Part shown: piece by piece, positions 1-64,000 of the stretch
Position numbering within the stretch: the first letter of the stretch is position 1
Layout of the letters: each line of letters opens with the position of its first letter
DNA from: Escherichia phage FV3
Sequence record: NC_019517.1
Strand: one strand, 5' to 3'
DNA: 64,000 nt
Notes under the pieces: model-generated
Seen by the model: the letters and a program-made list of their open reading frames with translations, nothing else
Told to the model about the DNA's origin: nothing
Databases searched by the model: none
Program-made: the position numbers and the translations under genes

Positions 1-114
1 TGAAAGCTCTTGTCTGAGAACTGTTAAAACGTGCGCCCAAGAAAACGCTGCACTTGGAATCTACCACAAACGGAAAAGATCAACAAAAAGCTCTCCAAGG
101 AAGACTAAAAAGTC

Positions 115-144
115 TTGACAAAAGTGTTATTAATCTGATATTAT
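115..144 (+). promoter_or_regulatory. sigma70-like promoter (TTGACA, 18-nt spacer, TATTAT)
   Basis: TTGACA at 115-120 and TATTAT at 139-144, ~35 nt upstream of the first ORF start. Confidence 0.45.
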
Positions 145-177
145 CGTTCAGATATTTATAAACCAGGAGAACTAGAT

Positions 178-486
178 ATGCTTAAAATTTTTATTGTTGA
201 AGATAAAGATATTGTCCAGTTGTATGCAAACGAGAATCATAAAGGTATGATCCTGAAGAAGGCAAGCAACCTTCATGAAAACACAATTCAACCTGGTGAT
301 GTAATTAAGATCTCTGGTTATCTGATACCAGACTCCTTGATGAAAATAACTCATCATTGGGGTTCCAATCCGTTCCTTTTTGAAAAGTATTGGGATGTTG
401 AGTCACTTATTGCAGAAAGTGATGATGCATTCCATTACAGCATCCAACCATCTTGCAGAATAACTAACAGGAGGGTCTTTGAGTAG
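178..486 (+). CDS. hypothetical protein
   Basis: 102-aa ORF with ATG start and AGGAGA-like RBS upstream. Confidence 0.5.
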   Translation: MLKIFIVEDKDIVQLYANENHKGMILKKASNLHENTIQPGDVIKISGYLIPDSLMKITHHWGSNPFLFEKYWDVESLIAESDDAFHYSIQPSCRITNRRVFE

Positions 487-1618
487 AGAATATCCACTTA
501 TTGAGTCCATAGATTGTCTTGCCGATCTTCTTGAACCTGACGCTATAGTCTATTATGACTTCGATCAGGTTGCATATCAAGCTGCAGCAAGTTGTGAAAA
601 AAGGACAATTGAGGTAACACATAAAGCCTCCGGACGTAAGAAGGTGTTCAAAACACGAACAGAGTTTTGGGGGAGGCAGAAGAACGCAGTTGGCGGTTGG
701 TTAAAGGCCGAGAACACCAACCGTGAAGCTGCATGTAAAAAAGCTGGCAAGGAGTTTATTCCGTGGACACGTGAAGATTTCGATGTCTTGGATATCCAAA
801 CCCCTGATCCTGTAGAGAACTGCTTGCACACAATTAAGTGTAAAGCTAACGCAGTCCTTAACTATCTTGGTATTCCTGAAGATCGGTGCGTAGGAGTGCT
901 TGGAGGCACAGGTAATTTCAGACTAGATCTTCCCATGCCGGAACGATATAAAGCCAACCGTAACAATACTCTTCGACCACTGTTGCTTGAAGATGCAAGA
1001 CAGTATCTCCAAAAGCAGTATAACGCTCAGGTGATCAACGGTATTGAAGCTGACGACTGGTTAGCTATCCAGCAATTTGAAGGTTGGAACCACTACCAGA
1101 AAACAGGTAAGTTCAACAAGTTTATTATCTCTATAGATAAGGACCAGCGAACACTTCCTGGGCTTGTATTCGATCCGATGAGGAACGATAAAGGTGATTT
1201 TGTAAGAGAAACTCCTATGCTTATTGATAACGGTATGGGTAACATATTCATGAAACCAAACGGAGATGTTGGTGGGTATGGAATGTTGTTCTTCGGTTAT
1301 CAAATGCTATGTGGTGACTCAGCTGACAATATTAAGCCTTACCAAGGTCTTATTGGTAAAGGAAAGTTTGGAGATGCATCTGCATTCTCCTTGCTGTCTC
1401 AGTGCAGCACACCGAAGGAGATGTGGTTAGCAATCATTGATCAGTATAAAAAATGGTTTCCGAAAGGTGCCGTTAAGTATACTGATTTCAATGGTATTGA
1501 CCGTAGGATTTCCGTAGGTCAGTGGATGAGTATAATTTTCGACTGTTTGTATATGAAGCGATCATTCAATGACCAAACAAAACTTGTTAATGTTCTTAGA
1601 AATGTTGGAGCAATTTGA
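479..1618 (+). CDS. 5'-3' exonuclease / flap endonuclease (FEN family, T4 RNase H / T5 D15-like)
   Basis: 379-aa ORF with FEN-family motifs YKANR and GIEADDW; TTG start after AGGAGG RBS, exact start uncertain. Confidence 0.65.
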   Translation: MSREYPLIESIDCLADLLEPDAIVYYDFDQVAYQAAASCEKRTIEVTHKASGRKKVFKTRTEFWGRQKNAVGGWLKAENTNREAACKKAGKEFIPWTREDFDVLDIQTPDPVENCLHTIKCKANAVLNYLGIPEDRCVGVLGGTGNFRLDLPMPERYKANRNNTLRPLLLEDARQYLQKQYNAQVINGIEADDWLAIQQFEGWNHYQKTGKFNKFIISIDKDQRTLPGLVFDPMRNDKGDFVRETPMLIDNGMGNIFMKPNGDVGGYGMLFFGYQMLCGDSADNIKPYQGLIGKGKFGDASAFSLLSQCSTPKEMWLAIIDQYKKWFPKGAVKYTDFNGIDRRISVGQWMSIIFDCLYMKRSFNDQTKLVNVLRNVGAI

Positions 1619-1941
1619 TGACTAAAAACTCTGTAGATAATGCAATTATGGAAGCTGTTTTTGAGGATGACCATACAACAGGCACCATTAAAACAAAAAA
1701 TACATTTATTGTTGCCACAGGTATGTGGCGGTTGTATGAAGATGACACTATTGCATACATCTTGTATACTGATGATTACGCAGATGATCGTGTATGGTCT
1801 GCTGTTTTAAAAGAGGACTGTGAGCTGATCGAGGGTGAGCGGTTATGCATGTTTACCAGTGTGGAAACAGATGTTAAGCTTTGCTCTCTTGTGTTGTTCA
1901 AAGACAAAGCTTATGCCCCAGATGAAGAGGAAACAGTATGA
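1615..1941 (+). CDS. hypothetical protein
   Basis: 108-aa ORF, start overlaps upstream stop (ATGA). Confidence 0.5.
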   Translation: MMTKNSVDNAIMEAVFEDDHTTGTIKTKNTFIVATGMWRLYEDDTIAYILYTDDYADDRVWSAVLKEDCELIEGERLCMFTSVETDVKLCSLVLFKDKAYAPDEEETV

Positions 1942-2567
1942 GAGAAAGACTGCTGTCTATAGACCAGTCTCTTACCCACACGGCCTGCGTTGTATGGGAC
2001 GATGGTAGGCCTGTTCATAAGGTTGTGTTACGAACCCAAAGCTCGTCTGCAAAAGAGAAGAAACCAGGGACGGTTTCTTTTGCAACAGCTGCTGAGCGTA
2101 TTGACTGGATCTGCAAACAGGTTAGATATTATATCCACACGCACCACGTTGACACCGTGGTCATGGAAGGGCTCTCCTTTGGATCGCGAGGAGATGCCAC
2201 ACGTGAACTGGCTGGGTTGTTTTACGGTCTTGAAGTTATGCTCTGGGATGCTTTAGCAGATTGTGAAAATGACGGCCTGTTTAAGGTCCACACAGTGACA
2301 CCAACAACTGCCAAAAAGTTTGCTCGTAGTCATCTTCCTGAAGAACTTGCTTTTGAGGAGAAGAAAAAGCTTGACAAAAAGACGGGTAAAGAGCATACTG
2401 TGAAGAAGCCTGTTACGATGGATAAAAAGTTGATGGTTAAGGCCTGTGAAGTATCTGAACCTGGGTTCCTAGATGGGATCAATTTGGTACAAGGTAAGGC
2501 CGATCTCGCAGATGCTTATTGGATAGGCAGGGCGCATCTGGAGGGATTATCGCAAAGCGTAAAATAA
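1938..2567 (+). CDS. RuvC-like Holliday junction resolvase (RNase H fold)
   Basis: 209-aa ORF; N-terminal SIDQS...TG..VW, central VVMEGLSFGSRGD and C-terminal ADLADAYWIG acidic motifs typical of RuvC-type resolvases. Confidence 0.55.
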   Translation: MRERLLSIDQSLTHTACVVWDDGRPVHKVVLRTQSSSAKEKKPGTVSFATAAERIDWICKQVRYYIHTHHVDTVVMEGLSFGSRGDATRELAGLFYGLEVMLWDALADCENDGLFKVHTVTPTTAKKFARSHLPEELAFEEKKKLDKKTGKEHTVKKPVTMDKKLMVKACEVSEPGFLDGINLVQGKADLADAYWIGRAHLEGLSQSVK

Positions 2568-3094
2568 GAAAGAAAGCTGTCAAAGCCCCCGTTCATAACG
2601 GGTGGCTAAAAGATTCTAAGGATATAGCCAACTTTCGGAAAGAATTGTCAGAAGAGCAGGATGGTCTTGATCCGATCTTGTGCGAACCACTTCGTAAGCC
2701 TTGTTTAGATCATGATCATCTGACTGGTCGTTGCAGGGGTGTTTTGTCCCAATGCACTAATACCTTTGAGGGGTATGTGCTTAAATACTGGATGAAATAC
2801 TGTAACGAGTATACAGATTGCAGTTTATCAGAGGCGTTGCGCCGGATGGCTGACTATCTGGAGAAAGACTACAGCGACTTCCCGCTCCACAAAAACTACA
2901 GGGACGATATGACAAAGTTCTTGAGGAGATGCTCTAAAGCTACGATTATTGCACGGGCAGAATCGGATCTCGATCTTGTCATTAATTCAGAGTACACCAA
3001 GCATGAGGCTATTGAGGCCTACATGCAGGAGTTTATAAAGAAAACTGAGGAGAGAGATTTCTATGGAGACGAAAAAGGTATTCAATCCTTGTGA
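2519..3094 (+). CDS. recombination endonuclease VII-like (T4 gp49 family)
   Basis: CLDHDHLTGRCRGVLSQCTN matches the endonuclease VII zinc/His-Me motif; no in-frame ATG, TTG start at 2519 overlaps upstream gene by 49 nt. Confidence 0.6.
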   Translation: MDRQGASGGIIAKRKIRKKAVKAPVHNGWLKDSKDIANFRKELSEEQDGLDPILCEPLRKPCLDHDHLTGRCRGVLSQCTNTFEGYVLKYWMKYCNEYTDCSLSEALRRMADYLEKDYSDFPLHKNYRDDMTKFLRRCSKATIIARAESDLDLVINSEYTKHEAIEAYMQEFIKKTEERDFYGDEKGIQSL

Positions 3095-3284
3095 TTCAGT
3101 TCTGATCAGGATGAAATACCGTAACTGGAAAGGTGTTGTTGCAGATCGCTGCGTTACTGAGCCTAGTTTATGGTTTGGCTCTACAGATTATCATAAAGAA
3201 GATCAGTGGTTGATGCATGCATTTGATGTAGACAAGGGCGAATATCGTGACTTCGCTTTAAAAGACATTCTTCAGTTTTACTAA
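3063..3284 (+). CDS. hypothetical protein
   Basis: 73-aa ORF, ATG with GAGGAGAGAG RBS. Confidence 0.45.
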   Translation: METKKVFNPCDSVLIRMKYRNWKGVVADRCVTEPSLWFGSTDYHKEDQWLMHAFDVDKGEYRDFALKDILQFY

Positions 3285-3296
3285 GGAATCTTAACG

Positions 3297-4280
3297 ATGA
3301 TGACAAAGTTAACTCTTGAGCAAATTTTAACACTAAAGCAACAGGGATACACCAATAGACAAATTGCTCGTGAATTTCTAGGTCGTGAGTCACGTGAGAG
3401 CTGGATCCGGCTACAGCTTAAACGTGCACAAGAGAATATGTCAGAGATTGTAGGAGAGGCAACGGAGCGCTTCCTTGAAGAACACAAAGGTGCTAAAGTT
3501 TGGGTGTATGATACAGAGACATCCCCAACAAACGGCTGGTTCTTTGGGCATTATAAGACCAACATTCAAACCTGCGGTATTGAAATTATGCCCTATATGC
3601 TAACTTTCGCAGGTAAATGGTTAGACAGCCCCAGTGTGGTTGACTGTGCTCTTCCTGATTACAAAATGTGGGGCGAGGATATCCACAACGATCTTGAGCT
3701 GATTCAAGATTTGTGGTATTATCTGGATAAATGTGATGTAGCAGTAGCACACAACTCTGGTTTTGACTGTGGGTGGGCCAACCAACGATTTGCATTTCAC
3801 GGTTTGCCGCCAACAAGCCCATACAAAGAGGTTGACACCCTCAAGATGATTAAAAAGGCATTCCGTTTGAATGCAAACACGTTAGAGTATGCATGTAAAT
3901 ACTTCCAACTGGCCCGACAGAAACTAATTGACCACACATTTGAAATGTGGATCAAGTGTGTTCATGGTGATCTTGAGGCGTTTAAACAGATGCGGGAGTA
4001 TAATGTTGGGGACATCTTGTCTCTGGAAGGCCTATATTTGCTGGCGCGTCCGTTTGCTAAGCAGCACCCCAACATGTCGTTGTACTACCAAGATGAGGAG
4101 TCAAAAGTTCGTTGCCCACGTTGTGGTGGAGAACACCTTCACGAGGAAGAGGCTTTGGCGTATACTCAACTGAGTGCATTTAAAACCTACCGCTGCGAAG
4201 GTTGTGGATCTGTTGTTCGTGATCGTAACAACATCCGTACCCGAGAAGAGATGAAAAACACCCTGATTCAGATAATCTGA
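3297..4280 (+). CDS. DnaQ-like 3'-5' exonuclease with N-terminal HTH and C-terminal zinc ribbon
   Basis: 327-aa ORF; HTH-like LKQQGYTNRQIAREF, exo motifs VYDTETS, AHNSGFDCGW, YNVGDIL, C-terminal CPRC...CEGC. Confidence 0.5.
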   Translation: MMTKLTLEQILTLKQQGYTNRQIAREFLGRESRESWIRLQLKRAQENMSEIVGEATERFLEEHKGAKVWVYDTETSPTNGWFFGHYKTNIQTCGIEIMPYMLTFAGKWLDSPSVVDCALPDYKMWGEDIHNDLELIQDLWYYLDKCDVAVAHNSGFDCGWANQRFAFHGLPPTSPYKEVDTLKMIKKAFRLNANTLEYACKYFQLARQKLIDHTFEMWIKCVHGDLEAFKQMREYNVGDILSLEGLYLLARPFAKQHPNMSLYYQDEESKVRCPRCGGEHLHEEEALAYTQLSAFKTYRCEGCGSVVRDRNNIRTREEMKNTLIQII

Positions 4281-4287
4281 CAAGTAG

Positions 4288-4310
4288 AGGGAGGCTTGCG
4301 CCTCCCTTTT
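4288..4310 (+). terminator. intrinsic terminator
   Basis: AGGGAGGC-TTGC-GCCTCCCT hairpin followed by TTTT. Confidence 0.5.
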
Positions 4311-4325
4311 CATTTTGGAGGCACC

Positions 4326-5132
4326 TTGAGCAAGAAAGAGTCCAACGACAAATATTACACAGACCCTGAGTATGCAGAATATCTTGTTGGTAAAGTAAAA
4401 GTTAGGTATGGGAATTGTGCATACGTTGAGCCTTCTGCTGGAAAGGGTTCTTTTTCAAAACTATTTTCAGAGATACTGTCGTACGATTTGGTACCAGATC
4501 CTGAATTTGAAGGCCCAACACCGTGTATTAAGGCAAACTTCTTAGAGGTGTACCCTAAGGCTGATGTCTTCATAGGTAATCCTCCATTCGGCAAAAATTC
4601 GTCTTTAGCTTGCAAGTTCTTTAACCACTGTGCATCATTGCTAGAGCCTGGCGGGGCTATAGCCTTCATCTTGCCACGGACATTTGAAAAAATATTTTTT
4701 GCAAACAAGCTGGACATGTCAATGCACCTTATCTACAGCGAAAGGTGCCCCAAGAACTCGTTTTTACTTAACGACAAACCTTATGACGTGCCATGTGTTT
4801 TCCAAATTTGGGAGAAAAAGGTGTGCAATAGGGATCCTGTAGAGATTGGGGAGAATAAGTTATTTTCTTTTAGCACACCAGATGACTACGACTTCTGCAT
4901 AAGACGTGTTGGGTATAATGCTGGAAAAGTATTGGGGGAGGATGACCCAAAATCTGAAGAATCAACATATTTCATAAAATCTTTAGTTGATGGTGTTGAC
5001 AGAGTGTTTGCTGAATGCTATTCTTCTTTTCAAGAAGAAGCAGGTAAGACTGCTGGAATGAAGAGTATAGGCAAGAAAGAACTACAATACATTTTGGAGA
5101 CTAGGTATGATCAAAAGTATAGACTTGACTAA
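4326..5132 (+). CDS. N6-adenine DNA methyltransferase (motif I then NPPF)
   Basis: EPSAGKGSF (motif I) and IGNPPFGK (motif IV); no in-frame ATG before the motifs, proposed TTG start at 4326 after GGAGG RBS. Confidence 0.6.
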   Translation: MSKKESNDKYYTDPEYAEYLVGKVKVRYGNCAYVEPSAGKGSFSKLFSEILSYDLVPDPEFEGPTPCIKANFLEVYPKADVFIGNPPFGKNSSLACKFFNHCASLLEPGGAIAFILPRTFEKIFFANKLDMSMHLIYSERCPKNSFLLNDKPYDVPCVFQIWEKKVCNRDPVEIGENKLFSFSTPDDYDFCIRRVGYNAGKVLGEDDPKSEESTYFIKSLVDGVDRVFAECYSSFQEEAGKTAGMKSIGKKELQYILETRYDQKYRLD

Positions 5133-5565
5133 AGAGCTTACTGATGCAAAGGCTTTTGGTGAGACAGCCGTGCAAAGGGGACAGGCTATGGGGCTGGCAC
5201 TACCTTTTGTCTTAAAAGAGCATTTTACAGATTTTCAGCTTATCCGGGGCGAAAAGGGGATGCTTATTCTGGAACATAAGCTGAGTAAGAAACGTTATAA
5301 AGTTGTTTTTAATTCTAAAGCTCCAACAAAACTTGGATTCAGAACTTACAATCTCAACCCTTCCTATACTAAGGGTGTTGGAAGAGTTGAACAGCAGCAT
5401 CTCAGTGCTAGAGCTTCTTTAGCCCCTTTGATGCTAAATTTCTCAGGTGTGGCTTTGGGATACCTGGATAAGAAAAGAGTTCTTCATGTTCGTTTTACAG
5501 ACTTTGTAACGCTTTTAGCTAACAACGAAGTAGATGAAAAGGGACGTGTAAAAACAAACTTCTAA
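5107..5565 (+). CDS. hypothetical protein
   Basis: 152-aa ORF. Confidence 0.45.
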   Translation: MIKSIDLTKELTDAKAFGETAVQRGQAMGLALPFVLKEHFTDFQLIRGEKGMLILEHKLSKKRYKVVFNSKAPTKLGFRTYNLNPSYTKGVGRVEQQHLSARASLAPLMLNFSGVALGYLDKKRVLHVRFTDFVTLLANNEVDEKGRVKTNF

Positions 5566-5580
5566 TAACGTGCAGTATGA

Positions 5581-5784
5581 TTGGAGACCGCAATGACACC
5601 AGAGTTAACAATTCCAGACAGCTTTTCAGAAAACTTTATCCCAGAAATGATGAATAAGATGCGATCATTGCTTGATCAGATTGAGGAGGCTGTTTGGGAA
5701 GACGATGCCGTAGTAGCTAACGAACTGGTAGATAAGTGTAAAAGTATTATTGATGCAGTTGAAGAATACCACGGAGGTTTTTAA
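5581..5784 (+). CDS. hypothetical acidic protein
   Basis: 67-aa ORF, ATG, stop overlaps next start. Confidence 0.4.
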   Translation: METAMTPELTIPDSFSENFIPEMMNKMRSLLDQIEEAVWEDDAVVANELVDKCKSIIDAVEEYHGGF

Positions 5785-6386
5785 TGGATATTATTGTTCT
5801 TAATGCTCCACCAAGTTCTGGAAAAGACCATATCGCAGATCTTTTGTTGGAAGCCATTCCAAACTCGCATCACCGCGAGGTAAAGGAAATGCTATTCAGT
5901 GTGGCAATTAAGGCAGCTGGTATTTCACCACAGTTGTGGAATGCACTCTATGATCGCCGCTACAAAGAAGAACCGTGCCCGTTCTTAATGATAGACGGCA
6001 AGCATGTTTCTCCGCGAGAATGGATGATCCATTGTAGTGAAAATCTGATCAAACCTATCTTTGGTGAAGATGCTTTCGGTAAGGCCGCAGTCGCATCCTT
6101 GAAGAAAGATTTCCCTGAAGGTAAAGGGGTTGTTGTTTACTCCGATGGTGGCTTCAAAGAGGAGCTGGCATGCCTTGGCGAGTACGCATCCATCACAGGT
6201 GGCGATCTTCTACTGTTCCGTATCCACCGTGAAGGATATGATTGGGGAAATGATTCCAGAACTTACCTTAGCCTAGAGAAGAACGGGATAAAAGGTATTG
6301 AGTTTGATGTTGTTAACCCAGAGGGAGCTCCTTGGGAGTGCGCATCTGAGATTGTGTGCAAGTATATTGATGCTAAAGAGGGCTGA
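5784..6386 (+). CDS. deoxynucleoside monophosphate kinase (phage dNMP kinase-like)
   Basis: 200-aa ORF, N-terminal P-loop IIVLNAPPSSGKDHIADLL resembling T4 gp1-type kinases. Confidence 0.6.
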   Translation: MDIIVLNAPPSSGKDHIADLLLEAIPNSHHREVKEMLFSVAIKAAGISPQLWNALYDRRYKEEPCPFLMIDGKHVSPREWMIHCSENLIKPIFGEDAFGKAAVASLKKDFPEGKGVVVYSDGGFKEELACLGEYASITGGDLLLFRIHREGYDWGNDSRTYLSLEKNGIKGIEFDVVNPEGAPWECASEIVCKYIDAKEG

Positions 6387-6391
6387 GAACA

Positions 6392-6985
6392 ATGCTGATC
6401 GGAATTGATGTAGATTTAACACTGGTAGACTCAGGAACAGCATGGTGGGAGTGGCTAGAGCGTTTATATGGTCCAGCCAGCAAGACAGTCGCTAAACCTT
6501 CTAACGGACTGATGTATTACGATCTGTCAAAGTATTGGCCTGATCGCCCCAAAGAAAACATCATAGGGCCTTTTGATTTCTGGAGTGACCCGTTCCTCTA
6601 CGACTTTCTTAAGCCTGAAGAGGGGGCTATTGAGGTTATGAAAGATTTGGTGGCTCGTGGTCACAAGCTTGCATTTATCTCTGTATGCAAGAAAGGTCAC
6701 CTTGCATCTAAATCAAGGTTCTTAAAGCGTTGGACCAGCGATTTTATGGATCTTGACGATCACACCCAGGGTCACGGCTTCTACGCCACACATTTCAAAG
6801 GTAATGTGGCTGTAGATGTTATAATTGACGACAGGCATGAATACCTGAACCAATTCGCTTCACGCCCTGAAGTTATTAAAATCTTAAAAGACACTCCTTA
6901 TGAGCAATTCGAGGAGTTGAAGGTTAGTGTTGACTATACCGCTAACAGCTGGTATAAAATAGGGAAGTTTTTAGAAGGTATTTGA
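6392..6985 (+). CDS. HAD-superfamily 5'(3')-deoxyribonucleotidase-like
   Basis: 197-aa ORF, N-terminal HAD motif I GIDVDLT. Confidence 0.45.
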   Translation: MLIGIDVDLTLVDSGTAWWEWLERLYGPASKTVAKPSNGLMYYDLSKYWPDRPKENIIGPFDFWSDPFLYDFLKPEEGAIEVMKDLVARGHKLAFISVCKKGHLASKSRFLKRWTSDFMDLDDHTQGHGFYATHFKGNVAVDVIIDDRHEYLNQFASRPEVIKILKDTPYEQFEELKVSVDYTANSWYKIGKFLEGI

Positions 6986-6986
6986 A

Positions 6987-7187
6987 ATGGGCAGATGTTC
7001 TAAAGGTGGCGATCCTGTAGTCAGATACGGTGACTGGCTAGAGGTGTATGATCTGGGTGGTAAGCTGGTGTACGCCTCTAGGATCACCCAAGATATGTGC
7101 TCCGATATGTTTAACAGATACCTTGCATTTAAGGCCAACATAAACCCAGACGAAATTTCCAAAATTAAAACAAGGAGAGCTAAATAA
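6987..7187 (+). CDS. hypothetical protein
   Basis: 66-aa ORF. Confidence 0.4.
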   Translation: MGRCSKGGDPVVRYGDWLEVYDLGGKLVYASRITQDMCSDMFNRYLAFKANINPDEISKIKTRRAK

Positions 7188-8170
7188 TGCTAAAACTGTG
7201 CACTGCAAAGATTATTGCCGACAGCATTTCCGAGAAAGGTAAGCGTATCACTACTTTTGAGCTAGAATATCCTCGAATTATTCACTCAGAGCTTATGACA
7301 CATCGAATGTTCAGCCGAAACGCTATGTCTTCTCGTGCAGTACCTGTCAGCAAGATGCTGCAGCAAATTGTGGAGAATCCGGCAATGCCAGTTCGCTTCG
7401 GTGTAAATAAGCGAGGAATGGAAGATGGAGGGGAACACGATCAAAAGATCCGTGTAGAATACACTGACATGGAGATGACCCCTGAAGAGTTTTGGAAAGA
7501 AGCTGCAAAAAACGCCGCTTGGCATGCAGAGAAGTTCGCCCTTGCTGGTTACCATAAGCAAGTATGTAACCGCTTAGTAGAGCCGTTTCAGCGCATGAAA
7601 ACAGTTGTAACAAGCACCGAGTGGAATAATTTTTTCCACCTGCGTTGCTGGCACGATGCGGATCCTACGATTCAGATGTTGGCTAATTGCATGCAGGATG
7701 CTATTATGAATAGCACTCCTGAAATCCTTAAACCGGGTCAATGGCACACCCCATATGTAGAGCATGTTTATTTGGACGGAGAGTTTAACTACGCTGTACG
7801 TGACACAGAAGGAAAGCTCTGCATTCTCGATACTAAAGAAGCTCTGTCTATTAGTGCTAGTTGCTGTGCACAAGTATCTTATCGAAATATTGACAGCACG
7901 TTTGAAAAGGCAGACAGTGTTGCTAAAAAATTGATTGGTGGGGATCGTATTCATGCAAGCCCTTACGAGCATCAGGCAACACCTATGGATCACGATAACG
8001 CAATGGAACGTTTAAACTACTACCTGTCTTCATGTGAAATCACACAGGACAGCTGTGTTTGGCAGGAAGGTGTAACCCATCAAGACCGCGACGGTAAATT
8101 CTGGTCTGCCAACTTTTGTGGGTGGGTTCAGCACAGACAGCTGCTTAATAACCACTTCATGAAAGGTTAA
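7187..8170 (+). CDS. thyX: flavin-dependent thymidylate synthase ThyX
   Basis: 327-aa ORF with ThyX signature THRMFSRNAMSSR (RHR-x7-S-x-R type, first Arg replaced); RBS AGGAGAG. Confidence 0.7.
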   Translation: MLKLCTAKIIADSISEKGKRITTFELEYPRIIHSELMTHRMFSRNAMSSRAVPVSKMLQQIVENPAMPVRFGVNKRGMEDGGEHDQKIRVEYTDMEMTPEEFWKEAAKNAAWHAEKFALAGYHKQVCNRLVEPFQRMKTVVTSTEWNNFFHLRCWHDADPTIQMLANCMQDAIMNSTPEILKPGQWHTPYVEHVYLDGEFNYAVRDTEGKLCILDTKEALSISASCCAQVSYRNIDSTFEKADSVAKKLIGGDRIHASPYEHQATPMDHDNAMERLNYYLSSCEITQDSCVWQEGVTHQDRDGKFWSANFCGWVQHRQLLNNHFMKG

Positions 8171-8171
8171 T

Positions 8172-8196
8172 CCTATCGCAGCGATAGGTAACTTTT
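8172..8196 (+). terminator. hairpin terminator after thyX
   Basis: CCTATCGC-A-GCGATAGG followed by TAACTTTT. Confidence 0.4.
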
Positions 8197-8199
8197 GTG

Positions 8200-8228
8200 T
8201 TGACTAATAGTATTAGATAATCTATAAT
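8200..8228 (+). promoter_or_regulatory. sigma70-like promoter (TTGACT-17-TATAAT)
   Basis: TTGACT 8200-8205, TATAAT 8223-8228. Confidence 0.5.
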
Positions 8229-8229
8229 A

Positions 8230-8730
8230 ATGGCTCACTTTGTTGGTGAGCCAGAAATGGAGACAGATATGAGTAATGTTATGATTCCTAAAAAGACATT
8301 TATTTCAGTTACTTTAGATTTCCTATCTACTGTTCCCGGGTTTAACGTTCGCACACGAAACGGTCTCCGAGCTGCACTCTTTGCTGTAGGGTTTGATTTA
8401 AAAAATATTGATGTTCTTCGTGGAAAAAACGTTAGATGCAAAAATAAGCCAACCCATTATCGAAAGGCAGATGTATTTGCTGGTGTCATGCGTGCAGACT
8501 TTAGATACCCGCAGATGTATAACGGTGTAGATATTTTAGATGTAGATAAAGCACCCGGTGAGGCAATGCTTGTTCAAGATCTTCCGTATGATATCCCCGT
8601 AGAAGATCGTGTTAATGTGAGAAAGTATACAAAACAATCTGAAAAGGCTGAAGATATTCATATTGTTGATGAACCTTTCAATTTTGAAGATCTGCATCGC
8701 CTGGAAAAATTATTCGGTATTGAAAGCTAA
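8230..8730 (+). CDS. hypothetical protein
   Basis: 166-aa ORF. Confidence 0.5.
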   Translation: MAHFVGEPEMETDMSNVMIPKKTFISVTLDFLSTVPGFNVRTRNGLRAALFAVGFDLKNIDVLRGKNVRCKNKPTHYRKADVFAGVMRADFRYPQMYNGVDILDVDKAPGEAMLVQDLPYDIPVEDRVNVRKYTKQSEKAEDIHIVDEPFNFEDLHRLEKLFGIES

Positions 8731-8740
8731 GGTGGTGAAG

Positions 8741-8971
8741 ATGAGTCATAACTCCAAGTGGAAGGATCTTGGTTTTGCAAGTCGGGCAGAGTATGTTGGT
8801 TGGCTTTGGTTCAACGGTCTGACAAACGATATTAAAATGTATGATGATGTTTATTATGATGAATATACAGGTAAAATTATAAATATCTCTGTAGAAGAGG
8901 ATACTTTTATCCAACAAGACACTGATACCTGCCTTGATAAATACGTTGATGAAGTGGAGGAAGCAAATTGA
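8741..8971 (+). CDS. hypothetical protein
   Basis: ATG at 8741 after GGTGGTGAAG RBS; 76 aa, ends overlapping nrdA start. Confidence 0.4.
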   Translation: MSHNSKWKDLGFASRAEYVGWLWFNGLTNDIKMYDDVYYDEYTGKIINISVEEDTFIQQDTDTCLDKYVDEVEEAN

Positions 8972-11283
8972 TCACCAAGGTAATTAAAAGCAACGGATGT
9001 GAAGTGGCATTCGATCCAGAACGTTTAAATAAGGCAGCTATTTTCGGTGACGACGGTAACGGCAATTGGTCACATATTGCACTTGATGCATACAAACGGC
9101 TGTATGATGGGTGTACAACCAAAGAAGTTAACCAAGCTATCATAGACTCCTGTGTTAGCCGTAAAGACGAAGCTCATTCTCGTATGGCTGGTCGTGTTCT
9201 TATCGGTCAGATTTATAAAGAGGCTTTTGGAGGATTTACAAAGATCCCTTCCTTACCCTCATTTTACAATACCATGGTTGATAAAGGGTATTGGGAGGAT
9301 ATGGGTTATAGCTTTACCGAGTTAAACACTTTAGACGCTGTTATTGATCACAGTAAAGATCTCGGTTATGGCTATGCAGTCCTTAAACAGTTTCGCGACA
9401 AATATGGGATCAAGGATACTCTTAAAGACACCCTGTTTGAATCTCCCCAGATGATGTTTATGGGGATAGCAATGGCTGTCATGAAGAATATGCCGAAAGA
9501 ACGTCGTATCAACGATGTTGTAAAATTATACACTTATCTGTCGGACTTGAAGATTAATGCCCCGACACCGTACTTAAACGGTCTACGCACAGGTAAGACA
9601 GGGTATGCATCTTGTTGCGTAATAAAAGCTGACGATACAGCAAAATCTATTGGTGTGGCACGTGAAGTTGCGTACACAATGACGGTTAACCAAGCAGGTA
9701 TTGGCTACTATCTATCATCAAGATCTGCAGGTGATGGTGTTCGTGGTAACACTATTAAACATATGGGCAAGCTTCCATATTATCGAGGCATTGATGCTGG
9801 GGTTAAGGAGAATAGACAACAATCACGCGGAGGTTCGGCAACGGTATCATTCCTTGCGCTAGATCCCCAGATTGATGAACTGATCCGTTTGAGAAACCCT
9901 ATGACTGTTGCTTCAAAAAGAATCAACACTATGGACTACTCTATAGGTATTAATAGATCATTTATCAACCGTGTGGCTAAGAATTTAGATTGGATGCTTG
10001 TTTCTTATAAGCACGCACCTCAACTGCACGAGGGTATCTTCACCATGTCTATGGATGAGTTTGATGCAGAGGTTGATCGTATCGCTAAAGATGACAGCAT
10101 TCCTAAAACATGGATCCGTGCTAGAGACCTTGCTGTTGAACTGATCACGCAGCGTACCGAGGTAGGCAGGCTGTATGTGTACTGGACAGATGAGATGAAT
10201 AGGCATACACCTTTTAAAGATGTAATCTATTCAAGTAATCTGTGTGCAGAGATAGCCCTTCCGACAAAAGGCTATTCAGATATGCGTAATATCTTCAAGT
10301 ACGATGCTGATGATGGTGAGGTTGCATTGTGCTTCCTATCATCCCTTGTAGCTGGAAGGGTTACCCCAGAGGAGTATGAGGATGTTGCATACTACACTGT
10401 GCTTATGATTGACAATGTTATGGAAATCATGACATATCCGTATGAAAATATGGAGAGCACTGTTAAAAAACGCAGATCCATCGGGGTTGGCCTTACCAAT
10501 ATTGCACATTTTATTGCCAGCCACAAGGTTGCTTACGGGTCTCCTGAAAGTAAACAGCTTGTTCACGATCTTGCAGAGCTTCACAGCTACAGCTTGCATA
10601 AGGCAAGTTTACGATTGGCAAAAGAGCGTGGTGTCTGCGAGTGGATGCATAAAACAAAATACCCAGAGGGTTGGTTACCAATCGACACTTATAACAAAGA
10701 GGTCGATAGTGTGGTGAAAGATCCTTCTCTTAAGCAGGATTGGGAAGGGTTACGTAAAGAAATTATTGAAAACGGTGGACTACGTAATAGCGTTCTTGAA
10801 GCATATATGCCTAATGAAAGCTCCTCGTTGGCAACAAACACAACTAACGGGGTTTATCCTGTCCGTGAGCACATTATCTTTAAAAAGTCGCCACAAGGAC
10901 AGGTGCTGTTTATCGTTCCTGAATATGATGAACTGAAAGAGTATTATACCTCGGCTTGGGACGTTGATACTAACGACATGATTGATATGTATGCTGTGAT
11001 TCAAAAATTCACAGGACAGGCAATCAGTGCTGACCTATATATTGATTACACCAAGTTGAAAGATGGTAAAATTTCAATGAAGGAGCAGCTTGGGTATCTT
11101 ATCCGTGCTACTAAATTCGGGATGAAGACATGGTATTACTTAAACTCTCGGGTTGGTGCTGGTGACTCTTTGACAGAGGAGCTTCACGCGAAGAAACAGG
11201 CTGAAGATGAAACCAGAAAGAACTATCCTTTGATTGCAGATAGTTCAGTTGAAGATCCGTATTGCGAAAGTTGTGCACTGTAA
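8968..11283 (+). CDS. nrdA: ribonucleotide reductase class I large subunit
   Basis: 771-aa ORF; N-terminal ATP-cone (VIKSNGCEVAFDPERL), active-site NLCAEIALP, C-terminal Cys pair. Confidence 0.9.
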   Translation: MITKVIKSNGCEVAFDPERLNKAAIFGDDGNGNWSHIALDAYKRLYDGCTTKEVNQAIIDSCVSRKDEAHSRMAGRVLIGQIYKEAFGGFTKIPSLPSFYNTMVDKGYWEDMGYSFTELNTLDAVIDHSKDLGYGYAVLKQFRDKYGIKDTLKDTLFESPQMMFMGIAMAVMKNMPKERRINDVVKLYTYLSDLKINAPTPYLNGLRTGKTGYASCCVIKADDTAKSIGVAREVAYTMTVNQAGIGYYLSSRSAGDGVRGNTIKHMGKLPYYRGIDAGVKENRQQSRGGSATVSFLALDPQIDELIRLRNPMTVASKRINTMDYSIGINRSFINRVAKNLDWMLVSYKHAPQLHEGIFTMSMDEFDAEVDRIAKDDSIPKTWIRARDLAVELITQRTEVGRLYVYWTDEMNRHTPFKDVIYSSNLCAEIALPTKGYSDMRNIFKYDADDGEVALCFLSSLVAGRVTPEEYEDVAYYTVLMIDNVMEIMTYPYENMESTVKKRRSIGVGLTNIAHFIASHKVAYGSPESKQLVHDLAELHSYSLHKASLRLAKERGVCEWMHKTKYPEGWLPIDTYNKEVDSVVKDPSLKQDWEGLRKEIIENGGLRNSVLEAYMPNESSSLATNTTNGVYPVREHIIFKKSPQGQVLFIVPEYDELKEYYTSAWDVDTNDMIDMYAVIQKFTGQAISADLYIDYTKLKDGKISMKEQLGYLIRATKFGMKTWYYLNSRVGAGDSLTEELHAKKQAEDETRKNYPLIADSSVEDPYCESCAL

Positions 11284-11290
11284 TTTAAAA

Positions 11291-11310
11291 GGGGCTTCGG
11301 CCCCATTTTA
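11291..11310 (+). terminator. intrinsic terminator
   Basis: GGGGC-TTCG-GCCCC followed by ATTTTA. Confidence 0.5.
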
Positions 11311-11321
11311 GAGGTAGAATA

Positions 11322-12410
11322 ATGTCCGTATTTAATACTGAGAACACTGCTCATAAAACTGGTGATTATCCGCTGTTTCTAGGACAGCAGATGGGGATGT
11401 ACGACTCTATTAACAAAAAGTATCCACAGCTGTTTGAACTATACAAAAAACAAAAAGAACAAGATTGGGCAGAGGACGAAGTAGATTTGTCACAGTCTAT
11501 TTCTGATTTCGTAACATGCTCAAAGTCAACTTACGATGTGATGGTGCAGACACTGATGTGGCAATGGGAGGCAGACAGTGTTGCAGCAAGATCTATCATT
11601 TGTCTGTTTTCACCATTTATCACCAACAGTGAGCTTTTCACCTTGTTGATGAAGCAGTCTGAGATTGAGGTTCTTCATGCACTAACTTACTCAGAGATTG
11701 TTAGACAATGCCTTCCTAATGCTCGCGAGATTATAGAAGAGATTCAGGAAAACCAGAACGTGCTGAGCAGATCTGGAATTATTGTCAAATATATGCAAGA
11801 GCTTGAGGTTATTGGTGCAAAATACCGACTGGATCCTTCCAGTGTTGAAGAAGATGTTGTACGGAAATGTATCCTTAGAGCACTTTTTGCACTTTTAGCG
11901 CTAGAAAGTATTGAGTTTATTGCAAGTTTTGCATGTACGTTCGCAGTAGCTGAGCAAGGTATTTTTGTTCAAGTGGCACAACTTGTTCAAAAAATTATGC
12001 TTGATGAAATGCTGCATTCGAAAGGTGATTTTGCTATCATCGATATCCTGCTTGATGATCCTGCATGGGAGCAAAGCTTCCTTGAGATTAAGGGTGAGTT
12101 AAAAGAAATTCTTGACGAAGTGCGGACCAAGGAGTACGGTTGGAGTGACTATATTTTCAGCGAAGGAAGAGCAATTATAGGTCTTAACTCACCATTACTT
12201 AAAGAATGGGTTGACTATAACTGCTCACCGATTTATGATTACTACAACATCGACAAAGACTTTGTGCCGCCAACAAAAGACCCGCTACCGTTTATGCAGG
12301 TGTGGATGAAACCTTCACTGCAACAGACGGCTAACCAGGAAATGTCTAACACTGACTACCGCGTCAACACAACTGTTAACGACGCTGAAGAAGAAATTTG
12401 GGAGTTTTAA
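11322..12410 (+). CDS. nrdB: ribonucleotide reductase class I small subunit
   Basis: 362-aa ORF directly after nrdA; ferritin-like protein with conserved acidic/His ligands. Confidence 0.8.
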   Translation: MSVFNTENTAHKTGDYPLFLGQQMGMYDSINKKYPQLFELYKKQKEQDWAEDEVDLSQSISDFVTCSKSTYDVMVQTLMWQWEADSVAARSIICLFSPFITNSELFTLLMKQSEIEVLHALTYSEIVRQCLPNAREIIEEIQENQNVLSRSGIIVKYMQELEVIGAKYRLDPSSVEEDVVRKCILRALFALLALESIEFIASFACTFAVAEQGIFVQVAQLVQKIMLDEMLHSKGDFAIIDILLDDPAWEQSFLEIKGELKEILDEVRTKEYGWSDYIFSEGRAIIGLNSPLLKEWVDYNCSPIYDYYNIDKDFVPPTKDPLPFMQVWMKPSLQQTANQEMSNTDYRVNTTVNDAEEEIWEF

Positions 12411-12413
12411 TAT

Positions 12414-12692
12414 ATGAGCTGCGAAAAATCTTTTTTCATCATCATTTACGGTAAGGATAACTGCCCACATTGTGTAAGAGCAAAAGAATTTGCAGTCAGT
12501 AAAGGCATACCTTTCGTATACAAGACGCTAGGTGAAGGATACACAAAAGAAGAGCTTATCGAGAAGTGTAGCCCATTTGTTCCCAGAACGTTGCCTCAGA
12601 TCTTCTTGGAAAGCAACCTTGACAGTATCCACATAGGTGGTGCTGACGATTTCATCTCTTTTGTTAAGAATGGTTTTGGAGAGAAAAAGTGA
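12414..12692 (+). CDS. glutaredoxin-like protein (phage NrdC-type)
   Basis: 92-aa ORF with CPHC active site and C-terminal PQIF...IGGADDF typical of glutaredoxins. Confidence 0.7.
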   Translation: MSCEKSFFIIIYGKDNCPHCVRAKEFAVSKGIPFVYKTLGEGYTKEELIEKCSPFVPRTLPQIFLESNLDSIHIGGADDFISFVKNGFGEKK

Positions 12693-13549
12693 AAGTTGTA
12701 AAACGGGACGGTAGAGAAGAGTTTTATAACGGAATTAAGGTGATCAAGGCGGCAGAGTCCGCCTTACTTGAGTCTGGACATACTGAAGAAGAAGCTTACC
12801 GGATTGCCTGTGCGGTTAATGAAGTTGTTGCCAACAATCTGCCAACTGACCAGTGCACGATCTCTGTAAAAAATATCCATATCCTTGTTGAAGATGCTCT
12901 TATGGATATGGGTTTAAAATGTGCAGCCAGAGAATACATCCAGTATAGACAGACAAGAGATAATAACAGAGAGGCAGGTGGAAAACTGCTTGCCGATATT
13001 AGTGGCTTCTTGGATCGTACTTGTGATGAATTTACAAAAGAAAACGCAAATAAGCCTACTAATCATGTACACACTCATCGTGACCTGCTTGCAGGAATCC
13101 TTAGCAAACATCTTGCATCAACACAGATCCTGCCAGACCGTGTCTCAGAAGAGCACAACAAAGGCTTCATCCATGTGCATGATCTTGACTACCTGATCAG
13201 TCCGTTAACAAACTGTTGTTTGGTGAATTATCCGGATATGCTGGAAAACGGATTCAACATTGGCAACGCCCATGTCAGTAAGCCGAAGTCAATAGGGGTT
13301 GCAACAACAATCCTTAGCCAAATCTCTAGTGCAGTAGCTAGTGCTCAATATGGCGGTCAGACCATGAGTCATATTGATCATTATTTGGCACAGTATGCTG
13401 AAGCAACTTATGAGAAGAACCTTAAATTTTGTCAGGAACATTGGTTGCCAGATGCTGAGACTGTTGCAATGCAAATGACAGATAAAGACGTGTTTGATAG
13501 TATGCAAACTTTGCTCTACCAAATCAATACGTTAACTTCTGTCAACGGT
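12689..13549 (+). CDS. nrdD: anaerobic ribonucleoside-triphosphate reductase, exon 1
   Basis: N-terminal ATP-cone (VVKRDGREEFY); reading frame stops 1 codon past proposed 5' splice site; exon ends in T. Confidence 0.75.
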
Positions 13550-14347
13550 TAACAAACTGGCCGTTGTAAAACTCTCCTAACCTCATAAGAGGGGTCGGTA
13601 AATCCGGCTAACGGGGAACGCTAAGGCGAAAGCTATGCCAATCCCGTGACTAGTTCTTACAGGAGTTGGAACGGTTGTAACGACTAACGAAAGGCAGAGA
13701 TGCTTGACAAACATTTCTGAACCGAGTAGTGTAGGGGTTAGTTGAAATACTAACTTCGAAAGGGAGAGACTCTATGAAAAAGATCATTCTTAATGGTGAA
13801 GAATCGAACTACGTGATTGATGAGGTGGGAAACGTATACGGAAAACGTGGAATGCTGCACCCCATATTGTGGGGAGGTTATGGAAAAGGTAACAAGCATG
13901 TTAAACGCCGCTATATGTATTCTTTCAACCACAAAGGTAAGAAGATTCGAATCCAAACTTCAAGGGTTGTTGCCTTGTATTGTTTGCCAGATGTCCCAGA
14001 AGACCCTGAAAACTGGGAAGTGAATCATAAAGATGGCAATACATTGAATGATCATCCGTCTAACCTAGAGTGGGTTTTGCCGGAAGATAATAAGAGACAT
14101 GCTTTCCGAACAGGGCTTTGTCCAGGCAAGTGCTACAGGAAAGTGCAGGCATACCAAGGGAAAACCTTGGTGGGTGAATATCCTTCACTCTATGCCTGTG
14201 CAAAAGCCTTAAATTTGAACGTAGGGAACGTCCATAGGGCTATCGAAGGAAATGCCGAAGGTAAGCATCTCACAATAAAGGGTTATTATCTTATTGAAGT
14301 AGAGTAAGAGATAGTCTGGCCCTGTGGAAACACAGGGGTGGAGACAG
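13550..14347 (+). mobile_element. group I intron in nrdD with 5' catalytic core and 3' HNH homing-endonuclease ORF
   Basis: Intervening ~0.8 kb between two NrdD halves; 13550-13773 is non-coding with group I-like elements (AATCCGGCTAACGGGGAACG, TAACGACTAACG R-like); 3' boundary uncertain by ~10 nt. Confidence 0.6.
13774..14307 (+). CDS. HNH homing endonuclease (intron-encoded)
   Basis: 177-aa ORF with VNHKDGNTLNDHPSNLEW HNH motif; RBS AGGGAGAG. Confidence 0.8.
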   Translation: MKKIILNGEESNYVIDEVGNVYGKRGMLHPILWGGYGKGNKHVKRRYMYSFNHKGKKIRIQTSRVVALYCLPDVPEDPENWEVNHKDGNTLNDHPSNLEWVLPEDNKRHAFRTGLCPGKCYRKVQAYQGKTLVGEYPSLYACAKALNLNVGNVHRAIEGNAEGKHLTIKGYYLIEVE

Positions 14348-15607
14348 CAGACTCCATTCATCACATTAAGTTTAGGGCTGGATACTTCGGTCTTTGGTAG
14401 AATGATTACCAAAAACTACTTGAAAGTTCACAAAATGGGTCTTGGTGAAGAACGGATCACACCTGTGTTCCCTAAAGTGCTGTTCTTCTTAGAGGAGGGT
14501 GTCAACATGAACCCTGGGGATCCTAACTACAATTTGAAACGATTGGCCCTAGAATGCTCTGCAGAGCGGATTTATCCTGACTTTGTTTCTGTTCCGCTAA
14601 ATCGTAAAGTGACAGGTTCAACAGACGGCAAAGTAACAAGCATGGGATGTAGGTCGTTCCTTGGCAAATACGTTACCCCGGAGGGTGATGAAAAATACCT
14701 TGGCAGATTCAACTTGGGTGTTGTTAGCCTTAACCTACCAATGATTGCGGCAAAAGCTAAGACGGAAGGTATTGATTTCTTTGCAGTTCTTGACGAATAC
14801 TTGGATCTTGCATACGAGGCTCACCTTGTAAGGGTTAACCGTCTAAAAGGAACAAAGGCAGGGCAGAACCCTATCATGTGGTGTGAAGGAGCTCTTGCTC
14901 GCCTGGATCCTGAAGAGAGTATCGATAAACTCTTCTATGACGGGTACGCTTCCATCAGTATTGGGTATATTGGTGTGTATGAAACCTGTCAGATTTTGGG
15001 CAGAGAGGGTGACAAGGCTTTAGCTCTTGGAATCCTTCAGCACATGAAAGATGCTTGTGATCGATATAAGAAGGAAAGTGGACTAGCATTTAGCTTGTAC
15101 GGCACACCTTCTGAGAGTTTATGCTATAAAGCTGCAACCTGTCTGGATCGTGAATACCCAGAAGTGTTGAAGCACGAGCATGAATACCTCACCAACAGTT
15201 TCCATCAGCCGGTATGGATCAATAGCTCGCCTTTTGATAAGTGGAAGTATGAGGAAGGTTTTGCTATGATCTCCTCTGGTGGCAACATTGGGGACATAGA
15301 GACACCGAATCTGAAAAACAACTTAGATGCTTTAGAAGCTCTTGTTGATTTCGGATATAAACATATTATGTATTTTGGTATTAACCAGCCTGTGGATAAA
15401 TGTCTTAAGTGTGGATTCTCTGGCGAGTTCAGTGCAACAGCTAAAGGCTTTGTATGCCCAGAGTGTGGAAACCATGAAGAAGGAACGATCAGTGTGATCA
15501 GACGCGTATCCGGGTATCTGTCCAGTCCAAACTCCCGCCCTTACAATAAGGGTAAGCAAGCTGAGGTTATAGAACGGGTTAAGCACTACGGAAGTTGTGG
15601 TTGCTGA
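14348..15607 (+). CDS. nrdD: anaerobic ribonucleoside-triphosphate reductase, exon 2
   Basis: Frame open from 14315; C-terminal zinc ribbon CLKCG...CPECG and glycyl-radical motif RVSGYL. Confidence 0.8.
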   Translation, partial: QTPFITLSLGLDTSVFGRMITKNYLKVHKMGLGEERITPVFPKVLFFLEEGVNMNPGDPNYNLKRLALECSAERIYPDFVSVPLNRKVTGSTDGKVTSMGCRSFLGKYVTPEGDEKYLGRFNLGVVSLNLPMIAAKAKTEGIDFFAVLDEYLDLAYEAHLVRVNRLKGTKAGQNPIMWCEGALARLDPEESIDKLFYDGYASISIGYIGVYETCQILGREGDKALALGILQHMKDACDRYKKESGLAFSLYGTPSESLCYKAATCLDREYPEVLKHEHEYLTNSFHQPVWINSSPFDKWKYEEGFAMISSGGNIGDIETPNLKNNLDALEALVDFGYKHIMYFGINQPVDKCLKCGFSGEFSATAKGFVCPECGNHEEGTISVIRRVSGYLSSPNSRPYNKGKQAEVIERVKHYGSCGC

Positions 15608-15619
15608 TACTTGACAAAA

Positions 15620-15635
15620 GCCACAAGGATGTGGC
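15620..15635 (+). promoter_or_regulatory. intercistronic stem-loop (copy 1 of 2)
   Basis: GCCACA-AGGA-TGTGGC hairpin just after nrdD stop; paralogous hairpin with compensatory changes at 22578-22594. Confidence 0.4.
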
Positions 15636-15670
15636 ATATTGTTGTCACACAGTAAACTAGGAGGTGCAGT

Positions 15671-15787
15671 ATGTCTACAGGTATTTATAAAATTTGCAAG
15701 TGTGGTTGTCATTGCAATCTTCGTTGGTGTAAGGCACTGGACGATTTTATTTGGCATTGTCCTAAATGCGACGCGGAGTATGTATGA
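15671..15787 (+). CDS. small Cys-rich protein (38 aa), putative zinc-binding
   Basis: ATG after AGGAGG RBS; MSTGIYKICKCGCHCNLRWCKALDDFIWHCPKCDAEYV; stop overlaps nrdG ATG (ATGA). Confidence 0.4.
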   Translation: MSTGIYKICKCGCHCNLRWCKALDDFIWHCPKCDAEYV

Positions 15788-16257
15788 ATATTGCCGGGTA
15801 TACAGAGATATCTTACACCGAGGGACCAGGTATTAGGACAGCTTTGTGGGTATCTGGGTGCCCACACGCTTGTCCTGGTTGCTTTAATCAAGCATTTTGG
15901 TCAAAAGATAAAGGAAGAGTGTTCACCGAAGAAGATTTGCAGAAAATTTTGTCGGATTTAGACAATGAATCTGTATGCGGTATTTCTTTACTAGGTGGAG
16001 AGCCTTTGGCTACTTATAATGAGCCAGGTATTATTGACCTTATGAGGAGAATTAAGGAAAAGTTTGGTGACAAGAAAACTATTCTTGTGTATACTGGGTT
16101 CACATTTGAGCATATCTCTAGTGATGTTCTTAAACTGGCTGATATCGTCATTGATGGAAAGTATGTAAAAGATTTACCAACCAAGAAACCATTCCGAGGC
16201 AGCGATAACCAAAGAATGTTTAAAAAGGTAGCAGGAGGTTGGGTTCAGGTTGACTAA
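15784..16257 (+). CDS. nrdG: anaerobic RNR activating protein (radical SAM)
   Basis: CPHACPGC cluster near N-terminus; ATG at 15784 chosen (ORF track start 15766). Confidence 0.8.
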   Translation: MNIAGYTEISYTEGPGIRTALWVSGCPHACPGCFNQAFWSKDKGRVFTEEDLQKILSDLDNESVCGISLLGGEPLATYNEPGIIDLMRRIKEKFGDKKTILVYTGFTFEHISSDVLKLADIVIDGKYVKDLPTKKPFRGSDNQRMFKKVAGGWVQVD

Positions 16258-16260
16258 TTG

Positions 16261-16290
16261 TTGACAAAGTCTTGTTAAGTTGGTTATAAT
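16261..16290 (+). promoter_or_regulatory. sigma70-like promoter (TTGACA-18-TATAAT)
   Basis: TTGACA 16261-16266, TATAAT 16285-16290. Confidence 0.55.
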
Positions 16291-16319
16291 TAGCGTAATG
16301 AAAGCAGAGGAGGTGCCAA

Positions 16320-16433
16320 ATGGCTAAAAAGGCCTTGAAGAAGGCGTACAAAAAAGAGATTGCGCTTGAGCTTAAGAAAAAACACAAGCGTGAAAAGAAA
16401 CATCATGAGGATGAAGAGGGGGTGCAACAGTGA
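16320..16433 (+). CDS. small lysine-rich basic protein (37 aa)
   Basis: ATG after AGAGGAGG RBS; MAKKALKKAYKKEIALELKKKHKREKKHHEDEEGVQQ; stop overlaps GTG of next ORF. Confidence 0.35.
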   Translation: MAKKALKKAYKKEIALELKKKHKREKKHHEDEEGVQQ

Positions 16434-16780
16434 CACAAGAACGTATCGATTTGGCTAATAAGTTTGTAGATCTCATTTTGCCACGGTTAGTTACTCAACA
16501 TGCGGACGCTATTTCTACTAATCTTGATGGCTTACGCCTGATGCTAAATCGCACAGATGACCCTCGTATCCGGGCTGATTTAGAAGCCTCTGCCAACAAA
16601 CTGGAAAAGTTCTTGCAAGTAGACACGCAAGAAGCCTTACACAAGATTATGGTGGAAGGTTTCTCTAAAGAATTTACCATTAAAGAGCTTAAGGAGCTGA
16701 TCCACCAAGAAGAGATGAATATCCGAGTTCAGGCTGTTGCAAGCAGCATGGAAGCGGCTATTGAAAAACTATTGCAGTAA
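16430..16780 (+). CDS. hypothetical protein
   Basis: 116-aa ORF, GTG start coupled to upstream micro-ORF. Confidence 0.45.
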   Translation: MTQERIDLANKFVDLILPRLVTQHADAISTNLDGLRLMLNRTDDPRIRADLEASANKLEKFLQVDTQEALHKIMVEGFSKEFTIKELKELIHQEEMNIRVQAVASSMEAAIEKLLQ

Positions 16781-16818
16781 AAGTACTTGGCACATCTCAA
16801 TCTGAAAGGAGTCCCAAC

Positions 16819-17607
16819 ATGGGTCGAGCTAAAGAAACAAAACGCATGCGTGATGAAGCTAGAGAGGCTCGCAAATCTGATCGCCTGCGTAAGGCTGCTG
16901 AAAAATTTGCTGACGAACGAGAGCACACCGCTCCAGCTCTCCGACCAATGAATAAAAAGCAGCAAAAGTATCTTGATTATCTAGGGTCGCGTAAGATTAT
17001 CATTGTAAACGGTGTGTTTGGATCCGGTAAGACATTCATGGCATCTGCATATGCAGGTGATCTTCTGCGCAAGAACGAGATTGATAAGATCATTGTTGCA
17101 CGTCCTTACGTTCAGACAGGAAAGACTTCAGGATTTAAACCTGGAAATGCAATGCAGAAACTGTGGCCCTATCTTCGAAGCATGATGGACACTATTTGTC
17201 GTCGTGTTGGCAAAGGTGCTTTTGCAGCAATGCTTGGGGACGGTCAGAACAGCCGTATCGAGATTTGTGAGGTTGAAAGCATTCGTGGTCGTAGTTTTGA
17301 TGAACGATGCTTTGTCCTTATTGATGAAGCACAGCAAACTAACCCTGAAGAAATGTTGTCAATTATCACAAGGATCTCTGATCAGGCCACCCTTGTAATT
17401 ATGGGCGATAACAGCCAACGTGACATCCCTGGTAAATCTGGCCTTGCATGGGTGACAGATTTCTTTACTCGTCATCCAGATCCTGAGGTTGGAATGATTA
17501 GCTTTGATAGTCCAGACGATGTCGTTCGTTCCGGGCTGGGTCGTCAGATTGCACTCAATCTTATTGAGGATCGTGCAAATCATATTTGGACTCCTGTTTC
17601 CGAGTAA
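16819..17607 (+). CDS. phoH: PhoH-like ATPase
   Basis: 262-aa ORF; Walker A GVFGSGKTF with PhoH-like context; RBS AAAGGAG. Confidence 0.85.
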   Translation: MGRAKETKRMRDEAREARKSDRLRKAAEKFADEREHTAPALRPMNKKQQKYLDYLGSRKIIIVNGVFGSGKTFMASAYAGDLLRKNEIDKIIVARPYVQTGKTSGFKPGNAMQKLWPYLRSMMDTICRRVGKGAFAAMLGDGQNSRIEICEVESIRGRSFDERCFVLIDEAQQTNPEEMLSIITRISDQATLVIMGDNSQRDIPGKSGLAWVTDFFTRHPDPEVGMISFDSPDDVVRSGLGRQIALNLIEDRANHIWTPVSE

Positions 17608-17612
17608 TACAG

Positions 17613-17640
17613 AAGGGTGGTTATTCCACCCTTAAATATC
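17613..17640 (+). terminator. hairpin, weak terminator
   Basis: AAGGGTGG-TTATT-CCACCCTT after phoH; weak T-tract. Confidence 0.3.
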
Positions 17641-17651
17641 TAAAACAGTTG

Positions 17652-17680
17652 TTGACAAACAGGTGAGCTTTAGATATTAT
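17652..17680 (+). promoter_or_regulatory. sigma70-like promoter (TTGACA-17-TATTAT)
   Basis: TTGACA 17652-17657, TATTAT 17675-17680. Confidence 0.45.
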
Positions 17681-18022
17681 TATTGGACAAAACAAGGAGA
17701 AGGACACAGTATGGCTACAATACAAGAGAGACTGAATAAAATATACTGCCTGTTTGTCTATAACGGTGAGACAATTTTGGCAAATAAGGGATCCAAGAGT
17801 GTGTGGACCAAGGACAGTGGTGGTAACATAATCAACTTAGCGTTGCTACGTGAGCGCAGACACAGATTCTTTATCGAGTCTCGGATTATTGAAAGCAGCA
17901 CCTGCTACAGAACAGGCGATAAAGTAATTGTTGACAATGATACGTGGTATGTGGTAGACTGGCAATCATTGAGCTGTGATGCTTCTGACAATCGTAAGTA
18001 TTCTATAGTGATTGCTAAATAA
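17663..18022 (+). CDS. hypothetical protein
   Basis: 119-aa ORF; alternative ATG at 17711 after AAGGAGAAGG. Confidence 0.4.
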   Translation: MSFRYYYWTKQGEGHSMATIQERLNKIYCLFVYNGETILANKGSKSVWTKDSGGNIINLALLRERRHRFFIESRIIESSTCYRTGDKVIVDNDTWYVVDWQSLSCDASDNRKYSIVIAK

Positions 18023-18082
18023 AGGTAAATGTGAATCAGGTTTAAATAAATAGCTTTCAACTTCCAATATTAAGGATTTCTC

Positions 18083-19132
18083 ATGAATTTAACACCTCGC
18101 AGCACCATGGTACACGGCATGAAAGAAAAACAGAACGGTTTCGAACCTATGAGTAACAAAATGTTTGGTATGCCTGGTGGTATTATGGAAACATACAGCT
18201 ACCCAACACCTGTTGTTGACCACGTTCTTTATATCGACGATTTGGACGACCTACAAGATCATATGTCTCGTCTACAGACGATCCGTATGGCTCAGCCAGA
18301 AGAAAGTATCCGTGTAATCATTAACAGCCCTGGTGGTTGCGTTCACATTGCTATGGCGTATTTGCAGGCATTCCGCGAGTCTCAGGCAAGCGTTGTTGTA
18401 CACGCTGAAGGGATGTGCTGTTCAGCAGGAACAATCTTATGGCTAGGTTGCAAAGAACGAACTGTGGCTCCGGACACAGAATTTATGTTCCACTATTATC
18501 AAGGTGGCACTTATGGTAACGGCGTGAACATGAATACCCAGGTCAACTACTGGAAGAAACGTTTTGAACGCCTGATCGAAAAATACTACGGTGGGGTGTT
18601 AACAGAAGATGAGATCGCATCCATCACAGCTGGCGGTGAAGTGTGGTTAGATGGAGAAGAGCTGGCATCTAGAACTGGTGCTATCATTCTGGACGATGAA
18701 AACATTCAGCGCATTCAGAATGGACAGAAACCGAAAAAGCTTTTGGCAAAAAGTGATGAAGAAGGTGTGCTAGGCGAAGCAGGCCTGCCAGAGATTCACC
18801 AATGCACATCTTTGGACGAGCTGGTTCATGCTGTTGAGTCTGCAAAAGAAAATGGTATGAAAGGTGATGTTCACACTGTGTTCCTGAATCTGCAGATGGA
18901 GAGTGGTGAGACCGTTAAGATTGCACTGGGTGAGATTACCTCGGAAGATCTGCAGCGATTCTCTGTGGTAGAGCTTCAGGACATTTTGTCCCAATTGAAA
19001 ACTACCCTGAACGGAGGTGAAGAAGTTCAGGTGAAAGATAAGACTCGCAAGCGTCTGGTGGACAATATTATTAAAACAGCAAAAGAGCTCAATGAAAAAA
19101 TCCTGGGCGCAGGAATTGTCGAAGAAGCTTAA
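18083..19132 (+). CDS. ClpP-like serine peptidase (S14 family) with C-terminal extension
   Basis: INSPGG, GMCCSAGT (catalytic Ser) and MFHYYQ (His) motifs; ~150-aa acidic C-terminal extension. Confidence 0.65.
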   Translation: MNLTPRSTMVHGMKEKQNGFEPMSNKMFGMPGGIMETYSYPTPVVDHVLYIDDLDDLQDHMSRLQTIRMAQPEESIRVIINSPGGCVHIAMAYLQAFRESQASVVVHAEGMCCSAGTILWLGCKERTVAPDTEFMFHYYQGGTYGNGVNMNTQVNYWKKRFERLIEKYYGGVLTEDEIASITAGGEVWLDGEELASRTGAIILDDENIQRIQNGQKPKKLLAKSDEEGVLGEAGLPEIHQCTSLDELVHAVESAKENGMKGDVHTVFLNLQMESGETVKIALGEITSEDLQRFSVVELQDILSQLKTTLNGGEEVQVKDKTRKRLVDNIIKTAKELNEKILGAGIVEEA

Positions 19133-19145
19133 ACATTAATTCTAA

Positions 19146-19168
19146 AGCCCTCTTCGGAGGGCTTTTAT
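19146..19168 (+). terminator. intrinsic terminator
   Basis: AGCCCTC-TTCG-GAGGGCT followed by TTTAT. Confidence 0.5.
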
Positions 19169-19183
19169 GATCTGGAGATTTGC

Positions 19184-19717
19184 ATGACTTGTGCTAGAAA
19201 ACCTGATGAACAACGTAACGCTTACGACGAGTATGTGACACCGGAGTGGTGTGCAGAAGGGCTGTATGACCTTATTCCGTTCCCAGAAGACTGGACCTAC
19301 TTAGAGCCTTGCAGGAATAGCGCTTCAGGTGTGTTCTACTCCCGTATGCCGTTAGGATCTGCATGGGGAGAAATTCAAGAAGGTGTTGACTATCTGAATA
19401 CAGAATACAACCATGTTGACTGTATTATCACCAACCCGCCGTACAGCCTGGCTCGTGAGTTTGTGGACAAGGCGTTGAAAGATGCCGACGTAGTTATTAT
19501 GCTTTTGCGTCTTAATTTTCTGGAAAGCAAGACCAGATTTGAATGGTGGCTTGATAATGCACCTACCACTGTGATCACAATATCTAAGCGTCCGTCATTC
19601 CAATCCAATGGTAGAACGGATGGGCAGGCATATGCCTATTTTGTATGGGACAAGAAAAACCGTCTAGGCTTGCCGCCATTTATGTGGTTGGCACCACCAG
19701 AGGCAGACTTGAAATGA
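19184..19717 (+). CDS. DNA methyltransferase (NPPY motif), probable N6-adenine
   Basis: 177-aa ORF with DCIITNPPYSLAREF. Confidence 0.5.
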   Translation: MTCARKPDEQRNAYDEYVTPEWCAEGLYDLIPFPEDWTYLEPCRNSASGVFYSRMPLGSAWGEIQEGVDYLNTEYNHVDCIITNPPYSLAREFVDKALKDADVVIMLLRLNFLESKTRFEWWLDNAPTTVITISKRPSFQSNGRTDGQAYAYFVWDKKNRLGLPPFMWLAPPEADLK

Positions 19718-19998
19718 AAATAAGTGCTAAGGACAAGTTGCACCAGTTAGCGCTAAAACGTCCTGTAACGCTTCCTGACGAGCTTAACTCTATTTATGAT
19801 GCGATTGTAGGGGAGATACAAAATAAAGCGTTAGCAGGCTTTCTGGGATGCGGATTTTCGATAAATCTTCCATCGCACCTCTCAGACTACTTCCCACACA
19901 TCGTTGGGGATTTGAGGGCAGGAGGTCTGCAGGTGGATGTTGTTGGCATCTCTCCGGAGAAAAATAACACGGTTGCCTACTTGACAGTAACCTGGTAG
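19714..19998 (+). CDS. hypothetical protein
   Basis: ATG at 19714 overlapping upstream stop (ATGA); 94 aa. Confidence 0.4.
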   Translation: MKISAKDKLHQLALKRPVTLPDELNSIYDAIVGEIQNKALAGFLGCGFSINLPSHLSDYFPHIVGDLRAGGLQVDVVGISPEKNNTVAYLTVTW

Positions 19999-20026
19999 TG
20001 GTGTATTTTGTTTTCAACAAGAGGGG

Positions 20027-20275
20027 GTGTCATCTATGTACAAGTCATTTTCAATCTACTCAAGACAGGCAAAACACTACACGGAGATTCTGATCACTCA
20101 GAAAAAGTCTGTAGAAGGTGAGTGGGAATATCATCATAAAATGTTGCGTCCAGACTGGGTTTTTGATAGACTTATTGCTATGATTCCTCTTGGAGAAGTA
20201 TACCCTCTGACAGGTCATAGGGATGCTTGGGATTTAATTGATTACATAGATTCATTTAAGGAGCCTGGTGTATGA
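20027..20275 (+). CDS. hypothetical protein
   Basis: 82-aa ORF. Confidence 0.45.
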   Translation: MSSMYKSFSIYSRQAKHYTEILITQKKSVEGEWEYHHKMLRPDWVFDRLIAMIPLGEVYPLTGHRDAWDLIDYIDSFKEPGV

Positions 20276-20670
20276 AGATTGAGATCACTAAAGAAGGTAA
20301 GAAAGTGTCTGGCGATTATGCAACAGTAATTCGGGATGTAATGTTTGAAGTAACCCAGATTGGTACGTCTAAGGTTGGTCAAACGGTAAGTGTGCAAGGT
20401 AATATTGCCACAGGTGAAAAGATAATCATTGTGATCAAAGGACAAGACCCTGTGGAAGGAACAGTGGGCCGAGGAGGCTACCTGTGCATTTCTGAAGAAC
20501 CGCGTATGCTGGTTGCTGATGACTCCACAGGTAAAAAGCGGGTATGTAACACGGACGAGGTGATGATTATCTATCCAGTCAACCCAGATGATCCGGCAAC
20601 ATGGATTGTGGGAAATGAAATCTTCTCTTTAGAAGAGTTATCCTTCCCAGCTCCGCGCTCTGTTCAGTAA
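20272..20670 (+). CDS. hypothetical protein (possible small acidic family member)
   Basis: 132-aa ORF starting MKIEIT. Confidence 0.45.
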   Translation: MKIEITKEGKKVSGDYATVIRDVMFEVTQIGTSKVGQTVSVQGNIATGEKIIIVIKGQDPVEGTVGRGGYLCISEEPRMLVADDSTGKKRVCNTDEVMIIYPVNPDDPATWIVGNEIFSLEELSFPAPRSVQ

Positions 20671-20709
20671 TAATTTATCTTACCAGGGACGGTAGAAGTA
20701 GGAGGTAGC

Positions 20710-20943
20710 ATGAAAGTTAAATTTCTTACAGATTTAGGGTACCCTTCCTTGGTTGACTGCGTTGGTAAAATTGTGGAAGCAAAACGACTATCTGCAAACG
20801 ATAATGTTGTCATGGTTAAGGGAAAAGATTTACTATCTGCAGGTGCAGAGTCTGGCAGGATCTCTCCTGACTATACGTATTACCTGTCTTTAAGTAATCT
20901 ACCAGAACGAGGCGGCAAAGGCCTTGAAGTTGTGGAGGAGTGA
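20710..20943 (+). CDS. small acidic protein, MKVK family
   Basis: 77 aa; MKVKFL... ending LEVVEE; RBS GGAGG. Confidence 0.5.
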   Translation: MKVKFLTDLGYPSLVDCVGKIVEAKRLSANDNVVMVKGKDLLSAGAESGRISPDYTYYLSLSNLPERGGKGLEVVEE

Positions 20944-21467
20944 CAGGTATGCTGCTAGTTGATTGGAAAGATTTTTATGGCGATAAAGACCCGAAAGCCT
21001 TTATATATAAACCTTGGAGATACTCAGAGAGTCAAATTGCTGCAATAAACCTTACAGCAAAGCGCCGAAAAATTATCGAAAGTAAATACAGGTACGCTCA
21101 GCTAGTGGCTGGTGTTTCTCCACAGGTAGAGAGTTTTGTGCTTAAACTGTACGAAAAGTTTATGAGTTACGATCTGTCATTCGTGAAGGTGGGTGAGGAT
21201 TTATCCCCTGGTAACAACGTAACACGTTGGAAAGTTTCATGCGACAAAAAACTTCCGGTAAGTATTGAGGTGTGTCGATACTGGGGGTATCATGAGTGTG
21301 GCTTTTATGACTACCATGATGTAGAAATAAAGCCACGCAATCATCTAAGCGACCCAGAAAAAGATTACTTGAAGCATGTGATTCTTTCCATGTTTGGAGG
21401 GTATATCACAGAGAAAAATAGCGAAGACAGAATATCCTTTCTTAACAGTTTGAACCGGGAGATGTAG
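20940..21467 (+). CDS. hypothetical protein
   Basis: 175-aa ORF. Confidence 0.5.
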   Translation: MTGMLLVDWKDFYGDKDPKAFIYKPWRYSESQIAAINLTAKRRKIIESKYRYAQLVAGVSPQVESFVLKLYEKFMSYDLSFVKVGEDLSPGNNVTRWKVSCDKKLPVSIEVCRYWGYHECGFYDYHDVEIKPRNHLSDPEKDYLKHVILSMFGGYITEKNSEDRISFLNSLNREM

Positions 21468-21468
21468 T

Positions 21469-21705
21469 ATGACTATAGACACTGTGCTGGTTTGGTATTG
21501 CGCATTGACCTTTCTGACAATGGTTGTTTTAGCAACTCTTTGCATCATATCTTGTAGAAAAATTAAGTTTGACGACTTTATAACTATAATCACTGCCGCA
21601 CCTTTTTGGCCTGTTGTTCTCTTCATTGCGGTTATGTGCTTGGTGGATCACTGTAAAACCGTCAGGAAAATGAAGGAGGCAGATAAGAATGGTAACAGTG
21701 ACTGA
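21469..21705 (+). CDS. small membrane protein
   Basis: 78 aa with two hydrophobic segments. Confidence 0.45.
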   Translation: MTIDTVLVWYCALTFLTMVVLATLCIISCRKIKFDDFITIITAAPFWPVVLFIAVMCLVDHCKTVRKMKEADKNGNSD

Positions 21706-21907
21706 AACTGTTTATACTGTTCTTAGGGAGATTGCATTCTATACAGACCTTAGTTCAGTATCTTCATGGGAAAAGAGTGTGTATTTAAAATGGTGCGTGA
21801 AATTAGAGGGGACCTTCTAATGTTTCAAGCCATGTTTATTGAAATGCTCTCCGGAGTATTACTGCTGGTAGCCATTTTGGGTGGTGCGGCGCTAATGTAT
21901 AATTATC

Positions 21908-22111
21908 TTGAAAAAGGGGACAGTAATGACAAAAAATAAATCCTTAGAACAGGCTGAAAACCTTCTCCACGAGCTGGTAAAGGAGTGGAAAGTTGAATAC
22001 TCAGATTTTAATGCAAGAGAGGGGGAAGATTATTGGCCTACGGAGCGCTCAGAGGGAGAGTGGTATCAAGATTTCATAGAATGGTTATATCAGACGTGCG
22101 ATGAGGGGTGA
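21908..22111 (+). CDS. hypothetical acidic protein
   Basis: 67-aa ORF; likely ATG start at 21926. Confidence 0.4.
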   Translation: MKKGTVMTKNKSLEQAENLLHELVKEWKVEYSDFNAREGEDYWPTERSEGEWYQDFIEWLYQTCDEG

Positions 22112-22569
22112 CGATGTTTGTTAAATATGTAAAAACGTGCCTCAACAACCTTGGTAGAGAGCATTGGTACACCTTGCTTGAAAAAGGAGAAATTTTAACA
22201 AAATCTGGAAAGATAACTCTGATACCTTTGGATGATAAAGACCCGTCACTACTTGTCATAGATGATTACGTTACAGGTGTGTCGTACGAGGTCTCTGTGG
22301 AGAGGTTAATACGCAGATCTGGAGGGCCTTATGACCGAAGAGAGTATGTTTTCGATTCTGTTACAGAGAAGGAGGATCCGTCTCTAATGTTTAGGATGGT
22401 AATCAGGGATATGAAATCATCTATAAATAGGATTGTAAAGGACATTAAGGAGCCTTTTAGGGTAAAAGTTAAGAAGTTTTTTGATTCTAAGATTAACATA
22501 CTCGCCGTTGTGCTAGGCGTAATTCAACTTCTGTTAATTTTGCACTATCTTGAACTGTTGTTCAAGTAG
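22108..22569 (+). CDS. hypothetical protein with C-terminal TM segment
   Basis: 153-aa ORF. Confidence 0.5.
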   Translation: MTMFVKYVKTCLNNLGREHWYTLLEKGEILTKSGKITLIPLDDKDPSLLVIDDYVTGVSYEVSVERLIRRSGGPYDRREYVFDSVTEKEDPSLMFRMVIRDMKSSINRIVKDIKEPFRVKVKKFFDSKINILAVVLGVIQLLLILHYLELLFK

Positions 22570-22577
22570 TGTGCAAC

Positions 22578-22594
22578 AAGGCACAAAGGATGTG
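22578..22594 (+). promoter_or_regulatory. intercistronic stem-loop (copy 2 of 2)
   Basis: GGCACA-AAGGA-TGTGCC immediately after stop of 22108..22569; compensatory to 15620-15635. Confidence 0.4.
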
Positions 22595-22629
22595 CCATGA
22601 TTAAATAAACTAAGAAAGAGGTAGAGAGA

Positions 22630-22977
22630 ATGCCAAAGATTAAGTCGATATTAATGTGGGCAGCTGTTGTGGCTTTTGTAGGATACTGGACTTGGGAAAC
22701 TGAATTAAAAGATATCGGGTATACCAGTCTTGAGAGCAAGGCATGCATTGGCATAACCGATGCATTCAGGCAAAATGCTATGGATCACGAATGTGTCGAT
22801 GCAGATATAGATGAGAAACTGTCTAAGGACAAGGATTTTTACCATGGTCATGCCTTGCTTGATAGTGGTGACACTGTAGAATTCTGGTCGTGGTTCCGTG
22901 AAGATGGAACAATAAAGACAGCAGTAAAGATTTCCAACAAAGAGTTAATGCTGTTGCAGCAGAAGGAGGTGCAATGA
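22630..22977 (+). CDS. hypothetical protein with N-terminal TM/signal segment
   Basis: 115-aa ORF; RBS AAGAGGTAGAGAG. Confidence 0.5.
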   Translation: MPKIKSILMWAAVVAFVGYWTWETELKDIGYTSLESKACIGITDAFRQNAMDHECVDADIDEKLSKDKDFYHGHALLDSGDTVEFWSWFREDGTIKTAVKISNKELMLLQQKEVQ

Positions 22978-23261
22978 TCTGGATATCCTACACTGATGGC
23001 ACCATGCTGTATACTGCAGGTACTAGGTATGAAGTTCAGGAGGACGATAAAAAATTTATCGTAAAAACATTTGACAAGGACGAAAACCTTTTGTTAGAAT
23101 TGACTTACAAGGTTGGGGAGGTATCTAGCATCCAATTGGATTGCGGTCATAAAGATAACCCACTCAAGAAACCTGGGGTAGGTAAAGCTTCAGAAGAACG
23201 CCTGTCTCGTATTGCAGAAAGCGTTTCTGCACAAAAATCTAAGAAGGGGACTAGAAAATGA
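22974..23261 (+). CDS. hypothetical protein
   Basis: 95-aa ORF. Confidence 0.45.
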   Translation: MIWISYTDGTMLYTAGTRYEVQEDDKKFIVKTFDKDENLLLELTYKVGEVSSIQLDCGHKDNPLKKPGVGKASEERLSRIAESVSAQKSKKGTRK

Positions 23262-23452
23262 AAAACTTACGTTTTAACACTTATTACTACAACACTTTGA
23301 ATGATTTGTATTATATTATTCGAAGTAAAAGTCCTGAAACAGTCCTATTCTGCCGCGAACCTTTCAAAGGGGAGGAAGTAGAGTCTGAGATGAATGTTAG
23401 CCATATTACCTCTTTGTTGCTCTCAGGTGCAATGGAAGAAGCAATATTCTAA
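23258..23452 (+). CDS. hypothetical protein
   Basis: 64-aa ORF. Confidence 0.4.
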   Translation: MKNLRFNTYYYNTLNDLYYIIRSKSPETVLFCREPFKGEEVESEMNVSHITSLLLSGAMEEAIF

Positions 23453-23470
23453 ACCAGGCGGGAGGGTTTT

Positions 23471-23656
23471 ATGAAGCACTATTGCCTGTTTGGTAGGATG
23501 GGTGTAGAGTGTGATTGGGTTTTCTTAAAACTTGTCAGCATCCGAGAGTCAATCCCAGAGGAAGAGCAAGAAAGTGAGCTGATGTCATGGATCAGCTATT
23601 ACGGCAACACTTTCCGGTATGTCAAAATGGAAGGGCTGCCAAGCGAGGATGATTGA
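23471..23656 (+). CDS. hypothetical protein
   Basis: 61-aa ORF. Confidence 0.4.
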   Translation: MKHYCLFGRMGVECDWVFLKLVSIRESIPEEEQESELMSWISYYGNTFRYVKMEGLPSEDD

Positions 23657-23751
23657 TTATGATTGCATCAATATTAACGTTTATGGGTGGCGTGGCGGTC
23701 GGATTCATTATTTGCCTGTTTATAGTGATTATGTCTATGCGAGGCTGACTT

Positions 23752-24036
23752 ATGAAACTGTTCGAGTGGTTTAAAAAGTTTAAATACCGGGCCGTTGCTG
23801 TATCGAAATGGACTGTCCGCTGGGTGGACAATGATGGAACACAAATTCCAGGTGATCAGGATACCGGATACTGGGTTATGATGGAGAACGGATTTGGGAA
23901 AAGGAAGTTTAAATGTGTTGGTGCTCCTACCCTTTTAAATGTTAGAAGTGTGCCAGGGTACAGCACTCTGGTTGTTTGGGAGCTATCCGGTGTTCCTCCT
24001 GCCAATGTGCAATACTTGCCAAATTCAGAAAAATAA
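23752..24036 (+). CDS. hypothetical protein
   Basis: 94-aa ORF. Confidence 0.45.
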   Translation: MKLFEWFKKFKYRAVAVSKWTVRWVDNDGTQIPGDQDTGYWVMMENGFGKRKFKCVGAPTLLNVRSVPGYSTLVVWELSGVPPANVQYLPNSEK

Positions 24037-24048
24037 AAGGAGAAAATA

Positions 24049-24333
24049 ATGAGCAATGGTATTAGCAACAATGCTGCAGAGTTTAAAGTGATCTGTAAAG
24101 GCACTTATTGGATAGTGAAACAGAAGGTGTACCTATTCGGTTTCATACCGTTTTGGCAGAGATTTTGCTGGGGAGCTAACGAGCTTAAGAGATACGCCAC
24201 CAAGGCTATGGCACTTATTGGTATAGCTGAATACATTGCTGCCAGGGACAGAGAGGGGAAAACTTGTTACTACACTGCTGACGAGATTCGTAACAGTGTT
24301 TACGTTCCACAACCGCCCGATGGAGACCGCTGA
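24049..24333 (+). CDS. hypothetical protein
   Basis: 94-aa ORF; RBS AAGGAG. Confidence 0.45.
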   Translation: MSNGISNNAAEFKVICKGTYWIVKQKVYLFGFIPFWQRFCWGANELKRYATKAMALIGIAEYIAARDREGKTCYYTADEIRNSVYVPQPPDGDR

Positions 24334-24557
24334 TGAAAGTGAAAGTTTTAGATTCAAACTTCTATATTGGTCAAGAGCCTTTAGTTGGAAAAGTGTTTAC
24401 CGCTATCCCTAACGAAGATTATCCTGACCTTTTAAAAATAAAAGGGGAAGATCTTATTGCCGCTGGCGCGTCTCAGGAATGCTTTGACAGTCAGTGGGCC
24501 TACAACTTTGCCCTAGGGGAGGATGTGGAGATAGTGGAGGACGATTATGAAGGTTAA
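24333..24557 (+). CDS. small acidic protein, MKVK family
   Basis: 74 aa, MKVKVLDSNFYIGQ...; tandem paralog of next gene. Confidence 0.5.
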   Translation: MKVKVLDSNFYIGQEPLVGKVFTAIPNEDYPDLLKIKGEDLIAAGASQECFDSQWAYNFALGEDVEIVEDDYEG

Positions 24558-24801
24558 AATTCTTGACTCTAACGTCTACTTGGGACAATCATTCCTGAAG
24601 GGAAAGGTAGTACCTGCTGTATACTTCGAAGGGTTGCCGTGGGATGATCCTGTGCGGCAAAATCACAGCTATGTAGGCCACAATGTGGTGTTCATTTTGG
24701 GATCAGACCTGATCGCGGCTGGTGCTCCGGAATATTATTTCGGAGAGGACTCGTATTATGCCTTTGGGGTAGGGTCAGATGCAGATATTTTAGAGCCGTG
24801 A
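24547..24801 (+). CDS. small acidic protein, MKVK family
   Basis: 84 aa, MKVKILDSNVYLGQ... Confidence 0.5.
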   Translation: MKVKILDSNVYLGQSFLKGKVVPAVYFEGLPWDDPVRQNHSYVGHNVVFILGSDLIAAGAPEYYFGEDSYYAFGVGSDADILEP

Positions 24802-25212
24802 TTGGGGACTGTTGTGAAAAATAAACTGTTCAAAGTTACAATGAAAATTCGCGGAGCTTGGAGCGTAAAGCAAGGGCGTATCCCGGAATTTGAGAAAGAC
24901 TTCTACGTAGTCTCCACCTCTGAAGAGGCTGCATGCTGGCAGGCTGGCTATGCCTATGCAAGAACTTGGTACGAAGGGTACCAAACTGGGGGCTATGACG
25001 GAGAAATTGTCAGTAAGGGTGTGGAAGAAATTAATGTGTTGACAAGTGAAAAAGTTTTTGTTATAGTGCATCCTGATTCCAGAGTGAAGCATTACTGGAA
25101 TGCCAGAACAAAAACCTGGACACCATTTGCAGATTCTGCTACACCACTTTTAAACCAGAAAGCTCTTGACTCTGCCCCGAGCTACGGGGTTGTTGAAGAA
25201 AAAATAAGCTGA
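24802..25212 (+). CDS. hypothetical protein (paralog of 27016..27411)
   Basis: Shares HP.S...YW....WTP motif with 27016..27411; start uncertain (ATG at 24841). Confidence 0.45.
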   Translation: MGTVVKNKLFKVTMKIRGAWSVKQGRIPEFEKDFYVVSTSEEAACWQAGYAYARTWYEGYQTGGYDGEIVSKGVEEINVLTSEKVFVIVHPDSRVKHYWNARTKTWTPFADSATPLLNQKALDSAPSYGVVEEKIS

Positions 25213-25229
25213 AATAGTGGGGTACTTAC

Positions 25230-25520
25230 ATGATGGATTTAGTTTTGGATACTGATAACACCGAATCGTTTAAAAAAGATGGTGTAATAAGCATGGACCA
25301 ATCCTGCCATGCCAAGATTGACTCAAAATGGACCTACAAGTTTGACGGTGAGATCTTCGCAAATGATGAGAAGGTTGTGGATGCTGTAGCCATTTTAAAC
25401 GCTTTAGGGTATGACCCTGTGAACTCATTGATCAAGGATCCTGTTGAGTTTGCAGAGTATGTTCGTAAAATGGCAGATCTTGCAGTAGATATTTTAAAAA
25501 CTATCGACGACAAGCTGTAA
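25230..25520 (+). CDS. hypothetical acidic protein
   Basis: 96-aa ORF. Confidence 0.45.
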   Translation: MMDLVLDTDNTESFKKDGVISMDQSCHAKIDSKWTYKFDGEIFANDEKVVDAVAILNALGYDPVNSLIKDPVEFAEYVRKMADLAVDILKTIDDKL

Positions 25521-25526
25521 AAACTG

Positions 25527-25555
25527 TTGACACAACATTTGATCTTTAGTATCAT
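25527..25555 (+). promoter_or_regulatory. sigma70-like promoter (TTGACA-17-TATCAT) upstream of hpf-like gene
   Basis: TTGACA 25527-25532, TATCAT 25550-25555; followed by hairpin 25564-25584 and RBS AAGGAG. Confidence 0.5.
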
Positions 25556-25602
25556 TATTTCCAAAGAGGGTTTGGTTCCCTCTTCTTTAAAAGGAGCACG
25601 TT

Positions 25603-25920
25603 ATGCAGATTGAAATTACTGGCAACGTAGAGATCACTGAAGGTATGGTGTCTTTCATTTCCCACAAAATGTCCAAACTGGAGCGTTTGCACCCATCTGC
25701 CAACTATGCACGTGTGAGTGTAAAAGTTGAAAATGATCACCAGGAAGTTATGGCTTTTATTTTTGACAATTCTGGGAAAGAAGTTATCGCCAAAGCTAAA
25801 GGTAGCGATGCTTACGAGGCAACTGACCGTATGGTGGATGTTGCAGCACGCCAGTTGGCTAAATGCGGTGGAAAGAAAGGTAAGGGAAAAGGTAAAGTAA
25901 AGATTGACTTTTGGGATTGA
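25603..25920 (+). CDS. hpf: ribosome hibernation promoting factor homolog (HPF/RaiA/YfiA family)
   Basis: 105 aa; MQIEITGNVEITE...KLERL...VSVKVE...AKAKGSDAYEATDRMVDVAARQLAK aligns along its length with bacterial HPF as recalled; Lys/Gly-rich tail. Confidence 0.75.
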   Translation: MQIEITGNVEITEGMVSFISHKMSKLERLHPSANYARVSVKVENDHQEVMAFIFDNSGKEVIAKAKGSDAYEATDRMVDVAARQLAKCGGKKGKGKGKVKIDFWD

Positions 25921-26057
25921 GGTGCTACAATGAGTATGATTAAGAAATTAGTCCCAAATGTAGAGATTGCATGCTTTGAAATTATGTTTGCAATCGCAGT
26001 TGTAGTTAATGTGTTAGGTTACGACTATTAATATCAAATAATTGAGGAGACCTCTAA

Positions 26058-26327
26058 ATGAAAATTAAATTATTCAAAACTGAGCTGGCAGACAAAAACT
26101 GCGGACTGGTTGAAGGCATGATCGTTGAAGCACAACCAGTGGACTACATGAAGGTGGTTCGTGATGCTCTGGGTGAAGGTTTTGATCTGATGGAGCCAGC
26201 TCTGCGAGAAGATGTCATCGAGATGGCTAAAAAGCACACACCTGAAGGCTTGGTAGTGTTTGTTGCTCCAGGTAACGGAGAAGAGTTGATTGTAACTCCG
26301 GATGTGTATGAGGTTGTAGAGGAGTAA
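26058..26327 (+). CDS. small acidic protein, MKVK family
   Basis: 89 aa, MKIKLF... ending YEVVEE; RBS GAGGAGA. Confidence 0.5.
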   Translation: MKIKLFKTELADKNCGLVEGMIVEAQPVDYMKVVRDALGEGFDLMEPALREDVIEMAKKHTPEGLVVFVAPGNGEELIVTPDVYEVVEE

Positions 26328-26415
26328 TCTTGGGTTAGCCATACTTCCTCGACAAGAAAGGTTTGTAATTATTTGTGGGAAAGGAATCCCCATCTCTTAC
26401 CAGAGGTGATACTGT

Positions 26416-26679
26416 ATGATTGTTTATTTTAAAACTTCAGGTGGATACCCTGATTCTCAAAGCTTGATTGGAAAAACGTGCACAGCATACTCGCCTCTTG
26501 ATGATGAGGTAAGTGATACCCTACGAAATATGTATCGGATTGATCCACAAGAAGCTTTTGATCAGAACCTTGTATTTGTCAAGGGCTCAGACATGAAGTC
26601 TTTGGGGGCATTTCCTGAAGCAGATGATAATGCTGTTTATTCGTTTATGACCCCTTTTGAAGCTATGGTTGTTGGGTGA
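26416..26679 (+). CDS. small acidic protein (probable family member)
   Basis: 87-aa ORF. Confidence 0.45.
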   Translation: MIVYFKTSGGYPDSQSLIGKTCTAYSPLDDEVSDTLRNMYRIDPQEAFDQNLVFVKGSDMKSLGAFPEADDNAVYSFMTPFEAMVVG

Positions 26680-26683
26680 GAAT

Positions 26684-27016
26684 ATGAAAGTACGCTTTAT
26701 TGGTGAAACAATTCCTGTGCATCTCCGGTCGCCTGAGGATTCTGCAGATCTTGCATCTCAAAAGGCCAGAGGGTATGATAAGAAAGTAATCTCAACCGAT
26801 GTAGAGCTTGAGGCTACCAGTCTGCCTGACCCTGCTGCATTCTTTAATCATTATGGATACTATTTCAGCAATCTGATGAATATCGGTGAGCTTGTGTTTA
26901 TTAGTGGTGGAGAAATAGTTAGCAAGCTTGGCGGCGATCCGGATGTCTTTCATGAAACCTGCCCTTTTGCATTTGTGGTAGGTTCAGATGTGGAAGTTAT
27001 TGAGGAGGTGCGGTAA
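26684..27016 (+). CDS. small acidic protein (probable family member)
   Basis: ATG at 26684 (MKVRFIGE...), ends VEVIEEVR. Confidence 0.45.
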   Translation: MKVRFIGETIPVHLRSPEDSADLASQKARGYDKKVISTDVELEATSLPDPAAFFNHYGYYFSNLMNIGELVFISGGEIVSKLGGDPDVFHETCPFAFVVGSDVEVIEEVR

Positions 27017-27411
27017 TGGTAAGTCTATACCGTGTTGAGTATAGCTCAGATACTGTATACAACGTAAGAAGCAAAGATCGTAGCGACAGAGTGCAAGAAA
27101 TGTATGTTCTTGCCGACAGTCCGTTATCTGCAGCGTTTAAGGCAGGAGCTCTTGCATCTCGTTGGAAATTCGAGGGTGGATCTTTCTATGAAGAAACTCT
27201 TGAAGATTCTGTTGTTATTTCTTCTGTAGAGGTTTCAACTGACTACGAAGGGAAAAAGTTCGTAATGCGGCACCCACACAGCAACATTGCGTACTACTGG
27301 GATGTTCTGAACAACGAGTGGACTCCAGATCTTCAGAAGGCCACTGTTCTGACTCCGTTCTTGGCAGATAAGTTCCCACCAGAAGGTAATTTATCTGCAC
27401 TGTTTCAGTAA
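27016..27411 (+). CDS. hypothetical protein (paralog of 24802..25212)
   Basis: 131 aa; shared HPHSNIAYYW...WTP motif. Confidence 0.5.
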   Translation: MVSLYRVEYSSDTVYNVRSKDRSDRVQEMYVLADSPLSAAFKAGALASRWKFEGGSFYEETLEDSVVISSVEVSTDYEGKKFVMRHPHSNIAYYWDVLNNEWTPDLQKATVLTPFLADKFPPEGNLSALFQ

Positions 27412-27429
27412 TTTTATTCTACACAGGTG

Positions 27430-27458
27430 TTGACAACACCAACCCTGTGTGCAATAAT
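27430..27458 (+). promoter_or_regulatory. sigma70-like promoter (TTGACA-17-AATAAT)
   Basis: TTGACA 27430-27435; TGTGCAATAAT resembles an extended -10. Confidence 0.4.
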
Positions 27459-27487
27459 ACCTTCATCTTAACAAGACAGGAGACTGA

Positions 27488-27748
27488 TTGATGAAGATTA
27501 AATTGAAAAACCTTGAAATGGCAGAGGTTCAGGAAGGTGTTGATTTCCGCTCTAAAGATGGCGACATCTTAGAGGCGAATATCCCGACCTATAAGTTGAT
27601 TAAAGGTTTTGGCAACGTTCCTGAAGAGGATATTACAGACATTCTTATGATGTTGATCCTTGACGGGACCGTGTTTGTAGGTGAAGGTGAGAACGCTATT
27701 GCAATCCCAGGCCATTTTTATGAAGTAGTTGACGAAGAGGTGCTGTAA
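27488..27748 (+). CDS. small acidic protein, MKVK family
   Basis: 86 aa, MMKIKLKNLE... ending YEVVDEEVL. Confidence 0.5.
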   Translation: MMKIKLKNLEMAEVQEGVDFRSKDGDILEANIPTYKLIKGFGNVPEEDITDILMMLILDGTVFVGEGENAIAIPGHFYEVVDEEVL

Positions 27749-28099
27749 ATGAAAGTAGAGATCACAGGTTTTGATATGAATGTGGTTCCGGAAGATATTT
27801 TAGCTAAACTTCCGGAAGGTTTTGGTAACGGTGTTGTGGTGGATGCTGTCCCTCCTACCAAAGACATTCTGCTGCAGTATGGTGTAGCAGAGGAAGATGT
27901 CGATAAAGTTCTTACAATGATGGCAATAGACCGTGTTGTCGTTGTTAAAGGTCTTGAAGGTTTTGATGACGATCCTCTGATTATTCGTGGTGATGACTAT
28001 CGCATCATCGACAACGAAGGCCAAGAGTTCTACGAACCTTCTGCTGAAGATGTTCTTAACTTACTACTGGAAGCAGGCACCGAAGAGGAGGAAGAATAA
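27749..28099 (+). CDS. small acidic protein, MKVK family
   Basis: 116 aa, MKVEITGFDM..., poly-Glu C-terminus. Confidence 0.5.
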   Translation: MKVEITGFDMNVVPEDILAKLPEGFGNGVVVDAVPPTKDILLQYGVAEEDVDKVLTMMAIDRVVVVKGLEGFDDDPLIIRGDDYRIIDNEGQEFYEPSAEDVLNLLLEAGTEEEEE

Positions 28100-28428
28100 T
28101 GAAAATTGATCCGTTACTAAAGGCTCGTGCAGAAAAAGCATACACTATCAAGCTGACCTCTCTGGTCCCTACTTGTCATCCGGATGTAGGTTGGCCTGAA
28201 GGCCTGGTAGAGGGGACTGTAACAGCTGCATACCTTCCTAACATCAAATACCTCATGGAGATCTTGGAGATGGATGAGGAAACGGCAGAACAGTTCCAGT
28301 TAGACATGAAGCAAAGTGGGACTCTGGTTATTCACGGGTGGTATAATACTAAAGATGCAGAAGATCCCCTGGTAACTTCTAATCTGGCATATGAAATCTT
28401 AGGACCTTTGAACTTGGGGGAAGACTAA
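28099..28428 (+). CDS. hypothetical acidic protein
   Basis: 109-aa ORF, ATGA-coupled to neighbours. Confidence 0.45.
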   Translation: MKIDPLLKARAEKAYTIKLTSLVPTCHPDVGWPEGLVEGTVTAAYLPNIKYLMEILEMDEETAEQFQLDMKQSGTLVIHGWYNTKDAEDPLVTSNLAYEILGPLNLGED

Positions 28429-28715
28429 TGAAAGGTTTGGTTAAGATCAAGATTAAAGACACCAAGGGAGAACTCAGCCATTTTGGAATTAACGATGGTG
28501 ACGAGCTGATCGCCCACCTGCCTACCAAGGAAGTTGTAAGCAAAGCTGTTGCCGGAGAAGAAGATGCAATGCAGGCTGCAGGTGTGGATGAAAACTATGT
28601 AGCAATGTGTATGTGCCGAGATCAGGTTGTTCTGTATAAAGCGTATCGACCAAATGGAGCACCTGAGTGGCTTGTTTTCCGACCCGAAGGGTATGAAATT
28701 TTAGAGACGCTATGA
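28428..28715 (+). CDS. hypothetical protein
   Basis: 95-aa ORF. Confidence 0.45.
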   Translation: MKGLVKIKIKDTKGELSHFGINDGDELIAHLPTKEVVSKAVAGEEDAMQAAGVDENYVAMCMCRDQVVLYKAYRPNGAPEWLVFRPEGYEILETL

Positions 28716-28804
28716 TAAATCTTGCCAAGGTTGCAACGGCACTGTTAATTATTTGCTGGATAGTGACCTTGGCACTATGTCTTGTATTTCATTAAGGGGG
28801 CTGT

Positions 28805-29068
28805 ATGAACATCCTGATGTGGGTTGTGGCAGTGGCGTTTGTTGCGTGCCTCTCTTGTTGGGTTGCTGTGAGGATTTCTATAGCCACTCTTCGGAAATTA
28901 GGGTTCTCAGAGTGGGATATTAATATCCTCTCTTTTCGCAATGAGACGATCTCAGCTGCCTTACTGTGCAAGAAGTTCAAGTGGAAACCTTGGGAGGTCA
29001 TGAGCTATCTAAGAACAGGGGATATTCCTGAGAGATTTAAAAAAGTTCTTGACGGCGAAGATAAATGA
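28805..29068 (+). CDS. small membrane protein
   Basis: 87 aa with N-terminal TM segment. Confidence 0.45.
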   Translation: MNILMWVVAVAFVACLSCWVAVRISIATLRKLGFSEWDINILSFRNETISAALLCKKFKWKPWEVMSYLRTGDIPERFKKVLDGEDK

Positions 29069-29096
29069 TAGTATAGTTACTAACAAGAGGTGAGGA

Positions 29097-29237
29097 ATGA
29101 CTGATTTTACTGAAGCTTTAATGATGGCCTTATCCGTTTTAGCGCTATCTGTGTGTTTTGGGGCGTTATTCACATCTCTGGTTAAAGTTTTACATACCAT
29201 ATTATCACCCAAGGAGCACAGTAATGACGAAGATTGA
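29097..29237 (+). CDS. micro-ORF encoding 46-aa hydrophobic peptide
   Basis: ATG after GAGGTGAGGA RBS; single TM-like segment; not in ORF track (<60 aa). Confidence 0.35.
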   Translation: MTDFTEALMMALSVLALSVCFGALFTSLVKVLHTILSPKEHSNDED

Positions 29238-29475
29238 CTTAAATGCTGGAGACCATGTTGTTGTCAAATGCATCGGAGATTATCTTGGATTCACAATCGG
29301 CAATACTTACGAGGCGGTAGTGGCGAAGGTTTACCATGATAAAGTCCTCAGCCTTGTATTTGACTGTGATGATGACGGAGATGACCGCTACGTCTGTGAG
29401 GTGCTGGCTCGTGACGATAGTGAAGACCAGAAATTCCTGGTTACCGAACTGAACGGTATTTTTGTAGAACGTTAA
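29224..29475 (+). CDS. hypothetical acidic protein
   Basis: ATG at 29224 after AAGGAG RBS (ORF track start 29158). Confidence 0.45.
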   Translation: MTKIDLNAGDHVVVKCIGDYLGFTIGNTYEAVVAKVYHDKVLSLVFDCDDDGDDRYVCEVLARDDSEDQKFLVTELNGIFVER

Positions 29476-29503
29476 TTTAAAACAATATAAGGAGACTCTT
29501 ACT

Positions 29504-29809
29504 ATGGCTAAATCTAAAGTTGAACTGTTCACCTCTCTTCCTTCTGACACTGCAGAGCGTGATCGCCTCCGTAAAACAATTGAAGAGCTGGTAGAACTTC
29601 AGCTTCAGATTAAAGATCTGAAAGACGCTATCAAGGATATTATTCTTGTCGAGAAACAGGATCACCTGTATTCTCCTAAGTTTATCAAGTCCTTGGTGGC
29701 TACCGAATTCGATATCCGCTACGAGGCTGAAAAACGTCGAGCTAAAATCGAAGAAGAGGTTGAGCACATGTCTGAAGCAGACATTCTGTTCAAACGCTCT
29801 GCAGAATAA
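29504..29809 (+). CDS. hypothetical coiled-coil protein
   Basis: 101-aa ORF; RBS AAGGAGA. Confidence 0.5.
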   Translation: MAKSKVELFTSLPSDTAERDRLRKTIEELVELQLQIKDLKDAIKDIILVEKQDHLYSPKFIKSLVATEFDIRYEAEKRRAKIEEEVEHMSEADILFKRSAE

Positions 29810-29814
29810 CGACA

Positions 29815-29840
29815 AAGAGGGGTCTTGGCCCCTCTTTTTA
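29815..29840 (+). terminator. intrinsic terminator
   Basis: AGAGGGG-TCTTG-GCCCCTCT followed by TTTTTAC. Confidence 0.55.
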
Positions 29841-29862
29841 CTATCTATGAAGGAGATCAGAA

Positions 29863-30189
29863 ATGCTAATGCCGATTACTGTAAAAGAGCTAAATGAACG
29901 TGATGCAGGGGGCCTATGGCCTGCGCGGAAAATACGCTGCGTTTATATGAAAGAGAATCTTGAGCACCTTGATCAACAGATTGCGGTGGGGGATATTTTC
30001 GAAGTTTTCTATTCTAATCGCCGCAACTGGGAAACCATTCAACCTTCAGGTTTTGTTCTTGCCAAACTTGATACCGGAGAAGTGATTATCCCTGGGCTGG
30101 ATATTGTCTTCGAAATTATCCAGGAGTGGGATCCTGATAAGATTAAATATGAAGAGTTATTCGGTGAAGGTATTATCAAGCCTGTGTGA
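29863..30189 (+). CDS. hypothetical protein
   Basis: 108-aa ORF; RBS GAAGGAGA. Confidence 0.5.
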   Translation: MLMPITVKELNERDAGGLWPARKIRCVYMKENLEHLDQQIAVGDIFEVFYSNRRNWETIQPSGFVLAKLDTGEVIIPGLDIVFEIIQEWDPDKIKYEELFGEGIIKPV

Positions 30190-30497
30190 GGTGGATTATG
30201 TCTACAACGACAGCTAAATACTCCTATATGCCAGCAACCTCCGCAGAAATAGACTTCAGTTTCGATGTGTTTCCATTGTTTGAGATAGTCCTGGCATACC
30301 CAACAACTATATCTACTCCTGAATCACTTGTGCCTATTAAGTTGCAGAACGCTATGCATTCCATGCACTACAACAATAAATGCAGGCACAGATGGTGTCA
30401 GGACGAGGAAAAAGATCTAGATAGTTTGAAAGATTTTGACAATCACCTTTTGACCCCTTTCAGCTACTCTAACCTGGACAAGCCCTCATGGGTATAG
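30186..30497 (+). CDS. hypothetical protein
   Basis: 103-aa ORF. Confidence 0.45.
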   Translation: MRWIMSTTTAKYSYMPATSAEIDFSFDVFPLFEIVLAYPTTISTPESLVPIKLQNAMHSMHYNNKCRHRWCQDEEKDLDSLKDFDNHLLTPFSYSNLDKPSWV

Positions 30498-30522
30498 CAA
30501 AATATCAAATTTAAGGCACCTA

Positions 30523-30548
30523 GGACGCTCTGTGGCGTCCTTTTCTTT
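30523..30548 (+). terminator. intrinsic terminator
   Basis: GGACGC-TCTGTG-GCGTCC followed by TTTTCTTT. Confidence 0.55.
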
Positions 30549-30710
30549 ATCTGGTGCACGATTGCATACCTTGGGTAGTTAATCTCATTACAGAGCGTTT
30601 AATAGCGGCCTGTAAACAGATCTCTATTTCGAGCGTAGCGAGAACGCACGTCCGTTTTGACCCAAATCACCATACGCTCGGATTTTAACCAAACCCTCGC
30701 GGCGTTTCTG

Positions 30711-30739
30711 TTGACACATTACCGCTCCTGTGATAGTAT
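30711..30739 (+). promoter_or_regulatory. sigma70-like promoter (TTGACA-17-TAGTAT)
   Basis: TTGACA 30711-30716, TAGTAT 30734-30739. Confidence 0.4.
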
Positions 30740-30857
30740 CCTCACATAGTTTGTAGAATATGAAATACGCAATGAAAACATTATCTGAGGTTTTAGTGGT
30801 GATCCTGATGATCATTACGTCCATAGCAGTTGTTGCCGGAATACTCACGGGTGGAAC

Positions 30858-31046
30858 ATGACCAACACACATGCACCTAAAGAGACATCTGAAGAAGCGA
30901 CTATAGAGAAAAACTTCAATTCTGAGGATTCTTTATCTCCGTCTCAGGTAGATCCTGAGGCTGATGACCTGACGTGGGAAGACATCGTAGACATCTGGTT
31001 CTCTATCATGCCTGAGCACGAAGAGTTCAGAGGTGGGAGACTATGA
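30858..31046 (+). CDS. hypothetical acidic protein
   Basis: 62-aa ORF. Confidence 0.4.
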   Translation: MTNTHAPKETSEEATIEKNFNSEDSLSPSQVDPEADDLTWEDIVDIWFSIMPEHEEFRGGRL

Positions 31047-31165
31047 AGCACCGAGCCCACATAAGTTTATCATGCTAAAGCATGGCCTGAAGAGGCAAAC
31101 GTGCATAATTCCAGTGCATTGGAACGTATAACCCTGTTCACACTCTCATTTCCAGAGGAGATTTT

Positions 31166-31381
31166 ATGAAGATAGAAATATTTGGTGGAGCTGACAACAC
31201 TCGTGGCCTGATTTACCTTGAATTCGATGAATCATACCTGCCAGAGGTGTTAAATATAGACTCTGTTGCTGAGGCTTTGGGAGTAAACCCTAAAGAACTC
31301 CACTCTTGTGCTGAGATCGATGGTTGGGAAGAGACCATGAACATTGATTTCAGTGAAGTAGAGGATGAACCGCTGGACTGA
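31166..31381 (+). CDS. small acidic protein, MKVK family
   Basis: 71 aa, MKIEIFGGADNT...; last rightward gene before strand switch. Confidence 0.5.
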   Translation: MKIEIFGGADNTRGLIYLEFDESYLPEVLNIDSVAEALGVNPKELHSCAEIDGWEETMNIDFSEVEDEPLD

Positions 31382-31593
31382 CACACAATTAGCTGCCCGG
31401 CTAAAGTGCTGGAAGCACCTATAACACATCTTTCAACTAAATTTCCTACCACCACAATCACTTACCTCCCACACATGACTGTTTGCTTGTTTAGTGAGCA
31501 GTCATTCCTTGACATTCTTGCCTATCCTGATAAAATTAAGTTCTTCTCTTTTCTTTTACCGAGTAATTCGGGTTTTCTGTTCTCTTCGGTTTG

Positions 31594-31810
31594 AAGGGGT
31601 ATGGAGATACACCTGAGTGAACAGGGTGAACAACCGAACCTTTAGCTATGGCATTAGCATGGCGAAGCGGACGGGTGACGAAAGAGGGGCCGGAGGACAC
31701 CAGTCACTGCCATATGGTATATGGGTGATAACCTGAAGAGTCTGAATAAGTGTTTAAGTACCAGTCAGAGGAAAAGGTGAATGGTAGCCGAAGGGGGAGG
31801 GGGGTTTCTT
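31594..31810. other. G/purine-rich non-coding segment, candidate structured RNA
   Basis: No ORF >=60 aa on either strand; composition unlike flanking AT-rich DNA; ends in G-run GGGGGAGGGGGG; strand undetermined. Confidence 0.3.
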
Positions 31811-32589
31811 GTATCTTTAATTTGTATACTTTATATACACTTGTAAACCAATTCAATTAGAATATGGATACCACACAAAGTGGATAGAGGCAAATATTCC
31901 CTATTAAACTTGAATTATTTATAGAAAATACCACAACACTGCTTAAGTCTTTGATTTTACACACAAATATTACAAATATCCTGCCTCTATATTTAACATA
32001 CCTGTAACATATTCCATACTCTCCCTGATTGATCAATTCCCCAACTACATCCCCATATTTTCCCTTCCTGTACTACCCCTGCCCCGCCGGGAGTCCCGTC
32101 ATATCTGGCTTTCCAGCAAATATCACACCCACAAATATCATTGCCTGAAGAGGGTTTCATCCCATAATACCTGCCTTACCCGAAGAGCGCTTCATACACC
32201 ACGTAAATTTTTTAATTGACCTGCAATTTTCCTGCAGACCCACCCCCTGCCCAGCCGGAGAGGTTGGCTTTTCCCACACAGGCCTGAAGAGTCAGCCAGA
32301 AATATCTGAAGGGGGTCCAGTTCTACCACGATTTTGACCTGACCTACAGGAGCGCTGCCAGGCGGACGAAATGGGAATACTTCTCATTCTTATAACAATT
32401 CTCAAATATCGGGGCAGTGAGGCAAATTAATAGGCGAGGCCGTTCACACAGTGGCACAACATTTGCAAGCTATTTTGCGGGGGTGAATGAGAATACCTAT
32501 CATTGTGAGAATAGTTATCATTACGGGCAATTTAACATAATACCCATTATGCGCACCACTGGCGATACATACAGGGATTGATAACATGG

Positions 32590-33230
32590 GTTACTGTTTA
32601 CGCATATAACAATTGTATTTCTTATTATTTGTGGGGGATATAGTTAGCAACCAATAGATTAGTTATTAACCTGCGGACTTCTGACCGTCTAGACGTCCAA
32701 ACGCCCACACCACAAGGATTATACATACACTCCTGCATGTAAACAGGGCCGCAAAAATGCTACCATACCAGTTTGTAAATTTTCCATGCAGCACTTGACA
32801 AAGAGGAGAAAAACTTGTCTGACACACTGGACACCTTATACACCTTATACACTTTCGATACAATAACGATTGTTATTATTTCATGTTTCACTGTTCACGT
32901 ATAGATTGTTCCTGCATAGACTGTTTACGCCTGGATAGTTTACACCTTGACAGTTTACGCAGATATGATAAGCCATGACATTCGTTTGCATAGTTGCCTT
33001 ATTGTTACAGGTAAAACAATTACATTGTTAACTATTTCTTATCTTTCTCTTAGTCATCTAATGATTCCAGTCAGTATAGTTATGTACAGTAAACATTAGA
33101 CGACTAAATATTTCTCTGATTATAGTAACCTATCGTGACAATTTCTAACTGTTTACGAAAAATGTTGACACCTGGGCAGGTTTATGTTATGCAGTTTGTA
33201 CGAATAATTATTTTGTACAGGTATTGACTA
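32590..33230. repeat. iteron-like degenerate direct repeats (TGTTTACGC family) in non-coding strand-switch region
   Basis: CTGTTTACGC / TGTTCACG / GTTTACAC / AGTTTACGC / TGTTTACG / GTTTGTACG copies, densest 32889-32960; AT-rich; no convincing ORFs. Confidence 0.4.
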
Positions 33231-33605
33231 TTCCGTTATTCTGTGGTTGGAATAAATACTTTGCAGGCTATAGAATGGTGATCGTACGTGGATTCTGAGA
33301 TCTGTCGGCTATAGTTACACCCGATTTTTCACGTAGGACACGCTTTTTGGTTTGTGTAAGTGTATGACTTATAAGGGTTTTTAATTGTTGACAGTATACT
33401 GAAGATGTGCATCAGGTTAAATTTTGTGCAATAGCTGCATTACGTGCAATTTTGGGAGAGAAAACGGGTAAAAATAGCACCGCTACCACACAATGAAAGG
33501 TTATGCAATAGCTATTTTACATGTATATTTGTACAGTGTGCGGGATTGATGGCTCGTCAATTATTCCACTTGTCAGGTAGGGCCGTTTATGGTAGGAAAA
33601 GAGCA

Positions 33606-33633
33606 GACAAAAAGAAAGGGGCCTAAGCCCCCT
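33606..33633 (-). terminator. intrinsic terminator (leftward transcripts)
   Basis: GGGGGC-TTA-GGCCCC hairpin followed by U-run on minus strand, just after stop of 33647..33910. Confidence 0.45.
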
Positions 33634-33646
33634 TGATAATGTTGTA

Positions 33647-33910
33647 TTATTTGTTGCTCATCCAGTTTTCCCAAGCTGCCTGATAATCTGCCTCACTGCG
33701 GCGGATCTCTTCTTGTTCTTCAAGCCGGATCTCTTCTTCCAGGTACCCAAGGATATCGGATTTTTTGGTCTGGCGTAACATCCAATCATCTTTTTTACGA
33801 GTAAAGATCTTGTACGCTTTCTCGCAAACCTCTTTTTTACTACCTTTTTGGACTTCAAGAACTTTGTAGGCCATGTACTGAACTAGTTTGAGCTGATCAA
33901 GACGTTTCAT
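33647..33910 (-). CDS. hypothetical protein
   Basis: 87-aa ORF. Confidence 0.5.
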   Translation of the reverse strand: MKRLDQLKLVQYMAYKVLEVQKGSKKEVCEKAYKIFTRKKDDWMLRQTKKSDILGYLEEEIRLEEQEEIRRSEADYQAAWENWMSNK

Positions 33911-33973
33911 GATGTTTACCTCTTTATGGGGTTCTGGTTTGGTGTGGGCCTTTTGGCCCGTGTCATTATCTTA

Positions 33974-34246
33974 TTACTTGCGGCGGCAAAATTCAAGCGT
34001 TTTTAATTGATAATCTTCCTCAGCCTGGAGTACAACCGCCTCGATCATTTCGTTGGCATTGGTGAAGCCATACCCTTTAGCGAACTCATCCGCGCCACCT
34101 TCGTGATCATGTTCTGCGTTCATCGCTTCCACAAAATGGAATTCCAGGTTATTGAGATAAGGGCTTGATGTTCCGTCCTCTTTTTCGATGAGATCCCAAA
34201 TAGCATTAAAACGTGATTCGACTTCTTGGTTAATCCAGCTTGACAC
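33974..34246 (-). CDS. hypothetical acidic protein
   Basis: 90-aa ORF. Confidence 0.5.
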   Translation of the reverse strand: MSSWINQEVESRFNAIWDLIEKEDGTSSPYLNNLEFHFVEAMNAEHDHEGGADEFAKGYGFTNANEMIEAVVLQAEEDYQLKTLEFCRRK

Positions 34247-34586
34247 GGCGTTTTCCTCTCTTCTGGTTGTTGTGTGGGCACTTTTGCCCCTTCAAGGTAA
34301 ATGCTACCCCACCACCCGGCAGATGTCAACGGTTTTTATAGTTTTTTATATAACGGGCACCCCTGGTGATTGTCTCCCCCCGTCGCCAGGTGCCGCCCGT
34401 GAAACAAGTATAACAAAAAACAGGACCATTGCAAGCCCTGTTTATTATCTTAAAACCAGGTGCCAACCGTTTCCAATAGATCACTGACTATCAGGACAAT
34501 ACTGATCAGCACATACCTAACCATAAAGGGAAAGATCGCCAACATTGCCGCCACGATCCCCATGGTGATAATTATCTTTCTCATGA

Positions 34587-34871
34587 TTAACGGGTCACGT
34601 AAGTTTTCCCGTTTACTGTTATCGGCAGATCCTCCAGGTCTGGATCTTCTTTAAGGTCGCGAGCAAGCTCACCGCACCGGATGCCCTCGAATCCGTAGTA
34701 CTCTGTTGTGCCGTCCTGGAAAGTTTTTGCGGCAAGGCATAACCGATAAGTAACACCGATTTGATTGACGGCATGGATATCAGTTAGATCTACCTCTTTT
34801 GCCAGCTCTTTAGCCATTACAGGCGCATTAAGTCCAATAACCAGGGCAACCACTGCGATCATCTTTTTCAT
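34587..34871 (-). CDS. small secreted protein with signal peptide
   Basis: 94 aa; N-terminal MKKMIAVVALVIGLNAPVMA. Confidence 0.5.
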   Translation of the reverse strand: MKKMIAVVALVIGLNAPVMAKELAKEVDLTDIHAVNQIGVTYRLCLAAKTFQDGTTEYYGFEGIRCGELARDLKEDPDLEDLPITVNGKTYVTR

Positions 34872-34960
34872 GTTGTCTATCCTCTTTCTGCTGCGTTTAA
34901 GGCGGTTACCGCCGCCTGTTTATGCTTTGTTAGTTAATGGGGCGTACGGTATAGATTAAA

Positions 34961-35185
34961 CTATGCTGTACGCTCAACTATAACAACGGCTTGAGGGATC
35001 TCACCTTCCACCACTATCAAGGCTTTTTTCTGCGTGATAGATATCTTTACCCGCTTCAGCGTGGCGGTAAAATCTTTCATTTCGTCACGTGGTGTTTTAG
35101 TGCAATACCAGATCTCAGGCTTACCTATTTGCAAGCCGCGTAAAAATTCCGTTTTGCCTGTTTTGTTCGTGATCATTTGTTTCAC
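34961..35185 (-). CDS. hypothetical protein
   Basis: 74-aa ORF. Confidence 0.45.
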   Translation of the reverse strand: MKQMITNKTGKTEFLRGLQIGKPEIWYCTKTPRDEMKDFTATLKRVKISITQKKALIVVEGEIPQAVVIVERTA

Positions 35186-35363
35186 CTTACCCGATACCGT
35201 GGGAAGATAGGATCATGTTAGCCATAGTTGCAACCACTCCAACCGATAATGCCATGCCAACTACTACAACCGTGAAAATTTTTTCTAACATGATTCCACC
35301 CTCATTAATGGGCGTTGCCTTATTGCCCCGCCCTATGTCGTACACTTTTCTTCTGATCCTCTG

Positions 35364-35627
35364 TTAGCATACGATAGCGATCACGCCGCCACAAATAAAA
35401 GGTAAATCAAAACTGTCTAACTTGCAAGCTATTTTTAAACGAAAGGCAACATAAAAGAAAAGTTGCAAACAATCGATCATTGTGTTAGCTGTTGAAACGC
35501 TGCCAGCATTAAACACCACCCCGCCCACGGCGTTAAACGTTGCGTTACTCACGAAAGTGAAAAGGCAAGCGATCACGGTGGCGATCATAATGTTGCGTTT
35601 TGTCAATCTGTAAATGATGTTTTTCAT
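35364..35627 (-). CDS. small membrane protein
   Basis: 87 aa, two hydrophobic segments. Confidence 0.45.
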   Translation of the reverse strand: MKNIIYRLTKRNIMIATVIACLFTFVSNATFNAVGGVVFNAGSVSTANTMIDCLQLFFYVAFRLKIACKLDSFDLPFICGGVIAIVC

Positions 35628-35696
35628 TCTGTCATGTTGGCGGCATCATTGCCGCCCTACGAAATACATTCTACCCGATTTGTAATTGTTGTCAAA

Positions 35697-35921
35697 CTAA
35701 TTTTTACAAGGGATCAGTAAACTTCTTGCTACTGCTTCGCGTAGTCCTTGACTTTTTATCAGATCTATTGTTGCAGGATGGCAAGTAAAAGCCTTTGACC
35801 ATTTTTGATCCCCTGGTTTACGGGCAAAAATGTAAACTTCCCCGTCGATTTCATCCCAACGAGTATTGCTTGTTAGTTTTTTAAGCGCCATGATGATTTC
35901 CCTTTTAGTTGTGAGCGGCAC
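35697..35921 (-). CDS. hypothetical protein
   Basis: 74-aa ORF. Confidence 0.45.
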   Translation of the reverse strand: MPLTTKREIIMALKKLTSNTRWDEIDGEVYIFARKPGDQKWSKAFTCHPATIDLIKSQGLREAVARSLLIPCKN

Positions 35922-35966
35922 TATTGCCGCCCTATGTGATACATCTTAAACTAATTTAAAACGTTG

Positions 35967-36200
35967 TCAACACTTTTCAAAAAATTTTTCTGCCGTGATA
36001 TTCTTCCCGGTAGGGTTCGCTACTTTCAAAATTTTATCATGCACTGGACGCCCAAAAGAATAAGCGCCGTACACAGTGCACCAATAATCGCCGTCAGGCT
36101 GTACTATTACCGCCGCATAGGGTACGCCTTTTTCGTTTTTGCTGACAAAATAGATCACATTGCCATTAATAGCCTCAGCGCGTTTAATTTGTTCCATCAT
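35967..36200 (-). CDS. hypothetical protein
   Basis: 77-aa ORF. Confidence 0.45.
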   Translation of the reverse strand: MMEQIKRAEAINGNVIYFVSKNEKGVPYAAVIVQPDGDYWCTVYGAYSFGRPVHDKILKVANPTGKNITAEKFFEKC

Positions 36201-36266
36201 GATGATTCACCTATCTTTATTTTTTTTTCATAGTTTCAGGAGGGGCCTTTTTCGGCCCCGCCAGGC

Positions 36267-36566
36267 TTATTTATTGATGGCGTGCAGCGGGAAAGGTACG
36301 CCAGGTTGATAGATAACTTTTACAACCTCATCGGGGCAAAAGAAATTACAAAATTCACCCCGATAAGCTTCATCTTCTTTTAATTCTTCATCAACATACT
36401 TAAAAAAGTAGTCGATGCTTGGATAATCCTGGCCGGGATTATAGTCGACCATTGTCAGGACTAGTTCAAGATCGTTGCGCAGGATATGCATACCCGCTTT
36501 TAAGTATTTTGCTTCCATTTCTACTACATCGCCAACGGTAACAATAGCCATGATTTTAACTCCCAT
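36267..36566 (-). CDS. hypothetical protein
   Basis: 99-aa ORF. Confidence 0.5.
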   Translation of the reverse strand: MGVKIMAIVTVGDVVEMEAKYLKAGMHILRNDLELVLTMVDYNPGQDYPSIDYFFKYVDEELKEDEAYRGEFCNFFCPDEVVKVIYQPGVPFPLHAINK

Positions 36567-36777
36567 CTATCCGGTTAATGATTGGGGGGCCGCCCCCCCT
36601 GGCACGTCCTATTATCCATATTGTAGGGCTTGATGCAAGTACTTCTTTAAAAATTTTTAAGCGCCTTGGGGGCCGCTGTAGCGCTAAAATAACAAAGGCC
36701 ATGCAACCGCATAGACTTTATGTGATTATGTCGCTGCAGGCCCCGCCACGGGCCTTATTTTGCATCATTTGCCGGAA

Positions 36778-37083
36778 TTATCTGGAGAAAACATCGTTCA
36801 CAATAGCGATCACAATGCCGCCCACCTTGTCACGGTCAACAATGCACAAATCACCATAGATCATGTGGTAGTCTGGATGATCTTTCACGGAATAGTCAAT
36901 GAGTGTCTTCTTATCGTCCAGCTTTTTGACTTCCATGGTCATTGTAATGAATTGATCGTTAAAGGCACTATTGCGGAAGACCATTACCTGGCCGCCTTGA
37001 CATCCAGTGATCTCAACTTCCACGCCGTCTACGATCTGACCATCAAAGAAATAAAGATTATTGGCGGGTATAAACATGATCAT
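36778..37083 (-). CDS. hypothetical protein
   Basis: ATG at 37083 (MIMFIP...) after AAGGAG RBS. Confidence 0.5.
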   Translation of the reverse strand: MIMFIPANNLYFFDGQIVDGVEVEITGCQGGQVMVFRNSAFNDQFITMTMEVKKLDDKKTLIDYSVKDHPDYHMIYGDLCIVDRDKVGGIVIAIVNDVFSR

Positions 37084-37121
37084 TGCTCCTTTTTGCACTG
37101 ATTATTTTAACAGGGTTTAAA

Positions 37122-37170
37122 TTTACTTTATTGATGGCCCTGGAGTCAAGGCCATCTAAAAATAAACTTT
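37122..37170 (-). promoter_or_regulatory. repeat copy 1 of 3: promoter-like element with -35 inside a palindrome
   Basis: On minus strand GATGGCC-TTGACTCCAG-GGCCATC then 17 nt then TAAA(C/T)T; ~47-bp core near-identical at 40841-40888 and 41463-41510. Confidence 0.5.
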
Positions 37171-37369
37171 ACAGGCCTACAATATCTTTAATTCGTTTTA
37201 CTGCTGCCTCAGCGCCTTGAGGGTAAAAATTATGGTAACCAATCACGCGGGTAATACTGATCGCCGCCTGATGATCTTCATAATACCCCTTGAATATTTC
37301 TTGACCATCAACCAGCACAGCAATTTTTTCTTCTTTTTTGAAGTTAATAACGCGGATATTGTTGCTCAT
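37169..37369 (-). CDS. hypothetical protein
   Basis: 66-aa ORF. Confidence 0.4.
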   Translation of the reverse strand: MSNNIRVINFKKEEKIAVLVDGQEIFKGYYEDHQAAISITRVIGYHNFYPQGAEAAVKRIKDIVGL

Positions 37370-37516
37370 TTTGTTTCTCCTTTTGGAACTTTGTCTGTGT
37401 GGTGGGGAGTGTCTCCCCGTTGATTGTTATTATCCATATTTTTGACCGGGTTGCAACACCCCGGAAGAAAAATTTTTTGAAAAAAGTTAGGCCCCCAGGG
37501 ATCGGGGGCCGTTATC

Positions 37517-37636
37517 AGTTACTTACAGCGATAAAATACATCCCTACGCCTAACAATATTTCAAGGGCGATGATCTCAAGCCATACCATAACACGGCGCG
37601 CCTTATCGGTGCGGGGCTTATCCTTGGGTGTCATCG
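37517..37636 (-). CDS. micro-ORF encoding 39-aa hydrophobic peptide
   Basis: ATG after AGGGGGAG RBS; MTPKDKPRTDKARRVMVWLEIIALEILLGVGMYFIAVSN. Confidence 0.3.
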
Positions 37637-37654
37637 TCTCCCCCTTTCCTCCTG

Positions 37655-37876
37655 TTAGTAGTGACGTGGTTTACAATGGTCCCCAGGAGTACTATCGCCA
37701 CGCACATTACGAGAAAAATTATTTCTTCCGTTGTTCGGTCCATTATTATAAAAGTCCTCAAGATCAGGCCTAAAAGTAAATCCTTCGTTATTGAATCCAT
37801 CCCGCCAGGCGGCTGGCCTCAAATCTTCACTAAATGGATTAATTAACGTGGCATTATTTAAACGGCTGGCCCACAT
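37655..37876 (-). CDS. hypothetical Asn-rich protein
   Basis: ATG at 37876 after GAGAGG RBS; overlaps end of next gene, low confidence. Confidence 0.3.
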   Translation of the reverse strand: MWASRLNNATLINPFSEDLRPAAWRDGFNNEGFTFRPDLEDFYNNGPNNGRNNFSRNVRGDSTPGDHCKPRHY

Positions 37877-38225
37877 ATTTTCTATTCCTCTCAAATAGGC
37901 GATCCGCCTCAGTTAAACAAATCTCATGGGCGTGATCTCTGGTTTTAGCTTCATCGAAAACCTGTTGTGCAAGGCTGCAACGTAGGGAGACTGGAAGATC
38001 GCTATAATAGGCGTTAACAAACGTTTGAGCGTCGTACAGGTCTGAAAATACTTTACCCTTTCTATTATTCCCCTTGTCAACAATTGCAAGGATAACCAAT
38101 ACAATAGTTGCAACCACCCCCAGGAAAATAGATATAATAAACCATAAAAAGGCGGATCTCCCCATCTTGCCAGCGATCCAGGCGTTAAACAAGGCAACCA
38201 ATATAGCCAAAATAATAAATTCCAT
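37854..38225 (-). CDS. membrane protein
   Basis: ATG at 38225 (MEFIILAILV...) after AGAGG RBS; two TM segments. Confidence 0.5.
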   Translation of the reverse strand: MEFIILAILVALFNAWIAGKMGRSAFLWFIISIFLGVVATIVLVILAIVDKGNNRKGKVFSDLYDAQTFVNAYYSDLPVSLRCSLAQQVFDEAKTRDHAHEICLTEADRLFERNRKYVGQPFK

Positions 38226-38289
38226 TCTATGTACCTCTTTTACAGTTCTGATCAACAATAAGGCGGCAAATATGCCGCCTGTTACCTGA

Positions 38290-38670
38290 TTAAAAATTAT
38301 CGCCGTAAATCTTTCCGCTTTCTACCCATACCACCACGCGAGGCATACTATCCCACACGTCTTGTTTTAGATTGAGCGCGTGCAATTCTTCGGTGGTGCT
38401 CATACCGGGCACGGGCTGATTGTATACTGCAAAACGACCACCCGCATAATCATAGGCCAGGGTTAAATCACACTGGATCATCTTTTTGATCATGGCATTA
38501 AGCATGGCGTTAGCCGCATACTGATCACGTTTTAAAGGCAACTCTTTGATTAGTTTGCGATAGTTTTCGATATGGTCGCACACTGTTTCACGCGGAAGAT
38601 CTTTCATATCTTCACGGAATGTAACCAGGTTAAACATAACGGTGTCAATAGCCTTGGTAGTGTTTTTCAT
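38290..38670 (-). CDS. hypothetical protein
   Basis: 126-aa ORF. Confidence 0.5.
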   Translation of the reverse strand: MKNTTKAIDTVMFNLVTFREDMKDLPRETVCDHIENYRKLIKELPLKRDQYAANAMLNAMIKKMIQCDLTLAYDYAGGRFAVYNQPVPGMSTTEELHALNLKQDVWDSMPRVVVWVESGKIYGDNF

Positions 38671-38758
38671 GATTTTATCCTCTTTGTTTTGTGTGGGGCA
38701 AGACGTTTGCCCCTTGAGTTTTAATATAGCAGGTTTTTAGATTATTGCAACACTTTAT

Positions 38759-39382
38759 TTATGAAAAACTCATCTCCCCATATTCATCCACATCAAACCT
38801 CCAATCATTGGCCTCAATAAGGCCGATCAGGTTTTCGGTAGTGAACTGTTCTAGATAGGCCTCCTCCAGGTCTACGTAAACCTTGCGGGATAGCTCCCGT
38901 ACCGTCTCGGTGATCAGCTCTTCCAGGTCTTCCACTTTGTTTTCTTGTTTAGCGGTCAGATCTAGCCATGTGGTATCAATGTACCCGCTTACAGTGTTTT
39001 CATGGCTGTAATGGCTGTACTTGTCGCGTTCAATACTGGCGGATAGTTCGCCATCGTGCATTGTGCCGAACAAGTGACGAATTGATCTGAACTTGGTCAG
39101 GGCCTTGACTTTACGCAAGAATTTTTCTAAGTCTACATTTTCAGCACTGATCGATGCGCCATCGCCTTGACACCAAAAGCCGGACCAATGTACTTCGGTA
39201 TCTTCAAGGCCGTACTCTGGAAAAACTTGTTCTTTATAGTATTCAATTACATTTTCTGCGAAAAAATCATCCCCGCTGCGTTCTTCTCTTTCGCGGACCA
39301 TTTCAATGGCTTTTTCTTTTTGTTCGTCGGTCAGCACGTCGAAAGATAAATTGTAACCTGTGGTAATGTTAACGGTGGTCAT
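38759..39382 (-). CDS. hypothetical acidic protein
   Basis: 207-aa ORF with HWSGFWCQGDGASI motif; family not recognised. Confidence 0.5.
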   Translation of the reverse strand: MTTVNITTGYNLSFDVLTDEQKEKAIEMVREREERSGDDFFAENVIEYYKEQVFPEYGLEDTEVHWSGFWCQGDGASISAENVDLEKFLRKVKALTKFRSIRHLFGTMHDGELSASIERDKYSHYSHENTVSGYIDTTWLDLTAKQENKVEDLEELITETVRELSRKVYVDLEEAYLEQFTTENLIGLIEANDWRFDVDEYGEMSFS

Positions 39383-39410
39383 GATATTTTCTCCTGTTTT
39401 CTTTGTTAGT

Positions 39411-39468
39411 GGCGGGAAGTTTTCCCGCCTATGTTTTTAATTATACTTATTGAGATCTACTTGTCAAC
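39411..39468 (-). promoter_or_regulatory. sigma70-like promoter (TTGACA-17-TATAAT) followed by GGCGGGAA/TTCCCGCC palindrome
   Basis: Minus-strand TTGACA (plus 39463-39468) and TATAAT (plus 39440-39445); perfect palindrome 39411-39429 between promoter and RBS. Confidence 0.5.
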
Positions 39469-39717
39469 ACTATTTTTTAAATTATTGTGGCGCAAAATGT
39501 TTAAAATCTCCTCAACGTCATCAACACGGCGGCAATTTTTAAACGCTACCAATTGCCCCATGATTTTAATCACTGGGCGGCCTTGCCAGTGCCCCTGAAG
39601 AAAGCGCGCCTTGACTTTATCGGTGGAACTATCACGCCACCAAATAGCCTTGTTGTTGCAGTAGTAAAAATTATTCAGGATAACATCAACTTTATCAAAA
39701 TTTTTTAATTTACGCAT
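39457..39717 (-). CDS. hypothetical protein
   Basis: 86-aa ORF. Confidence 0.45.
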   Translation of the reverse strand: MRKLKNFDKVDVILNNFYYCNNKAIWWRDSSTDKVKARFLQGHWQGRPVIKIMGQLVAFKNCRRVDDVEEILNILRHNNLKNSVDK

Positions 39718-39936
39718 GGCGTTTACTCCTTTCTCTCTTTGATGTGGTTAGTATAGCTAACCTGTTGACGATGTCAATGATATTTTTAACGCCATAAAAC
39801 GGCCCTAGGCGATGCTTTCAGGTTAAAGGGGGGCGATTGCATAGGTGGGGGCCTTTTTGGCGCTTACAGGGCCAACCAGGGGCGCTATTCGTAGGATAGA
39901 AATAAAAAGCCCCGCACAATGGCGGGGCGTTGGTTG

Positions 39937-40158
39937 TTATTTGTCTTTATGGCGGTATCGTTCTGCCTGTCGTTCACGTTCCAAAAGTAGGCCGGGCAAT
40001 TTACGATCATAATGATTCCGCCAGATCTTCCCAAACCTTTTTGGCTTATTCAGTTTATTGTTGCGCTGTCGGCGTTCTGGCAGCTCTTCGGAATCATGAG
40101 GGCGCTTTACAATTTTCTCGAAATTAATTTTCATATATTCCCCCCTTGCTAACTTCAA
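39937..40158 (-). CDS. small basic protein
   Basis: 73 aa, Arg/Lys-rich. Confidence 0.4.
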   Translation of the reverse strand: MKLARGEYMKINFEKIVKRPHDSEELPERRQRNNKLNKPKRFGKIWRNHYDRKLPGLLLERERQAERYRHKDK

Positions 40159-40477
40159 TATTGGCCTGAATAGCCCGGATACGGCGCTTTATAACTTCCT
40201 GATCTGTGTGGTCGTATCCCCAAAAGTCTACAATTTTTGCGCCCCCCGCCTCCAGGCGGTATAGTGTTTCCTGCATTTTGTAAGCCGGGATCGGTCGCGG
40301 TGTTACTTGGTCGCCTTCTTTATTTTTATACTTTATAATATAATCTTCGTTATCGTTGAATGTCCAAAATGGATATTCTGCAAGGGCGGTACTTCCTCTT
40401 TCCTTTTTATCCTGGATCTTGTTTACAATTAAAGCCGTAGCAATAGCGCCAATAATAAAACTAGCCCCGCTGATCAT
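40124..40477 (-). CDS. membrane-anchored protein
   Basis: 117 aa with N-terminal TM segment. Confidence 0.45.
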   Translation of the reverse strand: MISGASFIIGAIATALIVNKIQDKKERGSTALAEYPFWTFNDNEDYIIKYKNKEGDQVTPRPIPAYKMQETLYRLEAGGAKIVDFWGYDHTDQEVIKRRIRAIQANIEVSKGGIYEN

Positions 40478-40553
40478 GTGTACTTTCTCCTTTCATGGTG
40501 TTAATAAATTATCTTTATAGATGGCCCTGCAACCAGGACCACCGAAAAAATAA

Positions 40554-40799
40554 CTATTTCACAATGCCTACAAAACAGATCCCGCCTTCACCTATGTAAG
40601 CAATATCGGTAACTTTATAATTTGTCAAGATCTGCTTATTTAGTTCATTAATAAAATCGGTCATTGCGTTGGTGTAGTTGTCTTCCATGTCTAGGGAATA
40701 ATCCCAGGCGTAGACCTTTTTACGCCCGAAGCCTTTTACCATGATACGGGCGCTTTTGGTGTTGGTGGGCGCATAATATTTTGTGATTAGTGCTGCCAT
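40554..40799 (-). CDS. hypothetical protein
   Basis: 81-aa ORF; RBS GAGGAG. Confidence 0.5.
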   Translation of the reverse strand: MAALITKYYAPTNTKSARIMVKGFGRKKVYAWDYSLDMEDNYTNAMTDFINELNKQILTNYKVTDIAYIGEGGICFVGIVK

Positions 40800-40840
40800 G
40801 GGTTTTAACTCCTCATTAGTTCAGTGTTAACAGTGTAAAG

Positions 40841-40888
40841 TTTACTTTATTGATGGCCCTGGAGTCAAGGCCATCTAAAAATAAATTT
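40841..40888 (-). promoter_or_regulatory. repeat copy 2 of 3: promoter-like element with palindrome
   Basis: Near-identical to 37122-37170; immediately upstream of 40554..40799. Confidence 0.5.
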
Positions 40889-41229
40889 TACTCGTTTTCT
40901 TCCAGCTCTGAAAGCTCTTCTTTCACTTCTTCCAGCTCTGTCTGCAATTCCTGGTATTCTTCATCGTCCTCAATATCCAGGCTGTCGATGTAGTCGCTAA
41001 ATCCGCAGCGGTAAGCGATAGGATCTAACTCCTTGAGGATACGCGACGGAAGAAAAGAAATGTTTCCGATCATAATTTCGCCGTAGATCTCGTCTAGCCA
41101 TTCATCATAGTTTTCGTCGTACTTGTCCTCGTCGATTTCAAAGTTATCGATCTTGTTCTCAAGGTCTGCGATCTGTTTTTTCAGCGCGGCGATCTGCATA
41201 GCTTTTTCTGCGGCGGTCATAGTAGTCAT
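40888..41229 (-). CDS. hypothetical acidic coiled-coil protein
   Basis: 113-aa ORF; RBS AAAAGGAGAAAA. Confidence 0.5.
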   Translation of the reverse strand: MTTMTAAEKAMQIAALKKQIADLENKIDNFEIDEDKYDENYDEWLDEIYGEIMIGNISFLPSRILKELDPIAYRCGFSDYIDSLDIEDDEEYQELQTELEEVKEELSELEENE

Positions 41230-41253
41230 GGTGTTTTCTCCTTTTTTGTGTTT

Positions 41254-41308
41254 TGGGAAGTTTTCCCGTTTACGTGTTTAAGTATACCGATTTAGGTTAG
41301 CTTGTCAA
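41254..41308 (-). promoter_or_regulatory. sigma70-like promoter (TTGACA-16-TATACT) followed by GGGAA/TTCCC palindrome
   Basis: Minus-strand TTGACA (plus 41303-41308), TATACT (plus 41281-41286); palindrome GGGAAGTTTTCCC 41254-41266. Confidence 0.45.
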
Positions 41309-41428
41309 TTAAAAATTTAAGAAAAATTTTGCAAAACTGTTGGCGCTACTCATTAACATTTGCGCCAGGATGTAACCGACAACGCAAACGATAATAGTTA
41401 CCTTTGTGTATTGGCGTGTAGTGCTCAT
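41309..41428 (-). CDS. micro-ORF encoding 39-aa hydrophobic peptide
   Basis: ATG at 41428 after AAGGGGG RBS; downstream of repeat copy 3. Confidence 0.35.
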   Translation of the reverse strand: MSTTRQYTKVTIIVCVVGYILAQMLMSSANSFAKFFLNF

Positions 41429-41462
41429 CTTAAAGCCCCCTTTTTCGCTTAGTTGAGACTAG

Positions 41463-41510
41463 TTTACTTTATTGATGGCCCTGGAGTCAAGGCCATCTAA
41501 AAATAAACTT
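41463..41510 (-). promoter_or_regulatory. repeat copy 3 of 3: promoter-like element with palindrome
   Basis: Near-identical to 37122-37170. Confidence 0.5.
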
Positions 41511-41913
41511 AATAAGTTTTCAGTACTTTCCCGTCCAACCTGTCAAGCTGGATCTCGATAGCTGCAGAAAATCTATTGTACACCACGTCGCCCATAGAAT
41601 CCAACCAATCTATGACGTTATATACCTGCTCTTTATTCTTACAGGTCCGGATCCGTTTCATGATGTAAGCCGGATCAATATTGGTACTCTCGTTGGTGTT
41701 CCCCTGTACCTGGTTTGCCGTATTAGTTACATCTTTAATGGCCTTTACCACCACCTGGAATGGCTTTAAGGTGCCTTTTGCGTTCATCTCACGCGCTTTT
41801 GCGGCGCGGTTGTTGTATGTTACACAACGGCGGCAAATGTTGATCAAATGCATGTCAATAATTTTTTCATCGTTTGCCAGCTCGTTCATGATGCGGCGTA
41901 CGTTCTTATTCAT
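41509..41913 (-). CDS. hypothetical protein
   Basis: 134-aa ORF. Confidence 0.5.
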   Translation of the reverse strand: MNKNVRRIMNELANDEKIIDMHLINICRRCVTYNNRAAKAREMNAKGTLKPFQVVVKAIKDVTNTANQVQGNTNESTNIDPAYIMKRIRTCKNKEQVYNVIDWLDSMGDVVYNRFSAAIEIQLDRLDGKVLKTY

Positions 41914-41933
41914 GATCTTTTTCCTTTATGTTG

Positions 41934-41989
41934 GCGGGAAACATTCCCGCCTTTTGTGCCCAGTTTACTTGAATTTTGCAGCGTGTCAA
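41934..41989 (-). promoter_or_regulatory. promoter-like element (TTGACA-..-TAAACT) followed by GGCGGGAA/TTCCCGCC palindrome
   Basis: Palindrome GGCGGGAAACATTCCCGCC 41934-41952; minus-strand TTGACA at plus 41984-41989. Confidence 0.4.
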
Positions 41990-41995
41990 CAATTT

Positions 41996-42394
41996 TTATT
42001 CGTGGGCGCATGTTACAATGTGCTTTTTATAGCCCAGGCGGTCAGCAAGTGCCGCCAAAAACTCTTCTTCGTAGATCCAGCCGTCGGCAGTGATCCCCAT
42101 AGCATTTAATGCGCTCTCAAGTGCTGCGTTGGCTTTATCATAACCGTGACCGCTCGCCTTGCCGCCAGTATAGCCGTACTTATTGTTCTTGTTGTCGTGT
42201 ATCCAAAAAACGCAGTAGTAAGTGTTCCCGCTGGCGGCGGCATAATACCGGATCTCAGCTACTTCGTGCAAATTATTGTCATCGTCCAGGCCCACCAGAT
42301 TATAGGCCTTGTAAAATCCACGATCACGGCGGCAGTTCTTGACATCAGAAAAAGAAAAGTCCGCATTATCAAAATTAAAGGTGGTGGTTTTCAT
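41996..42394 (-). CDS. hypothetical protein
   Basis: 132-aa ORF. Confidence 0.5.
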   Translation of the reverse strand: MKTTTFNFDNADFSFSDVKNCRRDRGFYKAYNLVGLDDDNNLHEVAEIRYYAAASGNTYYCVFWIHDNKNNKYGYTGGKASGHGYDKANAALESALNAMGITADGWIYEEEFLAALADRLGYKKHIVTCAHE

Positions 42395-42458
42395 GATTTT
42401 ATCCTCTCAGTGTCTTTTGTGCTTTTAGTGTATTTGGTGTCGGCCTATATGTCAATAC

Positions 42459-42656
42459 TTATTTTTTATTAAACCAGTGGTTGATCTGGCCTTTTGTCAG
42501 GGCGCAACGATTAAGCTGTTGCCGGGTATAGCTCTGACCGCGACGGAATTTATAAAGGCCTTGCCCGTTGTTGATGGTCACATCCACCTGGCAAATCATT
42601 TGATCGGTGACCACCTGGCGAGTGCTGCGACGTACTTTAATTCCGTAGGCGTTCAT
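42459..42656 (-). CDS. hypothetical basic protein
   Basis: 65 aa; RBS GAGAGG. Confidence 0.45.
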   Translation of the reverse strand: MNAYGIKVRRSTRQVVTDQMICQVDVTINNGQGLYKFRRGQSYTRQQLNRCALTKGQINHWFNKK

Positions 42657-42741
42657 GATTTTTTATCCTCTCTGTTAATTAGTGTGGTGTTGTTCACCTT
42701 GCGAGGATAAGAATAACAAAAACTGTCCGAGCTGTCAACCA

Positions 42742-42920
42742 CTAGTTAAAATTATTTTTTGGGTAGAATTCTCCAGCCGCCGCCCCTGCCAGGTTGACCA
42801 TCATTTTTTCGTACTCTTCTTTATGTTCCAACGCTTCCGCCATAGCCTTTTCAACCAGGGCGATAGCCTCAGCGTTATTAATAGCTACATTTTCCAGGGG
42901 GATCCTATTACCTTTCATTT
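42742..42920 (-). CDS. small protein (~58 aa)
   Basis: ATG at 42920 after GAGGAGG RBS; not in ORF track. Confidence 0.4.
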
Positions 42921-43083
42921 TTGTACCTCCTCTTCAATTGTTACCTATCCTATAACATAGGCCCACCAGGCTGGCCCCGCCAGGTTGCAGCGGTTAGCGC
43001 ATCAGGTTAGAATTTTTTTTTTTTTGAAAAGTGTTGACAGCGGCCCCGCCAGGTGGCACAATATACATATCGAAAGGACGGCA

Positions 43084-43290
43084 GGCACCGGTGACGGGGG
43101 AGACAACCACCGGGGATGGGCGCTGCATGAAATGAGAACGATTATCATTATCGTCTAAAAATTTATGCAAAAACTTCTTGCTTTCTTTGTCCTGTGTGAT
43201 ACTATAATAACAAGCCGGGGCAGTAGGGGCCGGGAGACAATCACCGGGGGTGCCCGTTATTCTGCAAACGAGAATGATTATCATTCAAAA
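43084..43290. repeat. imperfect ~70-bp direct repeat pair
   Basis: Both copies share GGGAGACAA(C/T)CACCGGGG and GAGAA(C/T)GATTATCATT. Confidence 0.4.
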
Positions 43291-43399
43291 TTCTAAATGA
43301 GAACTTTTCGCATTTCATAAATTTAGTTAGCATGCTAATTACCTACCGTGACAATTCTATATAAAATAATACCTCATAAAATATTCCCATATAGAAATT

Positions 43400-43600
43400 T
43401 TAAAAATCCATTTCTGAAAACGAAAAATCGCTTTCGTTCCCAAAAATTTTAGATCTGGTGCTGGACCAATTTCAAGAAAATCCGATTCAGAAAACGAAAA
43501 ACAGATCGAGTACCGAAAAATTTATCGAGAAAAATTTTCAGAAAATCCAATCTTTGAAATGAAAAACAGATCGAGTACTGAGAGAGATGTATCAAAACTT
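43400..43600. repeat. tandem imperfect direct repeats (~65-75 bp period, three copies)
   Basis: Units begin AAAATCC(A/G)(T/A)T..GAAA(A/T)(C/G)GAAAAA; two units also share CAGATCGAGTAC; further AAATCCATTTT motifs at 43750-43860. Confidence 0.45.
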
Positions 43601-43891
43601 ACTGATAATAATTAACTTATTGTCATAAAAGGCCGAAAGTAAGTTGGGAAAGTTCTGGTAGAAGGGTGAGAGTGTGTGCGGAAAATCTGGAACGGTGATT
43701 TGAAGTACGGTGCGAACGATAGGATGATCAGCACAGCTTATCGTGCCTGTCTTGAAAAAATCCATTTTAGTTTTCGATCCATTTTCTGATTTTCTAAGAA
43801 TTTTAAAATATCCGGCCAGGTAAAATATCAAAAGGAGGAAATCCATTTTAGAAATCCTCCTTATGTTTGATGTGCCAGGGATTTTCAAGTA

Positions 43892-44221
43892 TCAACTATC
43901 TTTGTTTTTAGGCTTGTACATGCGTAGAGGTATAGTTTTTATAACATTCCATCTCCCCAACCCTTCCCAGTTCCAGTTGTGGGCGTGATACCCAGTTATG
44001 CATGCACTGCTGGAGTGATCATAGGCATAGGAGAACGCTATGCGTAACAGATGAGGCCAGTCTTTCCACGGCTGTGGTCCGTAAGCCTTTCTCCAACACC
44101 GACACAAACTAAATGTCTCAAGAATAGGCAGGATAACAAATCCATACACCACCACCAAGATGATCAGCGCAATGATTGTCAGGAATACATACCCTGCAGT
44201 TGAAATGATGATCTCTGTCAT
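43892..44221 (-). CDS. membrane protein
   Basis: 109 aa, N-terminal TM segment. Confidence 0.5.
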   Translation of the reverse strand: MTEIIISTAGYVFLTIIALIILVVVYGFVILPILETFSLCRCWRKAYGPQPWKDWPHLLRIAFSYAYDHSSSACITGYHAHNWNWEGLGRWNVIKTIPLRMYKPKNKDS

Positions 44222-44421
44222 TTGTCATCCCCTTTACGAATATAGATGTGTGAGCCTGCCTGTATATAAATTTCTCGACCATCTTCTGCAAAAATATGGA
44301 ATACACGGTCACCTTCGTATTCAATACGGGATATCTTCATAACGGTCTTCCCACCCGGAATGCGGATCTCATCGCCTACAGCAATGTTCCATGCAGATTT
44401 AAGCTTAAACATCAGCACCAT
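44218..44421 (-). CDS. hypothetical protein
   Basis: 67-aa ORF. Confidence 0.45.
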   Translation of the reverse strand: MVLMFKLKSAWNIAVGDEIRIPGGKTVMKISRIEYEGDRVFHIFAEDGREIYIQAGSHIYIRKGDDK

Positions 44422-44650
44422 CCTTTGGTAGCTTGAACTCTGGCATAGCCATATACGCTACAACAGGGTTGTGATCAAAGTAGAACTGACCATTAATTAC
44501 CCCAGTTTTGTGCACATAGCCACCAGATCCTGCAAGAACAATCTCGCAAGCTCCGAAATCTACATTGCCATTCTTGTCAGCCATGGCTACGATATACTTT
44601 CCGAGAGGCATGTTTTCAACGCCGTCTACGAATGTCCACCCTTTGTTCAT
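44405..44650 (-). CDS. hypothetical protein
   Basis: 81-aa ORF. Confidence 0.45.
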   Translation of the reverse strand: MNKGWTFVDGVENMPLGKYIVAMADKNGNVDFGACEIVLAGSGGYVHKTGVINGQFYFDHNPVVAYMAMPEFKLPKDGADV

Positions 44651-44670
44651 ACTTTATCTCCTGCACTTTC

Positions 44671-45003
44671 TTAAGGTAACCAGTAAACAATCTCGCCTTT
44701 CAGCTTCATGTCGTTTCCAACATAAATTTCCCAGCCATCCATCTTAGCAACTGCAGGCCCAAAGTCATCAGCACCCCTTACTTCTTTCCAGGTACCGTAG
44801 TCAGGCTGCCAGATATAAAAACCGCCTTCCTTATCCCATGCACCTGCAACTACGCCCAGTAGACTGCCCATTGCAACAATGGTGGGCCGTGGGAATAATA
44901 CATCTACAGATGCGCCGCAATATCGGGTATCTTTTAAATTACAATCCCAAAAGATGTCTGCCAGTGTAGCGGCAATAGCTTTACGTCTTTCTAATGTTAC
45001 CAT
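44671..45003 (-). CDS. hypothetical protein
   Basis: 110-aa ORF. Confidence 0.5.
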   Translation of the reverse strand: MVTLERRKAIAATLADIFWDCNLKDTRYCGASVDVLFPRPTIVAMGSLLGVVAGAWDKEGGFYIWQPDYGTWKEVRGADDFGPAVAKMDGWEIYVGNDMKLKGEIVYWLP

Positions 45004-45010
45004 ATCATAC

Positions 45011-45202
45011 TCACTTGTTGTTAATAAGTTCTAAAACTTTCTGTCTTACTTTGTCAAGGTCTGTTGATTCAAAAACTGTGCGATATCCCCAACTTTGCCC
45101 ATAGGAGTGACTGCAATCCCCGTAGCACCATTGCTCAATTTGATAGTATTCAAGGAACGGGTGCTGTCTAACTATGATACCATCCCGGTTAAAAATTACC
45201 AT
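45011..45202 (-). CDS. hypothetical protein
   Basis: 63-aa ORF. Confidence 0.4.
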   Translation of the reverse strand: MVIFNRDGIIVRQHPFLEYYQIEQWCYGDCSHSYGQSWGYRTVFESTDLDKVRQKVLELINNK

Positions 45203-45265
45203 AATACATCGCTCTCTGTTAGTTTATGAGTATATTATACACTGCAGTTTTCAGATGTCAACCTC

Positions 45266-45517
45266 TTACAGATTGCTCCAGTACAATCGGCATTTACATT
45301 TTGGGCAATGAGGTTCTTTTATGTAATAACCGTCAGTCTTTGGAACACTTTTTGGTGCAGTTTTAATATTGTACCTGGTAAAACATCGGAAGCAGGTTAC
45401 CTCTCCGATCTGCTGATCGTTGATCCACTCGCCAGAGTAAAGCTCTTTCTTGTTTCTCATAATTCTCTCCCAAATCCTCTGCAATCTTATACCAAAATCT
45501 CCAGCCAGAAAGCACAC
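45266..45517 (-). CDS. small zinc-ribbon protein
   Basis: 83 aa; CFRC...CPKCKC. Confidence 0.45.
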   Translation of the reverse strand: MCFLAGDFGIRLQRIWERIMRNKKELYSGEWINDQQIGEVTCFRCFTRYNIKTAPKSVPKTDGYYIKEPHCPKCKCRLYWSNL

Positions 45518-45711
45518 GGGAACACTTTGAGGATTGAATCTTTACTTGGCTCGGAAGTTCTTTTTCCGTATGGTAGGTAGAAATACCCTCCTGCAGATTC
45601 GAATATAGCTCCTTCGGTTGTATCTACCACAGCAAGAATTAAGATTTTAGTCTCCACAGTGCTCTCCTCTCTTAGTTGTTGTGGAAACTATATCACCTCA
45701 GAAGATGGTCG

Positions 45712-46269
45712 TCAACACTTTTTGTACTCCACCACAATCACATCAATGTCTGTGGTGGCAAGATTAATGACGTCTTCCACGTGTTCCCACTTTAGACCAC
45801 CAATACCGCATCCGATTTTAGGAATGTAGAACGGTAATGACATACCTTTGAATACCTCGTTGACTCGCTCAAAGCCTTTCATGATTGAGAAGTATTCAGC
45901 ATTGGGCCCTGGGTAGAACTGGGTATACAGGTTGATTCCATATACGACCCTGTTCTTGGCAAAATGCTCCCAACAAGAAAACATGCCCAGCTTGTCTAGA
46001 TTACCATAAGCAGTCTCTTTGTCGGCTGCCAGTGCTTGAGGGAACTCACGGGCAATATCTTTCGCTATACCTGCACCCATTGTGTGAAAGCAGTTACAAC
46101 CGTGGATCATGTGGCCTGACCCTTTCTTGAAAATGGAGATTAGATCTCCACCTATAGTATCAATAATCACGGTATGCCAGCTCCTCTTCCGCAATTTCAA
46201 AAAACTCAGTCCAGCACTGTGGCATATTGGAGTTACCGAAGTGGCTTTCATAGTAAAGGTTCTCACCAC
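45712..46269 (-). CDS. macro-domain protein (ADP-ribose binding/processing)
   Basis: IIDTIGGDL...MIHGCNCFHTMGAGIAKDI and IPKIGCGIGGL match macro-domain Gly-rich motifs; N-terminus overlaps upstream ORF, start uncertain. Confidence 0.6.
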   Translation of the reverse strand: MVRTFTMKATSVTPICHSAGLSFLKLRKRSWHTVIIDTIGGDLISIFKKGSGHMIHGCNCFHTMGAGIAKDIAREFPQALAADKETAYGNLDKLGMFSCWEHFAKNRVVYGINLYTQFYPGPNAEYFSIMKGFERVNEVFKGMSLPFYIPKIGCGIGGLKWEHVEDVINLATTDIDVIVVEYKKC

Positions 46270-46585
46270 TCGGAAGATAGAAATCTGTTACCTCGTAGAA
46301 TCCACAATCGTCGCACTCACCTTCTTCAAACTTGGCCTCAACCTTGATACCGAGGAAGGTGAAAAGTTTATGGATATCTTCAGTTTCGAACTCCCAGTGA
46401 ATGTTGTTTTCCGCATCGGTGTAGAACTGGATCAGCAGACCATTGTCCAGTTTACCAAAATACTCTGTGAAGTAACTTCCTTCCCAGAAATCTTTATGAC
46501 AAATAATATCCATGCGTTTGCCCATAATAATGGTGTGAGCGTTTTGGGCATCGTCACGAATCAGTTTTGGCATTTCATAGGTCAT
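46160..46585 (-). CDS. hypothetical acidic protein
   Basis: 141-aa ORF. Confidence 0.45.
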   Translation of the reverse strand: MTYEMPKLIRDDAQNAHTIIMGKRMDIICHKDFWEGSYFTEYFGKLDNGLLIQFYTDAENNIHWEFETEDIHKLFTFLGIKVEAKFEEGECDDCGFYEVTDFYLPSGENLYYESHFGNSNMPQCWTEFFEIAEEELAYRDY

Positions 46586-46653
46586 CTTAGTTCTCCGGGT
46601 TCAACAGGTGGTGGCGCTATAGGAAGATCATAAAACATGGCTATCACATCCTC

Positions 46654-46851
46654 TTACACAGGAATTGCTTCAAATAGACCGTTATCTATACCGTCCTTCA
46701 GATAGAGATTATATTCTATGTCGGTATCTGTATAAAGGGCAGCATCCAGCATTCTATCTGTGAGTCCATCCATCGGGTGGAGAAACCACCACCCACGCCA
46801 GTCAAAGTAACAGCCTGGTGCATCTTCTCTTACACGTATTCGATAAATCAT
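46654..46851 (-). CDS. hypothetical protein
   Basis: 65-aa ORF. Confidence 0.4.
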   Translation of the reverse strand: MIYRIRVREDAPGCYFDWRGWWFLHPMDGLTDRMLDAALYTDTDIEYNLYLKDGIDNGLFEAIPV

Positions 46852-46947
46852 GGGCAGTGGCCTCCTGTTAGTTATACATCCCAGTTTTCTTCGTTCATCA
46901 CGTCCTCCCGTTCTATGAAGTTATAATTGCACACCTTTCAATCTGTG

Positions 46948-47364
46948 TCAACAGAAAACTTCAACAAATTCTTCCACAGTTTTAATGTCGTGGGAAAAAG
47001 GTTTACGGCTATAACGGGCAATAGCACTATCAACCATCGCCCGGTACTCCAAATCTTCAGAATATTTCATGAAGCATTGTAGCGTCTCTGGACAGATAGC
47101 TAAATAGCTCCACCACCCCTCTTCAGATTGGTAGTCGAATCCCATACTCTCCAACCATGAAGCATATACGCCTGCACCCTCAAGCCAGTGAGTATTTTCA
47201 TCCAGAAACTTGTTAATAGACATGTGAGCTTCTAAGCATTTATCCAGCTCTTTCCCGTTAACCAGCCACGCACTGACAGTGGCGCATCCAAGGTCCACAG
47301 ATTGAGTTGATAGATTGTATTGGTCATAGTTCTCAGGTTTAACAATGATATCTTCTAATGTCAT
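46948..47364 (-). CDS. hypothetical protein
   Basis: 138 aa; RBS AAGGAGA. Confidence 0.5.
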   Translation of the reverse strand: MTLEDIIVKPENYDQYNLSTQSVDLGCATVSAWLVNGKELDKCLEAHMSINKFLDENTHWLEGAGVYASWLESMGFDYQSEEGWWSYLAICPETLQCFMKYSEDLEYRAMVDSAIARYSRKPFSHDIKTVEEFVEVFC

Positions 47365-47382
47365 TTTTCAGATCTCCTTATA

Positions 47383-47411
47383 CAAAAATGCCCCACCCTT
47401 TCGGGCAGGGC
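47383..47411 (-). terminator. intrinsic terminator after SSB-like gene (repeat of 58383-58410)
   Basis: Minus-strand GCCCTGCCC-GAAA-GGGTGGGGC hairpin followed by U-run. Confidence 0.5.
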
Positions 47412-47426
47412 TATGTTAACTAGATG

Positions 47427-48653
47427 TTAAAAAGGAATGTCATCATCAAAGGCGTATTGTGCCGGATTCTGATCCATCGGGTCATCTCCGTCATCATCTA
47501 CAGGAGGGGCGTCTACAGTGTTTTGCTGTGGAGTGGCTTCCTGTTTGGCAGCTTGAGGTTCTTGATGCTCAGTAGTCCCCGCACCATTCTTGATCCAATC
47601 GTACAACGGTTCAGCAAGATTAGTCAAGACATCTTTTGCCTCTGCAGTAATTGCTGCTGCAAAATCATCAACTTTCGTTTTCTTGTCAATACGGCGACAA
47701 GCGTTCAATACCGCGTTACCAACACTGGCACCTACTTCATCTTCAGTCCGGTTGGTGGCTTGAGCGTACTCTTTCTTAAGCTCGATGGTGACCACGTGCA
47801 ATGTTTTAGCCACATCTAAAGGGCTGTCAATCTTAAACCCGCGATCCAGAATGATCTGCAACGCATTGATACTGTGCCCTGTCTCTACACCAATGGGGTC
47901 GTAAGAGGATTTACGCTTACCACCAGAACCTTGTGTACCGTTCTCTGCTTTAGGCGGGTAGGCCTTGAAGCCGCTGATAATATTCCCGGTGTCTTTGTCA
48001 ACAATAGCTGCAACACGACCGCCAACCACCAGGTCTTTAAGCTGCTCATCGGAGACAACCATAGCACCTTCGCCAATCTTGTGGTCATTGACAGTAACCA
48101 CGTTACCAACAATCTGAGTCACATCACCATAGATGCGTAAAACGTCCTGATTGGCATTCTGCTGAGGTTTCTGCTTTTGGCCTTGTGATTGTGTGCCTTG
48201 TTGCTGTTTTTGTTGCTGTGGAGCTGCTGGAGCCTCTCCTGCCCCCAGCTTAACCATTTTAGCCAATGAGCCTTTGTAGTAGGTCTTACCGTTATGCTCA
48301 TTTGCCTTTAAAGGGATATTTACGATCCATCCTGGCGTTACTGTTTCCCACTTGTCATCAATTTTAACAGAGACGGAATCTTGATGACCAGGTTTGAGCA
48401 ATTTATCACCCATGCTGATCCAAACTTCTTCACCACCTTGAAGTAGGTTATCAGAAGAATCCAGTTCAGAAATCAGTAAAGAGATGGTGTGACTGGACTC
48501 GATTTTCTTACCTTGCCACACAGTGGTTTTAATACCTGTTGTAGGATCAGCACCTTTGATAGGTTTGATGCTGACACGTTTAATCATGCCGTGAGCCAGT
48601 AAAACAGTTTCACGCGGATTCATCGGGTTGGCAAATTGTTGAATAACGCTCAT
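47427..48653 (-). CDS. single-stranded DNA-binding protein-like, C-terminal DDDIPF tail
   Basis: ATG at 48653 (MSVIQQ...) after AGGAGA RBS; Gln-rich linker; last six residues DDDIPF as in bacterial SSB. Confidence 0.6.
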   Translation of the reverse strand: MSVIQQFANPMNPRETVLLAHGMIKRVSIKPIKGADPTTGIKTTVWQGKKIESSHTISLLISELDSSDNLLQGGEEVWISMGDKLLKPGHQDSVSVKIDDKWETVTPGWIVNIPLKANEHNGKTYYKGSLAKMVKLGAGEAPAAPQQQKQQQGTQSQGQKQKPQQNANQDVLRIYGDVTQIVGNVVTVNDHKIGEGAMVVSDEQLKDLVVGGRVAAIVDKDTGNIISGFKAYPPKAENGTQGSGGKRKSSYDPIGVETGHSINALQIILDRGFKIDSPLDVAKTLHVVTIELKKEYAQATNRTEDEVGASVGNAVLNACRRIDKKTKVDDFAAAITAEAKDVLTNLAEPLYDWIKNGAGTTEHQEPQAAKQEATPQQNTVDAPPVDDDGDDPMDQNPAQYAFDDDIPF

Positions 48654-49018
48654 TATTTGTCTCCTTGTTCTTCGTTGGTGTTTGCTGTGTGTGCAAACCC
48701 TGCTTGAATTAATTTGTCCTGCACTTGAGCCAACAGGCCCATTGCAAAACTTGTCGTCCCAGAAAGGGCCATTAGCATATCTCGTTGCTGAGCTACCCAA
48801 CCTAAGGCATAATCCAAACGACGATATTTTTCTTCTTCGCGCAGAGCCTGAAATAATTGTTCAGCCTCTGGTTGTTGTGTGAGCTCCTGAAGTCTCCCCA
48901 TGAAAGAAGAGAGCACTAGCAGGAGAGACACCTGATCTTTGCTTAACCCTAAGAAAAATTCTTGAGGTTGTTCTTGCTCGTTCATCGCAACCGACGCTTG
49001 ATCGTTCATTTGTTCCAT
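48653..49018 (-). CDS. hypothetical acidic protein
   Basis: Probable start MEQMNDQ; stop overlaps SSB start (TAATG). Confidence 0.45.
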   Translation of the reverse strand: MEQMNDQASVAMNEQEQPQEFFLGLSKDQVSLLLVLSSFMGRLQELTQQPEAEQLFQALREEEKYRRLDYALGWVAQQRDMLMALSGTTSFAMGLLAQVQDKLIQAGFAHTANTNEEQGDK

Positions 49019-49100
49019 TATGGAATCTCCGATTTTATTTGAACAACATAAAGGAGACACCATTTTAGCATCTCCTTCTGTAAATTACAACAGATATTTG

Positions 49101-49346
49101 TTAGCCAATTACTTCGAAAGTACCCCAACTCCCGTTCAGCAGGCAGGTGATCGGATCACCATCATCATCAATTATTTCAAAGTTTTCAACATCCAGAATA
49201 TGGTCATCGAACACAATACTTTCGTCACCACCGCCAGAAACAACAGTGTATTCCTTACCTTGAGTCAAGTTTTGACACCCTTTGCCACCAAAACCCACTT
49301 CAACACAACGCACTTTCTGTCCTGCACGAGCAACTACTTCAGCCAT
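49101..49346 (-). CDS. hypothetical protein
   Basis: 81-aa ORF. Confidence 0.45.
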   Translation of the reverse strand: MAEVVARAGQKVRCVEVGFGGKGCQNLTQGKEYTVVSGGGDESIVFDDHILDVENFEIIDDDGDPITCLLNGSWGTFEVIG

Positions 49347-49363
49347 CTTAAGGTCTCCTGATA

Positions 49364-49666
49364 TTAATCGTCAAGTTCAAAATAGATTTTAACAGCTTCA
49401 TCAAAGATTGGAATCCCGATGTTGTTGATAAGCTGCCAAACTACCATATCTTTACCGGGATCTGGGAGAATGTCAACCTTTCTCCATGCACTGTAGACCC
49501 AGTTTGGACCACCTTCTGCGCTAATTGGAAGATTTTCACCAGCTTCCTGCAGATACTTATACAGCAAAAGATATTCTGGGTACTCTAGAACACTATCCTC
49601 TGTGGTATACAATAGTTCACGGTATACTTTCAGGAATCCTTCTGGTGTAATGTTTTCAGTCTTCAT
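49364..49666 (-). CDS. hypothetical protein
   Basis: ATG at 49666 (MKTENI...) after AGGAGA RBS. Confidence 0.45.
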   Translation of the reverse strand: MKTENITPEGFLKVYRELLYTTEDSVLEYPEYLLLYKYLQEAGENLPISAEGGPNWVYSAWRKVDILPDPGKDMVVWQLINNIGIPIFDEAVKIYFELDD

Positions 49667-50060
49667 TTGCTGCTTCTCCTGCATTCATCAGATCTGCCAT
49701 AGCGTCACCCACGAATAGGACAACCACGTCGTTGACAGCGTCAGCATCATCTTTATTAATGTTGCTGAATTTGGGGCACACTGCAATGACCATATATACC
49801 CCGTTGCCCAACTGAACAGTGCGTGTAGTGCACATCAGTGTGGTGTTTGTGCCTTCTTTAAAGGCAAATCCTTGCAGACGTTCTTCCAGAGAGTCGCCTG
49901 TTGATTTCAACAAGGCAAGATCGCCCAATGCGTAGGTAGTGTCCTCATAGGTCAGTCCAGAGGTCAGTGTTGCCTTTCCATCAGAAACTATAATAACCCC
50001 ATCGGCACCGTCAAGCTCAGAGGCTTCAAAGATATTGATATCCCAAATGTTTTTCATCAC
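49656..50060 (-). CDS. hypothetical protein
   Basis: 134-aa ORF. Confidence 0.5.
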   Translation of the reverse strand: MMKNIWDINIFEASELDGADGVIIVSDGKATLTSGLTYEDTTYALGDLALLKSTGDSLEERLQGFAFKEGTNTTLMCTTRTVQLGNGVYMVIAVCPKFSNINKDDADAVNDVVVLFVGDAMADLMNAGEAANED

Positions 50061-50389
50061 TCTGCCTCATCATCTAAGTAATCATCAAGAGAGGTGAAGA
50101 TTTCACCGAAGTATTCTAAGATTTCTAGCTCGCGTGTGGTGCAGCAAACATAATCTCCCTGGTCGTCCTTGATAGTAGCCTCTTTACCCAGCACATCCAC
50201 TTCAAATTCGTCGTTCAACAGGACGGCCCCTGTGTAAACTTTGTCAGCTGTGCAGTCCCGAAAAGCAGAGTCCTTTTCCAGATAGTCTGGCTTAACCTTG
50301 GCTTTAATTCGTTGATATTGTTTGGTCATTGCTGTGGTCCCCTTTCGTTTTGATAGGGCCATTATATTAGGCCCCATCACTGTTGTCAA
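50057..50389 (-). CDS. hypothetical protein (paralog of 50393..50647)
   Basis: Shares KxKP..L..D.AF(R/K)DCT motif with neighbour. Confidence 0.5.
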   Translation of the reverse strand: MTTVMGPNIMALSKRKGTTAMTKQYQRIKAKVKPDYLEKDSAFRDCTADKVYTGAVLLNDEFEVDVLGKEATIKDDQGDYVCCTTRELEILEYFGEIFTSLDDYLDDEAE

Positions 50390-50392
50390 GTA

Positions 50393-50647
50393 TTAATGTT
50401 CAGGTTTTACAAAAACTACTTCATTAACAGTGCACCAGACAGAGTCTCCTTCATCATCTTTAAAGGTAAGGCACTGGGCTGAGTTTTCCAGCTCATCAAT
50501 CTCTTCTTGTGATAAAGGGGCCCCTTCTTCCAGAAGGGCTTTTACCAGAGGGTTCTCACAAAACTCTGCTTCATAAATTGCACCGACTGTGCAATCCTTA
50601 AAAGCTCGGTCATTTGCAACGCATTCTGGCTTCAAAGTAATTTTCAT
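50393..50647 (-). CDS. hypothetical protein (paralog of 50057..50389)
   Basis: 84-aa ORF. Confidence 0.5.
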   Translation of the reverse strand: MKITLKPECVANDRAFKDCTVGAIYEAEFCENPLVKALLEEGAPLSQEEIDELENSAQCLTFKDDEGDSVWCTVNEVVFVKPEH

Positions 50648-50723
50648 CTTGGCAGTCTCCTTAGTTATTTAAAAATCAACGCTCTGTTTGTGTGAAGCAT
50701 CTTATATCCAATCTTACTTCTTG

Positions 50724-51122
50724 TCAATGGCTATTTTCAATCATCCACACAGGGTCGAGGTAAATTTGTTGGCGTTTTGCCCAATGACAAACTTCATTGT
50801 ACATCTGAATCTCTTTATCTGTCAATTCACGAATAGGCTCATCTATGCCCTCATTTTTGTGGTAATCCCAGTCGGCATCGATTTCCCACAACCATGACTT
50901 ATGATCTTCACGCTTACGCACACAGAAGTCCCCAGGACGGCCTGCCAGTGCATTTAAGAACTCGTTCTCCGCTCGCTCCTGGAGAATACTGAGGAGCAAA
51001 ACGTTGGAGCACGACCGTAAGATATGCTTCAGCTCACAATCATCAATCTCAACTTCAATACGTTGCTTGACTGTGTGGGTACCTTTTACTAACATTCTGC
51101 CTCCTCTAGACAAACTCTGCAA
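50724..51122 (-). CDS. hypothetical protein
   Basis: 132-aa ORF. Confidence 0.5.
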   Translation of the reverse strand: MQSLSRGGRMLVKGTHTVKQRIEVEIDDCELKHILRSCSNVLLLSILQERAENEFLNALAGRPGDFCVRKREDHKSWLWEIDADWDYHKNEGIDEPIRELTDKEIQMYNEVCHWAKRQQIYLDPVWMIENSH

Positions 51123-51300
51123 GGGTTGTGTTGTTCACTGCACCGCAGTAGATGGAATACCCCAACCCATTATGGTGCAGAAACCACGGCACACCTTGGT
51201 CATCCTTCACGTATACATCTCCATTTTCCGTAAAGGGCCAATACTCCTCTCCGATGGTAAAATACCTACTCATACCTTCAGCCAGATACTTTACTTTCAT
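51106..51300 (-). CDS. small protein, member of three-gene tandem paralog set
   Basis: 64 aa; shared VKDDQG.PWFL-type motif. Confidence 0.45.
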   Translation of the reverse strand: MKVKYLAEGMSRYFTIGEEYWPFTENGDVYVKDDQGVPWFLHHNGLGYSIYCGAVNNTTLAEFV

Positions 51301-51524
51301 AGATCCTCTTCAACAGCTACAAACTTGGCAAGTAGGGTGGTTCCATAGATATGATACTCACCATTTGCCAGATGGGAGATAAACCAGGCAACACCTTCCT
51401 CGTCTTCGATCATATTGTTCCTGCGATCCTTATCGTAGTAAACCTTGTAGACCTTACCTTCTTCAAAGAATGACAGGTCTGTCATCTTTTCTTCTACAAA
51501 CGTCGCTTTAACCAAAGTTGTCAT
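51297..51524 (-). CDS. small protein, member of three-gene tandem paralog set
   Basis: 75 aa; shared IEDEEGVAWFI motif. Confidence 0.45.
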   Translation of the reverse strand: MTTLVKATFVEEKMTDLSFFEEGKVYKVYYDKDRRNNMIEDEEGVAWFISHLANGEYHIYGTTLLAKFVAVEEDL

Positions 51525-51805
51525 TGATCTGCCTCCTTCTTGTTGAGCCGGAACACTGCAATAATAGCATTTCCAAGATGCAGTGTCAAATCATTTCCCA
51601 GATACCATAACATTCCACGGTCATCTTTAATGAAAGGGTAACAATCCGGTGCCTTCCAGACATTATACACTTTGCCGACCTGAAAGAAATCAGGCCCTGT
51701 TGGAATTTTAGTACCTGGCCACACTTGAGACACCTGAACGCACTCTACCTGCATAATAACAGGAATAGTCATGGAGGTAAATGTTTTTGTCGGTTCTACT
51801 ACCAT
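51521..51805 (-). CDS. small protein, member of three-gene tandem paralog set
   Basis: ATG at 51805 after GAGAGGAG RBS; IKDDRGMLWYL motif. Confidence 0.45.
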   Translation of the reverse strand: MVVEPTKTFTSMTIPVIMQVECVQVSQVWPGTKIPTGPDFFQVGKVYNVWKAPDCYPFIKDDRGMLWYLGNDLTLHLGNAIIAVFRLNKKEADQ

Positions 51806-51854
51806 AAAAGTCTCCTCTCTATCTAACAACACTTCCGTGTGTTGATAGTTTACA

Positions 51855-52208
51855 TTAGTGACAATCGCCCCAGTTACGACCACACAAGTATTCACCTGTG
51901 ATCTGGAACGGAACGCCCATCATTTTAGAAGCTTGCCAGAAGCAATGCACCACCATTTCGCCCACAGGGCTCCAGATAAGTTCAAGCTTTCCGTCCTCGT
52001 TCAAGATAGGATCGTATACCGTATTTCCATCCTTGTCAACCACTTCGTTTCCGTCCTCATCCTTGCGTGCCTTTTTGTACTTATGACCGTCGAACACATG
52101 AAGTTTGGCCTCCTGCTCTGCCTTAAATGCTTCCAGTTCTTCGATTGTGTCGAAGGTGTACACAGTCTTATACTTCGGTGTGTCAGGTACTTGAAGTTGG
52201 TACTCATC
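51855..52208 (-). CDS. DNA polymerase (family A), exon 2
   Basis: Begins DEYQLQV (motif C continuation) and ends GRNWGDCH, matching the T7 gp5 C-terminus (DEIQVG...GPNWAICH) as recalled. Confidence 0.75.
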   Translation of the reverse strand, partial: DEYQLQVPDTPKYKTVYTFDTIEELEAFKAEQEAKLHVFDGHKYKKARKDEDGNEVVDKDGNTVYDPILNEDGKLELIWSPVGEMVVHCFWQASKMMGVPFQITGEYLCGRNWGDCH

Positions 52209-53050
52209 CAACAGTTCAGGTAGGTCGTTAAGCTACCCCGCACCATTACGTGCATAGCCATACAGTTTCCCGTATGGATCGGACTATCTCACTGCCTTGT
52301 TACCAAGGCACCTCTCATTTCGACCGCACTTGCTGGCCTACTCTACTCGCTTCTTCACACCAAACTATGTTGGAGCTATGCTTTCGATAGTCTCTGAACG
52401 TTACTACCAGGTGTAGTTTTTAGAGATATGTTTCCACTGTCTTCTTTGCTTTATGGCCCTGACCGTTTCATAAGGATACCCAAGATCCCTAATCTCACAT
52501 TGTCGTAGACCGCTCTGTAACAGTTCGCAAATCTCAATTACCTCATCCTCGGTCAGCACAGCATTGGCATTATACTCGCCGACTGGCCTTACTCTGAGGT
52601 CATTATCGTAGGCGTGTTTGATATTTCCACCAGGGGTGGTCCACTCCAGGTTCCAGTATGCATTGTTGTACTTATTTCCATCCTTATGGTTCACCCATGT
52701 GAGCCTTTCAGGATCAGGGTTTGATACAAAGCATTCGGCAACTAAGTGGTGGACACCTTTTGTGTACTGCTTCCCCTCTATGAACATGGTCACGCAAAGG
52801 TAACCTCGACCATTATCAAAACAAAACATTGTTGTATGATCACGTTTCGATAAAGGTATTGTTCCATCATCAAACACGGTATACCCGTGATAATCAGCTG
52901 ATCTAGCCATTTTAACTACACCCCTTTAGTCTTCGCTGCGGATTAGCATATTGAGCTTTTACCATGTTTAGGTGTAAAAGTCAACTTAGCCTTCCCGTCA
53001 ATTAAAGAGGTTTTCGACGTGCATCACTGCACGAAGCCACAATGTTATTT
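52209..53050 (-). mobile_element. group I intron with HNH homing-endonuclease ORF, inserted in DNA polymerase motif C
   Basis: Exon 1 ends ...YYH with T before the intron and an immediate stop; intron ends in G before GAT GAG; 5' part has AATTGACGGGAAGGC (Tetrahymena AAUUGCGGGAAAGG-like), 3' part has GTTCAGAGACTATCG and GAGATAGTCCGATCC (R/S-like P7 elements). Confidence 0.8.
52404..52910 (-). CDS. HNH homing endonuclease (intron-encoded)
   Basis: 168 aa; WVNHKDGNKYNNAYWNLEW; paralogous to the nrdD intron endonuclease. Confidence 0.8.
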   Translation of the reverse strand: MARSADYHGYTVFDDGTIPLSKRDHTTMFCFDNGRGYLCVTMFIEGKQYTKGVHHLVAECFVSNPDPERLTWVNHKDGNKYNNAYWNLEWTTPGGNIKHAYDNDLRVRPVGEYNANAVLTEDEVIEICELLQSGLRQCEIRDLGYPYETVRAIKQRRQWKHISKNYTW

Positions 53051-55474
53051 ATGGTAATAAATAATACGACGAACACCTTCATCGTACCACCCACGCTTCA
53101 CCATTTGGTGGTGCATGAGTATCCCAACTAAATCACACAACGATGCACCGCCATTTTGTTGGTATGCATTAAGTAAAGAGTGTTTAGATCGGGTCCAGAT
53201 GGCATGACCATCAAAAGAGTAGATAAACTTCTTACCAGTTGCTTCCCAGAATTTCTCCAGATCCTCTTTACGCCCCTTAAGACCGGGGTTGGCATCCCAA
53301 AGCGCATCGATTACCCTTTGCCCCAACTCTGGAGAGATATCCAGCATGTCTGCAACTTTATCTTTTTGTGCCCCGTACATAACCCCATACGTGATAGGTT
53401 TACCGTCGTTACGAGACACCTCTCTGCCTGCTACTTTTGTATATGCCTCAGCATTGTTTTGGTGTGCGTCCCCGTTACTTACAACATCATAATACAGGCC
53501 GTTGTCAAACTCAAAGGCACCCCAAGCCCCGATAAGCTGCTCTAAGTTAGACCCGTCAATACCGATCTCAAAGTATCCTGGAGGAACACCCCACAGACTA
53601 CGCATCTCTTTACCCATAACCACTTTAGGAGATGGTTTAGGCATGTTTGCACAAATACTGTGTTTCTGTCTGGAAGTGTTTGTTAATCCAGAACTTTTAG
53701 CAGGAAGCTTATGGTCAATCTTCAAACGTGGGTGATTAAGAAGACCAGTATCAACCTTATCCTCCTTGATTGGATCAAGTACCGATCTACGGTTTCGCAA
53801 TGATAACCACAAAACGATATCTTTAGCCATCTCTCCGTTCAATTTTTCAAGATTAGGGCATAGGTGCCCAAACGTGTCTTTCAGTTGTGGAGAGGTAATA
53901 AGTGCTCTGGCCTTTCTACGTATCTTCCCAAACACTTCCTTTTTAACCCTTTCTGAGTTAGGGAAGCTTCGGAACTTATGCACAGTTGTCTGAAACTTGG
54001 CATCAGTTTTGTTCCAGAAGTTGATAATTAGGTCACAATACTCTGACTCCAAAAGCTCGTCCATATATGCATATACTCGTGCATCAACATCTGCATCAGG
54101 TAAAGCTTTCTTCTTGCTGTCTTTAGTTACATCCTTAGTTCTCCACATTGTTGGGAGCCAACCAGCACTGATCAGGTATCTCTTAATATCGTCCTGGTTG
54201 CTGATCTTCATAGGTATCTTGCAGTCAGGCATCCGCTTCTGCTGTAGATCACTTATTGCCTGGTCCATTAGCTCTTTAGGTAAAGGATGTGGTGTAGAGG
54301 TCCCTTTAATATACCCCCTTAAGAAATCAGCCATCTTATCGGGATCTTTGCAGCCCATCTCTTCACACCATTTTATCCCCATTTTGCTGACATCCCCTGT
54401 GGAGGTAAATGCTCGCTTAGGAGGAGCTTTGAACTCTAAAGCGCTCATGTCCACAGGATAGCCAAGCTTGTCTTTTAACCATTTCCAACCATTATTGGAG
54501 ATTGTCCCATCCTGGTTAAACGGCTTTTCAGGGAACTTAGGCCGCTGAGACATTGATAACTCTTTTAAAGGAAGTTGTGGTTCAACACGATCAGCGATCT
54601 CTTTCATCCACGCATCGCAGCGGTCACGTAAAGCAATAGCCCCATCTATGTCGAAATACACACCCTGTCGAGCCTGCAGCTCCATCAGGAAATGCTGCAG
54701 CATGCCTCGGCGTAATGCATTCTTCCAGGTAATCTTCTTGAATCCTTTAGGCTTCTCTTTGGCAGGGTCATACATAAAGTTCTGCATGTCAGATTTGCCG
54801 TAGAATACACCTTTTGATTCCGCTACCAACTCTTTCCAGAGCAACTCCTGGATGATAACGTCCTCGAACACACGATCCACATATTTCCACAGCGGAAGCT
54901 CACGCCAGTCATCGATTTGAACTTTCTGGTTACCAAGGGCGTAGCCCCATGCCATAAGGCCATGAGGCCCAACAGGCTGCATTTTCTTGGTAACTGGATT
55001 AAATACTGCGTCCGGACAACCTTTTGGCAAAGGTCGGTCAGGCCACAAGATTCGACTCATAGCCAACGTATCAAACAGATTAACCTGGTGGTCGTTGATA
55101 GTTCCCATACATTTAGGGTCACGGAACATATCAAAATGAACACCGGATAATCTTTCCATCAGCATAAAGTCATAGCTGTAGCAGTTATGGCAGTTCAAAG
55201 CTGTAGGTGACCAGTCTGAGTTACCTGTAAGCCAACCTTCCAACTCTGAAAAATCTGCTATGCGAACATCAAAATCTGTATAAAGGGTCTTCTTTGCCAG
55301 GATGAAGTTCTTAGCCTTCTCTACATCCTCTTCAGAGTAGTGTGTGCGGTCATTTAGAGGAAGGAACAGCATAAAACGGTTCTTATTCAACTCTTTAAAC
55401 AAACCGCAGTGATAATAAAGATCTGGGTCTTCCAGCAAGCCAGAGGCCTCAAAATCGAACGACCACATGCTCAT
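53051..55474 (-). CDS. DNA polymerase (family A), exon 1 (3'-5' exonuclease and polymerase motifs A/B)
   Basis: Exo I FDFEASG; motif A GIDGSNLEQL; motif B RNDGKPITYGVMYG; FDGHAIWTRSKHSLLNAYQQNGGASLCDL parallels T7 gp5; frame stops one codon after H of the HDE motif. Confidence 0.85.
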
Positions 55475-55532
55475 ATACAGTTCTCCTTAAAGGGGAGGCG
55501 GTTGTACTACCCCTCCCACTCTTGGTTAAACA

Positions 55533-57596
55533 TTAAAAAGGTGTTTCGTCGTCTTCAAAACCGGGGACGTGGTTAGAGGACGGATCATCATACTGAGGAT
55601 CTTCCTGCGTGTCAACTGGGGTAACAGTAGGAGTTACAACCTTATCAGCCACAACCTTACCCATGGGGGTTTCCACAACTGCATGATCCTGATCCTCAAA
55701 CATAGCCTGAGGTCTCCAAACAACCTCCCCACCTTCTCCGTCTGTAAACATCTGCATTTCTTTATCCCAATACCAATTGCTGGCATCGTGGAACTTGCCT
55801 GTGTGAGGATCCATAACCAAAGTGTCCGCAATACCTAACGTTTTTGCTGGGCGGTTTTTAAGACCTACTAGACGGACACGTCCACGGGAACGATCCACCA
55901 TCTCTTCTGCCTCTACCCCAACAACTACCCAGCTAAGTTGCTCCAATCCGGCGCTACCACGAAGGTTCTCTTTTCGTACAGGATACCAGAAAGGCAACGG
56001 ATTCCCATCCTTATCCTTAGGAGGTATAATCTCTGTGCGCTTCAGGTGAGCAATAACCAAGATAAACACATTAAACTGCTTACAGAACGCAGCTAGTTGA
56101 GTCATAGCCATGTCAAGTTCTTTGCGCTCATCCTTAACATTAAGCCCTGAAATCACCATGGACAGGTGATCCAGCACAATGTAACGGCAGTGATACAGGC
56201 ACACCATTTGTTTAAGCTTAGTGATCAGCTCATCCACAGGGATGGAGCCGAAATGCTTGAACACTTTGATTTTTCCGGCCTTGGCCCAAGATTGATGAAT
56301 CTCAGCGTGCTCCTGGTCGGTCAGGAACTGACTGGGGTCTTCAACAAACTCTTTAACATCAAACCCCAACTGGTTAGCGTATAGAGAGTTGATTGCTTCC
56401 TCCGGATCCTCTTCAAGGTGAATCAGGCACAGGCGATCATCCTCTTCATAATCATCAGCTTTAGGGCATGTTGGATCCATCAAGTATCTTGCAATGCAGT
56501 GCTCCAGCTTCTTGGCTACAGTTGTTTTACCACCGCCAGATGGGCCTGTCAGCATCATCAAGGTGCCTTTGTGGAGTCCTTTCAGCATCTTCTGCAGTTT
56601 AGGGAACTCTGCGCTGATATCTACGCCATTGGAAGTCTTCTTACGAAGGGATTCAATAGAGAAGTCTTCTAAATCAGATACAGCATCAGGCACATATTTG
56701 ACTGGGTGACGGAACATGTTGACAATATCTTCCAGCTTTTTAGCCTTCAGCATGTCACGGATATCTTTTACACCATCAGGGTCGTTTACCTCACCTGGGT
56801 ATTCCACGTGGTAAACGTTATCAGCCATCAAAAATGCTGCGATATTATGTGTGGCTTCAACACCTTTGATAACGTGTTTTTGCTTCTCTATCTCGTTAGC
56901 TGCATCGTTGTCCATTGCAAGGACTACTGTTCCATAGCTACGGATAAATTTCTCATTGTTCGCAAAAGTGTCTACGGCGTTTGCACACCCGCAGTTAATT
57001 CCAACAAAAGGTAGGCAGGGTTTTCCTGCCAGATCGCCGCCGTTGATAACTGCATCGATCCCATCCTGAACTTCTTTAGCCCACTGCTTCACCTTTGCGG
57101 GGGCTTTAGCATTGGTGAGAATACTTTTTACTTGTATCTGATATGCAGCCTGCCATGCTGCAATAACATCTCCTTCCCCCTCACAAACGTTAATCTGCTT
57201 GCGGTTGTTGGAAGATGCACACAGCTTTTGACCAAACATCTGGGAGTTGGCCTTTACTATGCCAACAACCGAGAAATGGCCCCTTTGCTCTTTAGGGATT
57301 GTCCAGTCACGCTTTTTAAAGCCAGATAGATTACCGTAGCGGTCATAATACGGGAAGTAGGTGGCAGTAACAGTTACACCATCCTCTTGAGATAGCGATG
57401 ATCGTACACCAAAATATTGTGCAGCCATCAGTCCAATATTTTGTTGTGGAACAGGGACAATTTTAGTATTTTCTAAAACAGTCTCTACAGTTTCAACTTC
57501 TTTTTCATCACGATAGTCTCGTTTCACACTTCCCCCACTTTTATATTTGGTTGCTTTCGGGTTTGGCTCACCGAAACGGTTGTATGCAGATGCCAT
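55533..57596 (-). CDS. primase-helicase (T7 gp4-like)
   Basis: TOPRIM-like CEGEGDVIAAW; Walker A MMLTGPSGGGKTT; DnaB-family helicase region; acidic C-terminus ending DDETPF; ATG at 57596. Confidence 0.8.
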   Translation of the reverse strand: MASAYNRFGEPNPKATKYKSGGSVKRDYRDEKEVETVETVLENTKIVPVPQQNIGLMAAQYFGVRSSLSQEDGVTVTATYFPYYDRYGNLSGFKKRDWTIPKEQRGHFSVVGIVKANSQMFGQKLCASSNNRKQINVCEGEGDVIAAWQAAYQIQVKSILTNAKAPAKVKQWAKEVQDGIDAVINGGDLAGKPCLPFVGINCGCANAVDTFANNEKFIRSYGTVVLAMDNDAANEIEKQKHVIKGVEATHNIAAFLMADNVYHVEYPGEVNDPDGVKDIRDMLKAKKLEDIVNMFRHPVKYVPDAVSDLEDFSIESLRKKTSNGVDISAEFPKLQKMLKGLHKGTLMMLTGPSGGGKTTVAKKLEHCIARYLMDPTCPKADDYEEDDRLCLIHLEEDPEEAINSLYANQLGFDVKEFVEDPSQFLTDQEHAEIHQSWAKAGKIKVFKHFGSIPVDELITKLKQMVCLYHCRYIVLDHLSMVISGLNVKDERKELDMAMTQLAAFCKQFNVFILVIAHLKRTEIIPPKDKDGNPLPFWYPVRKENLRGSAGLEQLSWVVVGVEAEEMVDRSRGRVRLVGLKNRPAKTLGIADTLVMDPHTGKFHDASNWYWDKEMQMFTDGEGGEVVWRPQAMFEDQDHAVVETPMGKVVADKVVTPTVTPVDTQEDPQYDDPSSNHVPGFEDDETPF

Positions 57597-57600
57597 GAAT

Positions 57601-58362
57601 TTACTGCCCATTAATTCTGCTCCTTACTGCAGGCTCGTTTGCTAAGAATACAGCTTTAGCCCAGCCACGTGGTGTAAGGCTTCGAATCATCTTCGTCCTT
57701 GCACTCTTTCCACCTAGCTTAGCGTGTTGCATAGAATAACCACTGACCGCATCCACTATTTGCGGGACAGGTTTTGTGGCTGGGATTATAAAGCCATTGC
57801 CTATCCAACCGCAAGTTATTTTTGGGTAGGCATCACGTGGAGCTATAAATTCAGGAAACCACGGGTTTACATCATCTTCTGGTAAATAACCGCCATAATC
57901 CGAAGGATGAAAACGATAATCAGGTTTACGCCACAGCGTTGACATAACCCCTACAGGGTTCTCTACATGCCACGGGCAATCATAAATCTCTCCCAACTCT
58001 TCTGCAACCCGAGCATCTTTTACAGCATTAATTTGGATCAGAGGGTCTTTAGCCAGCTTTTTCTTAAAATGTGCAGCACCTGATACCGCCAAATGCGTGC
58101 ACGGAGGAAACGCAAGAATAAAGTCTGGAGCAGGATACATGCAAAAAGTTTCCTGAGGGAACCACGGATCAATCCAATAATCCACATAGTGAATATTGGG
58201 GTGATCGGTTATCACCTCCGCATAACTGCCGTGGTCAGCACCTTCTGCATTAAAGCACAGGCACAGATACCCAGCTTTTGCCCAGTCAATGACTGCACCA
58301 CCAGACCCATCAAATAGACTCCACACAACACCTTTGTGGTGGTGTTCTTTGTAGATAAATTT
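57601..58362 (-). CDS. minimal C5-cytosine methyltransferase-like protein (no obvious target-recognition domain)
   Basis: Motif I-like LFDGSGG, motif IV-like FPPCTHLAVSGA (PC), motif VI-like WHVENPVG; ~254 aa; TTG start at 58362 after AGGAGA RBS. Confidence 0.45.
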   Translation of the reverse strand, partial: KFIYKEHHHKGVVWSLFDGSGGAVIDWAKAGYLCLCFNAEGADHGSYAEVITDHPNIHYVDYWIDPWFPQETFCMYPAPDFILAFPPCTHLAVSGAAHFKKKLAKDPLIQINAVKDARVAEELGEIYDCPWHVENPVGVMSTLWRKPDYRFHPSDYGGYLPEDDVNPWFPEFIAPRDAYPKITCGWIGNGFIIPATKPVPQIVDAVSGYSMQHAKLGGKSARTKMIRSLTPRGWAKAVFLANEPAVRSRINGQ

Positions 58363-58382
58363 CAATTTGCTGTCTCCTAATG

Positions 58383-58410
58383 CAAAAAGCCCCACCCTTT
58401 CGGGCAGGGC
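58383..58410 (-). terminator. intrinsic terminator (repeat of 47383-47411)
   Basis: Same GCCCTGCCC-GAAA-GGGTGGGGC hairpin plus U-run, after stop of 58417..58899. Confidence 0.5.
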
Positions 58411-58416
58411 CTAGTG

Positions 58417-58899
58417 TTAAACCCGGATACCTATTGTATACTCAGTAGATACCAATGTCAAATCTAAATTTAAAATTTCTTGCATCTCATAGTATGCGTC
58501 CAGGGTGAGATACATTTCCCCATCCTTTTCCACATACTTGTCAAGGTGTTTGAGGCACTTTGGATAACTATCAAGAGCCGCCTTTAAGCACTCAAACTCT
58601 GTGCTGTTGATAAATCCTTCCATCTTGGCTACCCGTTCTGGGGTAACGATAGCACTGTAGTGAGATTTAGCTTCCTGAATGCAATGGGTCCAAGCATCGA
58701 CTTTCTCTTCGAAAAGTCCGAAGAACTTCTTCTTGGTGAGCTTCAGATTCTTTAAGTGCTTAAGCACTCGGTTGCCGATCACAGACACATCACGAAACTT
58801 AAGGATCACTTTGTCAATATCCTCGCGGCCTATTTTCACAAAGCAAGCCTCACACATTTCAGGAGAGGCATAGCCTACCTTCCACATAAAATCTGACAT
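58417..58899 (-). CDS. hypothetical protein
   Basis: 160-aa ORF. Confidence 0.5.
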   Translation of the reverse strand: MSDFMWKVGYASPEMCEACFVKIGREDIDKVILKFRDVSVIGNRVLKHLKNLKLTKKKFFGLFEEKVDAWTHCIQEAKSHYSAIVTPERVAKMEGFINSTEFECLKAALDSYPKCLKHLDKYVEKDGEMYLTLDAYYEMQEILNLDLTLVSTEYTIGIRV

Positions 58900-58911
58900 A
58901 ACACTCTCCCC

Positions 58912-59310
58912 TTATTCCTGAAAAGCAACGATATCATATGAACTTGCAGACGAGCCTGGTGAAGAGTGACTCCAGTCTAGGTCATCAGAGTAGTCGGCAT
59001 ACTGTGCACCACTCCTCAGTTTGTATTTTACCCACTTACCTGGCGCAGGGTTTTCACCACCTTCCCATGCTTCCCAGCCTTCTGGCAAACCGTTGTCTTG
59101 AGAGTAGTCGTCCACCTCACTAATAATCTTAGGGTTTGGCACCAAGATTCCTGCTGGTTCTTCCTTCTTAGCAAGTGTCCACACAATGTATGTGTCTGAA
59201 CAGGAACATGTCAGTAAAGTATACCCACTGTTCAGAACTTCTGCAAGCTCTTTTTCAGCATCTTCCAATTTGGTTAAGTGGTATTGGATAATCTTCACAT
59301 CTGTAATCAT
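58912..59310 (-). CDS. hypothetical protein
   Basis: 132-aa ORF. Confidence 0.5.
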   Translation of the reverse strand: MITDVKIIQYHLTKLEDAEKELAEVLNSGYTLLTCSCSDTYIVWTLAKKEEPAGILVPNPKIISEVDDYSQDNGLPEGWEAWEGGENPAPGKWVKYKLRSGAQYADYSDDLDWSHSSPGSSASSYDIVAFQE

Positions 59311-59612
59311 TAGAAGCCCCCTACTTCTTCAGCAAATGCTGCTGCTGTTGTCGCTGCATCCAGATATGATTCTAATTCACGGGCTGCACGTTTGTAAATC
59401 GAGTGTCGCAGATTGTTTGGTAGTTGATGAAAGTCCACCTCTTCTCCGTTGTGGTAGACATGTAAATCGGTAATTTGTCTAAATCCATAATAATCAACAT
59501 CAGAATCACGGCACTCCGGATCTGGCAACTGGACAACTGCCTGAGCCTCTACAGTGAGCATATCGTCAAGTTCGAAATCGATTTCAAAAGTGTATGGTTT
59601 ATAACGCTTCAT
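59310..59612 (-). CDS. hypothetical protein
   Basis: 100-aa ORF. Confidence 0.5.
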   Translation of the reverse strand: MKRYKPYTFEIDFELDDMLTVEAQAVVQLPDPECRDSDVDYYGFRQITDLHVYHNGEEVDFHQLPNNLRHSIYKRAARELESYLDAATTAAAFAEEVGGF

Positions 59613-59671
59613 TATTCGGTGTTCTCCTTATCTTGTGTGGAGAGTAGACCTCCCCTTCAATGTTTTAAATA

Positions 59672-61015
59672 TTACTCTAAATCTTCTTCTGAGTCAAACT
59701 TATCTTTCACAACCAAGTTCGGGGCAAGTTTATAATAGCGAAAGCCCCCGCCACCGTGCCAGTTTACAGATTTAGAAATACCACTTTGATCTTCGCCATC
59801 GATCACTTTTTGCAAGCGCGGGATGATATGGGTATGACAATGATCACCTAGCTCGACCGAAATCCAACGTCTTTTCATCTTGTGAGCTACAGCAGCAGTA
59901 GTTCCTGAACCGCCGAACGAATCCAAGACTAAATCCCCTTCTCGCGTACACATTTCGAAAATCCGCTTTAAAAGCGCTTCGGGTTTTTTCCCATTTTTGA
60001 AACTAACGCCTCCTTCATTTGCTATTCCATTCCAACTAATGTCAGTCCAAACATCAGTTATTAGTTCAGCAGGCTGCATCTCACCGTCAATTTCCAAAAG
60101 CCTATTAGAGTAAAATACCATTTGCCTGCCATTTACAATATAAAAGCCTTCGACATCCTCATTTGGATGTACATAAACCTTATCCCTATCTTTCTTTGAC
60201 TTCTCGATAGTTTCTTTTCTCTTTATCTTAGCACCACCGCCAATTGCAACGGATTGAAATACACGTTCTGCATTATCAATTGCAAATTGTGCTAATTCAT
60301 CATCAAATGTATCAGGCAGTTTTTTCTTGGCCTCTTTTGTATCTTTATAGCCATTGGCCTTTGCAAACGCATCGGCAATACCGCACCACGTCCAACTTTT
60401 ATAATGGTCATCCGGGTTTAATAGATATTTGTTATATCCCGTATCATATCCTTTAGGTATATAGATTTTGTTAAGCGGCTTCTTGGTACGATCTTTTGCA
60501 TATACAAGCAAAAAGTTTGCTGTGGAGAAAACTGTAGTTCCTGTTGCCTTAAAGCCCGAAGGACAGTTTGTGGTCATCGATATGGTATTTAACTGATTTG
60601 CACGACCAAAAATCTCGTCCATCAAAACTTTTAAATAAGCCATTTCGCAGTCATCTAAGTGAACAAATATTACTCCATCATCGCTTAGCAGATTACGAAT
60701 TATTTCTAACCTGTCCCGCATTAAGCCCAGCCAAATGGAGTGCTCCAGGCTATCATCGTAGTGCTCAAAATCCCTTCCGGTATTGAATGGCGGGTCTATG
60801 TAAACACACTTCACTTTGCCTGCATACTCTTGCTCTAGTGCCTTCAATGCCAGTAAGTTATCGCCAAAAATCAGTTTATTATCAAAAATATCGTTTTCGG
60901 TCACCTTTTTACTGGCGTGATAAGACTTGCTCGTGTCTTCTAACAAAATGCACGGATCTAACTTTTTTCGCTCGTTTTTGCCTGTCCAGGTAAGCTCTAA
61001 TTTGGTTTTGCTCAT
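59672..61015 (-). CDS. DNA methyltransferase, N6-adenine/N4-cytosine beta class (Type III Mod-like)
   Basis: LIFGDNLLALKAL, VKCVYIDPPFNTG (DPPF), C-terminal VLDSFGGSGTT (motif I); ATG at 61015 after GGGGAGAG RBS. Confidence 0.7.
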   Translation of the reverse strand: MSKTKLELTWTGKNERKKLDPCILLEDTSKSYHASKKVTENDIFDNKLIFGDNLLALKALEQEYAGKVKCVYIDPPFNTGRDFEHYDDSLEHSIWLGLMRDRLEIIRNLLSDDGVIFVHLDDCEMAYLKVLMDEIFGRANQLNTISMTTNCPSGFKATGTTVFSTANFLLVYAKDRTKKPLNKIYIPKGYDTGYNKYLLNPDDHYKSWTWCGIADAFAKANGYKDTKEAKKKLPDTFDDELAQFAIDNAERVFQSVAIGGGAKIKRKETIEKSKKDRDKVYVHPNEDVEGFYIVNGRQMVFYSNRLLEIDGEMQPAELITDVWTDISWNGIANEGGVSFKNGKKPEALLKRIFEMCTREGDLVLDSFGGSGTTAAVAHKMKRRWISVELGDHCHTHIIPRLQKVIDGEDQSGISKSVNWHGGGGFRYYKLAPNLVVKDKFDSEEDLE

Positions 61016-61079
61016 CGTTTGGTGCTCTCCCCAGTTTTGTGGGGAGGAGTTCCTCCCCTTTATACTCACGTCTTACTAA

Positions 61080-61418
61080 CTACTGAAGATCTTCAGAGTC
61101 AAGCTCAAAAAGAATCAAACTGTGCATGTTTGCAGAGAGCTCAACACACTCCGCAACGATAAGGGTCTGATAGTAAGGTTCAGCACCCTCGATGTCTTCG
61201 TTAAAATCCACAACAAGGTAGTCACCTTTGTTAAAGGTGTATTTGTCAGATGTAAACGCAAACCCTGCCCAGTCCCCTACAGGGTCTTTATCGATCACCT
61301 TTGTTAGCAGGAGGTCTTTTTCACGAGATCTTTTAGTAAAATCGTGAATCACAACAGCCTTCTCTTCAGGATTTGGATTGCCACACACGTAGTTAACTAT
61401 ATTTCTCCACAAACTCAT
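61080..61418 (-). CDS. hypothetical protein
   Basis: 112-aa ORF. Confidence 0.5.
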   Translation of the reverse strand: MSLWRNIVNYVCGNPNPEEKAVVIHDFTKRSREKDLLLTKVIDKDPVGDWAGFAFTSDKYTFNKGDYLVVDFNEDIEGAEPYYQTLIVAECVELSANMHSLILFELDSEDLQ

Positions 61419-62785
61419 ACGTCCCCCTTTTCCACTCTAGTTTCAAAATCTTTCCTGACTTTCTCGTCTAAGCCAGGGAAAGTTGTATTATAAAACTCTA
61501 CGACTCGCGGGTCAACAATAATATCCACCTCTCTTAATGGACGCAACAAGTTTATTCCTTGTATCGTCTTAACCCGACTCAAGGCAACATACGTCATTCC
61601 GGGAGAGAAAGCTCCGTTCTTTCCGAGGTCCAGGTTGTAACAATCTAGCGTAAGTCCTTGACTTTTATGCGATGTTACTGCGTACCCCGATTTCAAAGGG
61701 AGTTGCTCATAAGACCCGATCACAACCCTCTCTATGAACTTCTCCATCTTCCTTTCGGCAATATTGTACCTCTGGGAAGGTTTGTACTCGTTATTCTCCC
61801 ACAATCTCGGCTCAATTTCGACCTGTGTCCCGTCTTCTAGCTCAACTACCACGGATTTGGTCTTGAATTTTACCACTGTGGCACGTGTCCCGTTGACATA
61901 ATACGGAACTTTGTGAGTAGGGTCAACATCGTTTGAGGTTATCATAACCTTCATCCCTATCTTCAGCCTCATTTCCTGCTCCACAGGCAGTGTGGAAGGG
62001 AACTTGCCCTTCATTTTACCAATGTAGGTCTTCTCTGGGGCCTTGATGGCATCATAGAAACGTCTGTTCACCTCCTCTGCTTGCTTATTGGTGGCACAGA
62101 TGGTCAAGGCATCTGTTGGAACACCGCCATGATAGCAACGAGTGTTAAGCTCTGCTACAACCTCTTTTATGCGACGACCTTCACGAACACAGTTCAACAT
62201 TGTGGCGAAGCGAACAGATTCCTGACGGAACTGGTCTACTAAGGCTATATTGTGAAGATTAAGATCCTCCCAAGATTCTGTATAGCAACACAGATCTGTG
62301 TGGTAGAAGTTGAAGTAGGCTTCTTTCTCCATGGAAGAGACAACTGGAGGTGCTTGGTAGAAATCTCCAAACAATAATACCTGAATGCCTCCGAAAGGTT
62401 TGTCATTTTTCCGAAGAAAGCGGAGTTTTCTGTCCATCTCTATGAACTTGTCAGCACGGATCATGGAGATTTCATCGATAATTAGGATGGTAAATGCCTT
62501 GCTTTTCAGAGGCTTTGCTGTTTTTGCCCTTATTGCTGTCCAGTCTGACTCCATGCTCACACCTGCGGCAAGATCGAAAGTTCGGTGCGCTGTTGCTCCA
62601 TTAACGTTTAAAGCGGCTACCCCTGTCGGGGCAACCGTTATGCAAGAGTCTCCATACATGGACTGGATCATGTTGATAAGATATGTCTTCCCGGTTCCAC
62701 CCGGTCCACTTACGAAGACATTCTCACCACTCATAATTGCAACAAGGGCAGCATCTGTGCCTACATCGTACTGCCCTTTTTCCAT
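61415..62785 (-). CDS. Dda/RecD-like SF1 DNA helicase
   Basis: Walker A VSGPGGTGKT, Walker B IIDEISM, motif YAVTSHKSQGLTLD, C-terminal SH3-like region. Confidence 0.75.
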   Translation of the reverse strand: MEKGQYDVGTDAALVAIMSGENVFVSGPGGTGKTYLINMIQSMYGDSCITVAPTGVAALNVNGATAHRTFDLAAGVSMESDWTAIRAKTAKPLKSKAFTILIIDEISMIRADKFIEMDRKLRFLRKNDKPFGGIQVLLFGDFYQAPPVVSSMEKEAYFNFYHTDLCCYTESWEDLNLHNIALVDQFRQESVRFATMLNCVREGRRIKEVVAELNTRCYHGGVPTDALTICATNKQAEEVNRRFYDAIKAPEKTYIGKMKGKFPSTLPVEQEMRLKIGMKVMITSNDVDPTHKVPYYVNGTRATVVKFKTKSVVVELEDGTQVEIEPRLWENNEYKPSQRYNIAERKMEKFIERVVIGSYEQLPLKSGYAVTSHKSQGLTLDCYNLDLGKNGAFSPGMTYVALSRVKTIQGINLLRPLREVDIIVDPRVVEFYNTTFPGLDEKVRKDFETRVEKGDV

Positions 62786-63990
62786 TACGCCTCCTCGTAG
62801 ATAATGTCGATAGTGTTGCCGTCGCGGTCAACCACGTACTCGATTGGGTCTCCATCTTTGCGCGATTCTGGAGCTACTACGATTTCGTAGCGGCATGCAC
62901 GGCACTTAGCGCTGTTGTGTTGGTAAGGTACACTGACTACATCGGCAGGGTCAACCATAACCGTCATCACAGTGCCGTAGCTCTTTGCATACTCTTTGCT
63001 GGCACAGTGCAGGCCATAAGAGCATGCAGCTTCCGGATCATCCTCTACAAAGTTACGAGGCATGGATACAAAAGCTCCCTGGTATTGTGGGACTTTACCA
63101 CTGTGCCAATCCACCCACTTGTCGCCGTTAAACTGAACCCCTTTGTAGCAAATGATTCGACCATCTTCTGCAACCTGAATGTCGTTTGCCTGCATAAAAT
63201 CGTAGAGCATGTTTACAGATTTTGCAGACGGATTGCGTAACAGGCGAACTAGGAATTTCACATAGCGGTCATCCAGTGTTCCATCTGCATAATCTTTCTC
63301 AATTTTCTTTGCAATGGTAGATCGCATCTCTACACCGTAGTAGTAGAGCTTACCATCTTTCATGATCAGGTTGTCTGCCAGTGTAGTGAACTCATTCTTG
63401 CGTTCCAGCCAGATAAGGATTTCACCAATTGCCTCGTCATATTCCTGAACAGAGATATGGTCGAAGACTTTCTGGTAAACTTCCTCACTTTCGCTACGGC
63501 GAATTTCAAAAATACCTTCGTTGCAGGTGATCTGGAGGAGTTCTCCGCAAATAACTACCAAAGGCTCGATGCTTCGAGTCTGCTGCTGAGACACACTGCT
63601 CACCACCTCCAGCACCGGGTCTTTGACTTCTACCGAAGGTTCTTCTGACTTAACTGCTACCCCAGTGAACCCCACACCGTGAACAACACACAGTGGGTAT
63701 ACCACGCCCCAACGTTTAACGGAACCTTCGCCTAAGTCTAAGATCATGGCGTACTTACCGTTATCTTCCAGCCCATATCGAAATAAACGGGCCTCTTCAC
63801 GGGTTTCAAAATCCTCACGGGTGTAGCAGACGCTGTCACGGTCAGGATCGAACAACTCTGGAGCACCCACTGCCAGTGTCCAGGTTGTGTCACCTTTCTC
63901 AATGGCGCATGTGAAACCTTTCTTCTCAAGTTCTGCACGGCGGTCTCGTGCTTCTTTACGGGTTTTGAAATGTTCGTAGATGAAAATCAT
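62785..63990 (-). CDS. hypothetical protein with N-terminal tandem ~35-aa repeats
   Basis: 401-aa ORF; two N-terminal repeats (FKTRKEARDRRAELEKKGF... / FETREEARLFRYGLEDNGK...). Confidence 0.5.
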   Translation of the reverse strand: MIFIYEHFKTRKEARDRRAELEKKGFTCAIEKGDTTWTLAVGAPELFDPDRDSVCYTREDFETREEARLFRYGLEDNGKYAMILDLGEGSVKRWGVVYPLCVVHGVGFTGVAVKSEEPSVEVKDPVLEVVSSVSQQQTRSIEPLVVICGELLQITCNEGIFEIRRSESEEVYQKVFDHISVQEYDEAIGEILIWLERKNEFTTLADNLIMKDGKLYYYGVEMRSTIAKKIEKDYADGTLDDRYVKFLVRLLRNPSAKSVNMLYDFMQANDIQVAEDGRIICYKGVQFNGDKWVDWHSGKVPQYQGAFVSMPRNFVEDDPEAACSYGLHCASKEYAKSYGTVMTVMVDPADVVSVPYQHNSAKCRACRYEIVVAPESRKDGDPIEYVVDRDGNTIDIIYEEA

Positions 63991-64000
63991 CTTGGTCTCC

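Follow-up and report, generated by a model that had tools for sequence, protein, structure and literature searches.

In the 64,000-nucleotide stretch of the Escherichia phage FV3 genome analyzed here (NC_019517.1; hereafter the window), a gene for a RuvC-like resolvase is directly followed by a gene for an endonuclease VII-type (EndoVII) protein, and this locus raises the question of where and how translation of the second gene is initiated. The EndoVII frame is open from position 2498 to the stop codon at 3092–3094 and, as an earlier note on this DNA had pointed out, contains no ATG before the catalytic motif: the first in-frame ATG is found at 2792, past the LDHDH motif. Of ATG, GTG, and TTG, only TTG occurs upstream of the motif in this frame, at 2519, 2645, and 2678. 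The earlier note had proposed either the TTG located 49 nt inside the RuvC-like gene or another noncanonical codon as the start, and had called the carriage of two such nucleases redundant, perhaps reflecting separate roles or a recoded or fused product. The genes and the sites that define them are as follows.

1938–2567, plus strand: RuvC-like resolvase gene, 209 aa, start ATG, stop TAA at 2565–2567 (PHROG match, AlphaFold model, and structural matches).
1962–1964, 2166–2168, 2502–2504, and 2511–2513, plus strand: RuvC-like catalytic codons D9, E77, D189, and D192, respectively.
2549–3094, plus strand: EndoVII gene as proposed, 181 aa, stop TGA at 3092–3094 (Pfam, PHROG, T4 profile match, and fold search).
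2705–2719, 2759–2761, and 2768–2770, plus strand: EndoVII catalytic sites, that is, the LDHDH motif, Asn, and Glu, respectively.
2552–2602, plus strand: Lys/Arg-rich N-terminal tail of EndoVII, AKRKIRKKAVKAPVHNG, 17 residues (homologue comparison).

The product of the upstream gene matched phrog_159, a family of RuvC-like Holliday junction resolvases, at E = 6e-39, and the top 11 PDB matches of its AlphaFold model (pLDDT 92.5) were all bacterial RuvC (E from 5e-8 to 1e-5, target TM 0.72–0.79), the best of them including the enzymes from Thermus thermophilus, Deinococcus radiodurans, and Escherichia coli; phage bIL67 RuvC and Ydc2 were also matched. Searches with the sequence of the window protein found no Pfam family at E ≤ 0.1, PF02075 included, and no PDB entry, and among the RuvC-like homologues PF02075 is carried only by the distant P0078 and P0080. 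The acidic tetrad is intact and arranged in the expected order, D...E...D..D, in the motifs DQS, ME.LS, and DxADA, with E77, D189, and D192 invariant and D9 present in at least 90% of 30 homologues. Equivalence of these residues to D7, E66, D138, and D141 of E. coli RuvC is drawn from motif order, not from residue-by-residue superposition. By its modeled structure, the protein is a nuclease of the RuvC fold (RNase H-like) with an intact tetrad, resembling in both respects bacterial RuvC and phage bIL67 RuvC (PDB 4LD0, 1HJR, and 4KTW; PF02075), and it is predicted to cleave Holliday junctions. It differs from the short PF02075-bearing homologues by a Lys- and Glu-rich insertion, some 45 residues long, at roughly residues 130–165.

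The downstream protein scored 31.8 bits against Pfam PF02945 (Endonuclease_7; cutoff 23.6) over residues 38–116 of the form that begins at TTG 2519, and matched phrog_423 (endonuclease VII) at E = 3e-37, which together with the phrog_159 match bears out the assignment of the two neighboring genes made in the earlier note. A profile built without the T4 sequence matched T4 EndoVII (1e7d/1en7) at E = 2e-9 over approximately T4 residues 13–149. In a Foldseek search with the structure model, T4 EndoVII was the sole significant match, with 150–155 columns aligned at a TM of 0.33–0.38, a low value of the kind expected for comparison of a monomer model with an extended, domain-swapped chain. Alignment of 21 sequences including T4 showed that L53, D54, H55, H57, N71, and G75 are invariant and that E74 is conserved in at least 90%; the equivalents of T4 D40, H41, H43, N62, and E65 are thus conserved in the subfamily, and the catalytic residues of both ORFs, which the earlier note had wished to see checked by alignment, are retained. 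W19, I26, and R30 are also invariant in the family. The columns of the T4 zinc cysteines C23, C26, C58, and C61 are, however, occupied by D, L, S, and T in the window protein, and in the same alignment none of them is Cys-conserved within the subfamily, which places the protein in a branch of the family that has no zinc site. The likeness to T4 endonuclease VII (gp49; PDB 1EN7, 1E7D, and 2QNC; PF02945) therefore lies in the catalytic residues, R54/G55, and the aligned C-terminal helical region, whereas the window protein has the additional 17-residue tail, lacks the four cysteines, and has a proposed non-AUG start that falls within the gene before it. By analogy with T4, its expected role would be the cleavage of branched DNA. 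In most relatives the gene is 30 nt longer; in the window and one close relative (L005), it stops early by a CGA-to-TGA change at 3092–3094, which is a synonymous TGC-to-TGT change in the frame of the next gene.

The N-terminal tail, whose coding sequence shares some bases with the final RuvC-like codons, is found in all members of the subfamily, including those with canonical ATG, GTG, or TTG starts, and the structure model is of low confidence and disordered over it. The variable sites in the tail region number 10, 11, and 22 at codon positions 1, 2, and 3, respectively, and the codon-position test on this linker reaches modest significance (p ~0.05, our estimate from the counts).

The genomic setting of the pair is summarized by two further features.

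115–4309, plus strand: probable transcription unit, predicted by consensus scans only.
3063–3284, plus strand: small gene after that for EndoVII, 73 aa, phrog_3715 (from the ORF list and a match to PHROG).

The window belongs to a Vequintavirus, an rV5-type coliphage, for which 119 phage records at 90–99% identity were found, and the RuvC-like/EndoVII arrangement recurs in these near-identical records, as well as in all Vequintavirinae-like loci collected from IMG/VR and metagenomes. Because the pair is syntenic across Vequintavirinae and the outgroups, the arrangement is an ordinary and already known one, and, as judged from these comparisons, the placement of the RuvC-like gene directly before the EndoVII gene is no chance feature. 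In Certrevirus and Aeromonas relatives, other genes lie between the two. The redundancy of the nucleases suggested in the earlier note appears doubtful, since the pair has been retained in several genera as well as in outgroups, which speaks for selection on both genes. The predicted transcription unit runs from a promoter-like site at 115–144 to a terminator-like hairpin at 4286–4309 (both from consensus scans only) and contains a 102-aa ORF (178–486), an exonuclease, a small ORF, the RuvC-like gene, the EndoVII gene, a small ORF, and a DnaQ-like exonuclease. The genes are closely set or overlapping, with TGATG at 1616–1620, ATGA at 1938–1941, and a 32-nt overlap between the 3′ end of the EndoVII gene and the 73-aa gene. 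The whole probably constitutes one operon, a Vequintavirus replication/recombination module that would provide two branch-cleaving nucleases, each translated separately.

The candidate initiation signals at the junction, all on the plus strand, are listed here.

2519–2521, plus strand: TTG, annotated as the start in phages Murica and FFH2; judged unlikely.
2540–2544, plus strand: GGAGG, putative Shine-Dalgarno (SD) sequence within the RuvC-like codons CTG-GAG-GGA (Leu-Glu-Gly) (junction conservation).
2546–2548, plus strand: ATT, the start in RefSeq rV5 gp093; judged less likely than ATC.
2549–2551, plus strand: ATC, proposed EndoVII initiation codon, read as fMet (junction conservation and homologue starts).
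2645–2647, plus strand: TTG, annotated as the start in phage EduardKellenberger; rejected.

Comparison of 23 distinct junction sequences from 30 loci, in which EndoVII protein identity falls to 47%, favors the ATC at 2549, and thereby the second of the two options in the earlier note, a noncanonical start other than the TTG. The information content is 1.6–2.0 bits for GGAGG (−9 to −5) and ATC (+1 to +3), against less than 1 bit for the majority of flanking positions, and the codon is ATC in 22 of the 23 junctions and ATA in the remaining one. The third codon positions of the RuvC frame give the same picture: their entropy is approximately 1.1–1.8 bits over the preceding 30 codons and falls to 0.43, 0.22, and 0.36 bits precisely at the three positions that build GGAGG and supply the A in ATC, while those in between remain free (1.74 and 1.53 bits in the RuvC-frame codon alignment). 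Several junctions (L002, which is phage EduardKellenberger with 96.5% nucleotide identity to the window, L026, L017, and L035/L041) contain no ATG, GTG, or TTG between the opening of the frame and the conserved Trp. Five lineages in the comparison lack any canonical start before the conserved N-terminus. In L044, which reads cgg agg TAA gta ATC, the RuvC stop overlaps the proposed start as TAATC; a single base change would make a classic TAATG, yet ATC is kept. A stop in the EndoVII frame two codons before this ATC excludes a frameshift or an upstream start in L044. The geometry of L022 is the same, with ATA in place of ATC, and in both relatives the codon is retained at a site free of RuvC coding constraint. 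Homologues that use ATG begin at the equivalent position (P0031, MAKRNKVR; P0047, MAKKPIIRK; P0027, MARTSKRR; L045, MAVRPARRRR), and CR3 has GTG at this site.

From the invariant W19, I26, and R30, the homology of the Lys/Arg-rich tail across genera, and the excess of third-position changes, the region downstream of ATC is judged to be translated. EndoVII is thus probably initiated at the AUC codon behind GGAGG and translated separately from the RuvC-like gene. The RuvC-like peptide Leu-Glu-Gly-(Leu/Ile/Val)-Ser is itself conserved and in part confounds the constancy of GGAGG and ATC; the freezing of synonymous sites, together with L044 and L022, argues for a cause beyond RuvC coding constraint.

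Two other observations concern the putative SD sequence. The spacing between GGAGG and ATC, which is 4 nt in the window and 6 nt in L044, is in the former case near the lower limit of workable distances. Certain lineages have a GTG or ATG immediately ahead of the Gly-Gly codons (P0003, MGGDI...; P0021, MGGEI...; P0016, MFLGGKI...), and GGAGG there could be plain coding sequence.

The alternative starts explain less of this pattern. Initiation at TTG 2519 would give a protein of 191 aa beginning with MDRQGASGGIIAKRK, and the position given in the earlier note, 49 nt inside the RuvC-like gene, is exact. The codon is in frame, and since the frame is open from 2498, an N-terminally longer form is possible for this particular phage; moreover, TTG or GTG is found at this site in most genomes of Vequintavirus and the sister clade, and gene callers choose it in P0001 (219 member sequences), P0002, and P0004. 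As a start, however, it fares poorly: it has no purine-rich SD sequence within 20 nt upstream, its recurrence is a by-product of the conserved RuvC-like Tyr/Leu-Trp-Ile-Gly codons, and its equivalent is followed by an in-frame TAG in L002, L026, and L005, each with a protein identity above 92%, and is absent from Seunavirus, the Mydovirus-like phages, Henunavirus, and L017/L035/L044. The third positions of the RuvC frame, moreover, vary freely across this stretch and so show no sign of dual coding. We therefore consider TTG 2519 unlikely, though it is the strongest of the competitors. Less probable still is ATT 2546, the annotated start of rV5 gp093, where AUU would act as it does in infC and pcnB of E. 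coli, the only noncanonical start experimentally confirmed in genes of that bacterium (bioRxiv 10.1101/063800). This codon lies only 1 nt after GGAGGG, or 2 nt if counted from the GGAGG core, a distance too short for the SD sequence to position it in the P-site, and it is replaced in relatives by TTT, TAT, GAT, GTT, AGT, GCT, or CCT, whereas the next codon, ATC, is conserved. A start farther downstream, at TTG 2645 or ATG 2792, would mean a truncated protein and an upstream open frame devoid of meaning. Automated gene callers have picked these codons in GenBank records (TTG 2645 in EduardKellenberger, ATG 2792 in NHEP1 and JES2013), and T4 gene 49, which also yields a shorter product from an internal start, was counted in favor of this idea. 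A product begun at ATG 2792, however, would lack the catalytic LDHDH, Asn, and Glu and therefore cannot be a nuclease, and a start at TTG 2645 would cost the protein its invariant W19, I26, and R30 as well as the part that corresponds to residues 2–30 of T4 EndoVII, including helix 1. The tail upstream of it is, moreover, conserved at the protein level. Such a downstream start is very improbable.

The recoded or fused product envisaged in the earlier note could arise by a programmed −1 frameshift shortly before the RuvC-like gene ends, as by slippage of tRNA-Lys on A_AAA_TAA at 2561–2567, to give a RuvC-EndoVII fusion. At every Vequintavirinae junction, the EndoVII frame is indeed shifted by −1 from that of RuvC, and in the window AAAA directly precedes the TAA stop, with GGAGGG 15 nt upstream; the constant frame relation is, however, explained by the position of the EndoVII start inside conserved RuvC codons. 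The slippery run is missing in L006, L016, L017, L022, and L044, and no slippery motif common to the 23 distinct junctions was found. At the L044 junction, both frames are closed by stops, leaving no room for a shift, and the EndoVII gene of Vibrio phage 495E54-1 has its own ATG and lies in the +1 rather than the −1 frame relative to RuvC. The intervening genes in Certrevirus and Aeromonas relatives likewise do not fit a fusion, nor does the lack of any fused ORF among 48 EndoVII and 33 RuvC-like protein clusters, whose members are 129–207 aa and 157–230 aa long, respectively. A frameshifted fusion is accordingly the most improbable of the readings considered, and the AUC at 2549 is retained as the preferred start.

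Two minor candidates were also rejected. GTG codons occur in the linker of particular lineages (L005 at APV, L006–9 at AVK, and Seunavirus at VVV), but they are not conserved, the window having GTC and GTT at these sites and L037 and L042 having no GTG, and their use would delete the conserved tail. An RNA hairpin that might hide the SD sequence pairs 2505–2515 with 2533–2543 in the minimum free energy fold (z = −2.0), and the sister clade lacks the sequence needed for this pairing.

The gene is present in 314 phage records, and the starts given for it in GenBank are inconsistent: ATT, ATC, two different TTGs, GTG, and an internal ATG have been used, or the gene has been omitted. rV5 gp093 (NC_011041) is the same gene at the same junction with the noncanonical start ATT, and GAP31_151 (NC_019400, RefSeq) is annotated from an ATC equivalent to that at 2549; no published justification was found for either choice. 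Literature searches also yielded no paper on this EndoVII start or on the pairing of the two nucleases in Vequintavirinae, and the rV5 paper, whose proteomics covers the virion only, nowhere mentions the EndoVII gene. The Phage Annotation Guide (PMC8785237) includes both ATT and ATC among the start codons recognized for phages, and AUC works as a start codon in E. coli at about 1–2% of the level of AUG, giving an N-terminal Met (bioRxiv 10.1101/063800). The closest parallels are infC and pcnB of E. coli, in which the start (AUU) similarly differs from AUG at the third base, a good SD sequence is present, and low initiation is expected. The present case differs in that the codon is AUC (AUA in Henunavirus), lies within the 3′-terminal coding sequence of its neighbor, is conserved in phages of several genera, and is known from sequence alone; autoregulation of the IF3 type has no support here.

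A possible mechanism can be outlined as follows. The RuvC-like gene would be translated from its normal ATG, and the EndoVII gene from the AUC 19 nt inside it, to produce the 181-aa protein, fMet-Ala-Lys-Arg-Lys..., with the basic tail followed by the T4-like catalytic core. The weak AUC would hold a toxic, promiscuous nuclease at a low level. In every relative examined, the RuvC-like stop codon lies within −2 to +32 nt of AUC, and for this reason translating or terminating ribosomes could plausibly couple EndoVII synthesis to that of the upstream gene. Both the translational coupling and low expression as a selected trait are suppositions of ours, and the two nucleases presumably have distinct roles in vivo. 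We lean slightly toward the view that the conserved AUC is an evolved throttle, which would permit translation of the toxic nuclease at about 1%, with its SD sequence fixed in the RuvC-like Leu-Glu-Gly codons and a fixed, very unequal ratio of the two nucleases set by coupling, and which would have been kept through Vequintavirus, Seunavirus, the Mydovirus-like phages, and related genera.

If this is confirmed, the codon would be among the very few verified starts that are not AUG, GUG, or UUG in an E. coli system, and the first for AUC. At a practical level, placing the start at 2549 would fix a recurrent annotation error, in which records of rV5-like phages that are therapeutic candidates give at least six starts, a catalytically dead fragment, or no gene at all. 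The locus would provide a clean natural example, easy to put to the test, of how a phage of E. coli uses near-cognate (AUC) initiation, and would illustrate how a start signal embedded in the coding sequence of a neighbor may set a low level of a dangerous enzyme. It also draws attention to a branch of EndoVII that has no zinc site, carries a basic tail, and is always paired with a RuvC-like nuclease, a pairing that may offer a handle on the division of DNA-debranching labor in large lytic phages.

The window belongs to Vequintavirus, the rV5-like myophages of E. coli, and 119 records of the phage collection match its region 1500-3500 at 90-99% identity. A RuvC-like gene directly followed by an endonuclease VII (EndoVII)-type gene, as proposed in the earlier note, is borne out by the profile matches among the following features.

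115-144: promoter-like site, putative 5' end of the operon
1616-1620: TGATG, tight gene overlap
1938-1941: ATGA, tight gene overlap
1938-2567: RuvC-like gene (ORF A), ATG start, 209 aa; phrog_159 'RuvC-like Holliday junction resolvase', E=6e-39
2498 to 3092-3094: EndoVII frame, opening to stop; Pfam Endonuclease_7, 31.8 bits (cutoff 23.6), and phrog_423 endonuclease VII
4286-4309: terminator-like hairpin, putative 3' end of the operon

This arrangement is real, but it is ordinary and already present in databases. Twenty 'Campylobacter phage' records (host C. jejuni) match region 1500-3500 at nucleotide identities of at least 90% (~95-96% for three listed; examples are MG065644 A147 and MG065690 A135); they are unannotated, some are just 35-60 kb, and they appear to be rV5-like genomes that were mislabelled or are contaminants. 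The 73-aa protein encoded 3' of EndoVII (3063-3284; phrog_3715) adjoins EndoVII in all relatives examined and has a sub-threshold likeness to WYL/WYL_2 SH3-like beta-barrel domains (E ~0.01-0.05).

The RuvC-like protein has no Pfam match, and the best PDB matches of its AlphaFold model, which was built from 30 homologues (mean pLDDT 92.5), are the RuvC proteins of T. thermophilus (Holliday junction-bound), D. radiodurans, P. aeruginosa, E. coli and lactococcal phage bIL67 (TM 0.72-0.79, normalised to the target). Residues E77, D189 and D192 are invariant and D9 nearly so in the homologue alignment, while a Lys/Glu-rich insertion of ~45 residues distinguishes the protein from short PF02075-bearing homologues. 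One homologue, the 187-aa P0053 ('hypothetical protein N5V81_22020 [Escherichia coli]', 122-kb contig), shares 89% identity with half of the RuvC-like protein and probably comes from an rV5-like phage genome deposited within a bacterial assembly. A T4-free EndoVII profile built from 11 subfamily members matches T4 EndoVII (1E7D/1EN7; E=2e-9; T4 residues 13-149), which is also the sole PDB match of the predicted EndoVII structure (pLDDT 75). The equivalents of T4 D40, H41, H43, R54, G55, N62 and E65 are kept, whereas none of the T4 zinc-ligand cysteines C23, C26, C58 and C61 is conserved in the subfamily. A few members retain Cys, at the C23 column only (EndoVII alignment A1). A Lys/Arg-rich N-terminal tail, absent from T4 EndoVII, is present in all members. 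The window's EndoVII is 10 codons shorter than those of rV5, Murica and HMD-6 through a CGA->TGA change at 3092-3094, synonymous (TGC->TGT) in the overlapping gene 3063-3284; the relative L005 shares this early stop. The last 10 residues (RFSSDQDEIP) therefore appear dispensable.

Alignment found both active sites intact. The earlier note called carrying two such nucleases redundant, but their joint retention argues for non-redundant roles: synteny of the pair extends through Vequintavirus, Seunavirus, Mydovirus, Henunavirus and, with one gene inserted, Certrevirus, and also to Aeromonas phage PAc (Plateaulakevirus) and a Vibrio phage that is unclassified. One possibility is that the RuvC-like enzyme resolves junctions, while EndoVII might perform broad debranching, mismatch or packaging clean-up, as T4 gp49 does. 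The gene inserted in Certrevirus-type genomes (L023 612-1154, L018, L045), 180 aa as annotated in phage CR3, has no RuvC similarity, and EndoVII there starts at a canonical GTG or ATG overlapping its 3' end.

The EndoVII frame indeed has no ATG before its catalytic motif, LDHDH (2705-2719): the first in-frame ATG (2792) lies 3' of the motif, and the only canonical start codons 5' of it are TTG 2519, TTG 2645 and TTG 2678. We consider it likely, from comparison of related sequences, that EndoVII initiates at AUC 2549. Relatives from IMG/VR, metagenomes and the phage collection provided 30 loci with a RuvC/EndoVII junction (23 distinct junction sequences; EndoVII identity 99% to 47%), which were aligned on the Ile codon 2549. 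Among the 23 junctions, the Shine-Dalgarno (SD) sequence GGAGG (-9 to -5; 2540-2544) and ATC (+1 to +3) carry 1.6-2.0 bits, most flanking positions less than 1 bit, and ATC is replaced only once, by ATA in Henunavirus. In the RuvC-like codon alignment, third-position entropy over the 30 codons 5' of this signal is ~1.1-1.8 bits, with no dual-coding signal 5' of the SD, but precisely the three sites that complete GGAGG or give the A of ATC have only 0.43, 0.22 and 0.36 bits, the third positions between them being free (1.74 and 1.53 bits); this pattern is not explained by RuvC coding. The sequence 3' of ATC is evidently translated, because W19, I26 and R30 are invariant, the Lys/Arg-rich tail is homologous between genera (KPKARKKPV/KPRARKKPV), and its variable sites are distributed 10/11/22 over codon positions 1/2/3. 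Starting from ATC, the window's EndoVII would begin (f)M-AKRKIRKK, the type of N-terminus found in homologues with ordinary starts, which share the start point (P0031, MAKRNKVR; P0047, MAKKPIIRK; P0027, MARTSKRR); L045 (ATG, MAVRPARRRR) and CR3 (GTG) start at the equivalent site, Vibrio phage 495E54-1 at an ATG within the RuvC-like gene, and Aeromonas phage PAc at a TTG directly 3' of the upstream stop.

The earlier note had suggested either TTG 2519, which does lie 49 nt inside ORF A, or another non-canonical start, and the conserved SD and ATC speak for the latter. An in-frame TAG follows the TTG 2519 equivalent in L002 (EduardKellenberger, 96.5% nucleotide identity), L026 and L005, and other genera lack the equivalent; in L002, L026, L017 and L035/L041, no ATG, GTG or TTG occurs from the frame opening to the conserved Trp. 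A recoded or fused product had also been suggested, and a P-site slip was worth checking because the EndoVII frame is -1 relative to RuvC in all Vequintavirinae junctions and the window has A_AAA_TAA (2561-2567) at the end of the RuvC-like gene. This idea did not hold: the run is absent from L006, L016, L017, L022 and L044, EndoVII of Vibrio phage 495E54-1 is in the +1 frame, other genes separate the nucleases in Certrevirus and Aeromonas relatives, and fused ORFs are found in 0 of 48 EndoVII clusters (129-207 aa) and 0 of 33 RuvC-like clusters (157-230 aa). The constant frame relation is explained by the position of the start signal inside conserved RuvC codons. The junction of L044 (cgg agg TAA gta ATC gcc aga) bears on both alternatives, since its EndoVII-frame stop two codons 5' of ATC leaves no open path and makes an upstream start and a frameshift impossible there; the SD is kept with 6-nt spacing. 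The RuvC stop of L044 overlaps ATC as TAATC; the T and C of this ATC lie outside the RuvC gene, so one change would give TAATG, and nevertheless ATC is kept. L022 has the same geometry with ATA. A hairpin predicted at 2505-2543, GCAGAUGC/GCAUCUG, pairs the SD part GGAG (2540-2543) with 2505-2507 (fold 2505-2615, MFE -32.6 kcal/mol, z = -2.0), but the complementary segment is absent from the sister clade, so that the hairpin is unlikely to be a conserved element.

Mechanistically, GGAGG 2540-2544 would direct initiation to AUC 2549. As start codons in E. coli, AUC, AUA, AUU and CUG reach ~1-2% of the AUG level, still with an N-terminal Met, and the confirmed natural non-canonical starts in that species are only those of infC and pcnB, both AUU (bioRxiv 10.1101/063800); annotation guidelines accept ATT and ATC as phage start codons (PMC8785237). 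The tightly overlapping operon, and a RuvC-like stop lying -2 to +32 nt from ATC in all junctions, make it plausible that EndoVII translation is coupled to that of the RuvC-like gene. A sigma-70-like site within the RuvC-like gene (2371-2399; TTGACA, 17 nt, CATACT; 10/12 matches, a consensus match only), ~150 nt 5' of the EndoVII start, could, if real, provide a separate transcript for EndoVII. As a nuclease, T4 EndoVII is both promiscuous and toxic, and ATG is one mutation away from the retained ATC/ATA; selection for a weak start would therefore be the most economical reading of this retention.

We found no analysis or test of the EndoVII AUC start in the literature, the rV5 genome paper is silent on the gene (PMC3606486), and GenBank records disagree on its start.

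EndoVII starts in GenBank records (window coordinates)
rV5 RefSeq: ATT, 2546
GAP31 RefSeq: ATC, 2549
Murica, FFH2: TTG, 2519
EduardKellenberger: TTG, 2645
NHEP1, JES2013: internal ATG (NHEP1, 2792), a catalytically empty fragment
4MG, KNP2, pEp_SNUABM_01: 3' of the RuvC-like stop (GTG in pEp_SNUABM_01)
HMD-6: gene uncalled

The start of the EndoVII gene is mis-annotated in many genomes, and the remaining point of interest is its AUC start, so annotated in one RefSeq record, which is well conserved and probably functional.

Follow-up and report, generated by a model that had tools for sequence, protein, structure and literature searches.

The 798 nt at positions 13550 to 14347 of the window, the whole stretch of 64,000 nucleotides (64 kb) of Escherichia phage FV3 that was analysed, very probably represent a mobile, self-splicing group I intron (IA2-like, SPO1 type) within nrdD, the anaerobic ribonucleotide reductase gene, of this rV5-like coliphage (Vequintavirus), as judged from sequence comparison. 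An earlier note had proposed that nrdD is interrupted by a group I-like intron carrying an HNH ORF, and this proposal is borne out by a presence/absence polymorphism among sister phages, the complement of ribozyme helices, a smaller ORF-less version of the intron, a match to a class covariance model (R1) and the alignment of the ORF product with I-HmuI. Catalytic splicing, the cleavage site of the endonuclease and translational coupling are predicted for the nrdD intron. The features concerned are the following:

12689..13549, + strand: nrdD exon 1, 287 codons, encoding the ATP-cone plus the beginning of the NrdD core
13550..14347, + strand: putative group I intron, 798 nt, IA2-like, SPO1 type, exactly absent in intron-less sister phages
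13543..13566, + strand: P1, exon CAACGGU (13543-49) with the internal guide GCCGUUG (13560-66), 7/7 pairs
13572..13577, + strand: P3 5' strand CUCUCC, 6/6 pairs with GGAGAG at 13763-13768
13581..13608, + strand: two small hairpins between P3 and J3/4 (13581-84/13589-92 and 13594-98/13604-08), pairs verified
13609..13688, + strand: J3/4 (UAA), P4, P5/P5a, P6/P6a, J6/7 and P7 5' strand, from the Rfam alignment of P4-P6-P7, pairs verified
13695..13757, + strand: P7.1 (13695-702/13712-19, 8/8 pairs) and P7.2 (13734-42/13749-57, 9/9 pairs)
13762..13775, + strand: P3 3' strand GGAGAG (13763-68) and P8 5' strand ACUCUAU (13769-75), pairs verified
13774..14307, + strand: putative HNH homing-endonuclease ORF, 177 aa, I-HmuI-like, filling the P8 loop
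14299..14347, + strand: 3' ribozyme segment, from the Rfam alignment of J8/7-P7'-P9, pairs verified
14348..15607, + strand: nrdD exon 2, 419 codons plus stop, encoding the remainder of the NrdD core, followed by the glycyl-radical domain and a C-terminal zinc ribbon

Exon 1 begins with a GTG that overlaps the glutaredoxin stop and ends in ...GUC AAC GGU, and the first codons of exon 2 are CAG ACU CCA. The ORF at 12689-13552 matches the Pfam ATP-cone (residues 1-91; E=4e-14) and positions 1-154 of the NRDD profile, and in the ORF at 14324-15607 a match to NRDD positions 155-562 starts at the 8th residue, with Gly_radical in addition. The profile thus continues across the break without gap or overlap, and the two halves of NrdD retain the positions and the ~0.8 kb separation given to them in the earlier note. 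When 13549 and 14348 are joined, the resulting sequence is matched as one gapless piece (503/503) in about 80 intron-less genomes, among them that of YP-6 (98.8 % identity), and the joined exons align without a gap to T4 NrdD ('...SSNG|QTPF...'). Since the intron-less junction fixes the 3' end, the terminal G can be placed at 14347; alignment with intact NrdD and intron-less relatives, which had been suggested as a check, thus reduces an uncertainty of ~10 nt to the single junction 13549|14348. Alternative 3' splice sites after G14338, G14341 and G14343, derived from the reading frame alone, are ruled out by this gapless junction and are also contradicted by the synonymous-only differences that begin at 14348. 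As had been observed before, exon 1 ends in U (U13549), an in-frame UAA stop follows directly as the 5' end of the intron, and a G precedes exon 2. The protein spliced in silico comprises 706 aa, with the junction ...SVNG-QTPF..., so that the sum of ~714 aa claimed for the two halves was slightly too high.

The intron forms a precise presence/absence polymorphism among sister phages. In a census of ~117-119 close relatives, the intron plus ORF occurs in about 27, an ORF-less intron of 257 nt in fourteen, and neither in the rest. The exons of the intron-less YP-6 differ from those of the window at 8/1160 nt, with three of the eight differences (13549, 14350 and 14353) hugging the insertion site. 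An IMG/VR contig carries an orthologous intron plus HNH ORF (46 % amino acid identity), likewise inserted at NG|Q, in an NrdD that is T4-like and distant. Together with the polymorphism, the differences close to the insertion site and this orthologue lend indirect support to homing. Both nrdD exons are under selection, their divergence being dominated by synonymous changes (93-123 synonymous versus 12-21 non-synonymous codon differences). While the BASEL authors' GenBank records of sister phages already give nrdD as a join, many other records split it into 'anaerobic ribonucleoside-triphosphate reductase' CDSs that flank a 'hypothetical protein'.

All core helices from P1 to P10 can be drawn and are fully paired when checked strand by strand, a procedure adopted because a MAFFT alignment misplaced P3' of the ORF-less sequences. 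Group I structure, the absence of which had been named as fatal to the intron proposal, is thus present, and comparison of the window with the sister phages, AlexBoehm and L044 revealed compensatory or wobble-preserving changes in P1, P3, the two P3-P4 hairpins, P7.2, P8 and P9. The 5' splice site lies at U13549·G13560 within P1, which in AlexBoehm reads AAACGGU/GCCGUUU, a compensatory C-G to A-U change. Adjacent to the guide, CUG (13557-59) pairs with CAG of exon 2 (14348-50; 3/3 pairs) to form a short P10, of 3 bp in the window and only 2 bp in AlexBoehm. P3 covaries in seven independent class members, including SPO1 (CCCAGUG/CGCUGGG), the remaining pairs being CUCUGC/GCAGGG, CACGGUG/CGCCGUG, UGUGGUG/UGCCACA, CGUGGUG/UGCCACG, UCGGGUG/CGCCCGA and CUCUUC/GGAGAG. 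Two other candidates for this helix were discarded: the P3 5' strand that the Rfam alignment places beside P4 (CGCUGGC in AlexBoehm) lacks an equivalent in the window, and UCGGU/ACCGA would place P3' between P7.1 and P7.2, at a position that is not conserved. The chosen P3 (13572-77/13763-68) holds in every class member. The two hairpins that follow show compensatory changes relative to AlexBoehm; a literature search for named 'P3.1/P3.2' helices returned nothing relevant.

Further downstream, P4 is formed by 13611-16/13642-47, and ACGACUA ... AAGAGAUAGUC aligns with the Rfam group I consensus. The R-like element reported earlier, CGACUAAC at 13681-13688, does lie within a 224-nt non-coding 5' segment (13550-13773) and includes the P7 5' strand GACUA (13682-86). 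P7.1 and P7.2 are separated by a 14-nt linker (13720-13733) ending in GUA (13731-13733), and A13749G in MaxBurger retains a U·G pair in P7.2. Introns of subgroup IA2 are distinguished by two extra helices, P7.1 and P7.2, which lie between P7 and P3' and are linked by G-U-A (PMC3428280), and all three elements are present in the nrdD intron. In P8, A13769G of relatives retains a G·U pair with U14305. The P8 3' strand GUAGAGU (14299-305) overlaps the UAA stop of the ORF and is followed by J8/7 (AAGAGA), the P7 3' strand UAGUC (14312-16), P9 (CCCUGUG-GAAA-CACAGGG, 14320-37), which undergoes a compensatory C-G to U-A change in AlexBoehm, and a 10-nt tail, affected by a 1-nt indel in sister phages, with the terminal G14347. 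The claim that the core lies ahead of the ORF therefore holds for its 5' part only: P8', J8/7, P7' and P9 occupy the 42-49 nt 3' of the ORF, which is itself the P8 loop.

The 177-aa HNH ORF described in the earlier note is confirmed by a match to the Pfam HNH_3 domain above its cut-off (29.4 versus 24.8 bits; residues 78-107). The C-terminal NUMOD-like DNA-binding domain of I-HmuI (PF22083) scores 18.4 bits, below the cut-off of 27, and the alignment of the whole ORF product with I-HmuI (PDB 1U3E; residues 8-160 versus 8-159; E=5e-4) runs through the NUMOD-like region. Endonuclease activity and target are thus predicted by homology at this E-value. The ORF is under purifying selection, with 15-16 synonymous and 1-2 non-synonymous codon differences from its relatives. 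It belongs to PHROG 59 (E=2e-26), the commonest intron-encoded HNH family in the Herelleviridae (PMC11878797). The second HNH protein of the window, which had been called its paralog, also falls in PHROG 59, but their similarity is confined to an HNH motif block of 48 residues (48 % identity), and they are paralogous at the family level only. Likewise, the suggestion that the endonuclease has colonised two essential genes holds loosely, insofar as another group I intron containing an HNH ORF is present in the DNA polymerase gene; that ORF, however, occupies P6 of an intron with a different structure, and the two proteins are remote members of one family that did not arise by recent duplication.

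A covariance-model search, also proposed earlier, gave a divided result. No match to Rfam RF00028 was obtained at the gathering threshold (50 bits) in the window or in three sister loci. In permissive E-value mode on short stretches, full-length or partial matches were recovered (E=5e-6 to 4e-4), with scores of 25.1 and 11.3 bits for the window and 29.8 bits for the ORF-less version, all below 50. Of the two control introns, that of T4 nrdD (sunY) passes the threshold (105 bits) and that of SPO1 fails (25.6 bits), and the sub-threshold score can thus be regarded as a property of the intron class. The R1 model, built without any Vequintavirus or SPO1 sequence, has a single match in the 64-kb window (13571-13687; 57.5 bits, a score that is partly circular, given that a 22-nt P4/P5 pattern from this nrdD intron was used to retrieve the loci on which the model was trained) and scores 54.1 bits on the SPO1 intron. 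'SPO1-type' is used here as a working name for introns with two hairpins between P3 and J3/4 and with any ORF located in the P8 loop, a layout found in the window, SPO1, L044 and about 44/59 related loci.

Could nrdD instead be a gene in pieces, in which an insert that does not splice separates two halves that are translated independently and assemble afterwards? There are precedents in related phages, since the HNH inserts in the nicotinamide phosphoribosyl transferase gene of CB7 and in nrdA of the Aeromonas phage Aeh1 do not splice, the two NrdA halves of the latter being translated separately (PMC7344957). The Aeh1 nrdA/mobE locus is likewise a ribonucleotide reductase (RNR) gene broken by an HNH endonuclease gene, with its halves annotated separately, and the exon 2 frame of nrdD is open back to a GTG at 14324. 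This codon, however, lies within the P9 stem and has no ribosome-binding site at a suitable distance, and the 1-nt indel between it and 14348 takes it out of frame in sister phages, while the next in-frame starts (ATG 14402 and TTG 14420) would sacrifice conserved residues. Unlike Aeh1 nrdA, the nrdD locus has a complete, covarying ribozyme core flanking the ORF and lacks an independent conserved start for the second half, and fourteen genomes keep the ORF-less version at the same site, where there is no endonuclease to explain it. Separate translation of the halves is thus considered very improbable.

It is slightly less probable still that the insert is a former group I intron that has lost the ability to splice, leaving nrdD as a dispensable pseudogene. 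Genes for nrdA, nrdB and glutaredoxin lie immediately upstream, so that class I RNR is encoded as well and loss of nrdD would not necessarily be lethal; the Rfam score falls below threshold, and decay has a parallel in the endonuclease of the T4 nrdB intron, described as defunct in T4 (PMC1865063, PMC2790892). Yet both exons are open and change mainly at synonymous positions, substitutions in the helices preserve pairing, the HNH ORF is also maintained by purifying selection, and the low Rfam score is common to the intron of SPO1, a confirmed splicing control in PMC11878797. That a free-standing HNH gene separates two partial nrdD genes unrelated to each other, or that the locus is an artefact of assembly or recombination, would agree with the separate CDSs of many GenBank records but can be dismissed as very nearly impossible, as the pieces abut in Pfam NRDD (154|155) and in T4 NrdD, the arrangement recurs in 26-27 independently sequenced genomes and the intron-less junction of sister phages contradicts it.

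If the locus is a group I intron, as favoured here, its expression can be envisaged as follows. Transcription of the operon would run through the intron, and the last seven bases of exon 1 would pair with the internal guide to form P1. The core would fold into the P3-P8 and P4-P6 domains, with P7 accompanied by P7.1/P7.2 and P9 capped by its GAAA loop. Free guanosine would attack after U13549, G14347 would subsequently occupy the G site, and exon 1 would be joined to C14348, with exon 2 aligned by P10 (CAG/CUG), to yield the mRNA for an intact NrdD. The UAA at the splice site would keep ribosomes out of the core. The P3 3' strand also serves as Shine-Dalgarno sequence for the HNH ORF, and the P8 5' strand holds the first two bases of its AUG (13774-76), so that ribozyme folding and endonuclease translation should compete; the same overlaps of P3' with the Shine-Dalgarno and of P8 with the start codon occur in the L044 orthologue. 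The endonuclease presumably nicks or cuts intron-less nrdD alleles, close to the NG|QTPF codons, when relatives co-infect the cell, and recombinational repair would copy the intron and a few flanking bases into them (homing).

Two further readings are offered jointly as speculation that is rather unlikely to hold. Firstly, the intron may be more than a passive parasite. With the ribosome-binding site of the ORF formed by the P3 3' strand and its start codon included in the P8 stem, synthesis of the endonuclease may be gated by the ribozyme fold, and translation of the ORF may delay NrdD production. By analogy with phage PhiPA3, for which a competitive edge in co-infection has been reported for an intron endonuclease (PMC11620839), the enzyme may also favour intron-carrying Vequintaviruses over intron-less relatives. 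Secondly, the SPO1-type layout, with its two P3-P4 hairpins, may mark a large class of phage introns that is systematically missed by the single group I model of Rfam, in which case such introns would be widely mis-annotated as split genes.

The nrdD intron is an ordinary kind of phage selfish element, now resolved to the exact base, and leaves the understanding of group I intron function unchanged. For E. coli phages of relevance to therapy, most GenBank records list two or three fragments of 'NrdD' together with a 'hypothetical protein', and the exact splice coordinates permit annotation of a single, correct 706-aa NrdD. That SPO1-type introns escape the Rfam group I model at its curated threshold is a practical warning. 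The conserved core of nrdD is a hotspot, with independent invasions at three or more nearby sites, namely that of T4, the present one 32 nt further downstream and, in sister phages, another at the codon for the catalytic cysteine.

Among known systems, the T4 nrdD (sunY) intron, which encodes I-TevII, is also inserted in nrdD and within the same conserved stretch of it (...YEYEVNTLFSSNGQTPF...), its site (T4 GAGU|AU) corresponding to 13517|13518 of the window. Both introns are of subgroup IA2, lack P2, follow the order P7-P7.1-P7.2-P3'-P8 and begin with UAAC; blastn detected no nucleotide similarity between them. The T4 intron differs in its canonical J3/4, without the two hairpins, and in its ORF, annotated as a GIY-YIG enzyme and located 3' of P9, the core being complete before it. 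The ORF-less nrdD intron of AlexBoehm, HeinrichReichert, RudolfGeigy, CM1 and others shares the insertion site of the window's intron exactly and is 86 % identical to it over the P1 to P7 half and 90 % over the J8/7-P9 segment. In place of 13689-14305 it has 74 nt that form their own P7.1, P7.2, P3' and P8; these are unrelated to the window's sequence, and the ORF-less form is therefore not a simple deletion derivative of the ORF-containing one.

The closest likeness in ribozyme layout is to the DNA-polymerase intron of the Bacillus phage SPO1, which was compared together with that of SP82 (I-HmuI and I-HmuII, respectively). The SPO1 and nrdD introns share the succession of P3, 'AA', a hairpin, 'GUGU', a second hairpin, 'GCUAA' and P4, as well as P7.1/P7.2 joined by GUA and an endonuclease ORF in the P8 loop, although the second hairpin is long in SPO1 and short here. 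The endonucleases are distantly similar, and the host gene differs, as does the host, the present phage being a Gram-negative coliphage. I-HmuI introduces its nick into the template strand, 3 nt downstream of where the intron is inserted, and cleaves intron-containing DNA as well (PMC3428280); these are properties of I-HmuI, whereas the nrdD enzyme is characterised here from its sequence. This type of ribozyme and endonuclease, known from phages of Gram-positive Bacillus, extends to coliphages and to an unrelated T4-like metagenomic phage.

A real group I intron with precisely delimited ends, carrying an I-HmuI-like HNH homing-endonuclease gene, interrupts nrdD in the window. The surrounding region shares 93-95 % identity with the rV5-like E. 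coli myoviruses (Vequintavirus; phiWec193, FFH2, the BASEL phages and others), and contains the following genes in order.

upstream of nrdA, + strand, thymidylate synthase ThyX-like gene, first in the local gene order
8968-11283, + strand, nrdA
11322-12410, + strand, nrdB
12414-12692, + strand, glutaredoxin gene
between the glutaredoxin gene and nrdG, + strand, nrdD (exon 1, 12689-13549; exon 2, 14348-15607)
15766-16257, + strand, nrdG

About 20 GenBank 'Campylobacter phage' records (MG0656xx), with C. jejuni as host, share 92-95 % identity with E. coli Vequintaviruses over the nrdD and polymerase region, and their host labels look doubtful.

The first nrdD ORF (12689-13552) encodes an ATP-cone, found by Pfam at residues 1-91, and positions 1-154 of the Pfam NRDD profile. 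The second (14324-15607) matches, starting at its eighth residue, NRDD positions 155-562 and includes the glycyl-radical domain; in profile coordinates the two halves therefore adjoin exactly. The GTG at 12689 overlaps the glutaredoxin stop codon; in the BASEL records nrdD begins 213 nt further downstream, leaving out segment 12689-12901 and with it the ATP-cone. Between the halves lie 224 non-coding bases followed by a 177-codon ORF (13774-14307), and all the elements described in the earlier note, namely the two halves, the 224-nt non-coding stretch and the 177-aa HNH ORF, are present in the window.

Position 13549 was joined in silico to 14348 and the joined sequence was searched against phage genomes. 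All 503 bases were matched as one gapless piece by intron-less sister phages, with 98.8 % identity in YP-6 and 92-95 % in dozens more. The joined sequence reads ...GUCAACGGU|CAGACUCC... across 13549|14348, and the predicted spliced NrdD (706 aa) aligns without gaps across the junction with the T4 NrdD crystal-structure sequence ('...INTLTSVNGQTPFITLSLG...' against '...VNTLFSSNGQTPFVTITFG...' in T4). The intron thus extends from 13550 to 14347 (798 nt), with U13549 before it, an in-frame UAA at its start and G14347 at its end. The 3' splice site, which had been placed only approximately, is fixed at 14347|14348 by comparison with intron-less relatives and intact NrdD. Other candidate 3' splice sites are excluded by the gapless intron-less junction.

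It is highly improbable that the two halves are instead translated separately, as a split gene with an insert that is not spliced. Just ahead of exon 2 the sole candidate start codon is GTG 14324, which lies inside the P9 stem of the intron, and a 1-nt indel between this codon and 14348 in sister phages would shift the frame. Both exons have diverged mainly at synonymous positions (93-123 codons differ synonymously, 12-21 non-synonymously), and without splicing there would be no reason for an ORF-less form of the intron to persist. Splicing of a group I intron is the reading predicted from structure and comparison.

The helices of this intron, each verified base by base, are as follows (+ strand).

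13543-49 / 13560-66, P1, with U13549·G13560 at the splice site
14348-50 / 13557-59, P10, 3 bp
13572-77 / 13763-68, P3
13581-84 / 13589-92, hairpin 1, between P3 and J3/4
13594-98 / 13604-08, hairpin 2, between P3 and J3/4
13611-16 / 13642-47, P4
inside 13620-13675, P5/P5a and P6/P6a
13682-86 / 14312-16, P7
13695-702 / 13712-19, P7.1
13734-42 / 13749-57, P7.2, after GUA 13731-33 at the end of a 14-nt linker from P7.1
13769-75 / 14299-305, P8, the loop of which is the ORF
AAGAGA, J8/7, single-stranded
14320-26 / 14331-37, P9, with a GAAA loop

The group I structure proposed for the insert is upheld by this full set of paired helices and by compensatory changes in P1, P3 and P9. Between the window and AlexBoehm, a sister phage with the ORF-less form, a C-G pair of P1 is replaced by A-U (exon GUC to GUA, guide ...UUG to ...UUU), and P9 has a C-G to U-A change. 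P3 is CUCUCC/GGAGAG in the window, CUCUGC/GCAGGG in AlexBoehm, CCCAGUG/CGCUGGG in Bacillus phage SPO1, and CACGGUG/CGCCGUG, UGUGGUG/UGCCACA, CGUGGUG/UGCCACG, UCGGGUG/CGCCCGA or CUCUUC/GGAGAG in IMG/VR members of the class. The few substitutions relative to the closest intron-bearing relatives all fall in single-stranded joints or preserve a wobble pair (A13769G still pairs with U14305, and A13749G with U13742). Furthermore, the ORF-less intron RNA folds better than 200/200 shuffles (z = -3.35).

In covariance searches, the 50-bit threshold of Rfam model RF00028 was missed by both the window intron (3' segment 25.1 bits, P4-P6 11.3 bits) and the ORF-less form (29.8 bits, full length, E=5e-6). 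The T4 nrdD intron scored 105 bits, and the SPO1 DNA-polymerase intron, used as a confirmed splicing control (PMC11878797), only 25.6 bits. SPO1, the window and ~44/59 loci recovered from IMG/VR have the layout P3-AA-hairpin-GUGU-hairpin-GCUAA-P4, and the RF00028 scores are low because these two hairpins between P3 and J3/4 have no room in the Rfam model. A P3-to-P7 domain model (R1) was built from 14 IMG/VR loci with this layout, without Vequintavirus nrdD-intron copies or SPO1 but including L044 (IMGVR_UViG_3300033120_000502), the orthologous intron at the same site in an unrelated phage. R1 has a single match in the whole window (13571-13687, E about 3.5e-10), at 57.5 bits, part of which is built in since the training loci were retrieved by a 22-base P4/P5 pattern from the nrdD intron. 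SPO1, which lacks that exact pattern, scores 54.1 bits. The P4/P5 motif is common to 55 IMG/VR loci, most with the two-hairpin layout, and this phage intron class, below the RF00028 gathering score, is populous (SPO1, L064 130-990; L006, L009, L017, L020, L034, L044, L047 and others).

The 177-codon ORF matches HNH_3 above the Pfam cut-off and, weakly, the NUMOD-like domain of I-HmuI. Its product belongs to PHROG 59 and aligns lengthwise with I-HmuI (PDB 1U3E; residues 8-160 against 8-159, E=5e-4). Among 50,697 phage genomes it is restricted to Vequintaviruses, the next best match being a Bacillus phage protein (31 %). Sister phages differ from it by 15-16 synonymous and 1-2 non-synonymous codons, so the ORF is maintained by selection, and its product is predicted to cleave DNA. 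The 3' strand of P3 is also the likely Shine-Dalgarno sequence of the ORF (GGGAGAG, 13762-68), whose AUG (13774) lies inside the P8 stem and whose UAA overlaps with the 3' strand of P8, an arrangement that may couple ribozyme folding to translation of the ORF.

Across ~117-119 closely related genomes, ~27 have the intron with the ORF, 14 have an ORF-less 257-nt intron at the identical site, and the rest have none. The ORF-less form has 74 unrelated bases (AlexBoehm locus L001, 1503-1576) in place of window 13689-14305. These AlexBoehm-type introns have their own unrelated P7.1, P7.2, P3' and P8, and 5' and 3' ends homologous to the window intron; judged by sequence, the two forms appear to be mosaic, and not related as parent and deletion derivative. 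The BASEL authors, who by their own account set intron boundaries via comparative genomics (PMC8594841), annotated a two-piece nrdD join for both. A literature search found no paper describing this intron: in the rV5 genome paper, introns are mentioned for the terminase gene alone (PMC3606486), and in its accessible part a 2025 list of phage introns from the literature (PMC11878797 supplement) gives nrdD introns for T-even phages only. The intron is thus unpublished, yet already annotated in GenBank, and its kind is well known.

The window exons differ from those of intron-less YP-6 at 8 positions in 1160 nt, three of which (13549 G to U, 14350 and 14353) are <=6 bases from the insertion site. 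The change at 13549 creates the U required by P1, and that at 14350 supplies the third base pair of P10 (CAG with guide CUG). Differences of this kind would be expected from a very short co-conversion tract or from post-homing selection for splice-site pairing. L044, whose NrdD is distant, T4-like and AT-rich, has an orthologous intron (reverse strand, ~3460-4500) at the corresponding NG|Q codon boundary; P3 and P8 are arranged alike, and the HNH proteins are 46 % identical from end to end.

The other HNH ORF of the window (52404-52910, - strand) does lie within a group I intron of another gene, the family-A DNA polymerase gene (exon 1, 53045-55474). RF00028 matches this intron at 52259-53060 on the - strand (30.4 bits, E=1.6e-5), it is carried by 28/119 relatives, and the polymerase join is annotated in BASEL phage HeinrichReichert. 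J3/4 is canonical, and the ORF is in the P6 loop. The two HNH proteins, described in the earlier note as paralogs, do belong to one large family, but have only a 48-residue motif block in common (48 % identity). They are no evidence that one endonuclease recently colonised both genes.

A second nrdD intron site, empty in the window, is at 14647|14648 (GGA|TGT, 'SMG|CRSF'), at a conserved-cysteine codon. At this site JEP1, YP-6, phita32 and 'Campylobacter phage C2' (L002 2458-3219; L061 about 2350-3110) carry an IA2 intron that resembles T4 sunY and has a 169-aa HNH ORF in P6; JEP1 has both nrdD introns and YP-6 only that at the second site. The T4 nrdD (sunY) intron (L004 2536-5386) interrupts the same conserved NrdD stretch as the window intron 32 nt further upstream (T4 ...GAGU|AUGAA... 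corresponds to window 13517|13518), and coliphages thus have three independent intron sites in ~1.1 kb of nrdD. The window intron resembles sunY in its P7, P7.1, P7.2, P3', P8 order and missing P2, but has no detectable nucleotide similarity to it, and the T4 intron encodes a GIY-YIG enzyme in a differently placed ORF. In ribozyme layout, ORF position and enzyme family, no known system comes closer than the SPO1/SP82 DNA-polymerase intron with I-HmuI/I-HmuII. Nicking by these enzymes takes place on the template strand, a few nt downstream of where the intron is inserted, and they cut DNA that contains the intron as well (PMC3428280); in SPO1 the I-HmuI ORF fills the P8 loop, as does the HNH ORF in the nrdD intron.

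Follow-up and report, generated by a model that had tools for sequence, protein, structure and literature searches.

Three short sense-strand hairpins in the genome of a Vequintavirus (rV5-like) Escherichia coli phage resemble binding sites for CsrA, an RNA-binding protein of the host, and from sequence comparison we lean towards the view that host CsrA binds all three and modulates the translation or stability of the cistrons downstream. That they are selected RNA hairpins of the sense strand is very probable and binding by a CsrA-family protein is probable; translational repression of the downstream cistron would be one possible consequence, which we put forward only tentatively. The hairpins (H1, H2 and H3) and their surrounding features lie in the window, the whole 64-kb stretch of DNA analysed here, as follows.

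15611..15640, + strand: sigma-70-like promoter match, TTGACA-18 nt-CATATT with a TG extension (promoter scan, 10/12 plus TG)
15620..15635, + strand: hairpin H1, GCCACA[AGGA]UGUGGC (sequence and MFE fold)
15658..15673, + strand: SD AGGAGG and ATG (15671) of a 38-aa Cys-rich ORF, where initiation is presumed to be regulated
20680..20695, + strand: hairpin H3, UUACC[AGGGAC]GGUAG, 3 nt upstream of the SD UAGGAGGU of ORF 20710-20943
22580..22596, + strand: hairpin H2, GGCACA[AAGGA]UGUGCC (sequence and MFE fold)
22618..22632, + strand: SD GAGG and ATG (22630) of the ORF that follows H2 (115 aa, predicted membrane-like)

H1 has a perfect 6-bp stem and a 4-nt loop (GCCACA/AGGA/TGTGGC) and begins 12 nt beyond the nrdD stop codon (TGA, 15605-15607); from its end there are 22 nt to the SD (15658-15663) and 35 nt to the ATG of the 38-aa ORF (15671-15787), which itself overlaps the start of nrdG (ATGA, 15784; identified from Fer4_12/Radical_SAM domains and the annotation of relatives). 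H2, with a 6-bp stem and a 5-nt loop (GGCACA/AAGGA/TGTGCC), begins 10 nt beyond the stop of ORF 22108-22569; the SD (22618-22621) follows its end after 21 nt and the ATG of the 115-aa ORF, for which no Pfam match was found, after 33 nt. Both hairpins appear in the MFE and in the centroid fold; the local z-scores are −3.2 (H1) and −2.7 (H2), and the stem energies approximately −8 to −10 kcal/mol. A sequence-only reading of the window had quoted these two hairpin strings, both of which are present, and had placed them 25-30 nt before the next ribosome-binding site; the actual distance is approximately 22 nt, and its end coordinate for the H2 region fell 2 nt short. As it had described, the stems differ yet are perfectly paired, through a single swapped pair (C-G versus G-C at stem position 2); AGGA is kept in both loops, although these are not identical, H2 having one extra A. 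H3, the third hairpin of the same phage, was absent from that reading.

The hairpins are conserved in related phages. H1 is invariant in 11-12 relatives, inside a 31-nt invariant block (15610-15640), and H2 forms an island of 19 invariant columns (22580-22598) in 13 sequences (12 relatives) whose flanks are variable (8/10 columns upstream and 4/4 downstream). Copies and covariation in relatives had been proposed as a check: both loci proved to be conserved, and compensatory variation at H1 and H2 is lacking among close relatives because both are invariant there. At H3, one stem pair changes among relatives from A-U to G.U (Aya) to G-C (an IMG/VR relative), every version staying paired, and the loop is AAGGAU in the most distant relative. 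Other genera are without H1, and nrdD and nrdG overlap directly there.

The same hairpin recurs in other phages, as found by scanning IMG/VR contigs (without host assignment) for the pattern G-S-CACAAGGATGTG-S-C and counting independent clusters. Among the matches listed, the two S positions were complementary in 45 clusters and non-complementary in 7 (p=3.5e-8), the non-complementary matches falling within long ORFs, whereas a GAGA-loop control gave 25 complementary versus 13 non-complementary clusters among the matches listed (Fisher p=0.009 versus AGGA). The H2-type AAGGA pentaloop was not enriched in other viral contigs (9 versus 6 families among the matches listed). Sense intercistronic arrangements accounted for 27/43 clusters and antisense arrangements for 2/43, with a stop codon a median of 11 nt upstream and an SD and start a median of 22 nt downstream in the sense clusters; this strand bias, among the matches listed, points to RNA rather than duplex DNA. 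Bases 3′ of the stem are not conserved in these phages. The identical H1 16-mer occurs at sense intercistronic positions of unrelated viral contigs, and within one homologous family (L039/L041 versus L148) the same C-G/G-C swap is found at the same position, after a homologous gene. In a bacterial genome scan, non-coding complementary matches were mostly from Gammaproteobacteria (among the matches listed), and one bacterial contig has the hairpin core in tandem, in at least 4.6 copies, with GAC[AUGGAU]GUC and then a terminator behind them, arranged as in a Csr/Rsm sponge RNA. When the A-U closing pair was tested, C-G closers were about equally frequent, many of them resembling opposite-strand terminators (among the matches listed). 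Selection on RNA structure, which the sequence-only reading had drawn from the swap between H1 and H2, is weakly supported by two loci alone, but is upheld by the 45-to-7 split and the 27-to-2 sense bias among the matches listed, together with the swap within the homologous family. We think it more likely that a single motif occurs twice, as H1 and as H2, than that the two hairpins are copies that have diverged.

The motif is that of a CsrA site. In the CsrA SELEX consensus, RUACARGGAUGU, ACA and GGA are fully conserved and GGA lies in a hairpin loop (PMC4347634), and CLIP-seq found A(N)GGA in apical loops bound by CsrA (PMC5207318). H1 contains ACAAGGAUGU, which agrees at every position with ACARGGAUGU, the conserved core in the E. 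coli consensus, and is the sole such site on either strand of the window (0.3 per window expected); at the two 5′ consensus positions (RU) it has CC. H2 fits the consensus with a 1-nt loop insertion and H3 fits the A(N)GGA core only, and GGA is exposed in the apical loop of each (AGGA, AAGGA and AGGGAC for H1, H2 and H3, respectively). A second GGA lies in the downstream SD after H1 (15659-15661, a GGA-to-GGA distance of 32 nt) and after H3 (within UAGGAGGU, approximately 13 nt from the loop GGA); the SD downstream of H2 (AGAGGU) contains none. A CsrA dimer reportedly bridges sites 10-63 nt apart, a range attributed to Mercante et al. 2009. Hairpins of the host RNAs CsrB and CsrC (NC_000913.3) include ACACC[AGGAU]GGUGU, UCA[AGGA]UGA and CGCC[AGGA]GGCG, and H1 fits the consensus better than any CsrB/CsrC hairpin. 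No CsrA homologue is encoded by the phage or by the retrieved loci, so the partner would be host CsrA; the relatives infect E. coli, a species with the Csr system (see the csrB and csrC annotations of NC_000913.3).

Known CsrA/RsmA sites in mRNA leaders (E. coli glgC, Pseudomonas hcnA) share with the phage hairpins a short stem closed by C-A...U-G and A(N)GGA in a 4-6-nt apical loop, and H1 and H3, with a second GGA in an SD 13-32 nt downstream, resemble the classical dual-site layout of CsrA repression, from which H2 departs in having no SD-proximal GGA. Those leaders are chromosomal and 5′, whereas the phage hairpins lie between cistrons in the polycistronic mRNA of a virulent phage and come 10-12 nt past a stop codon. 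The individual hairpins of the CsrB/CsrC (RsmX/Y/Z) sponges are of the same kind, but a sponge is a separate non-coding RNA that has 9-22 hairpins and a terminator of its own; the phage hairpins are single, lie inside intercistronic mRNA and match no Rfam family (gathering or E<=10 thresholds), and a sponge identity was rejected. A precedent for host CsrA acting on a mobile-element gene at an internal operon cistron is the ColE7 lysis gene cel, which is reported to be repressed by CsrA (PMC2896534); that system is a plasmid colicin operon, whereas the hairpins here belong to a lytic phage.

We therefore picture the three hairpins as carried in polycistronic early or middle mRNA of this rV5-like coliphage, where a CsrA dimer would bind the loop GGA of each and, at H1 and H3, might also bind the GGA in the downstream SD. 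Binding would block or tune 30S access to the next cistron, affecting the 38-aa ORF with the translationally coupled nrdG, the gp119-like ORF 20710 and ORF 22630, and expression of these would follow the Csr state of the host, that is, free CsrA versus CsrA sequestered by CsrB/CsrC. Bound CsrA could also shield the mRNA from RNase E or change Rho access. Binding by CsrA is inferred, as are the direction and magnitude of any translational effect. Counting against the proposal are the lack of a GGA in the SD after H2, the lack of enrichment of the AAGGA pentaloop form in other viral contigs (among the matches listed), the absence of H1 from other genera and the result for the closing pair. The earlier guess of an RNA processing, stability or translation-control element in which the AGGA loop is important is compatible with this picture, but is less specific than the match to the CsrA SELEX optimum.

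Several other explanations were weighed. We give next to no credence to a chance likeness of two among many short hairpins in an AT-rich phage genome: the window does hold approximately 120 distinct perfect 6-bp hairpins, so a 6-bp hairpin alone is unremarkable, and a fraction of an exact core match is expected by chance, but the invariant islands in relatives contradict it, as do the large-scale covariation and positional bias in other phages (among the matches listed). The complete relative JES2013 (136.9 kb) has only 3 stem-CA(A)RGGAUG-stem hairpins, and all of these strict copies are sense-strand, intergenic and just upstream of ribosome-binding sites, compared with 0.8 expected in shuffled JES2013, on both strands and anywhere; permissive A(N)GGA-loop hairpins, however, are only mildly enriched in its intergenic regions (10 versus 6.2 ± 2.6 in shuffles), a point against the CsrA reading. 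A DNA-level function is also possible at H1, which falls in the spacer of a conserved TTGACA-N18-(TGn)CATATT promoter-like site, a placement that the sequence-only reading had missed. The invariant block coincides with the −35 to −10 span, so part of the conservation of H1 may be at the DNA level, and this DNA may have a second role as a promoter; the site is not in the rV5 promoter table. A more far-reaching version, which takes the conserved sequence for the spacer plus extended −10 (TGTGnCATnnT) of host sigma-70 promoters and its hairpin potential for a by-product, is favoured by the very similar hairpin in the spacer of rV5 promoter P090, which has the same layout (ACCAC[ACGGAC]GTGGT), by the frequency of TGGTAnAAT among rV5 promoters and by the many strong TTGACA promoters in the gene block of H1. 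Promoter spacers are normally free to vary, however, and we judge that version very unlikely: H2 has no −35, its putative −10 varies (CATGAT, CATAAT, CATAGT, CATAAC), losing the critical last T (T(−7)) in two relatives, while the hairpin is invariant, post-stem bases are not conserved in other phages, and both the selection for base pairing (among the matches listed) and the conserved left arm would be left unexplained. Highly improbable, too, is a palindromic duplex-DNA operator for a dimeric protein (a phage repressor or host factor), even though CACA-N4-TGTG is a near-perfect inverted repeat and H1 occupies the classical operator position between −35 and −10. The strand bias relative to genes (among the matches listed) and the asymmetric conserved loop oppose it, as do half-sites that change symmetrically at an otherwise free position, which pairing predicts and independent half-site recognition does not; by direct sequence reading, the half-sites are arranged inversely to those of CRP, and no FNR site is present.

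At the RNA level, the hairpins might instead act by structure alone, as a barrier to 3′-exonucleases once an endonuclease has cut, an RNase entry or processing site, or a weak pause or terminator that sets the mRNA ratio between cistrons, which we regard as unlikely. Their position just past stop codons, in this phage and in others (among the matches listed), is what such elements would show; H1 was flagged as terminator-like by a terminator scan, phages WM and PMBT16 have an alternative nrdD 3′ end followed by GAGAGCA[AGGA]TGCTCTC and a T-run, a canonical intrinsic terminator with an AGGA loop, and in L039/L041 and in nom/ECML-10 a change of downstream gene leaves the hairpin behind the same upstream gene. 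Against this, the hairpin travels with the downstream gene in group A contigs (49 pairs), the stems are short (6 bp, approximately −8 to −10 kcal/mol), and the loop is invariant, AGGA being enriched over a GAGA loop of the same composition, which a pure stability element would not need. An intrinsic terminator in particular was rejected: H2 has no U-tract, H1, with its 6-bp stem, has a tail (AUAUUGUUGU) that passes a lax scan only, and a T-run follows the hairpin in just 5/45 clusters (among the matches listed). Decidedly unlikely, in our view, is another RNA-binding partner, whether a phage-encoded protein (among the products of this phage are a RaiA-like factor and many small unknown proteins) or the 30S subunit, with the hairpin as an anti-SD standby or decoy site. 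The loop AAGGA with the GUG of the 3′ arm resembles the extended SD AAGGAGGUG, from which AAGGAUGUG differs at one position by direct sequence reading, and the hairpins end approximately 34-36 nt upstream of start codons, near the 5′ edge of the initiating 30S footprint. As a standby SD one would expect an unpaired GGAGG, though, and the ACA...UGU flanks belong specifically to the CsrA SELEX consensus; since that consensus itself resembles a Shine-Dalgarno sequence, a ribosome-related reading keeps the small probability given above. That the identical 16-mer is found in non-coding regions of Gammaproteobacteria, the tandem array among them, as well as in unrelated viral contigs argues for a widely conserved host factor and not a phage-specific protein. 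Two known phage elements were compared and rejected. Lambda-type boxB (nut) shares a short stem and a purine-rich 4-5-nt loop, protein-bound (putatively so here), in early phage transcripts; boxB sites combine a 5-bp stem and a GNRA-like pentaloop (GAAAA/GAAGA) with a neighbouring boxA and an N protein, whereas sequence reading showed no such loop, boxA or N protein here: the loops are AGGA/AAGGA, and no boxA-like CGCUCUU lies close to H1 or H2. T4 RegB sites and T-even intercistronic hairpins likewise place SD-like purine motifs in early intercistronic mRNA, controlling the next cistron, but RegB cleavage requires GGAG, which none of the loops AGGA, AAGGA and AGGGAC contains.

In E. coli and many other bacteria, CsrA acts as a master switch of post-transcriptional control, reporting carbon and growth state and controlling glycogen metabolism, motility, biofilm formation and virulence. 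The literature searched contained no report of CsrA sites in phage mRNAs or of a cis-regulatory link of this kind. Because the same hairpin stands between genes of many unrelated phages, phages may tie their protein synthesis to host CsrA; it is conceivable, although we would not call it likely, that unrelated virulent-phage lineages independently acquired GSCACA-AGGA-UGUGSC as a portable intercistronic module that reads Csr state or titrates CsrA. At 16 nt, in cultured coliphages, the hairpin is easily mutated, which makes the idea directly testable, and it could also serve as a compact regulatory part for engineering, as a sequence cue for phage host prediction and as a seed for the discovery of new Csr/Rsm sponge RNAs, such as the tandem array in L409. 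If CsrA binding is borne out, phage protein synthesis would be wired to host physiology through a host RNA-binding protein, or phages may manipulate CsrA; in principle, an abundant early mRNA with a high-affinity site could titrate it. Reading the Csr state or titrating CsrA in this way would join gene expression in lytic phages, by a cis-regulatory link, to a global post-transcriptional regulator of the host.

Both hairpins quoted in the sequence-only reading (here H1 and H2) were found in the window, where they lie in a plus-strand early/middle gene block that, following the annotation of the complete relative genome JES2013, comprises nrdA, nrdB, grx, nrdD, a 38-amino-acid (38-aa) ORF, nrdG, phoH, clpP, dam and then many small ORFs. 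A megablast search with window positions 14000-24000 matched 123 phage records at 90-97% identity, nearly all of them Vequintavirus, the rV5-like E. coli myophages; about 20 unannotated 'Campylobacter phage' records (MG0656xx) share >90% identity with this E. coli Vequintavirus, and their names and hosts look doubtful. The same gene block contains ORF 25603-25920, which its homology to JES2013 gp136 identifies as a RaiA/HPF-like ribosome-associated translation inhibitor, a phage-encoded ribosome hibernation factor. The phage hairpins considered here are as follows:

15620-15635, plus strand: H1, GCCACA[AGGA]TGTGGC, starting 12 nt past the nrdD stop and ending 22 nt before the Shine–Dalgarno (SD) sequence AGGAGG and 35 nt before ATG 15671, the start of the Cys-rich 38-aa ORF, which at its stop overlaps the start of nrdG (ATGA, 15784)
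22580-22596, plus strand: H2, GGCACA[AAGGA]TGTGCC, starting 10 nt past the stop of ORF 22108-22569 and ending 33 nt before ATG 22630
20680-20695: H3, UUACC[AGGGAC]GGUAG, 3 nt upstream of the SD UAGGAGGU of ORF 20710-20943
JES2013 4389-4406 (L071), minus strand: GGCGGCA[AGGA]UGCUGCU, just upstream of the gp005 SD, outside the window
JES2013 71169-71184 (L072, ~21269-21284): ACCAC[ACGGAC]GUGGU, upstream of gp084 within the rV5 promoter P090 spacer, outside the window
19144-19165: intercistronic hairpin after clpP, AAAGCCCUC[UUCG]GAGGGCUUU; its UUCG tetraloop hairpin corresponds to rV5 terminator t122
17613-17633: intercistronic hairpin after phoH, AAGGGUGG[UUAUU]CCACCCUU

The stems of H1 and H2 differ by one swapped pair, as that reading had stated. 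Folding of the intercistronic RNAs places each hairpin in both the minimum free energy (MFE) and the centroid structure (local z-scores, -3.2 and -2.7), and Rfam gave no match at the window hairpins. Because the window holds approximately 120 perfect 6-bp hairpins, however, H1 and H2 prove nothing by themselves. Several candidates were set aside: an outer helix around H1 in the MFE structure (UUGACAA/UUGUC), which is broken in JES2013-type relatives and thus not conserved; a copy at 1714-1729 (GCCACA[GGTA]TGTGGC), taken as chance because it lies within a coding region and its loop has no GGA; and both minus-strand ORFs from the CAT (reverse-strand ATG) at the hairpins and mini-ORFs from the AUG inside them (MWHIVVTQ*, MCHD*), all of which vary in length among relatives and have no usable SD spacing.

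The sequence-only reading had made its case depend on conservation, and both hairpins were invariant in 12 relatives (77-99% identity); a homologue search with the 153-aa protein added a single relative from IMG/VR. H2 forms an invariant 19-nt island (22580-22598) between variable flanks (8 of the 10 positions between stop codon and hairpin, plus 4 positions after the island). Since neither locus varies among these close relatives, the covariation looked for at H1 and H2 does not occur there. The invariant block at H1 is longer (31 nt, 15610-15640) and matches in extent a TG-extended TTGACA-18 nt-CATATT site identified by a promoter scan; the H1 stretch may thus double as a promoter, as the block fits a -35 to -10 region and P090 has the same design. 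A literature search on rV5-like phage transcriptomics returned nothing useful. No orthologous hairpin follows nrdD in Phapecoctavirus, Seunavirus or Justusliebigvirus, in which nrdD and nrdG overlap directly, so the H1 spacer and 38-aa ORF are Vequintavirus-specific.

In the window, nrdD is split (12689-15607; ORFs 12689-13552, 13774-14307 and 14324-15607) by a 177-aa homing endonuclease ORF carrying HNH_3 and I-HmuI NUMOD-like domains; Rfam at the gathering threshold found no group I intron at the split gene. JES2013 nrdD is uninterrupted, and in several relatives the gene is annotated as joined or carries other insertions. Phages nom (L007:1877-2842) and ECML-10 (L010) have a ~1-kb insertion directly after the ...TGTGGCA of H1, within the putative -10. 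The 321-aa product of the nom insertion has T5orf172 (GIY-YIG-like) and treble-clef zinc-finger domains and is probably a homing endonuclease of the free-standing kind; with this insertion H1 precedes the inserted gene (SD AGGAAA) and the 38-aa ORF is left without a hairpin. An ORF of similar size lies between nrdD and the 38-aa ORF in WM (L011:1902-2834) and PMBT16 (L009:1605-2462), and an HNH-like ORF directly follows the hairpin in one IMG/VR contig (L041). WM (L011:1803-1820) and PMBT16 (L009, ~1420-1445) have a different nrdD 3' end and carry GAGAGCA[AGGA]TGCTCTC with a T-run, a canonical terminator whose AGGA loop is closed by CA..UG, followed by a TTGACT promoter-like site.

The central claim of the sequence-only reading, that compensatory change marks selection on RNA structure, held up at scale in viral contigs. 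We used an IMG/VR pattern, G-S-CACAAGGATGTG-S-C, in which S..S was free to be complementary or not at identical composition, and clustered the flanks of a sample of 120 listed stretches by BLAST; clustering and gene calls on these environmental contigs are heuristic, alignments are fixed by the search pattern, and a 16-20-nt hairpin carries too little information for a covariance model. Among the matches listed, complementary pairs occurred in 45 clusters (19 C..G and 26 G..C) versus 7 non-complementary (binomial P = 3.5e-8). The control loop GAGA, equal in composition and scanned in full, yielded 25 families versus 13, with several obvious terminators among them (Fisher P = 0.009 for AGGA versus GAGA, with AGGA counts from the matches listed), and the H2-type pentaloop showed no enrichment in IMG/VR (9 versus 6 families). 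One cluster was mixed, with GCCACA..TGTGGC in two contigs (L039 and L041) and GGCACA..TGTGCC in another (L148) at the same position, just past the stop of a homologous gene; judged by sequence and position, the H1/H2 difference recurs here as a compensatory swap between orthologous sites. Comparing the IMG/VR hairpin families with cultured phages by BLAST gave no useful information on their hosts.

Position and strand bear on what kind of element this is. With a sense arrangement defined as a same-strand ORF ending ≤40 nt upstream and an SD and start ≤90 nt downstream, 27 of the 43 evaluable complementary clusters listed were sense intercistronic, versus 2 of 43 for the antisense equivalent, with median gaps among clusters listed of 11 nt to the upstream ORF end and 22 nt to the downstream SD and start. 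Chance was weighed as an explanation, and it does appear to account for the non-complementary matches listed, 6 of 7 of which fell within long ORFs, as expected of chance matches. A duplex-DNA operator, or a promoter as the sole function, was also considered; the promoter-like site at H1 is compatible with the latter. Strand specificity and pairing covariation nonetheless argue for an RNA element, against an operator, and against a promoter as the general explanation. In a family of environmental phage contigs with two hairpins each, GCCACA..TGTGGC and GCACA..TGTGC (L016, L017, L022, L025, L026, L029, L034, L046, L056, L060, L063, L067 and L069), each hairpin is followed by a conserved TAACTA(C/T)AACTATAA(A)GAG motif, which could be a phage-specific promoter beside the hairpin, and then a start codon. 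A T-run followed the hairpin in just 5 of the 45 clusters listed. The base after the stem varies among viral contigs, so the CAT common to H1 and H2 does not belong to the general element. Across 49 pairs in one large family the hairpin accompanies its downstream gene, and across 3 pairs in others its upstream gene; in these contigs it behaves as an autonomous intercistronic module.

As an RNA element, it could be a structure-only stabiliser or processing site, or serve another RNA-binding partner (a ribosome standby site included); we weighed both beside the match of its loop to sites of the host regulator CsrA. SELEX with E. coli CsrA gave the consensus RUACARGGAUGU, in which ACA and GGA do not vary and the GGA sits in a hairpin loop (PMC4347634), and in vivo CLIP confirmed A(N)GGA in apical loops, with translational repression, Rho-dependent termination and RNase E masking given as mechanisms (PMC5207318). 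H1 includes ACAAGGAUGU and is the only match to ACARGGAUGU with 0 mismatches on both strands of the window. Host CsrB and CsrC (NC_000913.3) are strings of similar hairpins (ACACC[AGGAU]GGUGU, ACUUC[AGGAU]GAAGU, UCA[AGGA]UGA and CGCC[AGGA]GGCG), each of which has at least 2 mismatches to the consensus. Elements of this kind, CsrA hairpins, are well known. Neither the window nor JES2013 encodes a CsrA homologue, and none was present in the comparison loci screened. A scan for an A-U closing-pair requirement (GCCACNAGGANGTGGC) found C-G closing pairs about as common among the matches listed, with chance levels depending on composition. Searching the literature with the hairpin sequence returned unrelated primers only, and a limited literature search found no mention of this sequence, and none of CsrA sites in the mRNAs of lytic phages.

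Further copies, which the sequence-only reading had proposed to seek, do exist. Complete JES2013 has three hairpins of the form stem-CA(A)RGGAUG-stem, namely H1, H2 and the hairpin before gp005, all sense-strand and intergenic (0.8 in shuffles, anywhere on both strands); the third was absent from the MFE fold of its region. A permissive intergenic scan added the P090 hairpin and H3, with weak enrichment under this definition (10 sense and 2 antisense versus 6.2 ± 2.6 in shuffles). Most relatives have A-U as the third stem pair of H3, Aya has G.U, and the IMG/VR relative has G-C together with an AAGGAU loop; all variants stay paired. This variation is consistent with selection on pairing but is statistically not strong (175 of 500 shuffles equally good; n = 6 distinct sequences).

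The IMG/VR pattern was also applied to 185,579 bacterial species genomes. Matches listed were 91 complementary and 30 non-complementary, part of them coding coincidences (integrase and HemB 'GHKDVA' motifs); the non-coding complementary ones listed were mostly from Gammaproteobacteria, including Pseudomonas, Steroidobacteraceae, Xanthomonadales, Methylococcales, Thiotrichales and Pectobacterium:

Pseudomonas spp. (L385, L386, L403, L430): hairpin after rpsO-pnp, ~3 kb downstream of the S15 leader and just before the terminator
Steroidobacteraceae-like (L355, L366, L415, L419, L426, L433): hairpin, then CCGCCGCCGCAGGUGGCGG and a terminator
several other lineages (L377, L399, L442, L392 and others listed): hairpin between two other conserved hairpins
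Thiohalomonadaceae contig L409, 1-160: at least 4.6 tandem 17-nt units of GGCCACAAGGATGTGAC opening the contig, then GAC[AUGGAU]GUC and an intrinsic terminator, with a prepilin-like gene downstream

The L409 array has the layout of a Csr/Rsm sponge RNA and is a candidate for an unannotated one; Rfam gave no match in 18 bacterial loci, this array included. These bacterial occurrences provide an independent, circumstantial link between the hairpin and CsrA.

In the best supported reading, host CsrA would bind the loop GGA in phage mRNA, with both binding and the direction of regulation being predicted. At H1 and H3 it would also contact the SD GGA, 32 and ~13 nt away, and occupancy of loop and SD would reduce 30S access to the next cistron. 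The cistrons affected would be nrdG (via the coupled 38-aa ORF), ORF 20710 and ORF 22630. At H2 the SD has no GGA, and an effect, if any, would require single-site binding, mRNA protection or Rho modulation. If the predicted H1 promoter fires, its transcripts would begin past the hairpin and evade CsrA, and read-through transcripts would keep the site. More widely, it is plausible that many phage lineages use the hairpin as a portable module.
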